From NCBI RefSeq assembly GCF_009834535.1, contig NC_045711.1, positions 25,048,001-25,112,000 on the forward strand: a stretch of DNA of 64,000 nt, read 5' to 3'. Positions 1 through 64,000 of the stretch are shown piece by piece; positions within the stretch are counted from its first letter, which is position 1; each line of letters begins with the position of its first letter. Below the pieces are notes generated by a model. It searched no databases. It worked only from the letters and a program-made list of their open reading frames with translations, and was not told where the DNA came from. This stretch comes from Camelus ferus (taxonomy: Eukaryota). A program made the position numbers and the translations under genes.

Positions 1-591
<591 letters not shown>

Positions 592-832
592 CTCTATCAT
601 TTAATTAAGAAAGCCGTTGCTGTTCAAAAACATCTTTAGAGGGACAGAAAGGATAAAGATGCTAAATTCTGCCTGATTCTGATCAAGAGTCATATTCAGT
701 GGTTGGCTCGATATTGTAAGACCAAACAAGTCCTCCCCACAATTGGAAATACGAGTCATCTACAGCCTCTGCCCTGGTTGCATAAATCTATGTATTCAAG
801 CAATAAAATCACTGCTTAACTAGAAAAAAAAA
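592..832 (+). pseudogene. RPS13: RPS13 processed pseudogene, 3' half
   Basis: Reads [25 protein letters not shown]...[13 protein letters not shown]. Nonsense TAG at 637-639, a 1-nt deletion near 738, stop at 783-785, AATAAA at 802-807, A-tail at 824-832. Confidence 0.92.
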
Positions 833-1331
833 TTTCAGTTTTATCTTGCTGCAAGAGGGAATCCCTGTGCATGTCCAATACCTGATGGAGCTTAGAGAAC
901 AAAGCCAAGAACAAGTCATTTCACTCTCCAGCTCATTTGTCCTATATATTAATAGCCTACAGAATTCAATCAAGTTCACAATGATAACACAAAAGTAAGG
1001 ACTGTGACATTTGCAAAGTTTCACAATGAGGGGACTGCTGCAAAGGGAATTTACTCACTCTGGACAAGAAGGGGGAAAAAGCCTGAAATTTTTAAACATG
1101 AAGAAAACCTTTCTTCAACACTAGGAAGACCACTGTTAATTTTTTTTCCTGGACTCAACATCTGCCAGGTCTCATAAATCAATGAAAATCTTAAACAACT
1201 AAAAAGTCTCAAAAATGAAAATGGTACAAAATAAGTTCAACAGTTTCATATATCAGCTAGTCAAATCTGAGAGAATAAAGAAAAACCAAATGCGTCAAGA
1301 TGGATAATCTAAAAGAAAAAAAAAAAACTAC

Positions 1332-1425
1332 CTTTTTTGTTGAAGGAGGTTTCACACACCAGCATCTCCCCAGGGCCCCAGTCAAAACACATTTGCTTCT
1401 TCTGGGAATTCATTCCTGGAATCAA
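1332..1425 (-). CDS. NUP85: Nucleoporin NUP85, coding exon 2
   Basis: Acceptor tttttactag, then [31 protein letters not shown]+G (94 nt), donor gtag. Matches the NUP85 N-terminus. Confidence 0.93.
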
Positions 1426-1740
1426 CTAGTAAAAATAATAAGGCACAGAAACAGTTATTCTTACTAAAAGTTTTGCCTTCACCTGACTTGAAAATATAAT
1501 CCTAGAAATCAGTGGTCATGAAAGTTATTAAGTGCTAATCTAGGAACACAGCTGAGTGTGGCTGAGATCAGCCCAGTCTCTTAGACTCTAAATGAACAAA
1601 TGAGTTATGCTAGGCACCTCAACACAGCCTGCCACTTCTCAAGTGTTGATTAAAAAAAAAAAAGCTATACTTTGATTATTATATTGTAATTAATGTTCTG
1701 TAGTTCAGAAAAAGGGAAGTTAAAAAAATTTAAAAGGAGA

Positions 1741-1862
1741 GGGGAGGATATATCTCAGTGGTAGAGCACGTGCTTAACATGCATGAGGTCCTGAGTTCAA
1801 TCCCCAGTACATCCATTAAAAAAAAACAAACATAATTACCTACCCACCTAAACTAAAAAAAA
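1741..1862 (+). mobile_element. Vic-1-like tRNA-Ala-derived SINE
   Basis: tRNA-Ala(AGC)-like head with A and B boxes, then an A-rich tail with ATAATTACC and a C-rich end. Confidence 0.85.
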
Positions 1863-1899
1863 AATTTTTAAAGAATTGAACTGTTTATTCCTCACTAAA

Positions 1900-2940
1900 A
1901 AGATAGAGTCCTTGAATCCCATGGCTTCTGTATCACATCTTTGATGATGACTCAATTTTTCTCTCCAACTCAGACCAATCTGAGTCTCAGCTTCATACAT
2001 CCAACTGCCTAATCCACACCTTTATAAGTTATCTAATCTCTAGAGCTCTATCCATAACATCAAGAGCCAAAGAGAACTTTTTAAAAACTGAAATATAGTT
2101 GATTTACAATGTTGTATTAGTTTCTAGTGTACAGCATAGTGATTCAGTGATACATATTTATTCTTTTTCATAATAGGTTATCACAAGCTACTCAATATAG
2201 TTCTCTGTACTATACAGTTGGACCCTGTTGCTTATCTACTTTATATACAGTAGTTTTTATCTACTAATACCAAACTCCTAATTTAGTCCTCCCCCTTCCC
2301 TTTGGTAACCATAAATTTATTTTCTATGTCTGTGGGTTTGTTTCTGTTTTGTAAATAAATTTATTTGTGTCACTTTTTTTTTTTAAGATTCCACATATAA
2401 GTGATATATCTGTCTTTCTCTGTCTGACTTACTTCACTTAGTATGATAATCTCTAGGTCTATCCATGTTGCTGCAAATGGCATTATTTCATTACTTTTAT
2501 GGCTGAGTAGTATTCTGTTGTGTATATCAACTACAACTTGTTTATCCAATCACCTGTCAGGGGACATTTAGGTTGCTTCCCCCAAAAAATACTCCTGATG
2601 CTCATTCCCAAACCTCATTCTACTCCCCCAGCGGGACAAAGCATTCCCCAACTATTAAGAGTAATCCTTGATTCTCTTTTCCTCATCACCTGTGTCCAAT
2701 CTATCAGTAAACCCTGTTCCACCCTTAAATAAGCCTGAATCCAACCACTTACCACTTCTACTAGCCTAATACAAGCCATTGTCAACTCTCATCTGGACCA
2801 CTGCTTTTCTTACATGGTTATTACCTTAAATAGATAAAAGCTCACAAGGGCAGAGGACTCTAGCATTCTCATTTACTGCCTAGAAGAGACTCTAGCACAA
2901 AGTTGGCACTCCATAAATATTGTTGGCAGACAATGAATTT
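1900..2940 (+). mobile_element. L2 LINE fragment interrupted by an L1 3' end
   Basis: Pyrimidine-rich L2-like blocks (catccaactgccta, ctggaccactgc, ataaatattgttg) on both sides of the L1 at 2079-2580. Confidence 0.55.
2079..2580 (-). mobile_element. L1 3' end (cetartiodactyl type)
   Basis: Typical antisense L1 3'UTR/ORF2-end text: gatttacaatgttgtattagtttc ... atccatgttgctgcaaatggcattatttcatt. Confidence 0.8.
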
Positions 2941-3236
2941 GGCTGGCAATAGTCTGATCTCGAGACAAATGCATCCAGTTCTTAGGAGGGGCTAATACAG
3001 TCATTCAACAGCTAAGCAATGTTAATTAAGCCTTTTTCTGTGCTGGGCTCTAGAACACAACAATAAGTAATACGTTCTCTGCCCTCCAGAAGCTAGCAGT
3101 TTACTGAGGAAGACCAGTATGCAAGCAGGCAGTAAGTTAGAAAAATGGTAAGGCGGAGGTACCCACAAAAGATCTATTTTACAGACTCTTAGTGGATAAG
3201 TAGGGCAGGCAAGCGGGGAGCATTATATGCACAGTG

Positions 3237-3960
3237 ATGTTGAAGCAAATGGGTATCCATCTGCAAAAAATGAACCTCATACCACAGACAAAAACTCACT
3301 AAAAATTAGTCACAGACACAAACGTAGAGCAATCTATAAAACTTGAAAAGCACAGTAGAAAATCTTTCTGACCTTAAAGTAAGCAAAAATGGATGTGACA
3401 CAAAAAGCACAAACTGTGGAAGAAAATTTTNNNNNNNNNNNNNNNNNNNNNNNNNNNNNNNNNNNNNNNNNNNNNNNNNNNNNNNNNNNNNNNNNNNNNN
3501 NNNNNNNNNNNNNNNNNNNNNNNNNNNNNNNNNNNNNNNNNNNNNNNNNNNNNNNNNNNNNNNNNNNNNNNNNNNNNNNNNNNNNAAAAAACCCAGTAAC
3601 AAAATGGGCAAAAGATTTGACACTTTATCAAAGATATACAAATGGTCTAGATAAGCACATTAAAAGATGCTCAATATCTTTCATTATGAGGGGAATACAA
3701 ATCAAAATGATGAGCTACCACTATATACCCACTAAAATGGCAATGTTGCTAAAATTATAGACTGATCATATAACGACCTGATGAGGATATGGAACTGGAA
3801 CTCTCATACGTTGCTGGCGCAAAAAAAAAAAAAAAAAAAAAAAGTATAACCACTTTGGAGAACTGACAGTTTATTTTAGCTAAATATGCCTCTGTCTTAT
3901 AATCCAACAATTCCACTTCTAGGTATTTATGCAGAAACAAACAAACAAACAAAAAAGGCA
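3237..3960 (+). mobile_element. Old L1 (L1M) ORF2 C-terminal fragment, partly N-masked
   Basis: Degenerate ORF2 text (aaaatgggcaaaagatttga, caaatcaaaatgatgagctaccac). Ns at 3431-3585. Confidence 0.7.
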
Positions 3961-5329
3961 ACATGAACTGCATCTTACATTTCTTAAGAGTCCTTGAACT
4001 AAAAGGATAAGACCACTGATCTAGAAAAACTACAAGATTATTCTAACTCCCTATTTTGAATCTATACTTAACACATCCCTGAATCTGCTAATTACTAACT
4101 GCACATCGATAAGAGGAAGCAGCTGCATGAAAAGCAGACACAACTGCTATAAAAGGTGACTTAATGGTGTTCAGGATTATTCATCAGCCTCTTGCGAGTA
4201 TGTTTAGAGTAAGCCCAAACAACAGATTAACACTCAAATATAGACATGACTGAGCCTGAACTTGCAGAGTTGAGGTTCAGATTCTAGACTGTGGAGTTCT
4301 GCCAAGATAATGCCCCCTCTGAGAGGCTACCGGTTTCCTACCTGGTCTCCCCAACATCAATGTAAAGCTGGATTATCACAAGTCAATCATCACTACTCAG
4401 AATAAATATAAGCTTAGATCATTTTCATTCCATTTGTAAACACATGGCTCATTAGTCACAGTCCAATATCATAGTAGTGGCTCTCCGGGGTTGCACAGGG
4501 TACTGGGAATGCTCCCCCATCCAAAGATTCTAACATAGGTGAAGGAAGGAAAAGCAAGGTAATATGTTTGAAAAAGTTCCAGTGATTCTGATAGTCTAAT
4601 TTTTCTTCCTGCAAAACACTGACACAGTCCTTAAAAACATTTAATATTTAAGGTACTTTACACAGCATTAAAAGTTAACACATTAAAGCATATAGCAGTA
4701 AGCTTTATAGAGTTTAACAACCCAAATAAACTGCTATTTAATACAGGGATGTCTCCTTTTATCCAGTTAGCTTTGGAATGACTTCTGTTTTCAATTTTTG
4801 GTTTTGTCAGATACTGGTTTGCAATCTGATGGCTTTAGCTGAAAACTGTAGGCATCTTAACTTTCTAAGAAACAAAAAACACAAGGCCAGGCTACCTGCA
4901 GGTTAGTGGGGCTTAGAGGTTACCAAGAGCTAACAGGTGCAGAGCAAGCCTTAAGGACAGACAGAAATATCTAACCTCGTCAAGAATGTCAGGAAAGGCT
5001 TTCCTGTCAAAGAGCTAATGGAGCTGCATGTGAAAAATGAGCAGGAGATAAATCTACGTGAGAAGAAAAGAGCATTCCAGGCAGGGGGAACGGTAGGTAT
5101 CTTGTACCTAAAAGCCATAAATCACAGATCATCCACACCTGACATGCTCTTTTCAGAGTTCAAACTGAATCGAAAGCAAACAGATCAATAAAACCAGGAA
5201 TAGACTACAGAGAGAATAAATACGTTTAGTAAACCTTAGGCCAGCTCAAGCAGCTGGCTTTAAGCTCAAGGCGCTGCGAAGTGAAGCTTAGTTCGGCTGG
5301 AAGGAAAAATGCCCCAGTTTCTCTGCTTG

Positions 5330-6150
5330 GTCCGAGCCCGCTCATTCAAGCATGAATCCAACAGAAAAAGAGAAGTAGGAAGGTAAGGAAGACATGGCAC
5401 AAAAAGGGATGGAGTGGGCCTCCGAGGCCAGGTATTTTGAGCATACAAAGGGGCAGAAACCCAGCGACCACTGCGACCCAAACACGGGTACCCAGTTTAT
5501 GTGACTTCCGGGCGATGGCAACTGAACCGAGTGAGGGGAGGGGACGAGCACCTCGCAGTTGGCAAGGAAGCCTTCAGTGACGAAACGGACCCAATCCTCG
5601 GACCTCTAAGACAATGACTTACAGTGACTGTCGGCTCGCCGTCAAGCTCCTCCATAGCGCCGCACCTCAGCCGCCTGGACCCCTCAGCGCCGCCACGGCT
5701 CTCACTCAGGACTCCCGCTCAGAGGCAGCTGCGAGAGAGGACCTTAAATTGGCTGCCGTCTGAGCGCCTCCTGCACTGCCTGCAGGCCCCAACCACCAAG
5801 GCTGCAGGGGGCTTCTCCTCTTGGCCACAACCACCCCGCTGCGGCACTCTACACGTGTCCCTCCCTCCTGGCCTCGACAATGCGACAGGGAAAACAGCGC
5901 CAGGGGCAGCGTATCCTCACAGTAACGCTTTCGCCAGATCAGGCGCCGCCGGGGACAACCCCGAGCCGGGCAGAGAGAAGGCCCCCAGAGACGGCGGGAG
6001 CGGCGGCGATGCAGCTGCGCGTGCGCGGGCAAAGGCTGGCTCTTGGGTTTGTTGCGGGCGTGAGCGAGCCCTCCACCTCTCCTGACTCTGGCTTTACTCC
6101 CTGCTTCTTGGTCTGCAGGTTAGCGTCGTCGCCGCTGTTTCTCTGAGTGG
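5330..6150 (-). promoter_or_regulatory. NUP85 CpG-island promoter
   Basis: High GC and CpG density around the NUP85 start codon. ATTGG near 5748 and an ETS-like ACTTCCGG near 5504-5511. Confidence 0.75.
5623..5655 (-). CDS. NUP85: Nucleoporin NUP85, coding exon 1
   Basis: ATG at 5655, MEELDGEPTVT, donor gtaagt, inside a CpG island. In phase with exon 2. Confidence 0.93.
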
Positions 6151-6534
6151 TGTCCTTGGCAAGAGGGTCCCGTTGTTCAATCGGGCTTGTGTACGAAGGT
6201 AGTCGCCGTCACTCCCACCCCAAAAAGCTCAAGAGGCATGGGGACAAAATAGATGCAGCTGAAACAACTGAGAAATCGAAACAGCTGGGCTTAATTGAAC
6301 ACAAATACTGTTGTTATCTCACCAAAGAAAAGCAGGAAAAAACACTCAAATAAGGGAATCCCAGGTCTTGTTAAGGAAAACCTCAAAAGTGCTCCGGTAA
6401 CAATAGTAGTTTTTTGTTTGTTTTGTTTTGCTTTGTTGGAGGGAGGTCCAATAGGACCTCTCTTGAAATTTTATTTCAAATAATTTCAAAACACAAGGTA
6501 TATGAATTTTAGTATATAGTATATATAACAAAAA

Positions 6535-7090
6535 CTTCTCAACCTCCACACTATTGACATTTGCGCCAGATAANNNNNNNNNNNNNNNNNNNNNNNNNNN
6601 NNNNNNNNNNNNNNNNNNNNNNNNNNNNNNNNNNNNNNNNNNNNNNNNNNNNNNNNNNNNNNNNNNNNNNNNNNNNNNNNNNNNNNNNNNNNNNNNNNNN
6701 NNNNGGGGACAGGATGAAGGCACTCAAAAGATACAAACTCCCAGTTACAAGATAAATCAGTAGTAGGGATGTAATGTACAGCATGACAAATATAATTAAC
6801 TCTGCTGTATGTTATACATGGAAATTGTTAAGAGTAAATCCCAAGAGTTTTCATCACAAGGAAAAAATTTTATTTCTTTAATTTTGTATCTATGTGAGGT
6901 GACAGATGTTCACTAAACCTATTGTGGGTATCATTTCATGATGTATATAAATCAAATCATTTTTATGTACACCTTAAACTTATACAGTGCTGTATGTCAA
7001 TTATATCTCAACAAAACTGGAAGAAAAAAATGTCTCTAGTATTCCCAATATCCCCTAGGGGGCAAAATCACCTCTGTTAAGAGCTACTGT
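6535..7090 (+). mobile_element. MER20-like hAT DNA transposon split by an L1MA-type 3'UTR (about 6705-7030)
   Basis: MER20 5' end (ttctcaacctccacactattgacattt) and 3' end (cccctagggggcaaaatcacc) flank an L1 3'UTR. Ns at 6574-6704. Confidence 0.7.
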
Positions 7091-7447
7091 CATGGATATT
7101 CAAACTACAGAGGCACAGCTAAGTAAATACAATAGCAATGAGATATTCACCTATTTAGAAGAATTACAAAGACTGAGAAGAACATGGAAAAGTCAAGAAG
7201 TTTTAAAATGTACACCTCTTTGTCCCCATAATTACACTTCTAGGAAATAATTAAGAGGGACATTTTGAATAATCACCAAAAAAAGAGGAAATAACAAATG
7301 TCTTACTGTTAGAGAAGGCTTATGCAATCATTAAAAGGTAGTTGTAGCGAACTTTTATAGATAAAATTCAGTAATATTTTGTTAAGAACTTTCTCAATTT
7401 TGTAAATATTTAAAGTTATCAATATTTACATAGAAAAAAAGACTGGC

Positions 7448-7530
7448 TCATGTATAACTGAAAAATTGTGCTCTTCACTGGAATTTGACACAACATTGTA
7501 AAATGATTATAACTCATAAAATGTAAAAAA
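7448..7530 (+). mobile_element. Extremely 5'-truncated L1 3' tail with target-site duplication
   Basis: tgtataactgaaaaattgtgc...gacacaacattgtaaaatg plus poly(A), flanked by a 14-bp direct repeat AAAAAAAGACTGGC (7434-7447 and 7531-7544). Confidence 0.75.
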
Positions 7531-7813
7531 AAAAAAAGACTGGCAAGAATGAGTATTATTACTCTTATAATCAGAAAAAGTTAAAAAAAGTTAAAAAAAG
7601 AAAAAAAAGAAAAAGTTATCTTTTAGCATGTTTACCACACAATTTTAAATTTAAAAGCAAACCCAAAATTGTGCATTTGTACAATCATATAAAAAAATTT
7701 ACCTGTGGATAAAGATTGGAAATTAAAATAGGTAAGTATTGTGTTATAGGAATGTGAATTAAAATTTTTTATTTTGTAATATATATTTTTTCTTTTAAAT
7801 ATATTTTACTGAT

Positions 7814-7956
7814 GGGGGAGGGTATAGCTCAAGTGGTAGAGTGCATGCTTAGCATGCAAGAGGTCCTGGGTTCAATCTCCAGTACCTACATTAAAGCAAA
7901 CAAACAAAAACTAATAATAAACAAATAGACCTAATAACCTCCTCCACACCAAAAAG
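7814..7956 (+). mobile_element. Vic-1-like SINE
   Basis: tRNA-Ala-like head and A-rich tail. Near-identical TATATTTT(TT)ACTGAT on both sides. Confidence 0.88.
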
Positions 7957-8152
7957 TATATATTTTTTACTGATAAATGTTTTAAGTACAAATAGAGATA
8001 CATACATATGTACACATACGTGAATAAAGCCATATTTGTAAAAACCTGTCTTATAACTCTATAAATGTACATCCAGCCACGTAAGACTTTAAATTGAGAC
8101 ATAAAATTATAAATGTGACAAATTTATTATTGGAAGAGTTAAAGCTGCTCTA

Positions 8153-8291
8153 GGGGGAGGGTATAGCTCAAGCGGTAGAGCGCATGCTTAGCAAGCACAA
8201 GGTCCTGGGTTCAATCCCCAGTACCTCCATTGAAAAACTAAATAAATAAACCTAATTACCTACCCCCTGCAAAAAAAAAAAAAAAAGAAAA
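8153..8291 (+). mobile_element. Vic-1-like SINE
   Basis: Near-perfect tRNA-Ala head, tail CCTAATTACC and poly(A). TSD AAAGCTGCTCT at 8141-8151 and 8292-8302. Confidence 0.92.
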
Positions 8292-8307
8292 AAAGCTGCT
8301 CTGGCCC

Positions 8308-8473
8308 TGTGGTTCTCAAACTTTAGTGAACTTCAGAATTATCTACAGTGCTTGTTAAACCACTGATTCCTGGGCTCTACCCCAGAGCTTCTAATTCAGT
8401 AGGCCTCGGCTGGGGCCCGGGTTCCCAGGTGAAGGTGATATTGTTGCCCAGGGGACCATCCTTTGAGAACCAT
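8308..8473. mobile_element. MER5A-like hAT DNA transposon
   Basis: Ends gtggttctcaaacttt and tttgagaaccatc form terminal inverted repeats, with MER5A-like internal text. Confidence 0.65.
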
Positions 8474-9013
8474 CCTTCCAACTCTGTCTTTTACAGTGAG
8501 AGTAATCAAGCACAAACAGGAATTTGAAGAGGACAGCTATTATGTATATTTGGCCCAACTGCAAAATATAAACTTTGTTCAGTTTGTTTCTGTTCGTTTT
8601 ATACAGCTTCAAGTCATTGGGCCCTTCTCAAATCCAGTAATGGATGCAGGAGTAGGACTGGAGCATTTCATGGGGTTAGAAGAACTTGAAATTGTGATAC
8701 CAGAGTAGAGACTGCATAATTGACAGTTTACCTGACAGGAACCCTAACAGAAGCATTTTTGGTATTCTTATGCCAAGTATTATGTTACTATTGCACCAAT
8801 AATTCAATGAACATTTATCAAGGACTAGCTCTCAGGACCTTGTTATTTGCTGAGACTAAGAAACTGAAAAGCAACGATACTTGCCCTCAAAAAGCTTACA
8901 GGGCCATTCTCAATTTGTACAATATGTATATTTTATTCAGTGAATGTATTGTGAAAAGGAACAATATTTCCCTACATGGTACACCCCAGCTGACACATTC
9001 AAAGTGAAATAAA

Positions 9014-9120
9014 GAGTGTGTACCTAGAATGCAGAGGTCCTGGTACCTCCCCAGTACCTCCATTAAAAGAAATAAGTAAACCTAATAAACCTAATTACTC
9101 CCCCCTTCCCCACCCCCCAA
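9014..9120 (+). mobile_element. 5'-truncated Vic-1-like SINE
   Basis: gaggtcctgg...cagtacctccattaaaa...cctaattactcccc, with AAAGTGAA on both sides. Confidence 0.75.
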
Positions 9121-9854
9121 AAAGTGAACTGTGCCAAGTCCTTGACTTTGACTGTTTGTGCAGTCTTGGGTCCCACCTTCTTTGCCATGACCCCAAGGAT
9201 AGAAAGTTGGAAGGTTTCCACAATATCACCGTTCTCTCTCCAGATTTCTTGCAGTATTCAGGGACTGAGTATTCAGTACTCCTGCAGGATTCACAGAGAG
9301 AGCTCAAGTACTCAACCAAAAAAAATTGTTAGAATGTGAGGAAATTTGATGGTATAAACTACACACAGCTTAGTCATCTGTATTATAAGTTTTATGTGTT
9401 TCTCAGGGTTTGGGACAAGGATTTCAAGCTCTAAACACTTTCTGTGATTCTTGTTTTCCTGCCCCTTTTAGGAATGATGTGTTTTCTTTGGCATCTGACC
9501 CTGAGGAATACATTCTGGCTGGTTCCCCTTATTCTTACCTTCTACTTCCTTTGATGTTTAATTATTCAATTATTGATATTTAATTAGGTTTCTAGAGGAA
9601 TTAGGCCTTTCTTGGTGAAAACTGCTCAATACACAACTCCCTCATTCATTTCTTCATGGGCCTATTAGGATCCAGAAACTGAGCTGGGTGTTCAGAACTG
9701 TAAACAAGACAGACTGCTCTCATGGAACTGCCACTTGACAACCAAACAAAATTTGAATCAAAACAATTTGACTGGTGCTCCTAACATTAGTCTAGGATTT
9801 TTTTTTCTGCTTGTTTTCTCTCTGAGGCCTTCCATAGGAGCCTGGATGCAGTCC

Positions 9855-10068
9855 TATGGTAATTAAGCTGTCTGAGCTCTGAGTCAGAAAGCCTGAGTTC
9901 TCCTAGCTTTGCCACTTCAAGTTGGGTGACCAAGTTGCCCAGCCTTTCTATGTCTCAATTTCATCACTGTAAAATGGGGATAATAGTAACAGAGGCTTTG
10001 TGAGGATTAAAGGCTTGGCACAGAATTGCCACATAATAATCACTCAATTAATGTTTGCTACCGTTCGT
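9855..10068 (+). mobile_element. MIR SINE
   Basis: MIR core text: tctcaatttcatcactgtaaaatgggataatagt...gtgaggattaaa. Confidence 0.7.
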
Positions 10069-11379
10069 TTTTATATACTACTCCTTGCACTTTCTTTTTC
10101 CAGACCACTCTTTTCCAGGGCACAGCCACCCCCTTTCCGCACACCTATGAATATGATAGAGGGATAAACTTAACATTGGGAAATTTCTATCTTTTTACCA
10201 TTTTTTCCCCTGGAAATTGGAAAGAGACTCAATATACAGTTTTAGTAGATTCCTTAGGCTCAGGTCACAGAATTCCAGTTTGTCACTGGAACATATATTG
10301 CTCACACGTTTGAATATGCTTAACTACTTTTTATAGAATTCCTCCTTTGCCTGAAGTTGATTTTGTAATTTAGCATAACTTTGGGGGGGGGATATTGTAG
10401 GACACATGTCACCCAGAAGCTAATGACTAAAAACCATTTGATTATTAGAGTCCCCCACATTTTACTGAGGGGGAGTTTAACATGACATATTTCTCTCTGA
10501 TGGTTCTGCAGTCCTACAAGCCTGGGAAGATGTGTGGTGGCATCAGAAGACCTGGGTTCAAGAGAGCAAGGATAGCATCTCCTTTTCTTTCCCTACAGTA
10601 CGTGGCACAGCGCCCAGCATTTTCATTCCCTGGCATATAGTAGGAGTTAATTTAACACTACTTGCTAGCTGTGTGATAATAGGCAAGTTACTTAACTCTT
10701 CTGAGCCTCAGTAACAAATAAATATATCCACTTGGAAGTGTTTGTATAAGAAAAAAAAAAGTGCTGATATTAGTAAAGCCCCACTCAGTGCCCAACACAT
10801 GGCAGTTGGTTCTCTTCCCCTTTCACTTCTTGCATATTTCCTACCCTTCCCGTTCTGCACCCCCCCACCCCAATTATAAGTTATTTAATAAGTCAGGGAC
10901 TTGTCCTTCTTTCTCTGCCCAATGCCTAGCACAGGATCTTACCCAAAGTGATAGTTTCAATTTATTCACTCACACAGTGAATCTTTACCCATTGAAAATG
11001 CTCAAAAGCTTAGAGAGCAGGTACATTCAGAGACCCCAAGTAATTGAATATAACCGAAGCAGAGGCTTCCAGGAGGAAGTGATAGAAAAGTGCTAGAATG
11101 GTTAGCCTGCACTAGCTCTCAAAGGGCTCTGTAGGTCTTATGAGAATTTTGGACTTTCTCCTGTAAGGCAGAGGATTGCCATTGAACCAAGGAGTGACAG
11201 AAACTTCACTTATTTTGTTTTTTATTTTAGAATGGTTTGTGGTTCTCAGACTTCAGACTTTAGTGTCCTTAAGAGGCACCAGGTAAGCTTGTTAAAAAGG
11301 GAGATTCCAGAGCCACACTGCCCAAGAATATGCATTTAAACCAGGATCCTGGATGATTCTGATTCATTTAAATATTCAG

Positions 11380-12290
11380 ACACAAGTCAGACATACCACA
11401 AAACAAAAAGACCAGTTAGGAGGCTATTGCAGTAGCCCTGGGAAGATCTGACTTGAACTTAGCCTTCCCCTGCCTCCCCTGATCAATTTGACTTTCTAGG
11501 CCTGCTCTGCATCTAAGGTCTCAAGCTTCCTCTATCCCTTAGAGGACCAGCTGGCACCTGGGCAAGTCTAGTGTAGCCCAGAGACTGGACAGAGGCTGAA
11601 GAGAAGTAGACAGATTTGATAGGTATTAAAAAGGTGCAGTAGACAAGAATTGGAGATTGACTGTATGGGGAATGTGAGAAAGTCAAGGATGCCCCGTGGC
11701 TTTTTGGCTTGGAGGAATGTTACAATGGTTTATCATTCAGTGAACCTTGAACTTCAAAGAGAGGGGCCAGATGGGGAAGTAAATTGAAGAATTTTAGTTG
11801 AGATTTCCTGAGCTTGAGGTTCCTCTAGTTCATCCAAGTGGAGATGTTCAGAAGTCAGTTGAATTTATACATTGGAAGTTTGGAAAAAACTCTGGACTAG
11901 AAATCTAGATATGAGAATCACAAGCAAATAGATGGTAACGGAAGTAGTTGAAATTATCCCAGGAGAGGGAATAGAATGGGAAGAGAAACGAGATAAAACC
12001 CAGGGAACATTTAAGGAAAGGGCTGAGGAAGAAAATAATTGCAAAGGGATCAGGGCCAGGTCAGAGTCACAGTCCAGAGTCATAGGGAGGGAGTTCAAGA
12101 GGAGTGCAGAACTGGGAAACATCCTGGATTCAGCAAAGAATTCTGCCGTGACCTTGTAGAAAGCAGTTTGAGTGGAGCCGTGGGGACAGCACCAGATTGC
12201 AGGGGATTTAGGAGTGAGTGGGAGGTGAGGGAGTGAGGACAGCTGGCGTGGACATTTTTTCAAGATGTTTGGCCAAGAAAGAAGAGAGAT
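11380..12290 (-). mobile_element. L2 LINE fragment
   Basis: Purine-rich antisense L2 text (gttaggaggctattgcagtag, gtggagatgttcag). Confidence 0.6.
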
Positions 12291-12829
12291 ATCAGAAGGA
12301 ACTAGAATTGAGAATCTTTTTCTACGCTAACCCAGGCTTAGGAAATAATCGATGAAATCTACGGAGAGGAGCGGGAAAGATCCACAGCGCGGATGTCAGG
12401 ATTGGTAAGACAGGAAAGATCTACTTCTGAACCGGATGTAAGGAGGAAATGATTGGTTTGGAAGCTTGATGTTGGGTACTTCTCTCTGGATTCGGCTTCC
12501 TCTTGGAGGTTGGGAGCCGGGCCATGAGTAAGGAGTTTGTAGGATGAACCTTTTTCCTCATAGACAAAGTATAGGCTTTCCAGGGGGACGGAAGCAGTCA
12601 CTGCACTAAGGCAAGAGCCTGCTGCGAAGCTGGTTGAGGCTGAATCTTTCAAATTCAAGGAGTAAGAGGCTGACTGAGAGGGAATGTGATGTTCCTCTGA
12701 CCGTGAGGAAAGCTGCATTTAGGCCACCGAACAAGAGGTTTTTGTCACAGAACCTCACGCTGGGGCTTTGATTTAGGCTCCCCTTTCCTTGCCTAGTCTG
12801 TCTGCCTTCCCCGGCCTGTGTCTCACGTC

Positions 12830-13900
12830 TAGGCCTCAAGCCTCCTCGTCCCCACCGAGGACCAGCTGGAAGCCATTTTGATTAAGCTCCACCACAGAAG
12901 GAGGACAATACAGCCCCGCCCAGAGCCAGGCGCGCCCCCGCGGCGGGCCGGGTGCGCGTGTCCGCGCCTCTTCCCGCCGGCCTGGCGGGCGCCGGGCCCA
13001 GGCCGGGGCGGCGCGGGGCGGGGGGTGGGGGTGGTTATGTAAGCGTTGCGCGCTCCCGCGAGGCGGCATCCAATGAGAGGCCCCGGCGGCTCGTGCTCGC
13101 GCACGCAGGGTGGGGGGAGGGAGCGCACGACGTGCGCGCGCCCTCNNNNNNNNNNNNNNNNNNNNNNNNNNNNNNNNNNNNNNNNNNNNNNNNNNNNNNN
13201 NNNNNNNNNNNNNNNNNNNNNNNNNNNNNNNNNNNNNNNNNNNNNNNNNNNNNNNNNNNNNNNNNNNNNNNNNNNNNNNNNNNNNNNNNNNNNNNNNNNN
13301 NNNNNNNNNCGCCTCGCCGCGCGGCCGGGGTCACGGCGCGGGCCGGGGTCCGGCCCGAGCCCGCCGCGGACTCCCCGCGCCTTCCCGGGCCCCCCACGGG
13401 GCGGCCGCGGCTCAGGCCCGGGCGCTCCGCGCCATTTTCCTCCCTCCCCTCTTCCTCCCGCCCGCGCCGGAGGAGGCCCCATCGCCCTCCCCCGCCCCCG
13501 GCCGCCTCGGAGTGCGCGCCGGGCGCGAGTTGGGCGGGCGAATCGCGGACGCCCGCGGGCCCACCGGCCGCGAGCGAGGCTTCTCGGGTCCGGCCGCCGG
13601 GGCGCGCGTGACGAGGGGCGTTAGGGCGCGCGGTGTCCCCACCTTCCGCGGACCCCGCGCCGGGCGTTGCCGCCTCCGTGGTGGAGGGGAGTTCCCTCCG
13701 CCCCGGGCTTCCCCACTCAGGGTTGGGGGCCGCGGGCACCTGGGGACCCCTGCCCCGGGCCTCCGTGGCGGGCTAAGGGCTCGGGCAGAATCAATGGGCT
13801 GCCGATGGGTGGGAAGCCGGATGCCCGTCAGGCCGTCGTGAGGGGCCGGGGCTTGGGGGTTTCCCGGGGAGTATTTCCCACTTTAATGGTCTCAGGATCC
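12830..13900 (+). promoter_or_regulatory. SUMO2 CpG-island promoter and first intron
   Basis: Very high GC and CpG density. G-quadruplex-type motif at 13005-13031, CCAAT at 13070-13074, YY1-type CGCCATTTT at 13430-13438. Confidence 0.8.
13146..13309 (+). CDS. SUMO2: SUMO2 exon 1 (expected MADEKPK), hidden somewhere in this N-run
   Basis: Not directly visible. Inferred from the CpG island position and the visible downstream SUMO2 exons. Coordinates are those of the N-run, not the exon. Confidence 0.5.
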
Positions 13901-14880
13901 CCCGGGGGGGGGATTGGCAGGGGCTTTTCCCTGTGTGCCAAAGAAACTCTAACCTACCGAGACCATGTGGTTTTGGGAAGTTGGAGGCAGATGTACGAGC
14001 AGAGACTTTGTAGGGCTTAACTTTTTAACGCGGGTTTTGAGGCATCAGGAGCCTTTTCCCTAGAGCACTAGGGTACACACTTCTTCCTGGCACTCGGGAC
14101 TTTCTTTGGTTTGTTTTGTTACATCCTCCTCCCCCTTCCTTTCTGAAGTGGTCTGGGGTCTACAAAATTCCTTCCGCACTTGATTTTGGTGAACTTCAGA
14201 TTGGGTCGAAATCTACAGGGAAGACTTGGAATAAAACTGCATTTGACTCATGTCAACAAAGGGGAGGGGAGAATAAGCTTTTAACTAAAAATAAACAAAA
14301 ATGAAACTACTCATAGAGGCGAACGTTAGTAGTGGTTCTGAGTTAATGCCGCTGCTCCGGAGAGAAAGTATATTCCTTAATTAGTTGGGTTTTTTTAAAT
14401 GTAGTTTGAGATTTGTTATTAAACTGATTCTGGTAACTTTTTAACAAGAGATTTGTGGTGAGTTTTGAATTGCAAGCTGTAGATTTTTTTTTCTTGCATT
14501 CTGTACTTAAAGCACTTTGAAGGGAGAAATGATGCTTATTTTTAATCTTTTTAGGGGAAAGGTATATTTTGAGTGACATAAAATATGTCATTTGTAAAAA
14601 CTCAGATTCAAGAAGGCACTGCAGTAAATTGAGTGGGACCCATCTTTAAAAATCGATTGTTGACACATGGTATTGGTTGTAGGCTGCTGTTTCTACGACA
14701 GCTATTTAATATTGTTACTTCAGGATTTCTCATCTTTCGGATTGATTTCAGCAGCTGAAAACAGCTGTATGTTCTTTTATCACACAAAATGAGAAACCTG
14801 TTGATTTCTGAAGCAACTTGGGCTGCTGCTGCTTTAAAAATTGTTTCTCACATCTTCCAAATTATTTCCAACTTTTACNN

Positions 14881-15012
14881 NNNNNNNNNNNNNNNNNNNN
14901 NNNNNNNNNNNNNNNNNNNNNNNNNNNNNNNNNNNNNNNNNNNNNNNNNNNNNNNNNNNNNNNNNNNNNNNNNNNNNNNNNNNNNNNNNNNNNNNNNNNN
15001 NNNNNNNNNNNN
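14881..15012 (+). CDS. SUMO2: SUMO2 exon 2 (predicted, N-masked)
   Basis: A pyrimidine tract ending acttttac runs into Ns at 14879-15105. A 132-nt exon is needed to complete the 95-aa protein. Coordinates assume the AG at 14879-14880. Confidence 0.5.
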
Positions 15013-17249
15013 NNNNNNNNNNNNNNNNNNNNNNNNNNNNNNNNNNNNNNNNNNNNNNNNNNNNNNNNNNNNNNNNNNNNNNNNNNNNNNNNNNNNNNNN
15101 NNNNNTAGGAATTAGACTAACATAATATTATCTTTGATAGCATGAATATGCAGTTATATACTTGACATCAGTTTTATCATACACTTGGTTTGTTGATTCT
15201 TTGTGAAAACCCTTAGGATGGTTTGGTTAACATCATATATGATTCTAGTTCTATGCCAAAAATGCATCAAATTATTTTCACAACATGTAGTCTGTTTTCA
15301 AGGGGGTGTAATTTTACTTTTATAAGAAAATAAGAATGAATTTGGTAAAATTTCTTGTCAGGCTCCCTTTTTTGAAAAATCCACTTAAGTTTGTTTTGTG
15401 TCAAAACAGTTTATTTTGACTATTTTAACCATTTGGAAATAAAATTTAAGGTTAAGGATTCCTGTATGTAAAAGTGTAATATTTTCTTTTTACACTAGTG
15501 ATAGAGGTCAAGAGACTTAACTCCTGAGCCAAGCATAAATGTACCTATATTATAAGGACATTTGAATTTTATTCAGAAAATAGTAAATAGACATCAAGAA
15601 GAGGAAGTAAAAGTGAATAGACTGGGAGGTAAACTCAAACTACACAAAGAAGCTTCCTTTGGCGATGTTGAGTCTGTAACAATACAAAGACAACTTTAAA
15701 GATGACTTTTGCAAATATAACAAAAACTCTGGTAGATTCATTAATCCTGCAGTAACCTGGCAGAAGTATTTTTCTTGTTTGACCCTGAATGTATAATACT
15801 ATAAAAGTTTAGAAAATTGTTTTGTTAGACTAAAGCAACTTATCTACATTGCAAATTGCCCTCCTAAAAATAGTCTCAAAATAGAATAAGGTTAAGACCT
15901 CTAGAAGTTGGGAAATTTTAGTTTGAGTTGACTTCCTCCATGAGACCTAAGGGCTTTTAAAGAAACTTCTTTTTGAGTTTGAACTAAGAAAAGGTTGATG
16001 TGTGAAGATAAAAAAATTATAACCACAGTATTTTCTTAAGAGAATTATCTTGAGAATAGAATTATTTTATCTTTACATGTCAACTTTCTCATAGTTCCCT
16101 TACAAAAGATACGATCTTCTGTATACTCATTTAAATAATTTTGGTGAAATATTCTTAACAATTAGTGAATGTGTACTTATTAATTGTGCTAAAGAATTTT
16201 TGCGCTGGCATCGTCCCTATTTGAACGCTAGTGCCCCTTCAGGTTTCGGGAGAATTTTAAAAGGTAATCATTTTGTGGAACTTTTATGTAGCAAAATCTT
16301 ATACAAATAGAAACTCATCCTTAGATTTGGTGGCTTAAAAAAAATTCTCTGTATATCTTGCATAGCTTTTCTCTAATTATTACAGAATTTCAGCTTTAAA
16401 TGGTTGTGTTTTTCAACACTTCTGTGAAAACTTTCGAACTTAGAGTCAAGTTAAAAGAACTTTACATTGAATACCCATGAGCCTACTACCTAAGTTAACC
16501 ATTAACAGTTTACTGTATATATCTATTGATACTCTTTATCCACCCTAAAATGGTCATATTTAAGCCTTCCCGTATTGTAGGGCCCCCAAAGGAGCTTTTT
16601 GTCTGATATTTAGCAGTTTCCTATATGCATTATACCATTTTGCCAGAAAAACCAAAACGTAGCCCATGCTTTGTAGTCCAGATTATCCTTACAGGAAATT
16701 GTCCTGTAAGATCTAGTTAGTGGATCAGTCAAGAATTTGGGAGGCTTCCTACTATGTTAAAATAAATTTACTGTATTACCCAGTGTAAATAAAGTTTTCC
16801 TTGAAGTTTTTCCATTATTAGGCATAAGGTTGGGATTATATTTGACTAAACTGGTTGAGGCCACTCTTAACTTGCAGTAGAGGGAGAACAACATTGGTAA
16901 TCCATAGAAAACATAATTCCACTACATAGCTGTTGGAATGCAAATATGATTTGAAGATACTATCCAGGAAGAATGTGGACAGATATTTATTCCTATTTTC
17001 CTCTTAAATTGGTAATTATGTCAGAATTTTGAGTGAAACAAGTTTTCAAATGGTTTCTCTGATTCTGGGGAAGAGGGAGTTGAAGTGTCATCTAATTGGG
17101 CTGATTTCCCTGCTTTTTAAGTGTAGGTACAGACTATCAAAAGACTGAAATATTTACCCAATCTAATTTGCACGGCTAAAGTTTTTTTGGCAGGTGGGAA
17201 TTCTTGACCAAAAATTTCCCATCAAGATTAATTGACTGCTCATATTTAC

Positions 17250-17480
17250 TTTCTGATGAACTCATTTGGCATTGTATCTCTGGAGGAGTTCCAGTGAATG
17301 CCTAAGAGGCATCTCAAACTAAACATGTAAAAGAGGACCCTTAATTCTACTAGAAATCTTTCTCTGGTGTCCTGACTCAATAAATAGCACCATTCTACAG
17401 ATAATTGTAAGGTCAAGACCTCAGGGGCCTTCTTGATGATACTTCATAACTCAAAGTCCATCAGCAAATTCTGTTCTCCA
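17250..17480 (+). mobile_element. L2 fragment
   Basis: L2-like text: gcctaagaggcatctcaaactaaacatgt, ccatcagcaaattctgt. Confidence 0.55.
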
Positions 17481-17486
17481 TCTAAA

Positions 17487-17727
17487 CCTGTGCTGTCCAG
17501 TACAATAGCCACAAGCCACAGGTGACTGTTCACCACTTGAAATGTGGCTAGTACAAATGAAGATGTGCTATAAAGTGTAAAAATGTCAGTCATCTGCTGA
17601 AATGATATTTTGAAGATGCTGAATTAGAACGTTTTTATTAAACTTACCTATTTTTTAACTTCTTAATGTGGCAACTAGAAAACTTAAAATTACATATGTG
17701 GCTCACATATTTCTATTGGATAGTGCT
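17487..17727. mobile_element. MER3-like hAT DNA transposon
   Basis: Terminal inverted repeats gtgctgtccag and ttggatagtgc, with internal gccacaagccac and cacttgaaatgtggcta. Confidence 0.7.
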
Positions 17728-19208
17728 AAGCCCTCAACTATTTCATTCTATGCTTGCTCAGTTACTATCTCAGAGACTTCTCTGGTTCATTCTGAGTACC
17801 CTTGTTCCCCATCACTCAATCCTCTCACTCTTTTGTTCTTGTGTTTTTGATTTGTTTTTTGCATTGATTGTGGTCTGTATTTGCACTAAAATGTAAGTTC
17901 TATGGGCATAGGACCTTTTTGTTCACTATTTCTCTACAGCCTAGACAAATACCTGGCATATAGAATGTGTTCACATGCTTGTAAAACGATAGAGAACATT
18001 CAAACTGGCATCTCCAGAGGTTGGTTTCTAAATAAGTTTTTCATTCATGTGTAGAATTAGAGTTTGCCAGCTTTATATCAGCCACATATCCTTCAGCTGA
18101 GTGCTTACAATTCCATTTTAGTGTGGATTTGCCCTAACATTGTTTATTGGAGTATCAGGTGGTTTCAGAGAGCGCAGATTCTTTGGTTTAGTACACTTCA
18201 TTGGTGTGAAGTGAAAAATGGGGACCCAGTGGGGCATAACTCCAAAGCTCAGGGATGAGATTTGTACAGAAGAGGAAACCAAATACTGGTTTAATGTAAA
18301 TTCATTGTTTGAATTTACATGGTTTATGGAATCTTAAAGGCAAGTTTCCTGAATTTTGGACTTTTGATCTCTGGCAAAATAAAAGCTTTTATTGATAAGG
18401 AGAAGCATAAAAACAGGTGGCAATAAAGGAATATAATTTGCTTATGTTCTCCTGGCCCTGCCTTCCCCCCAGCATATAGAAAGTGCTTAGTATTTTGTTG
18501 AAGCAAGGAGTCTCCAATGGCGTATTTGCGAATATATAATACTTAGTGATTAATGACTTGATGTTGAATTATTGGTTGCTTTGTGTAATTGCAAATTTAA
18601 TTTGAATGTCATGAGGAGTGAATTAAGGTTATGGATGTCACCTACCTGGTGAGGGATTGCTTGTACTCCTCAAGACAAGGGCTAATCTGAAAGTGGTATG
18701 TGTTAAAGACTAGAGTTTTAAAGGAAAGCAATATGATCTTCATGTGGCAAGTGGTTTTAAAGGGCAATTCAGTGAATCCTTGTTAAGGGAATACAGGTGT
18801 TAAACTTTATACTTTGTGTTAGTATCTTTAGTCCTAGGAACTCAGTTTAATTTTCTCTTAAATATCAGTTGAAACAGGGAGTTTGTAACAATAATTATAG
18901 TTTGTAATTTGAGCATGATACAAGAGTGACTTTGTAAGATGCTTCCCAGAAAGCTATTTTTCAAGTTAATGTACTTACAGCATACTTCCAAAGTACTTTA
19001 TTTTCCTATCTTGTTCTCACATGGCTGCAGTTACTAACAGCTTTGCTGTTTAGCTCCTTTCCCCTTCTCCCTATTCCTCTTCTCCCCATTCCTGTGTCAG
19101 GTAGGTAATGCTAGATAAATAAAACATTGGGAGTCCCCTTGGCAGAAGGGCATGCCATTTATCTCTTAAAATACATATAAAATCTTCTTGAAACTAAACT
19201 CTAGTAAT

Positions 19209-19305
19209 TTTTATTTTTAATTTTTTTAACAGAGGTACTGGGGATTGAACCCAGGACCTCATGCATGCTAAGCATGCAGTCTACCACTGAGCTATACCCA
19301 CCCCC
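19209..19305 (-). mobile_element. Vic-1-like SINE
   Basis: Reverse-complement tRNA-Ala head and T-rich tail. TAGTAAT on both sides. Confidence 0.88.
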
Positions 19306-20259
19306 ATAGTAATAGAACTTTTTAATTTCCTTTTTGTAATAAAGCTCCCCAACTTAGTAGCTTTATGTTTATTAAATAAAAAACAGAAGATGAAGCATGG
19401 TTAGATGAATATTGCTTTTTATCCATTTTATTCCTTTAGTATGTAGCACTTAAACCATGTGCAAGAGATACAGTATATAACTAAGTCTAGATTCCTATCC
19501 CTCCTAGAGCTAATTTTCTAATAAAAGGTTGACAAATAATAATTGCACATTTTGGTAAGTACTAAGAAGAAAATTAAAAAGCAAGTGCTTCTTTTGAGCT
19601 ATTCCAGGAATTTCATGGATGTAGATTGTGGTCTCATGGATGGTCTTAGGAACCAGTTATTGCCTTGTGTTCTGGTGGAAATGTCCTGACTGTCAAAGTA
19701 TAAGAACTTGTGAAATAAGTCTGTGCTGCGCCTGCCATTGTGCTGGGTTAGGACTTAGGTTGCTTTTACAGAGTGGTAGAAATGTTTGGTTAGACATGAA
19801 GATAAGGTAGCTTTTAGGCAAAGTTTTATTTTAATCTTTACACTTTTTTAGGTGACTTCAGTTTTCATTAGTGTTAAGGTTTTTTTCCTTTTGGATCATT
19901 CTTTAACACGCGTTGAGGAATGTTGCTGTGTGCCTGTGTTACTTTAAATTTCCTTTCAGTATCTTTCTCACTCATTTAAATGCACTCTTTGACTCAAGGT
20001 ATGATCTACTCAAGCCTGCAGAAGCTATGGTCTCAAAAGAAATTACAGCTTTTTTAAAAGAACTTTTTTAAGAAAAATATTTTTCCAAAGAAATTTACAC
20101 ATTGAGTTTAAAGAAACTGATAATCACTCCAAATTATTTAACCAACATAGAAATGGTAACATATCTCTCTTTTAATACAGTCATGGCCAAATAATACGCA
20201 TATAGTTTTAGTTCTTACTGTTTCTATGCATTCTTACTGCTTTTAAACTCTTTGTCCAG

Positions 20260-20331
20260 GGTTTGTCAATGAGGCAGATCAGATTCCGATTTGATGGGCA
20301 GCCAATCAATGAAACAGACACACCTGCACAG
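20260..20331 (+). CDS. SUMO2: SUMO2 exon 3
   Basis: Acceptor ttgtccag, [24 protein letters not shown] (72 nt, symmetric phase 0), donor gtaaaa. Confidence 0.96.
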
Positions 20332-22079
20332 GTAAAAATTTCTTTGGGCTTATTGGAAAATTTGATGTTTTTGTAATTTTCTCAAGAGCTTTATTTATGA
20401 ACTTCTAGACATTGGAATATAGTTCTTTACCATAGTTCATAGGTGTGTAAAATATGGCCAAAAGGGAACAGAAAGAAAAAAAAAAGGAATAGATTCTGGA
20501 ACTGCCAATGGTTTTTAGATATCTGGTTATCACTTTAAATAAAGTTAGTAAGTCATTTAGTTACTTTAACCCATATTTTTTCCCTCTTGCCAGCATCATT
20601 TGGAAAAAATAATTCAAATTTCTGTCTGTTTCTTCAGAAGGTTGTTTTCCTTTTGTTTTCGTTGCTACAGCTCTTACTTATGCTCAGGGTTCCCCACAAG
20701 TGGTTGGTTGATGGTTGATCCTAACCATTTTAGCTCCTTATGCTGAATTACCTTTTACCTGTACTTCTGAACTGAAGGGAACTAGTGGCTCTAACTACAG
20801 GTCTCTTGATAGTTTATGTTTAACAGTGAGGGCTTTCCAAACCCCAACTACAAAAGATTGTCTGATTCCTTAATCTCTTGACATTTCACTTCAGTTGTTC
20901 TTTCACTTTGTAAGGAATCGCCTGGGCTGTCTTCTATAGCAGAATTTTTTTGTCTTTGTTTTTCTTACCTTCTCAAATTCTACTGAAGACTTCCACTTTT
21001 GGAAAAAAAATACTTTGATAGAAATTTAAGTTGGAGCCCTTGGACCTTTAAATTTGTTTTATTCCCCCCATAAAAACTGAAAAGCGATAAATATGGTATG
21101 AATAAAGCAGCACATTCAGATTGTGGTTTTGTTGATAATCTTCAAAAATTAGAAATGTCTATGAGTTGTACTTAAGGGAAGACTGTTTTGAAGAAATTTC
21201 CATTGGCGAGTTTCAAAGAAGCAATTACAGTGTGTAGCCAGCCACAAGGGGGAGCTGAAGTCTCTTGATGAATGAGAGAAAAAGTTCTCTCGTATTCTTT
21301 GAAGGCATTTAAAGTTTCACTATAAAATTTAACCTTTCAGTAGTTTCATTTCAGTGGATAGGCTGAAGATCAGTTTTGATAGTTTTAAAAGAATAAAAGG
21401 AACACATTATGCTAAACTCCAATGATAATGTATTTTCTGTCTTTTGAAGCCCTCACCCACCACAAAAAAAAAGTTCTGGAACTTGTCTTTTATGCAGTTG
21501 CAAATATTAAATTGTGAAGGATTTGTTCAGAACTGCATTATAAAATCTTCAAATTGAATTTGAAATTGAACTCATTTTAGCATTTGAAATTGCATTCATT
21601 TTAGAGTGAAATTAATTCATTTTAGAATTGTTCTCCCAGTATTTATTAAATAGAGGAATTGTGATAATTTAGAACATCTTAGCAGTCAGTTTTAATAGCA
21701 ATATAATTATCATGTACCCATCATTCTGTTAGGTACTTTACTTTCTTTGACTCTTAATTCTCATCATTGAATGCTGTCCCATTTTACAAAAGAGAGAATT
21801 GAGACTTAGGGCTAAAACATTAAGATAGTAATGACTACTTTTAGTATATTTGAACTTCATTAGAAACAATTCCCTTTTTTGTCTTTGGTGCCCAAGGTGG
21901 TGGTTTTATCTTCAAAAATAACCAGCTTTTAGGAAGAATTTTTCATGGGTGATTATCAGCCTAATAAATTGTTACAAAGTTTATTTACTATGCCATATGT
22001 ACCAAGATCTATCTATCGTCGACATTGTTTTGTGTATAATGTCTAGGTAGTGAACCTTGTAAACTGAATAGCGTTTTAA

Positions 22080-22430
22080 ATTTTAATTTTTTTAACGTCT
22101 CTTTTTGTCCATATCTCTTTCCCTACTGCATAGTGGTAACCACTGTTTTGTGCATAGACAAGGATATTTTCATGTTATACACATACATGGAAACTTAAAA
22201 TACACAAATGGAATCATACTATAAGCTGTTGCTGCCTAGTTTTAAAATTTTTTTAGCCTGACACAGTAAGGGGTATTTCCATTTCTGCACATGTAAATCT
22301 ACTTGTTCTTTAATAACAGCTACAAGATGTTTTATGTATGAATGTAACATTTCTTTGGGTTTCTATTGATATTTAGGTTATTTTCAGTCTTTTGCTCATC
22401 TATACAACATTGCAGTGAGATCCTTTATAC
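22080..22430 (-). mobile_element. Old L1 (L1ME-like) fragment
   Basis: Degenerate antisense L1 text (acacaaatggaatcatactata, acaacattgcagtgagatcctttatac). Confidence 0.5.
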
Positions 22431-22717
22431 ACATTACTCTTATTTTCAGTAATTAAAGGTGAAATGATTTAACTCATGGACATACTCAGCTTTTTAACTC
22501 AAAAACTTAGTTTTCTATAGTCTTCATAAAAAAGAAGACCACGTGAAAAATTATTTAAATCTAAGCTTGATTCTACTTTAAGCTATGGGACATCTAAATA
22601 ATGAACACTGGAATTGGGTGAAACTTGTGCAATTTTTCAGGATATTTAAGTCAGATAGTTATAAATTTTAAGAGCTGAATAACCAATGGCCGATTTGTTT
22701 TTTCCCGTTTATGCTAG

Positions 22718-22780
22718 TTGGAAATGGAGGATGAAGATACAATTGATGTGTTCCAGCAGCAGACAGGAGGTGTCTACTAA
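22718..22780 (+). CDS. SUMO2: SUMO2 exon 4, coding part with the di-Gly C-terminus
   Basis: Acceptor atgctag, LEMEDEDTIDVFQQQTGGVY*. The GG-VY end identifies SUMO2 rather than SUMO3. Confidence 0.97.
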   Translation: MEMEDEDTIDVFQQQTGGVY

Positions 22781-23410
22781 AAAGGGAACCTACTACTTTA
22801 CTCCAGAATTCTGTTGCTCCAGACCAAGAAGACATTCNNNNNNNNNNNNNNNNNNNNNNNNNNNNNNNNNNNNNNNNNNNNNNNNNNNNNNNNNNNNNNN
22901 NNNNNNNNNNNNNNNNNNNNNNNNNNNNNNNNNNNNNNNNNNNNNNNNNNNNNNNNNNNNNNNNNNNNNNNNNNNNNNNNNNNNNNNNNNNNNNNNNNNN
23001 NNNNNNNNNNNNNCATCAAATGGAGATGGGATGGGGAAAAATACTGGTTCTGTGAAAATACCCTCTTTCTCCATTAGTGGCATGCTCATTCAGCTCTTAT
23101 CTTTATATTCCAGTAAGTTATTTTGCGCTCACTGTNNNNNNNNNNNNNNNNNNNNNNNNNNNNNNNNNNNNNNNNNNNNNNNNNNNNNNNNNNNNNNNNN
23201 NNNNNNNNNNNNNNNNNNNNNNNNNNNNNNNNNNNNNNNNNNNNNNNNNNNNNNNNNNNNNNNNNNNNNNNNNNNNNNNNNNNNNNNNNNNNNNNNNNNN
23301 NNNNNNNNNNNNNNNNNNNNNNNNNNNNNNNNNNNNNNNNNNNNNNNNNNNNNNNNNNNNNNNNNNNNNNNNNNNNNNNNNNNNNNNNNNNNNNNNNNNN
23401 NNNNNNNNNA
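22781..23410 (+). other. SUMO2: SUMO2 3'UTR, largely N-masked
   Basis: Visible parts (aaagggaacctac..., ggggaaaaatactg..., cagctcttatctttatattccagtaag) match the conserved SUMO2 3'UTR. The proximal poly(A) signal is probably inside Ns 23136-23409. Confidence 0.75.
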
Positions 23411-23636
23411 AAGTTGAAGCTTAGGAAAAAATATGACCTGAATAGACACCTGCTAGAAGAAAGAAAGAAAGTTATTTTGCATTTCTGACAGACTAATGCA
23501 AAACAGAGAATAACAAAGTTATATAAATGACTAGCAACGAATGTTTCAGCTTCCTCTCTGTTCAAAAAGTTTAGGCAGTTCCAAATATGCAACTTCACTA
23601 GCAAAAAAATTGGTTCATCATGTTGTGGATTTACTC

Positions 23637-23654
23637 GTGTGTGTGTGTGTGTGT
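23637..23654. repeat. (GT)9 microsatellite
   Basis: Read directly from the sequence. Confidence 0.9.
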
Positions 23655-24324
23655 TTCTTTTGTAACCACTACTTGAGGCAAAGTGGGTTAGTAATACAGC
23701 TAGGAAAAAAATTATTTTGCTAATTTTACTGATAAATCACTTCATCATTCTAAACCACATTTTGTCTCATGGTAAATCTTCCCTAACCTAAAAATAGAGA
23801 TTTTATTCCTTATTTGAGGATGTTGAGGGACAGAAAATATTTACCTACATATATCCATTTTTACAGCCTTAAATATATAGGGCACTGCTGTTTTTAAATT
23901 CAAGTGTATGGGGAAAGATAACAGCCACAGTACGAATAAACAAGATATTAGAGCTGGAAAGATATGTAAAGATCATCTAATTTTAATCCGTTTTAAAGAT
24001 GAGGCTGAGGTCCAGAGGGTTATTTATCACACATGGTTCTAAAAGTGGGACTAGAAATAAGGATTTCTAATGCTTATTAATTGAACTTTTTCACTATCAG
24101 TTAACAAGAAACTGAATTCCCATTCTTACCAATGTGGCCTTTTTGGATCCAGTCCTTATGAAATATCGTATCTTGTCATTTACTTAATTCACTCTACCTC
24201 TGTTGCAATATGGTCTTTTTTAGATTCCCCATTTCTATAGTGAATGAGCGTCCCCAGAGACAGAAATTCCATAGGTTTTTGGCTGTATATATATTACTCT
24301 GAAATCAACTGAAGTTTTATTTTC

Positions 24325-24343
24325 ATATATATATATATATATA
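24325..24343. repeat. (AT)9 microsatellite
   Basis: Read directly from the sequence. Confidence 0.9.
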
Positions 24344-27300
24344 GTGCTACCAACCTAAGCCTGTCCCCAAGAATTCTTAGAAGAGATCATGTAAGTGCAC
24401 TTTCTTGTTGCTGTAGATAACTATTAAATAGTGAAATTTTATTGTCCTAAAAACTTAAATTAGGATTGAAATTCAAGCCAGAGAACTTTATTATCGAAGG
24501 GAGTCTTAAATTGAGTTATTTAATGGGAGGAATTTACTAACTAATGTCATGTCTGAGTTTTTGCCATGTTAGGGGAAGGTAAACTTTAAAATAAATTATT
24601 TCATACTAGGGAAATTTTCTGTAGAATTTTTAAAAACTATAGGGAAATGTGTGGAAAAGGCACTGTTTCATAATATAGTATGTTGTAGCTTGCTGATATT
24701 TGGGTCAGTGTGTAACTAATTAAGATGCTCCCTATTTTCTTTTTAAATGAACTTTTCTTGGTTGTTGCCCTCACCCTATTTCACAAATTGCCAACCAAAA
24801 AACCATACTCTATGGGAAAACTTATGGAGCACTTAAAAAAAAAAAACTTTGAAAATAAGTGAATTATTGAAAATGCTGAAAGTAATTTTAGCATTTTAAT
24901 TTTTTTGACTTGGGAAGGGAGGTTCAAATGATGGGAGTTATACTGCTGTTTTGGTTGAGTGTTAGAACAATTTGGCTGAACCCTTTCTGGCTGTGCTTGC
25001 TTACCTCACATGTTTACATCCTAAAAGTAGCAAATAGTATCTAAGTGAAACACTGTCTGTATAGGGAGATAATGTTTATTCTCAAGCATCCCTCATGTTC
25101 ATACAAGCTGCTAGAGGCCAAAACAAGACATTAGCAATGTTTTAGAAACAAGACTGTCAAGTTATTTGGCTCATTATTTTTCTTGTTTATATTTTCATGG
25201 AAGTTACTTTAATTGGATGATCAGATTATGTTCTATCTAAAGAGGATGAAGTTGAATGGAACAGGAAGGAGTAAACATACTTGGAGGGGAAATTGGAGTC
25301 TTGAGTCAAAGTCTAATTATTTGGGAGACTGACAGCAGGAGGTCAGTAAGATAGTGGAATCCCAGGATTTGAGGGAGGGCTGTTGGAAAGTTTTTCCAAG
25401 GTCTTTGTGGGGCTCTAGGGTATTGGAGAGGGCCAGCTGTGCCGCTGAGGGTTATTTTTGAGTTAGGATGATGCTACTTTTAAACATGACTAACAGTGAT
25501 TCTGGATCATGGTTTTGCGTTAGAATCCCCTGACGAGCTTTTAAAAAATACCAGCGCCTGGGCCCTACCCCCAGAAATGCATTTTCAAAGCAATATGGTA
25601 TTGAGAAGCAATTCTGCAAGACATTCTCACAACTCTTAAGAGTTAATCACTTTATGCTGAAGATTAAATGAGATGATGGGTGTTTTAGTTGCCTAGCACA
25701 GTGCCTCCCACATACTGAGCTTTTTAAATAAAAATTATTTTCAGTGTGAAGTACGGCCTCTGCCATAGGATGCTGAGGCTTCAACTGAATACTGTAATCT
25801 CTACCAGTTGGCCTGCACTTTCTATTCATTTAAAAAATGGAATACAGTCTTTGTCTCTTTAGGTTTTAAAATAAAGGCTTAATACTAAATTGTGCCCTAA
25901 TGAGTCTTTAAGGAAAAACAATCCTCAGCATTTTAATGATTATTTAATACTTTGAAGAACCAAAGGACCCATCCACAAGATCCTTCAGCATTTTGATTAG
26001 GTGATTTGAGGGTTAGTCCTTGGATGTAAGAAATAAATGTGTTTTATAATGAGACTTTAGTCTGTGTAGTGGTTAACTAATGAAAAGAGTTCCTCATAGT
26101 GGAACATAACTAGCAAGGAGTCTATAAACAGGTTAGGAATTTAATCTATTACTTGGAATGTAGAGTGTTATTTCCCTGTAAGCAGTGACATGTGACTGTA
26201 TGGGATCATTTTACAATTTCCTATACCCTTAGAGCCATTGTAAAACAGTTCAAAGTTCAAGAATTTTCATGTAATATTTTCTTTGCAGTTGATATTTTTA
26301 AGGCATATCATGTGACTAACTGCAATAGGTTATAGACTTCGGAATATTAAGAATTTTCCCACCCTTTGGGCATACCCTTTTAAGTTATTTTATGTTTATA
26401 ATTTTAGCAGTTTTTGCAAAAGAGGCTAAATTCATCTTAGGAGAACAGGACAGATGGGTTAGATTTTTTTGTTCTTTGGTGTTTTAGTTTTGTTTTGTTT
26501 TTTGCTTTATTCAATAGAGAAATAGTATCATGAACCTGGGGAAAGAAGACTAACCACGTAATCTCTCTCAGCATTAAGCCTGAGAGGAGGAGGAGGAAAT
26601 AATGGGAAGACAGGAATCATGCTTTCCCTCTCCAGTTCAGAGTGATGAGAAGGGCATGTCAGACCTTAGAGTTGTATGTACCATTTTGTTTACCTTAACT
26701 TTGAATAAAGAGAAGGCAGGAATATGACAAAGCCATTTGCCATATTTGAGACGTCTGGGTTGCTTCATTTGATTTGTTCAATGGCAAATGAGTTTTAAGA
26801 GAAAATAAACTCCTTGGGCTGTCTCTGGCTCTCTCAGTGGCATTGATCTTTTTTTTCCCCCCTGGTGAGGAAACAGCTAAGAAAAGAATGGACAGATGCA
26901 TACTAAATTTGGCTTTAGGAGTGATGGATACAGAATGTATGTGTGAGTGATGTACTTAAGGGGCACCCTGCAATACTGGGATTGAGAAGAGAGGCTTATT
27001 AGAAATACTTATTGTTGGGCCATTCGTTAATTGTTACTTAACCAAGTTCAAAAGCACATGGCCAGTATTTTTTTTCCCAGTAGTTTCTTTTGATAATAAG
27101 GAATAGAAAATATTAAGAGCATATATTAAACTATGGTTTGAACATAAGCAATAACTATTCATGTAGGTCAAAAATAGTCAAATATCTGCAGTTTCACATG
27201 GTCCAACCTAATATGTGTGTATTGGTTCACAGTGAAAGACACTATTCTAAGATTATTTCAAACCTGATCGTAGAATCTAGGTAGGATAAGTCCCAGTAAT

Positions 27301-28699
27301 GAGGCCATGTGGAATGCCGATTTCCTCTGGCATTTTGGAATAAATAGGGGCAAGTTGAAATTATGGGGGATTCAGAACACTGCATATTAGTGGGAAAGCT
27401 GGTAACACTTAAGGCAAAAACATGTTTGAGAACCAAGAGATGCTATGTTAGTGCATATTTGTGCATTTGGTTACAATTTAGGTATTACCTTAGGCACAAG
27501 TGGTGAAGAACAACTTGTAGATTGTTCTATTTTGAGTAAGTTGTGCATTACATTCTCGAATAAAACTGTCCACACACCCAGCAACAAACGTAAAAACCAA
27601 CAGGATTCCTGTCTATGTTAAAGGAAAATTTATTACGGCTTTAAACATTTTCTGACATCTCTTATATAGTAGATTTAAGATTTTTTGCCACCTGCTGCAG
27701 AATAATATATTGTGTTCTGAGGAAATTATGAAAATGTTGGGTTTACACCGCTTTTGGGAAAGCTGATTACTAGGCTTTCTGTATTGACTTAACAAATGGG
27801 AGAATAGTACTTTGAGTATGATAAGGAAGTGGCAGCATGGGACTAAGGGAAATTGAAGAGCACTTGCTGCTTAAAGAGTTCAAAATGTAGGCAACTGCTC
27901 ATTCGCCTCCCCGTAACTATATTTATGAGGCAGGTGAAAATGGGCCTGCATATATAGGGCAGTGGTTTTCAAATTGCATCTTACAGAACTCTGAGGTTGT
28001 GCAAAAAGAGGGGGACACAGTGGAGAGTGACAAAGGACAAGGGGAAGCAGAGAGGGCCAGGATTTGCGATACTCTGCCCAGGTTCAGTCACAGCTGCTCT
28101 GTTGTTAATCTATTCTATGTATTTGGATTCTGCTTCATGTAAGTTTGAAAAACACTGCTGTAGGTCATAAAATAGCTGTTAGACCATTCCTTGTCATAAG
28201 ATTTCATCTGTCTTCTATTCAGATTTATTGGTTAACCTGAGAATCTGAAACAAATTTTGTATTAATACCCTAGATGTTATTTTAAAACTCATAATGGTGG
28301 GCCTTCATGATTTTATAAGCAGATGTTCACATTGTCCCATCCTTTTACACCTTTTGACCCTGATCTGTGTTGACCTTTTTGGACAAAATGTAATTTTATT
28401 AATGTTCCAATTTCAACTGAGTTGGTCAAATGGAGCAAAGGTTGTAACAGAGCTACATATATCTGTTTTACCCCAACTCTCCATCTTGCAGCAGAAAGTG
28501 GAGTACAGTGATTATAGGCAAAACTAGGTAGGAGGACTAGTTATTCTGGAAATTTCAGGCAATTTTACTTTAAAATACAGTGAATGTTCCCAACAGGCCT
28601 GCCTGAGATGGCCTTAATCAGGTGTCTGTTTTATATAAATTTACTCTTCATAATTCAGACTAGATTAAAAGGGGTTCCTGATTGCTTACCTTTGAAGCC

Positions 28700-28880
28700 A
28701 AGGTTCTCAGCCCAAGATGTATGTTGAGCATTACCTGTTTAACTTATTACAGATATCCATGATTGACTGGACCCTACACCTGGAAATTCCAATTCAGTAG
28801 ATCTCTGGGGCCTTGCATTCATTTATATTCTTTAAAAGCTCATTGGTTATTCTGATGTGCAGCCAGGTTGAGGTACCTCT
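28700..28880. mobile_element. MER5A-like DNA transposon
   Basis: aaggttctcagc...aattcagtagatctctgggg...gattctgatgtgcagccaggttgag. Confidence 0.55.
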
Positions 28881-30349
28881 AATAGAAAGCTTTCATTTAC
28901 AGAGTACAGTATTCTTAACAGTTACCTTGTTCCAACCCTCACAGAATAGGTGCTGTTAACCCCATTTTACAGATGAAGAAATTGGGCTCAAGGGTATAAA
29001 TGACCTAGAAGTGTCTTAAATCGGAAGAGGGCAGAACCTCTTTTGGTTTCCACTCCAATGCTGTATTACTACACAAATCTGTTTACTCCTGGAATACAGG
29101 GAATGGAGGAAATAAGGCAAGTCAATACAAACTCAAAAGTTTAGGCCAAAATGGCCTCTAAGTCAAGTCCAAACCCCTCATTTAACTTACAGAAAACAAT
29201 TTCAGATTGTTAAAACGTTGTGATTACTTTCCAAGTAAGTCATAATAAAAATGGCGATTCCTTTGATGACTTGTTATGTCAAGACATGCGCTTTACATCC
29301 ATTACCTCATTCAGTCTTCACAACTCTATGGAGTCTAGACACTAGTCTGTCCTAATTTTACAGATTAGGAAACTAGTGCTCAGAAAAGGCAAGAGTCAAC
29401 CCTGAATTTCTCCTTTGAGATCCTGAGCTGGCAACCATCATACTCCACTACTTCCTAGTTAATAATTGTATGATGTTTGAGGAGGGGATGCATGCGCACA
29501 ATTTTTTTTTAAGTTTTTGGAAATTAAGGCTCAATATTTATGAAAGGGAAGATTTGAATCCAAATAAGTGGTGAGATTCATGCTTTTGTGGTAAGCACAT
29601 AAAGACATGGCTCATGGCTTCCAGAAGTGAGGAACTTGTCTCTGACGTTTGTGTAAAAGCCCAGGAGAGTGGTTAACCAACTCAAACTTCAGCTGGAAAG
29701 GAGGAGACCAGACAAAGAGGAATGTAGTTCACTTGTTACGGAAATACTGAGAGAGAGATCTGCCTTGAGGGAACAGCATGACTTGGGAAGGACTCCCTTC
29801 TTGTTTGCCCAAGACTTTCCTATTGCGATCTTGTAAACAGTCATTCCTGAGCCCTCCAAGTGTGTCTGCATTTGTTGCAGGGATAGATTTACCCAGACAG
29901 ATGGAAGAGTCATGACTTAAGGGTTATAAACAGCTGCAGAGGCCTGGGCTGCCCGGATAGTCTTGGTAGCAAGGGATGTGGCCATTCCCCCCAGCTGGGC
30001 ATTAACTAGCCTTAGAACAGGCCCTCAAATCGGAACGACTGCAATTTTCGTCTAGTGAGTGCACCACCCATTACAGCTAAATAGTAACAATTAAAATGTA
30101 AAGAATTTACAGTCGTTTTAGAAGGGATCATCTCGGCGTGCTTTCTGTTGCTGACTCATAGTGCTGCTGCTTTGGTATTGTCAGATTTCCAAACAGGACA
30201 CATAGTAGGTATTCAGTAAATGTCAATTTACAGCAGTAATTGTAATCCCTTAATGAGCATGCCTTTGCTATCCCACTACGAGTAAAGGCAAGTATGTGAA
30301 TGGTAAAGATAAATCCGGCCTCGGCTAACTCGCCCAGAGCTTTTCCCTC

Positions 30350-31560
30350 TATCGGGTAAGTTTTATAAGTGACAGCGAGCAAAACTTGTATCGGGCGCCG
30401 GGCAGGTTTGCCCTTTGTCCAATCATCTCTGAGACTTGGGGGTGGGGGACGGGGAACGTCCCTAGACCTTCCCAGACCAGGAAGGGGGCGGGTTTAGGCT
30501 GAGCAGGGGACGCCTCAGCCCGTCCTGACGCTGCATGATGCTTGGCACTCCAGGGAGCCAATTGGAGCGAAGAGAACCCTTTGAATCAGCCAATGCTGGC
30601 GGGGCGGGGGCGGGGTTTGTGAGCTCTATAAAGACGGGGGCCGGGAAGGTAGCAGGCAGCAGAAGCTCCTGCAGCAGTGGCCGGCGTTGGGGTGGGAAGC
30701 TGCTCTCCACCCCTCCGACCAGACCCTTTCAGCGCTCTGCTCCCGCGCCAGCCTACCTCCCTCCTCGGCGCCATGACCACCACCACCACCTTCAAGGGCG
30801 TCGACCCTAACAGCAGGAATAGCTCCCGGTGAGGCGGCGGGGCTCAGGGGAGAGAGGGCCACTGCTCAAGGGGGCCGGGTGGGTCAGGCGGCCGGTCGTT
30901 GGCCGTAACGTGCCCGGGGCGCTGCGCTCGCGCCCGGCTGGGCGGCGGGTCTCAGCCACCGGCACCGCCTTTGTGCCGCGGGCAAGCTTGGCGGTCCGGC
31001 CCCGCCCAATTGCTGCTCCTCTCCCATTCATTCCTACCCCGGAGCGAGGGGCAGGAGAGGGCCGGGGCCACTAGAGGTTGCAGCGCGGCGGATTTTCGTT
31101 AGTCGTTGCGTGCCGAGAAGGATTCACTTTCTCCCCTTGGCGGCATTGCGGGCCGGGCGGCAGGGCAGTGGGCTTGGGCCTCAGGTGCCCGGGCAGCCCT
31201 CGGGGCTCCTCGATCAGGCCCCATTGTCCCACCCCCGGCCACGCGCTCATGCCTCTGGCCCGAGGCAGGTGGCGGCCCCGCGCCCGGCGTGGCAGTCAGA
31301 TCCTGCAGCCGCAGCAATCAGGTCCGGCTTGCTGCTCTAACCCGCTTGGGCCCTCCCAGCAGGTGGTATTAGTACTCGGGCGGGGCTGGTCATCGCGACC
31401 CCCACCCCCCGTTCAGGACCCAGTCGTCAGCCCTCTGCGAAGTGCCTCCCCTCTGCTAACAAAGGAAAGACCCCTGCTCCTTCCCCTCCCGCGCCCACCT
31501 CCGGACGGGAGGGGGAGCGAGTCGGTCCAACTGGGTTTTTCTGCGCTCAAACCTTAGGAC
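30350..31560 (+). promoter_or_regulatory. JPT1 CpG-island promoter
   Basis: CCAAT at 30419, 30558 and 30590. TTTGAA at 30580-30585, tandem GC boxes at 30601-30615, TATAAAG at 30627-30633. Confidence 0.85.
30773..30828 (+). CDS. JPT1: JPT1 (HN1) exon 1
   Basis: gcgccATG, MTTTTTFKGVDPNSRNSSR, donor gtgagg. Confidence 0.96.
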
Positions 31561-33617
31561 CTCGGTCTTTGAATCCCACCTTTTCGCTCCCGGCTTTGAC
31601 GTTTGCCAAATGAGTTCAGCCCTAGCCCCGGTTCCCTTGCGGGAGGAGGTTTCCTTTTCTTGGGCGGGGCCGGAGACATCCATTGTCTCTTCCGTACTAT
31701 CTCCACCTGCGTAGCCGGGGCCTTTCTGACCACTCATGCCACTGCGTTTGGGGAAGGGGGCACTGGGCACAGTGTTTGGACTGGGACCCTTTTCCAAGCA
31801 CTTGCCTAACTTGGTAGAAGGGCTTGGATTCCTTGGAAGACGTCCACATTGTCTCGGCTGATAGCATGCACGCTGTTCCTTAAGGTGGGATAAGGCGTCT
31901 CTGGGATCCTGCTCAAGGCGTTGAGGAAGCTTAGATTTTTCTGGGTATCTCTTCTTCATTGATCACGACCAGCAGTCATGTGTGGCCAGCCTTGAGGTCT
32001 TGGGCAAGTGGCACAAAGGGAGCCATTTTGTGGGGCTAGGAAGACAGCCGTGAAATAGCAGTGTCTCACAGGGGTTGGAGACCTTGGGGACAAAAAGCAG
32101 GCCTTAGCAGAGTCTTAAAAGGGGGTGTTGGAAATGACATTCCTTTTCAACCCATTCCTTTCCCTTTCACAATGTAGAAAAGAATAGGAAAGATTAAAAA
32201 AACTAAATTAGTGGGTTACTGGGAGGAAGGGGAACTTAAGTAGGGTAGACCTACAGAAATACTGGTCACTCCCTCTTCTGTTGTCATCCTTGCAATGAGA
32301 TCATTTTTTCTTCAGAGGACACTGGAACAAATTGAACCTTGGTTTTTCATTTTGTGCCATGAGGTCAACTTTATGCTGGTCAGACTGCAATGATTGAAAT
32401 ATGAAATTCTACACATTATAGTAAAAAATCTGAGGTTTTATCCTTTGGGGTTGAGTGCAGTTTAGTGCTTCATAAAGAATTTAACCATGTCAAATGAATC
32501 CTCACTAGGTTTTCTGATATGTATCTTTGAAATGTGAGCCATGAATGGTTTTTGGTTCTGCAAAATAAATGTTTTCATTCACCTTTTGTCATCAATTTCC
32601 TTCCAATATTGTGATCTCAAGACTGTAGCATTGTCTTTTTATTTACTTCCTACCTTTCCTTCTTGTATAGTCTCACTTAATTCTCCTAAACTTCTCCAGT
32701 AACATTTTCCTGTCTCCATAAACACATTGTAAATTTACTGTGGTAGGGAATGATCTGCAGAGGTTATACGGGAACTGTGGGATTTAAAGAGAGAAGAAAG
32801 AAAAAGAGTGATTTTCTGAAAATTGCTATCCGCAGTGCATGGACGCATTTTCGTTGAGTCTCAAGATACGTAATCCTGATTACGTTGTTGAATGTATCAT
32901 TCAGAAAGAATAGCAGGATCTTAAAAAATAAAATTGAAATAATTTCTGCCTTATGAGCCAGATCCTTTGTTTGGGGATGTCTCGCCGTTACACGATGGGC
33001 TCTACAACACTGACGTCATCGGAGTAGGTAGTACCTGCTATGGCAAGAGGAACACAGACCTTTAAAAAGTTGGGCCGGTCAGAGCTTTCGCTTTCTTTTT
33101 AACCTGGCAGTTGGGTGCTAGTGTCTTTTCTTTTTTTAAGGCCAAAAAATATTTCCTGGCTCTTTAGGTTTTTGAAGGTTTTCAGCTGGCTAAAATAATT
33201 CATGAGAGTTTTAATTATGATAGTAAGGAAAAAAATTGATCTAATCTCTAGGGAGTGAAGGGGCTGACAGGGAAGCAAGTTAATGCTGATTGTTAACATT
33301 TCAAGTGTCTGGTGATTTGAGATACAAACAATAAAAACCTATTCGTTTCAAACTCTTAATATGAGAGAAAGCCTGTTCAAGAATGTATAACATAGCTTTA
33401 TGATTTAAACAATTTAATTAGCAAACCCTAAAATTATCCTTATGAAAGATATGCCTGAACACATTTATCTTGATTCACATGATGAATTTAGTCTAAGTGG
33501 ATAGTTCATATCTGAGACTTGACAAAAAAAAAAAAAGTGGGGTTTTAAATGTTTTACATGTTACAAAAAGCACAATGGGTCTATGGGTCTTCCCCCCTAT
33601 AATAGGGAAAATAATGA

Positions 33618-33732
33618 CTTTTTTAGGGTTTGTTTTTTTTTTAATGGAGGTACTGGGAATTGAACCCAGGACCTCGTGCATGCTAAGCAGGCGCCCTACC
33701 ACTGCGCTATAATACCCACCCCACCCCACCCC
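33618..33732 (-). mobile_element. Vic-1-like SINE
   Basis: Reverse tRNA-Ala head (ggaggtactgggaattgaacccaggacctcgtgcatgctaag) and T tail. Confidence 0.85.
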
Positions 33733-34099
33733 GGTATTTTTATTTAATGTAAATTGAGTATTGAATTTTAATATGAACAGATAATGAATATTAGATTTAG
33801 AGGGGGGGGGGACACTAGAGGACTTACAGAAGAAATATATTCAGTCTAGAAAAACTAGAAAACAAAAAAAGGTAATCAAAGCACCAACTACATAGCATAG
33901 ATTTGTAGTTTAAAGAGAAAAATGGGATTGAGTGTTTCCTCTATTGAAGCACTTTGAGCACTTATGTGCCTGCCAGGGACTGAGGATTAGGGTTTTGGCC
34001 CCATTTCTGTTACTCAGCTAATGTTGGGCAATTTATTTAGAGCTTCTCAGGGCCTGACTTTGTTCTCTTAAAAATGAGGCTGTTTTGTTGAACTAGATA

Positions 34100-34400
34100 G
34101 TGCAGAGCCCAGCGTACTACCACCTCTAGGGTCAAGCTCAGCTGGCATCTGATTTTCACATTTATAAATGGTTAACAAAAGCAAGAAGAATCCTTCATGA
34201 CTTGCGAAAATGACATGTACAATCAAAGTTCAGTGTCCATAAATATAAAGTTTTATTGGAACGTAGCCACACATCGTTTTCATGTTGTCCATGGCTGCCT
34301 TTGTGCTATGGGATGGAGCTGAATTGTTGCAAAAGACCAAATGACCCACAAGCCAAAAATATTTACTATTTGACCCTTTACAGAAAGAGTTGGTGACTAA
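34100..34400. mobile_element. MER58-like hAT DNA transposon
   Basis: taaagttttattggaacgtagccac...aaaatatttactatttgaccctttacagaa. Confidence 0.65.
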
Positions 34401-34869
34401 AAGGAAAGGATTTCTAACATCTTCTACTTGTCATTCTTCAGGATCTTGGAGCGCTCTACCACTTGGCTTCGTGGAGGAGGCTTAAGAAATGGGCTGGATT
34501 TGAAATGGTCACTGAGGAAGGGGTGGAGAGTGCTCTGGGCAGGAAGAAATCTGGGAGGTGGAGATAAGCCAGAACAGTTCATGGAGTAGTGAAGAAAGTG
34601 GCCTGACGAGATTGGTGAAGATGGGTTAGAACTGAAATGTGGTTGAGAGGCAGCTTTAGTCTGATTTCCTTCCGTTCTGCCTCGGCTTAACCAAGCCTTG
34701 TGCCTGCAAGTATGTGTGTCTGATGGTCTTCCTAGGATAACTTCTGAAAGTAGAAATGCTGGTTCATGTAAGATGCAAACTTAAACATTTGATATGTTTT
34801 ATCAAAATGTCCTTTAGAACGTTTGTGCAAATTTATATTCTCACACTTTAATTCATGCTGGGAATGGGC

Positions 34870-34978
34870 TTTCTTTTCTTTTCTTTTTCTTTTTTTAATG
34901 AAGGTACTTGGAATTGCACCCAGGACCTTGTGCACGCTAGGCATGCACTCTGCCACTGAGCTGTACCCTTCCCCTCCC
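34870..34978 (-). mobile_element. Vic-1-like SINE
   Basis: Reverse tRNA-Ala head and (TTTC)n tail. Confidence 0.82.
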
Positions 34979-35099
34979 CACCATTTTTCATCTTTAACAG
35001 TCTAGTAAGCAAAAAAAAAAATCCTTTTGTTTTAAATGTCACTTATTTGCTAGTGAATTTGAATTTTTAACCTTTAGAGACTATCCATATTTTTTAATT

Positions 35100-36250
35100 G
35101 TCTGTGAATACCTTTTGTCCATTTTCTCTTGTGATTCTTCTAATTATTTTAAAAAGCATTTATATTATCTTTTATCAAGTATGTGTATTTTTGCCAAGTT
35201 TAATCTGTCCATTTTTCATGGTTTCTGGCTTTCATCTTGTGCTTAGAAGGAAAGCCCATTTCTTCAAGACTCGTACGTGTTTTCTTCTGGTATCTCTGTT
35301 TTTAGTCTTTAAATTGAAATGTTTGACCTAGCTGGAATTTATTTTGGTAAATGAAATGAGTTAGGGATATATATTTTGTTTGTTTAATCAAAATGGCTAG
35401 CCAGTTACCCCAGTTCAGTTCTCCATACTGAACTACATAAAATACTCAGTAGTTGTCTTTTCGAGAGAGAACTCTATCTTGACAGATTTCTGAGGAGAAA
35501 ATGACAAAATCCCCATTGCAGTAGTTGGTAAGATTCTCAGTAAGTGATAAAACATATTTAAAAATGAGTAGATTTGAACAACTCGACCAACAGGCTTTAT
35601 CTAGTAGACACTGGCAAATATACATTCTTTTCAAGCACATACAGAAGATTTACAAAATTGACTGCATATTAAGCCATAAAACACATCAAATTTCAAAGGA
35701 ACAAGTATACAGACTTTGTCAGCTTTACAATTAAAAGCTGGAAATCAGTGAACTAGAAAGATCTTAAGTTTGGAAACTCACAAATGCACTTTTATTTTAC
35801 TTTAGAGGAGTTTTTTAAATTTTGGGGGGGTAGGTAATTAGGTTTATTTATGATTTATTTTAATGGAGGTGCTGGGGATTGAACCTATGACCTTTGCATG
35901 CTAAGCATGCACTCCACCACTGAGCTATACCCTCCCCGACAAATGCACTTTTAAATAATTTATGGGTCAAAAAAATATTGGAAATCAGAAAATGTTTAGA
36001 ATGGAACAATAGCAAAGGAAAAAAAAATCAGGGATGCCTCTAGAGCAGTACTTAGAAAAGTTGATACCTAAAGTATTTAATTTTCCCTTTCTTTTCTAAT
36101 ATAAGGAGCTGAGTTTACAAATGATGGCCATATTTATTTGGAAACTTAGATAAAAACGAACACATTCCCAGAAAAATGTTTCTTACTCAAAATGATTTAA
36201 GAAATAGAAAAACAGACCGCTTCCATTACCAGTAAAGGAACTGAATCTGT
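35100..36250. mobile_element. Old L1 fragments in opposite orientations (minus about 35100-35420, plus about 35500-36250, ORF2 endonuclease-like)
   Basis: Degenerate L1 text such as caaatatacattcttttcaagcacatac...aaaattgactgcatattaagccataaaac. Confidence 0.55.
35795..35938 (-). mobile_element. Vic-1-like SINE
   Basis: Full head and tail, with a 15-bp TSD ACAAATGCACTTTTA at 35780-35794 and 35939-35953. Confidence 0.92.
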
Positions 36251-36703
36251 AGTGAGAAAATCTTTCCGTGAAGCCATCTCCATTTTCTGTGTTTTGAGCG
36301 GTGGCATGACAAATTAAATTTTTTCCAAGGAGGGGGCAAATTGGTCAGCCTGTGGCAAGAAGCTGTGGAAATGTGAGAGTGCTGTGTTTCCCTGTCAAAC
36401 AAAAAAGCTATGGATGGTGTGTAAATATCATGGGTGGTATGGGGCCTGCCCTGGAGGCCTGGACAGTTTCACGTTAACTTTCTCCTTGTGGCTGGTCGCT
36501 CAGGTGATTAGTGAGAAGAGTGAGGTGCAAGTGTGCACACAGGGCTTGCTGGCAATGTCGAGACAAGGAGGGATGATCATCACCTCTCCTTGGGCTTCTA
36601 AATTGGTCAAATTAACTTTTATATGTATGGTCTTCCTTTTTTAAATTTTTTACTTTTTACTTTTTTTTTTTTTTTTTTTTTTTACAACCAGGGATATATT
36701 CCC

Positions 36704-36835
36704 TTTTTTGGTGGGGAGTAATTAGGTTATTTGTTTATTTATTTATATTTTTTTCAAACGGAGGTGCAGGGGATTGAACCGAGGAACTCCTGCATGCTAA
36801 GCATGTGCTCTACCACTGAGCTATACCCTTCCCCC
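36704..36835 (-). mobile_element. Vic-1-like SINE
   Basis: Reverse tRNA-Ala head and the taattagg tail motif. Confidence 0.88.
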
Positions 36836-37233
36836 ATTCTTCTATTTTAAAGAATTTTGTTGAAAATAAAGATAGAACTGCTTTTTAAATAAATGACAAG
36901 GTGTGCTTCTAAACTTCTTTGTAAATGTGTCCAGTGGACAAGATCCATTAGGTTTTCGCAATTTCCTAAAAGGGGACGCCAGCCAGGCTGTTTCAGCTGC
37001 CTTGTGTGGTGCCCAGCCTCACTACAGGTGTAAGCAGCGTCTCATATCTTAACATCCAGTGTTGAATTTATACCGTGATAGAGGCAATTCCTTTTCCCCA
37101 GTAGCAGCTCTGTTTTGTCAGGGGGAAAGCAGAATGAGTGGGTGAGGGAAATGAAGTGAAAGGTGTCTGAAAACATTTATGCTGAGAAATGTTCTGGTGT
37201 GATCTGAAATTGATGTTTTGCCATCATTCTTAG

Positions 37234-37376
37234 GGTCTTGCGGCCTCCAGGTGGTGGATCCAATTTTTCGTTAGGTTTTGATGAGCCAACAGAACAACCT
37301 GTGAGGAGGAACAAAATGGCCTCCAGCATCTTTGGGACACCTGAGGAAAATCCCCCGTCGTGGGCCAAGTCGGCAG
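37234..37376 (+). CDS. JPT1: JPT1 exon 2
   Basis: Acceptor cttag, [47 protein letters not shown], donor gtacca (143 nt). Confidence 0.96.
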
Positions 37377-37715
37377 GTACCATTTTTATTTGTGGTCACT
37401 GGTCAAGGGACAGGCCCAGCAGAACCACCTGAGCTGGCTTTGTGCGGAGGAGCAAAATCTAGCTTAAGCATGAGATAAACAACTGCTGGAACTTGTCGCT
37501 GGCGGAGAGACTGGGAGTAAGAAGTGGGAAATACTGAGAGTCTGTGTGATGGCAGAGTAAGGACTGCCGTCAGATCGGGTTATTTCGTCCATGTGCTACG
37601 TAACTTACCTCCCTAACACAGTCTGCTCGTTTTGTAACATGAAACTAACACATTAAATAGTATTTTGCTTCAGTTCTTTCCATTGTGTTCCTTAAGAAGG
37701 TGCATTTTGACTCAG

Positions 37716-37813
37716 GTACAAAGTCCAGTGGTGGCAGGGAAGATTCTGAGTCATCTGGACCCCAGAGAAGGAACTCTTCTGAAGCAAACTCTGGAGACTT
37801 CTTAGATCTGAAG
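37716..37813 (+). CDS. JPT1: JPT1 exon 3
   Basis: Acceptor ctcag, [33 protein letters not shown], donor gtcagt (98 nt). Confidence 0.95.
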
Positions 37814-38735
37814 GTCAGTGGGCCAACAGCGGGGGCAAGACAGGCTTTGAGGTTAATACAGTTTTAGAAATTCAGTTCCACCCTATTGTACTAAGAGCTG
37901 CCACTGGAGTTTTACACAGAGGTCACCAGGAGAGGAACTGAGCATATTGGTGGTGGAAGACTGATAAAGAGTAGCTCACCGCTCTAGGTGAGTGGTCTGT
38001 TCACCTGTCTCTTCTACCGTTAGGTTTAGTCTCCATCCTTCAGTATTGATTTTTGAAACTGGACCATACGCATTTGCTACCAATCTCATACGTAGTAGCA
38101 TTTCTGCGTTCAAGGACTGTTTTAGTTGTGGGCAGATGTTGCCCAGTCATTTTAAGCTGAGCTCCAGGGAGACGGCAGCATGGGTGTTACCATCAGTTGT
38201 CTGCAGGTGAGCCCAGCCCCTGAGCCCCCAGGTGTGTGTCTGGAAAGCCTGGTGGGAATCCTCCTGAGTAGGGACCTCAGAGAACCTGGAGGCATCAGCC
38301 AGCTGAGTGCGGGGGGGACCTGTAGGAGGGCTATGGACTTGACAGAGTCCCCTCAGCAGCTAGACTGGGAGAAAGGAAGCGGGGATGGAAGGATGGGTTT
38401 GCTGGTTTCCTGTTCTGATAAAAGATTCCCTGAAATACTGATACTAGGTCATCAGCGTAAATGTTAAGGTTTATTTGGTGTTTCAGGCATGTTACTGGCG
38501 TTGGGGCAGTTTGCCCAGCAGTATTTTTGTGTTGCATTGTCCCAGGTTGAATAAAGGTTGCTTATTGTAATGGCAGCCTGACCCTGAACTTGACCACGTG
38601 GAAACAAAATTTTGCAGTTGTGAAATAGTTCAGAGAAGCTATTGTCTCTTTGAAAACTATGATTATTTTATTTATGTGTTGCAAAATTGAAATCTGAAGT
38701 AAATTTTTAATTTTTTTTTTGTTGTTGTTTTCTAG

Positions 38736-38754
38736 GGAGAAGGTGACGTTCATG
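38736..38754 (+). CDS. JPT1: JPT1 exon 4 (19 nt)
   Basis: Long pyrimidine tract ending tctag, GEGDVH+G, donor gtgagt. Needed to keep the reading frame. Confidence 0.93.
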
Positions 38755-39528
38755 GTGAGTACTTCTGGAAAAGTATCACAATTTCTGGTTTTATAAATGG
38801 TTTTAGGATAGACTGAAATTTTAATTCAAATCGTGTCTTGGCAAAAGAGACTGAGGAGTGAAGCTGGCTTTGCCAGTTTCCTCTAGGTGGAGGGGAAAGA
38901 AAAATGAAGCTGGAAAGTTCGCAAGCATGTATGTCCACATTTGGTATCGGCCGGCAGTGAGAGCAATGCTAGAAATGTACTAGAAAAGGGAAAAACCCCA
39001 GAGAATTCTTTAAGAATATATGTATATCAATCAAGTTGGCATTTGTTACACTCAATGAGAGCTTTTTAGTAAAAGTCTCTGGCATTTCAAGCTCAGCCCA
39101 CAGCATTTAATTTAAAAAGCATGTTTGATTATATATTGAGGTGCTCATCCAGCAAGACACTGGTAACCCTATGATCTCATAAATGATGATTTAACGGGCA
39201 GATGTAAATTTTCAGTTAGCACCCATATTATCAATTATATGTGGAAAGGAGCTAATCATTTTAAGTCTTTGAAGTACTTGTTGGCACGTCTTTAATGAGT
39301 AGCAGAGAATTACTGGTGCGTGTAATGAGAAGGTTACATGTGCTGGGCAGTAGCAATCAGGCTGAAGTTGACCCGGTGACATGCAGCCGCCACAGGGCCC
39401 TCTGGTCCAGGAGGATGAACAAAGCCGCTTCCTCGTGGCCTTTTTCTCCCATTACATTTTGTGAGGCAGTCTTCCAAGGAAACAGAAATATATAAGAACC
39501 ACATTCCTCTTCTGCCCTCTCAGTGTTT

Positions 39529-39708
39529 TTTTGTTTTATTTTTTTAATTTAAAAAAAATTTTTTTTTGATGATTTTTAGGTTTTTATTTTGTTTGGGGGG
39601 GTAATTAGGTCTATTTAATTAAATTTTTTTTTAATGGAGGTACTGGGGATTGAACCCAGGACCTCATGCATGCTGAGCATGCGCTGTGCTTGAGCTACAA
39701 CCTCCCCC
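39529..39708 (-). mobile_element. Vic-1-like SINE
   Basis: Reverse head and long T-rich tail. TSD CTCAGTGTTT at 39519-39528 and 39711-39720. Confidence 0.9.
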
Positions 39709-42700
39709 TACTCAGTGTTTCTTGATGGACATGATGGGAGGGGAATCTTATGAACCCCTGTGAGCATGACCTGGGTTCTTCCTCAGTGGACAGGTTGCTT
39801 TCTCACTGGACTGAAGGGCTAGACTTGCTCCTGTCCACTTTTTAGATAGACTGTTCTGGAGGTTAAAAAAAAAAAAATCTAGGCTTTCTGATTCTGGGCT
39901 TTTTGTATTCTGAAATACTTCTACTGTCAGACCTTATTTAGCAAGAATCAGCTAATCTTTATTCACTAATTTTGGCCAATGGTTATAATTAGAAATTTGG
40001 GGAACCTAGAGAACTGTGTGAGAACTTAGGAAAAGATGTGTCATTTGTCCTAATAATAGTACCCCCAGTTCAGTGTGTTATAGATTCTTCAGGTGAAACA
40101 GCACATAGTTCTATAGTATGACAGGTCTTTTTTTGTAAATGATCAATCAGTTTTGCCACCTGATTATTCTGTGTTCCTGACTGTTACTACTTTTAGCTCA
40201 TTTGTCATAAAACGACAAGGGGGACAATCATTCAGGGACATGTCTGATGAGTAAAGGTCAGCCCCAGTTCTGTTGCCAACTTGACTGCAAAGTTAAGCTA
40301 CTCTGCTCAGGTTAAATAAAACAGATTTTTCTGGATATACTGCCTCCATCTTTTGGGGAGTTAACACAGGAATGGCTACAAGGAGGGCTTTTGAAATCTT
40401 TCAGAAAGAGGGAGAGAAGTTCCAGGAAGTTCAGGCCCAAGTCTTTCCCTGCCTTCAGGCAAGTTTGATGGTCTGCTGTGTCTTCTAGTGGTTCTAGTCT
40501 CCTGATCCTTAAGGTGCATCATTTTTTCTCTTCTGACATTGGTGTCTATTCAGTCACCTTATTGATGTGCCAAAGAAGAAAGACAAGTCAGGAGTATAAA
40601 AGATGTACGTTATGGTGGAAGTGTTTTTGTTTAAAACCCCATTTAAAAATTATTGGATTCAGTAGACAAAAGCCTTCTCTGTCAAGTCCTATAGAAGTTT
40701 CTAAACCCTTACTTATGTCATTATGTAGACTAACCAGATGAAGTAACTGGACCTCCACCTTCTCTGGCTGGAGTATTTCTGACTGGACAAACAAGCATCT
40801 AAACCAAGGCCTGCTGTTTAGTCTCCATGTGCCCTTTTTTCCTCCCCCTTTTCTTTTTTGGGATGTTACCTAGTTTTGAAAGACAGAACAGTTCCAATAA
40901 TTATGAGGAACAAGCAGAAGATTAGTGGGAATTAGCTTATTTATCATTTTACAGAGATAAACTCCCATGGTAGAGCTGAAAGATAACTTTGTGTCCTTCA
41001 GAAGTACTCACTAGCTGCTCGGTGCGGACAGTGTGGAATCCAGTTAGATCCTGTGCAGTGGGGAGGCCGTGTTCTCGCAGCTGAAATCAAACAGCTTGAA
41101 CGGATACGCTGGCTCAGGCTGAGTTCATGGTCTGTAGTCATCTTAGATTATTTTAAAATGTAGGTTTTTAGGGTTATTTAAGGGCACTTTGTCGGAGGAC
41201 TTGGGTGCTTGATGTTGACACCTTTGACCCAGTTGCTAAGCTAAAGGGTAGCCCTTTCCCTCCAAGCTTTAGTTCATAACCCTGAGCGCCGTTGTCTTGG
41301 AAAGCTGCATGCTGGAGTTTTACATGTTGGATAGTATAGGACATTATATGCCTTATAAGTGCTATCAAATGTTCCCAAAATTCATCAAATGAAATCTTCA
41401 AAGCAGCAGTAGTCTATGTCTGAGATGTTGTATTTCTGATCTAAGGCCCCCCCCTTGGACTTCTTGGTTTTAGGTGGCTAAATCAAAACTCTGTACAGGT
41501 GGTTTTAGGAACATGTACTTTTAATGTTTTTGCCTTTGAGGAACTTAAAGTACATTTTTTCGAAGTTGGTACTTTTCATTGGTGTCTAGTATGAGACCAC
41601 AGGAAGGTCTTAGTACATACCATAACCGGTATTTCTGTTCCACTACTTCCGGTCTTGGAACTTCTAAACTAGAGGAGGGAATAAATGTCTTTAACCCTGA
41701 AAGTAGTTTTTCTCCCAAGTCTCATAAATTAGTGTTTAATTTTCTACACTAGAAGTGCCTCTTTGTGTGTGATTATTCTAAGGCAGGTGTTAGATTACAC
41801 AACTGAAGTTACTTTGATGCTTTAACATGGAAATGAGACCTGGTGTTTCTTTAACAAATTAAAAATAAGTCTTAACATGCCTCAAATTATCAAACTCTGT
41901 AGGAATTACCTTTCACAGAAAATCCAGTGCCTTTTCTTTTGCAGTCACTCTTGACTTTGAATCAGTAGAAACTACCCAGTTAAGAATACATGCTTGCTGG
42001 GAATTTCACAAGTCAGTGAATCAGCCAAGCGATAGCTAGGATATTGGATAATAATACACCAATTCTCAAGACTTTAATGTGGAAAGTGCCAGGTTAATAT
42101 AATGGCACTGACCTGATTACAGAGATGTTACTACCACTCAGTAGGGGGACAGTAGATTCTTTAGTAATAAGTGAGTAGTAGTTTTCACGCATCAGTTTGG
42201 CAGAGGTCAAAGTAAGGTGGTTACCAGGTGGTAGATGTGGAAAGATGTAAGGGGAGCATATTTTGACATGGGTGGTGGGGTAGACCTTGGTACAACCACC
42301 CAGAAAGGTGGTGTGTAATGTCTGTTCAAATTGAAGATGACAGCCCTGTGTCCCTGTGGGCACACGTTCCAGAGTGTACGCATTACAGCTTGGGAAGGGT
42401 TGGATTGATTCTGTTTTTTGCTATCAGTAGAGGGTTAATCATAAATACTCTTCTCTAATATATACTATAAAGCAGTTAATTAAGCAAGCTGAATTATGAC
42501 CATGTGTATAAATAGGAATTTTTTTTTAAAGTTGGTATCATTTATAGTAAAATACAAAAGCAGTGTTCTGTGTTATTTGCTGGAAAATATATACAAAACA
42601 TACATCAAACAAATGGACTAGAGGAATGCACACAACTCGTATATATGTCTTCATGTATTGATGAACTGTAGAAAAGAAGCTACACAGCAAAGGCCTGGGG

Positions 42701-42881
42701 ACAAATATGGGGAAACAGTAACAATGGTTAATCCTGGATAGGGGCCACATGGTTGGTGACTGTTGGTTTCTTCTTTGTAGCTCTAGGTATGGTTTGACCC
42801 ATCTTCAAATAGACTCTTTGCATCTTCCCCGGGAATAGTTATTAGCCTTAGTAGCCTTCATTTCATTCTCTGTTTTCCTAG

Positions 42882-43030
42882 AAAACGTGGACACAGACTT
42901 GCAGGCCAGCCTGGGGCAGAGCGAGGAGAAGCCCGTGCCCGCCGCCCCTGTGCCCAGCCCGGTGGCGCCGGCCCCGGTGCCGTCCCGGAGAAACCCTCCT
43001 GGTGGCAAGTCTAGCCTCGTCCTGGGTTAG
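42882..43030 (+). CDS. JPT1: JPT1 exon 5, coding part
   Basis: Acceptor ttcctag, [49 protein letters not shown]. The five exons total 465 nt, giving 154 aa. Confidence 0.97.
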
Positions 43031-44045
43031 CTCCGCCTGCCCTGAACTCTGTCGTTCTGTTTGTTTTCTCCATGCTTGTGAACTGCACAACTTGAGCCTG
43101 ACTGTACATCTTTTTGGATTTGTTTCATTAAAAAAGAAGCACTTTATGTACTGCTGTCTTTTTTTTTTTTTTTAATTTTATTTTTGTTTTGGAAGAACAG
43201 GTTCACAGTCTGTCCTGATTCCTCTGGGTCTGTAGGCCATGGCATGAGTGTTTTCTAGTAGTAGATTGGAGGGAAAATCTTTGTGACACTTAGTACCGTG
43301 TTTTTAAGAACAAATCATTTGGTTCTAAATGTGTTAAGAGGGTCTTTTGTACTGAGGTTTTTAAAACCCTTTTCTTGTCAGCTTTACTTGGGTTTACCAA
43401 GCCTGCACTGGACAGGCCAGTAGACAGTCCACAGGCGCTGTCCCTTCAGGCCCCCAAACAAAGTTGTTTTCATGCCGAACTTACTTGGCGTTGCCCTGAC
43501 TTGTCAGTGCCCTTTGCTAAAAGCATCTTCTGTGCCATACGGAGTGATAGAGGCCTGCGCCTCATGCCTTGCTGCCTGCAAAGCAAAAAAAAAAAAAAAC
43601 AAAATAAAAAAACCTTACCTTTCTGAACCTTAAGAAACCTTTAAGCCAGATACTAACCTGACTGGCTGAGCAAAGCCCGCTGCTCCCACGCAGAGGAAGG
43701 CTTCTATGTACACTCAAATTGATGGATTCCAGGTGGTGAAGCAAGGGCGGGGACCACACAGAAGTGGGTCTTCGTGGTGCACGGACCCCACGGGGGCAGT
43801 GCTCTTCTTAGATAACTTGAAGCTGTGTGCATGATGCTGGTGCTAGACCATGAAATGAAAGTCTCATCCTTAAAATGTGTGTTGTACTTTCACAATCCTG
43901 GATTGTTGCTTAAAGTAAACAATGTACAAATTTTGAAACACTGTGTCCTGTGTCATCTTTTTTTGAGATTGTTTCACTGTTCTACCTGTTCAGTTGCATT
44001 CTCCTTTGGTGCTGTCAATCCTGCCGCCCAGGGATTTGATGAGCC

Positions 44046-44057
44046 ATTAAAATTAAA
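44046..44057 (+). terminator. JPT1 distal poly(A) signal (tandem ATTAAA); a proximal ATTAAA is at 43127-43132
   Basis: Two ATTAAA hexamers end a roughly 1-kb AU-rich 3'UTR. The cleavage site is inferred. Confidence 0.6.
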
Positions 44058-44550
44058 AGAGTAATAGTAAGGCCCAGAGGGAAGTGGGCTTGTCTTTAAA
44101 GAAAACAGGTTGAAAGGCAGAGCATGAGTTCAAAAGGCCAAAATAATTAACTGATACCTGGTAGTAAAATACAGGACTAACATGTATAACTGGTATCCAA
44201 AATAATTATTAGCTAATACACTAGACTCATCTACTACCTACCATCTGTGCTCGGTGATAACATTCAAAATTTTGAGTCCCCTCATGCTTGCAAGGTACTT
44301 CTCAATGGTGGGCGGTCAAAGAAAGGCTCCGAAGAAAGGAAGGGTCCATGCGGAATGTCTTAAGTCCTCTCAGGAAGATGGGAGGAAGCTCACAGGGTTC
44401 TAGGCAGAAAGTTCCAGATCAACATGCTATATAAAATGTCCAAACTGGGGCACTGTGAGACCTAGCTTTTTAGGTTTAGCTGTGCTACTGAGCAGCTGTG
44501 TTCTTGAGCTTGTCATTTGGGGGCTCAATTTCCTAACTTAAAGATCTTTC

Positions 44551-44680
44551 GGTGTGGGGCTGGGGGGAGGATAGCTTAGGGGCAGAAAGCATGTTTAGCA
44601 TGCGCAAGGTCATGGGTTCAACCCCTTTAAATAAATAAACCTAATTCCCTCCGCCACCCCCAAAAAACTAAAAAAAATTT
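44551..44680 (+). mobile_element. Degenerate Vic-1-like SINE
   Basis: Diverged tRNA-Ala head and aaataaacctaatt tail. TAAAGATCTTT and TAAAAGACCTTT on the two sides. Confidence 0.78.
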
Positions 44681-45215
44681 TAAAAGACCTTTGAATGAGG
44701 TCACCTTTAAAAACTCCCATGATTGAGATGATTCAAGCCTAGTGGGTAACCACCCGCTCATTTGACCTATTGAGCATCTCTGGGGAGAGTAAGTAATTAC
44801 AGTTTGTCGGGGTGTTAAGTTTTCCTTCCTAATCATATAAAGCAGTTGCGAAATGGAGAATGAACAGCTATGCTTACAGGATTCTTCTAGTTTCACTAAA
44901 ACAGATTGGCCCTACAAACAGCTTGACCTGCTATGACTCTTTGGAGGTAGGAAACCTGCACCCGTTCTCTCAGTAATGGTGGAGCTCCTCCTAGGAAAGA
45001 GGTCCTTAATTTGTTTTTTGAGAGGTCCCTAATTTGTGTCACAACTTGTAACTTGGCTTTAGTTTTTTTATTCTATGAAGGTAAGTGCCTAGTCAGAAGG
45101 TGTTCTGAGGGATAGTTCTGCCAGCCATTTTGGTACTATTAATGATTTTAGAAAATTCTATGTAAACATGTTTGCTAAGGGTGTTGAATTTCCACTTAGA
45201 AAGCTTAGGGTTTAG

Positions 45216-45396
45216 GAGGGGGAGGGTATAGCTCAAATGGTAGAGCAGAGATGGAGCCAACCCCACAAGTTTAAGAAGTCTTGACACCTTATTAGAAGCC
45301 ACTTCTTAGCATGCATGATGTCTTGGGTTCAATCCCCAGTACCTCCTCTAAGAATAAATAAGTACTAAATAAACCTAATTACCACCGCCCCCCAAA
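45216..45396 (+). mobile_element. Vic-1-like SINE carrying a foreign insertion of about 60 nt
   Basis: 16-bp TSD AAAGCTTAGGGTTTAG at 45200-45215 and 45397-45412. The head is interrupted at about 45247-45304. Confidence 0.9.
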
Positions 45397-46189
45397 AAAG
45401 CTTAGGGTTTAGAAAGTTAAGTTCAATGATCTTAAAATGATGACGGCAGAAGAATCTAGCATTTCGTTGACAGTCTGGACTTTACACAGTTGTGTGACTT
45501 CACTGGCTTGGTAAAGGAGGTGAGAAAAAAACCAGCCCAGGACTCAGTACTTAATTGCTACTGCTGATTCTACTGCTTAAGCGTTTTAATATTCGATCAT
45601 CAGGCTCCCCTTCCTAATGTGTCTGTTACACTGGTTTGGAAGTACTAGGGTGCTCAACTGGGGAACTATAGACAGATGGGTCACAGACTCAAATCTGAAT
45701 CTAATTTGTAGGTAAATATATTTGCATTTGTCAGGAAATTGTGTTAAATCTACAAAACGAAAGCCAACAGAACAGCAATGTTCAGCATTTTCTAGGATAC
45801 AGCTGCCAATTCTAGAGAAGTGTCAGTTCCATAAAAAGGAGGACAGTCCGGTTTACCTGGTGGAAAATCGTCTCTTCCAAGTGAGATTGGATGATTAAAC
45901 TAGATGCTCCCATGTTTCAAGCAGACTCTGGTTTATGAACTCATCTCTGAGGAGCTCGGCTCACACGAACCAATGGTCTTCAACAGATTCATTTACTTCA
46001 AACAGCTACTGGGAGCCCCCATATTCAAGTCTTGGGTTGGTGCTGCCTTGACGCCGTGGGAACTCTGCTTTTGGGGTCCCCACAAGCATGGGGGCCAGGT
46101 ATGGATTCTAAGAAAGATGGAGCCAACCCCACCGGTTTTATAAGTCTTGACTCCTTGTTAGAAGCCGCTTCTCAGTATTTAGCACAGTC

Positions 46190-47498
<1,309 letters not shown>

Positions 47499-47556
47499 TA
47501 AAACAAACCAGCAGAAACACGGGGGTGGGGGGAGCAATCTCTCTCAAGGGCTGTAG

Positions 47557-48031
<475 letters not shown>

Positions 48032-48238
48032 ACCGGCCTGAGGCTGCCACAGGAGTAAGCTGAGGACCCTGGCAGCAGACAGTAGCTTAAGGAAGGGAAG
48101 GCAGGCCAGCAGGAACCGTGGCAGAACCGAGTGACAGGCAGCATCATGGCAGTGACCCCCGCCAGCACCGTGCCAGCCACCTGGAACCTCCCAAGAGAGC
48201 TGGCATGGAAGCATGGTGGGGAAATCAGGAACCTTTTT

Positions 48239-48244
48239 AATAAA
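48239..48244 (+). terminator. NT5C poly(A) signal AATAAA
   Basis: First AATAAA after the NT5C stop, about 210 nt downstream. Confidence 0.8.
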
Positions 48245-48274
48245 ATGCTTTGGCTCACTGCTCTCTTCAGGCTG

Positions 48275-48280
48275 TTTATT
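48275..48280 (-). terminator. ARMC7 poly(A) signal AATAAA (minus strand)
   Basis: TTTATT on the plus strand, about 1.24 kb past the ARMC7 stop. I saw no earlier one in the 3'UTR. Confidence 0.7.
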
Positions 48281-49520
48281 TGGGGAAGTAAAGGGATAGG
48301 AGCCCCATGGGGGCAACTGGAATACAGGCTGATAAGGAGGCCTTTCCCTCTTCCTTTCACATCTCCTTAGTCTATTAGTCCCATAATCTGTGCACCTCCA
48401 TATCCACCTGGATACCATTCCTCTCAAATATGCCTTTCCTTGGCCATGTAAAAGGTCAACTTTAAGGGAATGCCAAAGGGAGGCCAGGACGTTCCACTGC
48501 TCTGAATCCCAACTTTCCACGGGGGCCCACACCCCTTCCCCTGTGCTGACCAGCATGCCCTGGACTCTGAGCCATAGGCTTCATGTCAGTATCTGGTCCT
48601 CTGACTGCCTTGAACATCCCTTACTTGCTTCCTGAAGCTCCTCTGAGCCTGAGCGCACTTCCAGGGACAGGGATCCCTTACTAATCCTGATGGCAGAGAA
48701 GACGTGCCAGGGCTTCCAGGCAGGGGCCACGGGGTGGTGAAGGAAGACACGGCTCCAAGGGTTTGGGCCTGTGTTCTGATGTGTCGTCACTCTCATGGCC
48801 TCAGTCTTAAGGCCTGATGGCCATGTTAACAGTCACTGAGCTACAACATTCAAGAGCAGAGACCACATCTTCCTCTTTGAAGCCCTAACATGGTGTCTAG
48901 ATGAGAGGCCAGTGTGGATAAACAGTTACTCCTGGGCCACAGAATTCTCCAGGCCAGCATCCACCATGCCCAAAGCCCAGCCTCCACAGCCCTGGAGTAG
49001 GCACACATTCCCCAAGCCCCGAAATACTTTTAACCACAAAGTTTTTCATTTCTAGTTCTTAAAATTGCTCCACACACTTCAGTTAAGGGTGTGGTTAATG
49101 TGTATGTCCTCAAGCTCAGGCAATTCTCCTAAGCCCCAGGCCCAGCTGTTCCTCAGGAGAAACAGTTTTTACAAAGCCTTTGGTTCTAGGGACCCAGTTG
49201 CTTCTTACACAAGGTTGAAAGCCTGGTGGCGGGGCGGCCCGGGAAGCAGGACCTGCACCTCCAGCTGGTGGAGAGTGGCCACCTGTGAAAATGGCACCAC
49301 CTTCGATTTCCTTCTCCACGTGTTGCCCACTCATCTTCTGATGCCTTTCATCATAGTGTAAATGTCTGTTGTGCTGAGAAAACTCACCCTTAAAATGGCT
49401 AAAAAAGCACCATCTGGGGAGAAGGTGCTCAGTGAGAACTGTTCCTGCCTCCTGAGTCCCCACCAGGATTTCAGTCTGGTCTCCAACAGGCAGGGTGCTG
49501 TGGCCTGGGCTCTCCCTGGG

Positions 49521-49882
49521 TCAGGGCTCCTGTGGGGCCTCAGTCCTTGGCAGTGGGATACCCAGAGCAGAGTGAGCCCCCCAGCTGCGGGCTTCAGCCA
49601 CCTGGCTTGGGGAACAGAAGTCTTCCAGGAAGATCTGGGCCAGGTTTCGGAGCCTTGCGTTGGCTGAGAGGGAGAAGCGCAGCATGCACTGGACCACGGG
49701 CACGGCCGTCAGCTCGGGGTGGGAGCCGGAGCCCGGCGAGCTCAGGTACATGATCGTGGTGACAGCGGACAGCACAGTCTCCTCGTTGGGGCTGGACAGG
49801 CAGTTGATGATGAGGGGGATGCCCCCTGTCTGCAGGATGTGCTCCTTGTTGGCCCTGTCTGAGCACAGGTTGCAGAGGCCTC
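49521..49882 (-). CDS. ARMC7: ARMC7 exon 3, coding part
   Basis: Acceptor ttccccag, [40 protein letters not shown]...EAPQEP* (362 nt). Confidence 0.96.
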
Positions 49883-50164
49883 CTGGGGAAGAGCAAGAGG
49901 GGTCTAGATGCCTCGGCCCTGGGCCTCCTCCCATCCCTCTTCTACCCATTCAGTCCCAGGGAAGGGCCCAGGCCTGAGAGAAGGTGGCCCAGGGACAAGG
50001 GATCCAAAGTCCACTGGGTTCTCCAGCCCTCCCTTTCAAGGTTCCAGAAAGGCCTGCCTCCCTGCCACTGCCTAGCCTTCTGGAAGTGGGCACTGATCCC
50101 TGTCCCTCTTGGCTCAGCCAGTTAAATGGCTGATATACTCTCCTTTTTTTTAAAGCAAAAAAGA

Positions 50165-50310
50165 GGGGAGGGTATAGCTCAGTGGCAAAACGCATGCTTA
50201 GCATACACGAAGTCATCAGTACCTCCATTTAAAATAAAGGAATAAATAAGCCTACTTACTCCCCCCAAAATAAATAAACTGCCACTTTAAAAAATAAACT
50301 TAAAAAATAG
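50165..50310 (+). mobile_element. Vic-1-like SINE with the B-box deleted
   Basis: The head lacks ctgggttcaatccc. AAAGCAAAAAA on both sides (50152-50162 and 50311-50321). Confidence 0.82.
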
Positions 50311-51239
50311 AAAGCAAAAAAAAAAAAACCTTAAAAACATAAAACTCACAATATATCACCATTTTAGAACAATTAAGAAAATAATACGGTTTCACTGGTA
50401 TATACACGTCAAAACTTATCAAATTATATCCTTTAAATATGTACAGTTCATTATATGTCAGTTGTATCCTGTAAAGTTGTTAAAAATATTCGAAGCCAAA
50501 ATATAAGCCATATTAATCCCACCACCCAGACATTTAACATTTGATTTTCATCCCACAATTTTTAAATATGTGACTACATACAAATATTTAACAAAAATTT
50601 GATACTCTCCTTAATGTTTTGTGAGCCAGCTTTTCTCATTTCCTTAACATGAACATCTCTCCATGCCAATAAATCTACAATCATGGCATCATTTAACAGT
50701 TATGCAGTCCACTATTTTATGGATACAGCATAATTTATTAAGAGGTTAGAGTGTTTCAGCATCAGTCCCACATCACTGTTACTAGGATTCTAGGGGATGA
50801 AAGGCCATAGGGAGAGACCTCCTGACTATGGATCTAAGAACCCACTGCCCAAGCAGTGTGGCCAGATCACCCCATTCTCTCACGTGAGGCCTGGAGCAGG
50901 CAATGTGGGAAGCTGATTTCCTGTGGGTCCCGACTGAGCTTCCCGCCTTAGGTTCCTACTCCAAGCAGAGAAAGGGCTTCACATCTCATTTGCATAACAT
51001 GGCCGACCAGTCCTGAGTGTCCAATCAGGAGTGAGTCACAGCCCACCCACTTCCCCTGCATCTCTAGCAACAGGCTAAGAGGCTCTCCCCCAGCCTCAAA
51101 CCCAACTAGGACATCTCCTCTAGCGCAAGGGAACAGGTACAGGGAGGTGGGAGGCAAGGCTGGCAAAGACACTCCTCCTCCTTTTCCAGGCACAGCCACC
51201 CTCTCGCTAGCAGTATCTGAGTCAGTTTTGAGTCCTGTT

Positions 51240-51630
51240 ATAGGGAAACATTTATAAAGGTTTTATCCAGTCAGCCTCCAGGGACTTCCCACTGTATTTG
51301 GAATAAAATCCAAACTCCCTCTAGGATCTTCACATGGTCCTACTCTCTTGCTGGTAACCAGTACCTGATGGCTCCCCGGCCAGTGAAGTTTCCCTGGAGT
51401 ACCCCACTAGCTACTCCCTGCCACATCCAGAGCACTTCCCTCATGACCCTGTTTCATTTTCCTCATATGCTTAAAACTTTGAGAAATCATCTTCACAGAT
51501 TTTTCTTGCTCACTGCCCGTGGAGCCCCACTAGAAAGTACGTGTCCTGAGGTCAAAACCTAGGTTGTCTTATTCCCACCGTGTCCTCGGCACCTGGCACA
51601 GGGCACTCCACGATATTTTTTGGAAGGATT
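51240..51630 (+). mobile_element. L2 3' end
   Basis: ggaataaaatccaaactcc...ccccactagaaagt...gcacctggcacag, typical L2a terminus. Confidence 0.65.
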
Positions 51631-53077
51631 TTAAAGCAAGGGGCAGGGGGAAAGGGTTGCACTGCAAGGGTTGAGGGGCTGGATGGGATGGCTCCCTGAG
51701 ACCTCATCCACCTTGAACTTCTGCGGCTGTGGGATCTCACAGACACAGTACCTCTGAGGGGCAGAAGGGGCTGAGTGGCATTCGTTCCCAGAGTCAGGAA
51801 GATGAGCAGCAGGAGAGGGCCCAAGACATTGATGGAGAGGTCCCTCCCTCTGGGACACTCAGAGGCCTTCCTGCCCATCTCTGCCTCAGCACCCGTTCAC
51901 CCTAGTGGAGCCCTTAGCATAACCCGCGGTCCTCCTGTGACCGCCTTCTTCACCTGCAGTCTGTCCCCGGGCACTGTATGGCCCAGCCCTGCTCTCTGCT
52001 TCACCTCTGTATCCCAGGTGCCTACTACTGGGGAGTCTTCTCACTGGACACGTGCTGGGAACAGGACTGAACCCCATGAAGCAAGAGTTATCACCCCCAC
52101 TTACGGGAAAGAAGCTGAGGCTGTTGAGTAACTTGCCTAAAGTCCCAGAAGATGAGGAGCCCTTTGCCACTCCCATGGGAAAAGGTGTCCCTTTAGTAGC
52201 CACCAGAACAGCTAATCCTACCACGGGCAGATGCCAGGTTCATCCAGGAGCAGGGACACGTAGAAACGCTCTGGCAGGCCTCTGGCTTCTCAGACACATT
52301 TACGCCCTCTCTGCTGAGCTGGTGAACCAGCCTCGTACTGGCACTGCAGATGCAACGCAGGGTTCGGGGGTGGGACTTATCTCTGCTGTCAAGCTTTGTG
52401 ATACGATGAAGCCTGAGTCACTCTCTGGCTGCTGAGTCATCATCACACCCAGGTGTGCCTGCGTGGGGCACTGCTGCCCAGGTCAGGGACAATCAGATGG
52501 CATCTGCTGGAGGATGGGGGTAGAGGCGGCCTCGGGACAGCCAGCCCCACCTGCTCCCCATGCGCAAGCCTAGGAAGCCTCCAAGGATGGATCAGGTGCC
52601 TGCCAGAGCTCACCAGCTGCCCGGGCCCCAACAGCAGCAGGGAATTCTTGAAACCCCTCTGCCTGGCAGGCAGCGACCCTCAGAGATGAAAAGAGGAGTG
52701 ACAGGCTGTAAAGAGAAGGGCTTCAGGGTAAACAGGCTGAGCAGGAGCAACCACCATGGAGCTGAGGACCCATGAGAAGCTGAAGCCATGGCTGCTTTGT
52801 GCTTTCCCCTGAGTTCACCTCTGTGAACCTGCCCTGAAGAACAAGATGGGTTGTAGAAAGAGCAACACACAACCTGGAAGCTTCCTAAACAAGGCCCAAC
52901 GAGAGCAAACTGGTTAAATAAACTATGGTACATCTGTGTGATGAAAAAAGTATACAGTTCCAAAAATCCCATTTTCAAAGAATACTTAATGTGGGAAAAT
53001 GCTTGCAATAGAAGGTTAAAGAGAAAAAAAAGACATTAAATTGTATAATAAAATTGCAATAAAAAAAAATAGGTCCA

Positions 53078-53322
53078 AGGCAGGAGGGTATAGCTCAAGT
53101 AGTAGAGCGCATGCCTAGCATGCATAAGGTCCTGGGTTCGATCCCCAATACCTCCTCTAGAAATAAATAAACCTAATTACCTCCTGCCCCTAGGGGGAAA
53201 AAAAAAAGGAAAAAACTTATATGAAAACAAATATATGTATATATATGCATGACTGGGACATTGTATTGATGTCCCAGAAATTGATACATTGTAACTGACT
53301 ATACTTCAGTTTTTTAAAGAAA
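53078..53322 (+). mobile_element. Vic-1-like SINE followed by a camelid-type L1 3' tail, possibly one chimeric insertion
   Basis: SINE at 53078-53210, then gcatgactgggacatt...acattgtaactgactatacttca. AGGTCCA on both sides (53071-53077 and 53323-53329). Confidence 0.75.
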
Positions 53323-53829
53323 AGGTCCAGTAAGATGTCACTTATTCTGAGAGCCCTCCATGAGCACCCTAATCAGCCCCTCTCCCAACGATGCCCTCCC
53401 CTTAGCACCTTTATTTTTCTTCATACCTCAGGGTTCTTTGTCAACACATTGGCTGTTGTCCCACTAAACTACAAACTCCTTAAGAATGGGTCTTTTGCCT
53501 TGCCATATCCTGTGGCCTCAGCCCCAGATGCTTAATAAATGTTACATGAATAGTTACATTAAAAAGAGACAGGCTGGGAACACACCAAAATGGTAATAAT
53601 AGTTGGTCATCTCTGTGTAGTAGGATTATGGGTAATTTTTAATTTTCTTTATTCTTTATTTTCCTCCATGAACATGTTATTTTTGTTATGTTAGTTTTCC
53701 TCCATGAACATGTTCATTTTTATAACCAGGAAAAAGATGATGTTCTTTTTTTAAAGCTGACATTCACTCAGAAAGGAGAACAACTCACCAAATGACACCA
53801 TTAAAAGAAGTAAAAACGAAAAAAAAAGA

Positions 53830-54760
53830 AAAAGGAAGTAAAAAGGCAAAAGAAGAAAATATTCACAGAATACGTTATCTGACAGAGGACTCATATCCAG
53901 AATAAATAACTCCTGCATATCAATAAAAGATGAACGATAAAAGACTTGGATAAACTCTGCACAAAAAGGCCATTATGTGAAAATGTGCTTAGCATTCCTT
54001 ATCAGAGAAATGAAAATTACCACCACAATAAGAGGCCACTACACACCCATCATAATGGCTAAAACCAAAAAGACTGACAATACTAAGTGTGGGTGGGGAG
54101 GTGGAACCATTGGAAGGCTCATGCTGGTGGTGAGGAGTGTGACGCATAATTACTATGGAAAACTATTTGGCAGCTTCTAAGAAAGTTAAACCTAAATCTA
54201 CCCTATGAGTCAGCAACTCTACTCCTACCAGAATCTGAGAAAAATGAGTACATACATATATAAGGAATCTCCCCGAGAGACTACACATGTGTACAAGAAC
54301 TTGTATAAAAACTCATAACAGCTTTATTCATAAGGCTCCAACAAGAAACAGAAATCTCCATCAACAGGTGAACAGAGGAGCAAATTCTGGCATAGTCATA
54401 CAAAGACATGAACTAATGATACTGTTACAACTTGGATCTTAAAAACATCACGTTGAGTGAAAGAAACCAGACAAAAGAGTATATTCTGTACTTTATATGA
54501 AGTTCAAGAACAGGCAAAACGAATCCATGGGGAAAGAGGTTAGAGCAGGGGCTACCTCTGGGTGGAAGACGCTAACTGCCAGGTGGTATGAGAGACCTTT
54601 TTGGGGAGATGGAAACATTCTGTATCTTGATTTAAGTGCTGGTTACATAGATGTACACATACCTTAATGAATTTAAAGAATCATCAAAATGACGCTTAAG
54701 ATATGTGCATTTCACTGTGGGTTGTTGATTATGCTGCAATTTAAAAACTGACTACCAAGC
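53830..54760 (+). mobile_element. Old L1 (L1M) ORF2 end and 3'UTR
   Basis: Degenerate ORF2 text (cagaggactcatatccagaata, ccactacacacccatcataatggctaaaa, actatggaaaactatttggcag). Confidence 0.75.
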
Positions 54761-56639
54761 AAAAAGGAGAACAAGTTCTGACTGGCTGATGAACATGTTT
54801 TGGACAAAAACAGACAAGACAGAGAGAAAGAGGAAAAAAAGGCAAAGTCAGGGCCCTTCTAGACGCAGGGAGCTGCAGAAGCCCCCAGGGAGACGCAAAA
54901 GAGAAAACCCCAAGTGCGGCCTGGGAAGAGAAAGCAGGTGGTGGCTCAGAGAGGTCAGGTCACAAAGCAAGTAGGATGTTGGGGCTGGAAGGGACGAGAG
55001 GGCCTAAGGATTGTCCTGGGGATTAAATGAACTCACGCTGACAAGTGCTTAGCCAGCACCTGGCGCCTCTGAGGGTGGAGAGAGTGGCTTGAGACATGAC
55101 TACATCTGAGGACCCGCCTGCCCCAGGGTCCTGGGCTGGCCACAGTCCATCCTGGGGCAAAATCTTCATTTGGGACTATTTGTTCTGAAGTTTTACTTCA
55201 GCATCTTGAAAATGGTTCTCTCTGAAATTTTGAGTTTGAGGGACAGAACAGTCTATAGAGACAGTTACTGTTATGTGTAAGAAGCTGAGGGACAAATACC
55301 CACGTATGTATTGCTTACATTTGCTAGTTTCCTATTGGAGGGGCAGGGTGGAAGGGACAGGACTTCTCTGAAAATACACTATAATATGGTTCTGACTTAG
55401 ATGGATGTGTTTTGTATAATTAAAAAACAATTTAAATCAAAAGAAAAAAATATCATGGCTTTTCCCACTTCTGACCTGTACTCAAGTCTAGAAATTTATC
55501 CTACAGGTAGATGCCCAGAGAGAAGTGACGCACAAATAAGGGTATTCACTGCGGCACTGGTTGTGAGAGCAAAATGGAAACAATGTAAGTAGCCAGCCAA
55601 AGGGGTCCCTTCCCACCAGGGATGTTGTGCAGCATTTACAAAGAACGAGGGGGCTCTTTATGGGCTGATACTGCAAGTGTGCCAAGATATGATGCTAAGT
55701 TAAAAAAAAAAAAAAGGCAGAATATAGATATAGAATATAACATGTCTAGAACATGCAAAAAGGTATACATAGTATACATATAAATATATACATATTTGTT
55801 TATAAATCCTAAAAATATCTCTGGGAGGATACACAAGAAACTAGCAATGGTTGCCTCCAGAAAAAGCTAAGGAGGGAGTTACTGTTCACTATACACCCTT
55901 TTGAATTCTGTACCACTTGAATCAATTACGTATTCACATAAATTACTAAAACACACACGTACACCCTGCTGGTGCCTAGAACTAAAGCACAAGGGGAACT
56001 GGTCTCTGCAAGTCAGGCAGGGATGGTGGGGGCTGCCTGGAGCCAGCCTTCTGAGCTAGTGTGGAAGGGAGCAGTGGGTGAGAGCATCCAACTTACCTCT
56101 TTCCTGCAAGGGGAATCCTGCAGCACTTGGATGGCTGAAGAATTTCTTTTTAAGCAGACAGATGTGTGACCCCAGGACCTTAGGTGATCAGTGAGAGAAG
56201 GTGGTACAGGAGAACCCCAGAATAAGGAGGACCAAGCCACGGCTCCGTGGTGGGCAGATCTAGCTAGAATCCCAGGAATGCCCCTGAAGACCTAGGTGAG
56301 CACAGCAAGCAACTCTATTTCTCCATGCCTAGATTTCCTCATCAGTAAAATGGGCAGAGAGAATTAAATTATGTAAGACCCTGCCTCGCACACAGTAGAT
56401 GTGGACCAAGCATACATCTGTTTATACCCCCGGAGGCTGGCACAGGGCACACCTGCAACTCACACACAGAGGAAGGGCCGGCACACCCAGGCAGAGTTTA
56501 ACAGTGAGAAAGCAGCTGCCCTTGAAACCAGCACTGAGGTCAAGGACTGATACACTGTCAGCGATCCAGAAGCCTCTGCATATTCTTCCTTGATTCAATT
56601 CTCTCCCCCCTCAAAGGTGAACACTTTCCTGACTTGTAA

Positions 56640-57050
56640 TAATTTAATAAAATAATTTTAAATTAATAAGCAGGACCTTTTAAATTTTTACTAAAAGATA
56701 ATTTTACTACACACATATCCCTAAATACTGTAATTCAGTTCTGCCTGTTTTTGGCCTTTAGAGAAATGGACATTTACTGTACATATTATTATGTGTCTAG
56801 CATCATTCACTTAACATTATGTTTGAAGATGATTGTACAGAGCTGCTGTAGATTGCTCATTCAACTTGCTAAGTAGTATGAATGTCCAGAATGTTGATAT
56901 TCATTCCACTGTTGCCTCTTTCCAGTTTGGGACTGTTACAGATAATGCTGCTAGTGACATTTTTGCACAGATGTCTGCATGTACCCTGACCATATGGGTC
57001 ACCGGGCACACCTATCTTCAATTTTATTAAATACTGTTTTCTAAAGTGAG
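56640..57050 (-). mobile_element. Old L1 (L1ME-like) fragment
   Basis: Antisense L1 text (cattcacttaacattatgtttgaag, ttccagtttgggactgttacagataatgctgc). Confidence 0.6.
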
Positions 57051-57716
57051 GCCGCTCAGGAGTCATCTCCAGCCTTTTTCTGTGCGCCACTACCATCTGG
57101 TGGCAGCCACAAGTATTGCAGAAAATAGAACAGAGGAAAGTGATTTAATCTGAATTCTAGGAGGCCACCTACTTGAACCTATTGTTTTAGTAGCAAAACT
57201 GCCAAGGATTTGGTGATACCCTAGTATTCGACCAGTTTTCATGGAAGCAGAGAATTATCTCCTGGTCCCTTTACACCTCCGTACAGCATCTAGAATGGCG
57301 CAAGTGTGCCCACCTGCAAATCAACCAATGGTGCTTCGGGCCAACAATCCCAAATTCATGCCAAAGGCTGCCAGAGTTTTTATTTGGAGCAGGAGCTCTG
57401 AATTCTTTCACTCATTCCAGTAGTTACTGAGATCCTGGCTTTATAGCTGGTTCCTGATAATTCACCCATTCCCTATCGCCCATCCCAAACAAGGGCAGCT
57501 CTGGCCTGCCCCATGCCCATCTCCCAGTGGTACTTCCTCCTAATACTGCCCGGACACCCACTGTGAGGCTAAGGTTCAACTTTCGTATCTTCTCCTATCA
57601 TTCAATGATTCTTCTCCAGAAGGAAAGAATCTCTGGAGCAGAAAGGTAATAAGCCATCATCCCCTCCCACCTCACTTCTCCCAGAGAGGTAACTGTTTAT
57701 CCTCCAAAGGGTCTGA

Positions 57717-57836
57717 TGGGGAGGGTATAGCTCAAGTGGGGAGCGTCCGGGGTTCAATCCCCAGCACCTCCTCTAAAAATAAATAAATAGACATAATTAC
57801 CTCCCCCCACAAAAAAAGTAAATAAAAATTTTTTTA
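57717..57836 (+). mobile_element. Vic-1-like SINE with the anticodon arm deleted
   Basis: A and B boxes are kept and about 20 nt between them are lost. TSD AAAGGGTCTG at 57706-57715 and 57837-57846. Confidence 0.87.
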
Positions 57837-59891
57837 AAAGGGTCTGGATACCAGTCCTTGGATGGAGGCCTATGGGAACCTTGCAGCTGCAGATGCTTTA
57901 TTTCATTTAATTCTCTCAACAATTCTGTGAGGCAGGTACAGCTAGTGCCCGTAGTTAAGTCAGGAAATAAGGACTGGAATCCAGGCCTGCCTGACCCCAA
58001 AGCCCAGCTCTTACCAAACTCACTATGTCCCCTGCCAGCAAACCAACACTGGTTTTGGTTCTGTCAAACCATGCCCATGGGCAATCGAACCGAGCAGTTA
58101 TTCCAGAACCAGCCCTACTTAGGGCTGCAGCACCAAGTCATGGCCAGTCCTCTACACCTTCCCCTGCCCCTTCCATCCTCTTCCCCAGACCAAAAGGCCT
58201 GAGCATTTAGGACATAACAGAGATAAGCAAGGCACTCTGACCTCATGGAGATCACAATCTGACAGGCCACCAGAGATAAAAGACTCGGTGCTCCAAAGTG
58301 CAGACAGAATAAGCCCTGACGGTGTTTCTCACTGAGGACCACAGACATGAACAGAAACAGTAACAAAACACGTCTAAGCACTGCTGGGACTTTCCTTTTA
58401 AGTTATGCACAATAAATACAGGAGAAGTTTAATCTGCAGAGGATCCCACTGAGGGAGTCAATGCTAAGAAAGTTGTTGCTCTTGGGATTGGGGACCTTGC
58501 TCTGAGGGAAAGGAGGAGAAAAAAGAGGAGGAAAAGGCAGGAAATGTTAAACTGGTGATAACGATACTAACAATTCTAGACAAACTACCTTCACAGAGAC
58601 AGAGACATGCACACACGCTTTTGCTCCCCACGACAGTCCTGCCAGGCAGGCAAGGAAGCGTGGCTTGGAGGGACAGGACTCATCCACAAGAATTGGCTAT
58701 GAAGGGAAGTGGGGACCACAGACTTGGGGGCTTGGTCACCCAGGGGGTCACCCAGTCTGGAAAGCTGCCCAGGAGAGCAGGAACCCAGGCCCAGCCCTAG
58801 TCTCCCTCAAAACTCCCAGCTCAGTGGCCTGGATCTCAGAATGCTTCTGCCTTGGGAATGTTGCTTCCTGATCCTAGAAAACCTTGTCTTGGGTGACTGC
58901 TCTTTTTAGCAGTTTAGCTCCAGAGTCAGAAGTTTGAGTTGGAGGAGTTCTATTGCTCCCAGGTGGAGGTCTAGCCCCAGGTTTCTGCAGCGGCCACTAT
59001 CACCATTCAGATGGCAGAAGCTGTGGAGCAGAGTTCCAAAAAGAGAGGAGATGGAGGACTGACACTGGAGAAAATCTTCAAGTGACCAATTTTTCACAAT
59101 ATTTATTCAGCACAATAATCTTCCAGAGGGGCAGACCTGGGCACCTGGGGCTCCTGCCCCCAGCCCAGCCTTGGAGGGTCTCACTTGGGCCCTCTCCACA
59201 GGTAAGAGTCCAGGGAGCCATCGGAAGCCAATCCCCCTGCCCCCATACCCAGAGCCTGGGCCCTAAACCTGCTCCCACAGCTGCTTAGGCCTCTTCCCTA
59301 CATCCTGACGCCCAGGGCTGAACTCTGAGGGTGAACACTGTTGGTGCATACACTCCTGCATACACTCCTAAGTCCAATGAGTGGCCACAGGGCAGGTGTT
59401 TGTGAAGCTATGAACAGAGCTGTGATGTCTACACATGTGAGGCCTGTTGTGGTAAGAGGAGTCCCAGATACCACAAATTAGAGGCAGACCTGGAAGGTCT
59501 TTCCAAAATTTAAATCACACTTATCTATGATGTATTCAGGAAAAAAGACAAATTTGTTACTTGATTCTATCAAGGCTTTCAATCTAATTTCTAGGTTATA
59601 GCAGGAAATAAAGGGGATATAGGAACAAACTAAATGACACCATAAAGAGGCAACTAGACAATTCGGAAGATGGGACATTCTGCAGAATAGGTCCAGATCC
59701 TTCAACAATTAGTGTTATGAAAAAAGAGTCTGTTAATAATTTAAAAAGATATGATATAATTTATGTTGTGACTTCCTTCCAAAGAGCACAACACGGAAAG
59801 GCAGAGGGCTGGTTAAAGAGTAGCTTCACAGTGGAGAAACCTGACACTACTTCATCCAGGTGACCAAGGTTAATATCAAGAGTGATAAGTT

Positions 59892-60031
59892 GTGGGGAGG
59901 GTATAGCTCAGTGGCAGAGCTGCATGCTTAGCACACACAAGGTCCTGGGTTCAATCTCCAGTACCTCCATTAAATAAAGAAATAAACCTAATTACCCACC
60001 CCCTGGCCAAAGCCATAATTAAGGAAAAAAA
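59892..60031 (+). mobile_element. Vic-1-like SINE
   Basis: TSD AGTGATAAGT at 59881-59890 and 60033-60042. Confidence 0.9.
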
Positions 60032-60394
60032 CAGTGATAAGTCATGTTGACAGCAGAGACTCTTGATATGATGTAAATGAAAATGGCACTTTACCTCTGT
60101 GGTCATCCCCCTAAAATCCATATCCCAGTCTAATTATGAGAGAAACATCAGACAAGCCCCGAGGGAAAATCTACAAAATACCTGACCAGTACTCCTCAAA
60201 ACTGCCAAGGTCATCCCCCTCCCCCCTAAAAAAGGGGAAAATTTAAGAAACTGGCACGGCCCAGAGGAGCCTACGGAGACATGACAACTAAACGTAAGGT
60301 GGGATCCTGGAGCAGTAAAAGGATGTTAAAACTAAGGAAATAAGAATAAAGTATGGACTGGAGTTAATAATAATAATGGGTTGATATTGGTTTA

Positions 60395-60510
60395 ATTATT
60401 TATTGGGGGGTTATCAGATTGATTGATTATTTTAATGGTGGTACTGGGGATTGAACCCAGGACCCCGTGAATGCTAGGTGGTCTACCACTGAGCTGTACC
60501 TTCTCCCCTC
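60395..60510 (-). mobile_element. Vic-1-like SINE
   Basis: TSD ATATTGGTTTA at 60384-60394 and 60511-60521. Confidence 0.88.
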
Positions 60511-61396
60511 ATATTGGTTTATCAATTGTAACACATGTCCCTATATTAATGTAAGATGTTCATAACAGGGAAACTGGACGTGGCATATATGGAAACTCTC
60601 TATACTATCTTTGTAATTTTTCTAAAACTGTTCTAAAATACAAAGTTTGTTCAAAAGAAAGAAAGATAGATCTAAGGAACATAACAACCAGATTAAGTGC
60701 ATGGATCCTGGGTTGGATCCTGGTGTACACAAAACAACAACAAAAAAGTCCTTTTGAGAACCATTAGAGAAATTTGCATAACTGGATACTTAGTGATTAT
60801 TATTTAAGGTTTCATTCCCTGTGTAGATAAGATTATTTTCACTATGTAGAGAAATGCTATTTTTAAAAGATGCATGCTGAAGAAAAGATTTGCCCTCAGA
60901 ATAGATTCCAAACTCCTTCTCAACGCCAAGATCTGAGCTCCTGTTAAACTCTGGTGCCATCTCTCCAGCATCTATAACAATACCTTACTCACACAGTACA
61001 TGCCCAATAAAAATCTGTCCAGTGAAAAATTCAATAGGTCTTGGACCACCACAACAAAATGAGCCATAATCCATTCCAAGTCACTTCTACTTCTCTGGAT
61101 GTTAAAACATTAAGATAAAGATGTTTAAAAAGAGCACTCAAAACATCTTCCTCTCCAAGCGGCTTCAATCCATTCCCTCATTTATGATCTCATCTCTAAG
61201 CGGGAGGAAAGGCAGACGTGCAGAGGGAGCCCTGGGAGGGAGTTCCAGACCCGAATCAAGCGAGCTGTGAACCGTGGAGGGGGCTCAGACAATCGCTACT
61301 GAGGGGCTGCCTAAGAGATTCCTTTTCCAACTCATTTCTTACTCATTTATCTCATTACAGCCCATGAGGCATCTAGGAGACCGGCCCGATCCTTAC

Positions 61397-61540
61397 CAAT
61401 AGCAAACTCCACCAGGGTTTCATTCTCCTCCGACAGGGAATCGAGGAATAAATCCAGGACCTGCAGCTGCCGCAGATACTGGTAGTTACTGGGGTCATAG
61501 GCAAAGTTGGCGAGGTTGGCCAGTACTTGCTCCTTGGCGT
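61397..61540 (-). CDS. ARMC7: ARMC7 coding exon 2
   Basis: Acceptor ccactgcag, [48 protein letters not shown], donor gtaagg (144 nt). Confidence 0.96.
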
Positions 61541-61628
61541 CTGCAGTGGAAAAGCGGCACTGGAGCCAGGTCCGGGGCGGTGGTCGCAGACGCCGCCCCG
61601 CCCACTGCCCCAACCCTGCCGCTCTCAC

Positions 61629-61719
61629 CTTGGCTCTCCGTCTCCTGGAATTCCGTGACCAGCGCCTGCAGATATCCCAGCCGGCCGACATGCGGGTCTA
61701 CCTTCGGCTTCTGGGCCAT
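61629..61719 (-). CDS. ARMC7: ARMC7 coding exon 1
   Basis: acc[34 protein letters not shown], donor gtgaga, followed by an 88-nt intron. The three exons total 597 nt, giving 198 aa. Confidence 0.96.
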
Positions 61720-62460
61720 GGTCGGGCGGCGGAGGGCCCCCGAGGGGGCGGGCAGGAGCGTGTGGGAGGCGAGGCTGGAAAACCGGGCGCGAACCTCACC
61801 TAGCCCTCCACAGGTCCAGGGAGGGGCGAACCGGGGCAGGAAACAAGTTCCTTTCCGGGCTTCAGGTTCTGCAGTAAACTGCAGCTGAAACTGGGATGTG
61901 GGAAATGGGGTGGGGACTCAGGACCTCGTAAGAGTAGGGGTGAAAAACCCAAACTGGGGAGCGGGAGACCAGGACGCTGCTGCTACGTGCTGTAACGGGA
62001 AGGAGCGGCACCAGCCTGGTTTGATTTTCGCCTGGGTCCGGACTTCCGGGGTAAGCCGCGCTTAGCCCCGCCCCAGAGGGCGGAAGGGGCGGGGCCGTCG
62101 TTGAGCTCTGCGTGCCCGCGCTGCGCGCTTTTAGGCTCTTGGCTCAGGCAGGCGATCGTCTGCACCTGGACGTGGTGATGGATTGCTGCGGGTGCGTCGA
62201 AGAGCGCCTCTAGGGCCCTTAGAGGCTCAAAACTGCCGGGGGACGCCCATGTAGGGGACTGTAGAGACTAAAGCACCTCCAGACACCCCTGCATTGAAGG
62301 GGCGCAACCCAGGCTCCTCGACCGAGGGACGCTCCCTGGAACGCGTGTGTCGGCTCCCTCTGTTCCGCACGTGGGTCCTTTGACGCTACCTTCTCGTCGG
62401 CTTTTCCCAAAAGCCGGACGAATCTGGTACCCTCTGCTCCGCTACCCCGAGCAGTCTGCC
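61720..62460 (-). promoter_or_regulatory. ARMC7 CpG-island promoter and 5'UTR
   Basis: CpG-rich. ETS ACTTCCGG at 62042-62049 and a GC box near 62086-62096. Confidence 0.75.
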
Positions 62461-63249
62461 ACCTCTGGCCAGAAATCTCGGGAACTGGGTAATGTCCTAA
62501 GGTGTTTTGTCAGCCAGGTGGACAAGGAGCACAACGGGCAGCACTGTCGGGTCCTAGAAGGAGCCCAGGTGTACCGCTTTGGCGGCTTTCTGGGTTGTGG
62601 AGCTCCACCCTATGCTGGTCAGGATCTGCTCTATACTCTCTCTAGAGGAATCTCAGGATCAGCTAAGTGTGGGTGCTGGCATCAGAACACCCCATCCTCC
62701 CTCATTTGTCCCCTCCTAAGGCTTCAGGGACCCTCATCCTTGAGGAGGAATTCCTAGAACCTAGTTTTGTGCTGAGGGCAGTGACCAGGTCTTATTCCTC
62801 CGATTCGTCCCTGGCACACAGTAGATGCTCAATATTTGTTGAACGAATTCTGCCCAAGGATTATTGCCACTCTTGCCTGGAGGGCAGAGAAGGTCAAAGT
62901 CCCCCTATGCTGAATGTTTACTGAAATATTTTTTCCTTGAAAGAAACCAGTTTTGGGCAAGTGGGCCTAAAACGGGATGTACAGTGGAAACCCTTGTGGC
63001 TACTAGCACCAAAAGCATTCATCTATCCACTAGCCCGAACTCTCTCCTTTTCCACTCAGTTAAGATGGAGAGGGAGACAAGACCTGGTAAAATGGGTTCA
63101 AGAATTCCCCCTTAGGTACACAAGCTATATAGATGGTGACCAAACACATGACAGGGCTGGGAGCAGTGAGGCAGCAGGGGTCTTCAGATTCAGACTTTTC
63201 AAACTGGAAGAGACTTTAGCTTATCTAGACCAACCTTCCCCTTTTTCAA

Positions 63250-63325
63250 GACCCAGAGATGGTAAACAATTTGCCCAAAGTCACACAGCAAATTGTGGCA
63301 GAGTCAAGCATGAATTTAGGTCTCT
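63250..63325 (-). mobile_element. MIR fragment
   Basis: ttgcccaaagtcacacagcaaattgtggcagag, the reverse MIR core. Confidence 0.6.
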
Positions 63326-63352
63326 TCCCCAGAGCAGGTGAAGCTCTTTGCT

Positions 63353-63470
63353 TCACCTCTGTTCTACCTTCTTTGGCCATAAGGGGGCACTCACAGGTCC
63401 TGGAGAAGACAGTACATCCCCAAGGATGCTTACTCATGCCAGTTGGCCATGTGTTAGAGGAAAGCTGGAG
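63353..63470 (-). other. SLC16A5: Sequence homologous to the terminal exon of human SLC16A5 (MCT6), frameshifted here
   Basis: LQLSSNTWPTGMSKHPWGCTVFSRT resembles the recalled human tail CQSSRQPRPAGVNKHLWGCPASSRT. A shifted frame then gives LWPKKVEQR* against LWPKAVLQAK. Position and strand fit the synteny. Confidence 0.5.
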
Positions 63471-64000
63471 TCCAGTCATGAAAATATAATCAATTCTCCT
63501 GATAAAGTTTTCTTGTTGAAGCCTGGTTGAGCTTGAATCAACAAACAAGGTCCTGGGACGGGACAGCCCTGAAGGGGAGCGGGAGGAAACTTACTCCAGA
63601 CCTCTGTTTTCTAGCTTCATTAGTTCAGAGTTTATAGTATGCTGCAGAAAATGTTTTTGTGTGGAGTTCAAACAAACTCTGTTTGCCTGTCCCCTTGGTT
63701 GGTACCCAGCTGGGACAAGCCTGGGCTGATGACAGCCAGCCCTCATGGGATGACCTCAGGGAAGGGACCAGCGAAAAGAGTGTGTGTGGTGGGGAGCTCT
63801 GACTCCCAGGCCAGACGCACGGGCCAACAGGGAGCAGCAATGGCTTGGCAGCTGGCCCAGCCAGCTACTTACCTCAAGGTTGACACCTTGGACACAGTAG
63901 GGAGAAACGGATGCCAGGAGAGGGGAGTGGAAGGGCTTCTGTGGCAAAAGCAGCTCCATTTTCACAGAGGTCCTCGGGCCCTGCCCAGCAGTCTTCCATC

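Follow-up and report, generated by a model that had tools for sequence, protein, structure and literature searches.

A 61-nt segment of single-copy DNA from just upstream of the NT5C gene recurs in the middle of a tRNA-derived SINE 866 nt away. We think it likely, with a probability of about 0.6, that this reflects a single ancient insertion-deletion copied from a local template, through template-switch or synthesis-dependent repair as in MMBIR, FoSTeS or serial slippage. This is also how the first-pass annotation had read the event itself, as one local insertion from the NT5C upstream region into the SINE, and every check that we ran supports that reading. The features on which the argument depends are listed here; "the window" is the whole 64-kb stretch of DNA that was analysed.

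45200..45215, + strand: left target-site duplication (TSD), AAAGCTTAGGGTTTAG, a perfect 16-nt direct repeat with 45397-45412
45216..45248, + strand: SINE 5' part, with G-rich leader, acceptor and D arm (A box), ending GGTAGAGCA(G)
45249..45309, + strand: recipient 61-mer copy, of which 45249-45304 is foreign to the SINE
45305-45309, + strand: junction microhomology CTTAG, common to SINE and donor
45305..45396, + strand: SINE 3' part, with anticodon loop and 3' arm, T arm (B box GGTTCAATCCC), body and A-rich tail
45397..45412, + strand: right TSD, a perfect 16-nt copy of 45200-45215
46115..46175, + strand: donor 61-mer copy, single-copy DNA on the shore of the NT5C CpG island, with two CpGs and a TTTT run kept
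46176..46207, + strand: donor downstream flank, weakly collinear with the SINE 3' half
46515..46712, + strand: NT5C first coding exon, matching cytosolic 5'(3')-deoxyribonucleotidase structures (E 2.5e-29)

The two copies of the 61-mer

The segments at 45249-45309 and 46115-46175 lie on the same strand and are identical at 53 of 61 positions without gaps; the match had been noted before, and realignment confirmed it and found it unique in the window. Their first 18 letters are identical, and this 18-mer occurs twice in the 64 kb, where shuffled sequence is expected to give 0.03 occurrences. Within the window the pair is found with an E value of 1.4e-14 by permissive self-BLAST (word size 7) and 6e-12 by nhmmer --max; neither search found a third relative of the 61-mer in the 64-kb window, and no inverted copy was found there.

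Four transitions and four transversions account for the eight sites at which the copies differ. Both donor CpGs (46133 and 46166) are missing from the SINE copy, just as the first-pass annotation had observed, and their loss would fit decay in a methylated SINE together with protection of the donor near the CpG island. The donor also has a TTTT run at 46136-46139, a Pol III terminator motif, which reads TTTA in the corresponding region of the SINE copy (45270-45272); the composite SINE has no T4 run before 45584.

The recipient SINE

The recipient spans 45216-45396, with the A-rich tail ending at 45396, and belongs to a family with about 15 copies in the window. Its 5' part aligns with the 14 other window copies and is matched by the Rfam tRNA model through the D arm, and its two halves, which are contiguous in the family consensus, are enclosed by one TSD pair. 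The family alignment and the perfect 16-nt TSD thus bear out the earlier claim that the first copy is housed in a TSD-flanked, tRNA-like SINE. All 14 other window copies carry the uninterrupted core GAGCGCATGCTTAGCATGC, and what the recipient lacks by comparison with them is GCATG, between GGTAGAGC and CTTAG (about 5 nt, tRNA positions 26-30). Alignment with the family copies therefore agrees with the proposed replacement of GCATG and rejoining at CT(T/C)AG. It also agrees with the proposal that this is not the tRNA intron site, which is position 37/38; the patch lies upstream of the anticodon loop.

Canonical copies have a perfect 7-bp palindromic hairpin, TGCATGC-TTA-GCATGCA, at the patch site, and the patch took out its 5' arm. 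Six canonical window copies are called tRNA-Ala(AGC) by ARAGORN. The Rfam tRNA model still matches the composite SINE from end to end (45222-45347), at 28.8 bits against a gathering score of 29; the acceptor, D and T arms are preserved, and 62 nt stand in place of the anticodon arm. The element thus keeps its tRNA-like frame and both its A box and its B box, with about 55 nt added to the distance between them. When the composite and the donor were folded as DNA, neither gave structure beyond that of shuffled sequences.

We apply the name vic-1 to the recipient tentatively, on the strength of the SINEBase description, which gives vic-1 as the simple tRNA-derived SINE of camels (PMC3531059). Like vic-1, the recipient has a head resembling tRNA-Ala, followed by a short body and an A-rich tail, and is flanked by TSDs; it differs in the 56-nt foreign segment that replaces the 5' arm of the anticodon stem.

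Two other copies of the family are mentioned here for completeness. One, at 44560-44665, lies 0.6 kb upstream of the recipient in the same orientation and is more decayed and partly deleted. The other, at 59897-59969, is read by ARAGORN as tRNA-Leu(TAG) and not as tRNA-Ala(AGC), presumably because an extra D-arm base shifts the anticodon register (GAGCTGCATG versus GAGCGCATG in the family).

The donor and NT5C

The donor lies 340-400 nt upstream of the start codon of NT5C, where G+C content rises towards the CpG island. NT5C is on the plus strand, and its exons were searched one by one, not as a joined protein. In a search of PDB sequences exon 1 matches the cytosolic enzyme with an E value of 2.5e-29, against 1.7e-19 for the mitochondrial paralogue, and the last exon (47882-48028) gives 1.3e-25. 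An internal exon matches the Pfam NT5C family with 22.6 bits, and a Pfam search of exon 1 gave no match.

Directly after exon 1, at 46710-46973, is a GC-rich 33-nt tandem repeat of about 8 units with 92-99% identity. The exon-1 ORF (46515-47021) reads through this repeat in frame, and gene callers could over-extend the exon as a result. An ORF of 142 aa at 49521-49949, on the minus strand beyond the end of NT5C, may encode an armadillo-repeat protein (ARMC7-like).

Thousands of canonical relatives lack the segment that sets the SINE copy apart, while the donor is single-copy and no third source was seen, so the copying ran from unique DNA into the SINE. The same context (a single copy and no third copy) suggests that the donor carries the ancestral sequence. 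The donor region may have a faint likeness to an old MIR element, and a MIR origin of the donor would leave the overall reading unchanged.

The junctions

The 20 letters to the left of the two copies agree at only 4 positions, which is the chance level, so that this boundary is sharp. The left edge could equally be placed at 45247, 45248 or 45249, and the microhomology at this junction is 0-1 nt. At the right junction CTTAG in the SINE stands opposite CTCAG in the donor; with the next three letters included, CT(T/C)AG(C/T)AT, six of eight positions agree. Homology thus seems to have guided the right junction, whereas the left one is blunt.

Beyond the right junction the donor flank retains some likeness to the SINE. 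Ungapped identity is 16/33 (p 0.007), a homeology that was noticed after the fact and is modestly significant. Local alignment of the donor flank with a SINE consensus derived from the window scores 14-16, against 7-9 +/- 1.5 for shuffles. Because of this homeology the BLAST and nhmmer alignments extend to 46207/45341. A single longer copy that included the SINE 3' half was considered and is ruled out: identity falls from 53/61 in the 61-mer to about 20/33 in the flank (Fisher p 0.008), and the private variants of this SINE at 45319 and 45323 are absent from the donor flank, which also argues against a longer copy. The right flank is therefore placed outside the copy event, since its identity is significantly lower than that of the 61-mer.

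Copy number in public contigs and reads

Among 20 public runs from 9 studies, under two camel organism labels, 85-92% of the sampled words of the region 45100-46300 are present. Contigs of three of these runs (X1, X4 and X16) and raw reads of a fourth (X22) were placed on this region. In X1 a 125-nt unitig (31-mer) covering 45218-45342 spans both junctions with no differences, at a depth of 12.7, compared with 9.5-10.8 on the unique flanks. The donor has a flat single-copy depth at a likeness of at least 85% in all three contig runs and under both organism labels, and no variant letters were found in the donor 61-mer in these runs. The T at 45304, which is specific to the composite, is at single-copy depth in X4 and X16 (both of organism B) and at about three times that depth in X1. 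In the public data no variant letters were reported for the patch at 45249-45303.

The SINE parts, by comparison, pile up to 10^5-10^6 depth units in the public runs, and thousands of reads and contigs jump from about 45245 to 45305 with CGCATG-type letters between, which is the canonical family sequence. The raw reads of X22 inform on the SINE family only and not on this locus: about 7000 fall on the SINE and none on about 950 nt of unique flank, from about 1.9 billion letters read, so that its effective sampling of unique DNA seems to be much below nominal.

One bin inside the patch, 45264-45304, has a contig depth 7-8 times the single-copy baseline of the flanks in all three contig runs, and this counts in favour of reading the 61-mer as a dispersed repeat, or the composite as an amplified SINE subfamily, with no local donor and recipient at all. 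The possible faint MIR likeness of the donor points the same way. About half of the excess is, however, accounted for by seven or eight canonical-SINE contigs (with G at 45304) that intrude a few letters into the bin, and the donor, the T at 45304 (in two runs) and the spanning unitig are all at 1x. Searches of the 64 kb by BLAST and nhmmer found no third copy, and within the patch no variant letters were reported. Copies of ancient repeats, moreover, differ by far more than 13%, and those repeats were extinct before this SINE family arose. Contig depth excludes a large composite subfamily or a young dispersed repeat, and we regard the repeat reading as a whole as highly improbable, although the excess depth may reflect a handful of extra patch copies besides the locus. 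The first-pass annotation had tied a local event to a genome-wide count of just two copies; as approximated by contig depth, the donor and the spanning unitig conform to this count, and a handful of further copies is still compatible with the data. Assembly artefact has nothing specific in its favour beyond the general difficulty of assembling SINEs, and the independent 31-mer unitig that spans both junctions exactly, along with the words recovered from the 20 runs, makes it scarcely credible.

Age of the patch

The two copies have diverged by 13% (JC 0.144). The SINE itself differs from the majority letters of its family, taken from the window alignment and the read pile-up, at about 7 of 118 sites (0.062, or about 6%). 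Copy-to-copy divergence is thus about twice the SINE-to-family divergence, so that the patch is about as old as the SINE; the ratio of the two ages is 1.1, with a 95% range of 0.35-3.6. By this comparison of letters the patch is old, roughly of the SINE's own age, and not recent. Generic mammalian rates make an age of tens of millions of years likely, in which case the patch is expected in llamas and alpacas too.

How the patch may have arisen

The insertion-deletion that we favour would begin with a break, or a stalled nascent strand, at the anticodon-stem palindrome of the SINE, which may itself have been the cause. The priming 3' end would be the one on the right, a minus strand ending in the complement of CTTAG, and it would pair out of register with the plus strand 866 nt downstream, at CTCAG, perhaps helped by the weakly SINE-like stretch behind that motif. 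About 57 nt would then be copied leftwards from the donor, the template probably being DNA and not RNA. Finally the new strand would come free and be attached to the SINE end on the left, where little or no homology is seen, and the 5' arm of the palindrome, about 5 nt, would be lost. The scheme follows the logic of the template-switch processes named above and of synthesis-dependent end joining (PMC8421209). Germline changes in which a templated insertion comes with microhomology and a small deletion form a described class (PMC8421209, PMC5110952). The tools that catalogue MMBIR-type insertions search chiefly for inverted templates no more than 100 bp away (PMC8421209), and a directly oriented copy with its template at 866 nt is less typical of the catalogued events. 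It also counts against this scheme that microhomology, at most 1 nt on the left, marks only one of the two switches as visibly guided by homology.

Two mechanisms had been put forward in the first-pass annotation, Pol theta-type break repair and a double template switch by L1 reverse transcriptase. Under the latter the patch would have been made during retrotransposition of the SINE: the enzyme would have left the SINE RNA at the anticodon loop, perhaps at a nick or a structured stretch of that tRNA-like RNA, taken some plus-sense nucleic acid close by as its template for about 57 nt, and then gone back to the SINE RNA, 5 nt beyond the point of departure. A co-insertional origin predicts a patch of the same age as the SINE, which agrees with the ratio of 1.1, but the range on that ratio is wide. 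The polarity also fits, as a nascent minus-strand cDNA ending at CTTAG pairs with the donor's CTCAG, and the geometry of TSD and tail makes the primer of that cDNA the minus strand of the same flank in which the donor lies. Plus-sense RNA across the donor would, however, be unexpected: the donor precedes the NT5C start, transcription upstream of promoters yields mostly antisense RNA, and Pol III read-through from the SINE would stop at the TTTT at 45584, before reaching the donor. Template-switch chimeras and double jumps of L1 have been described (PMC2104539), as has breakage of tRNA-like RNAs close to the anticodon loop in L1 chimeras (bioRxiv 10.1101/2025.02.02.635956). The known chimeras end on the second template, however, and none has been described in which the enzyme went back to the RNA that it had left, within 5 nt of the point of departure. 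On balance the L1 double switch seems unlikely. We consider rather unlikely a particular form of it, in which the cDNA end would have left a nicked or stalled SINE RNA, sampled the chromosomal plus strand about 0.7 kb downstream of the priming site, and resumed on the 5' half of the same RNA, still held by the cloverleaf; if true, it would be a natural case in which target-primed reverse transcription jumped to chromosomal DNA close by and then returned.

Had a double-strand break in the SINE been repaired by classical Pol theta-mediated end joining (TMEJ), the patch would be a templated-insertion scar; this would explain why one junction shows microhomology, why little was lost at the break and why the insertion is a direct repeat with its template in cis. 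Scars of this kind measure 3-30 bp, with primary tracts that are rarely longer than 10 bp and are templated by sequence next to the break (PMC7165422). The patch, one uninterrupted tract of 57-61 nt with its template 866 nt away, lies outside this strict profile, which makes TMEJ quite unlikely here, and the template-switch or synthesis-dependent label fits the patch better than that of a Pol theta scar. The mechanisms proposed earlier, the Pol theta-type one in its strict form and the L1 switch, thus have similarly small weights. A SINE double-strand break could instead have been patched by a captured fragment of neighbouring cDNA or DNA, as in class 2 templated-sequence insertions. The patch has neither a TSD nor a poly(A) of its own, and it has a microdeletion and microhomology at its junctions, as those insertions do, but the patches described originate at distant loci, and an RNA origin is presumed for them (PMC5110952). 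A source only 866 nt away, in upstream DNA that looks untranscribed, points to templating in cis, and the captured-cDNA version needs a local sense transcript; capture is in our view very unlikely.

Significance and comparison with known systems

As a repair or copying product the event is an ordinary one, a known kind of mutational scar of error-prone repair or copying. Through it, 57 nt of DNA from upstream of the promoter came to lie in a SINE at a distance of 1.2 kb from the start of NT5C; the patch shows no sign of function and is most likely neutral. Its interest is that of a clean, datable templated insertion in direct orientation and at kilobase range, fixed in a mammalian germline and with both junctions readable. 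The break site is in a perfect SINE palindrome, and such cases help to calibrate the long-term traces of repair and template switching. A systematic count of them might be worthwhile.

Comparison with L1 chimeric retrocopies is informative, in that there too a retroposed element and foreign sequence lie joined between one pair of TSDs. They differ in carrying the second RNA at the 5' end, whereas here the patch is internal and the SINE resumes 5 nt on; the SINE's own 5' part (45216-45248) lies beyond the patch, and so the second template does not form the 5' end. The patch, moreover, corresponds to no known abundant small RNA. Pol theta (TMEJ) scars resemble the patch as products of break repair that leave a locally templated direct repeat and a small deletion, but they are short (3-30 bp) and break-adjacent (PMC7165422), compared with one long tract of 57-61 nt from 866 nt away. 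With class 2 templated sequence insertion polymorphisms the patch shares the lack of TSD and poly(A), a microdeletion, and microhomology at a presumed double-strand break; it differs in that its source is adjacent, where theirs are distant loci, thought to be reached via RNA (PMC5110952).

The MMBIR, FoSTeS and serial-slippage group has in common with the patch a short nearby template on the same chromosome, retention of the donor, microhomology at a switch point and a small loss, and events of the MMBIR/FoSTeS kind are known as germline variants (PMC8421209). The patch differs from most catalogued human events, which are inverted and within 100 bp, in being direct, 866 nt from its template and marked by microhomology at one junction only.
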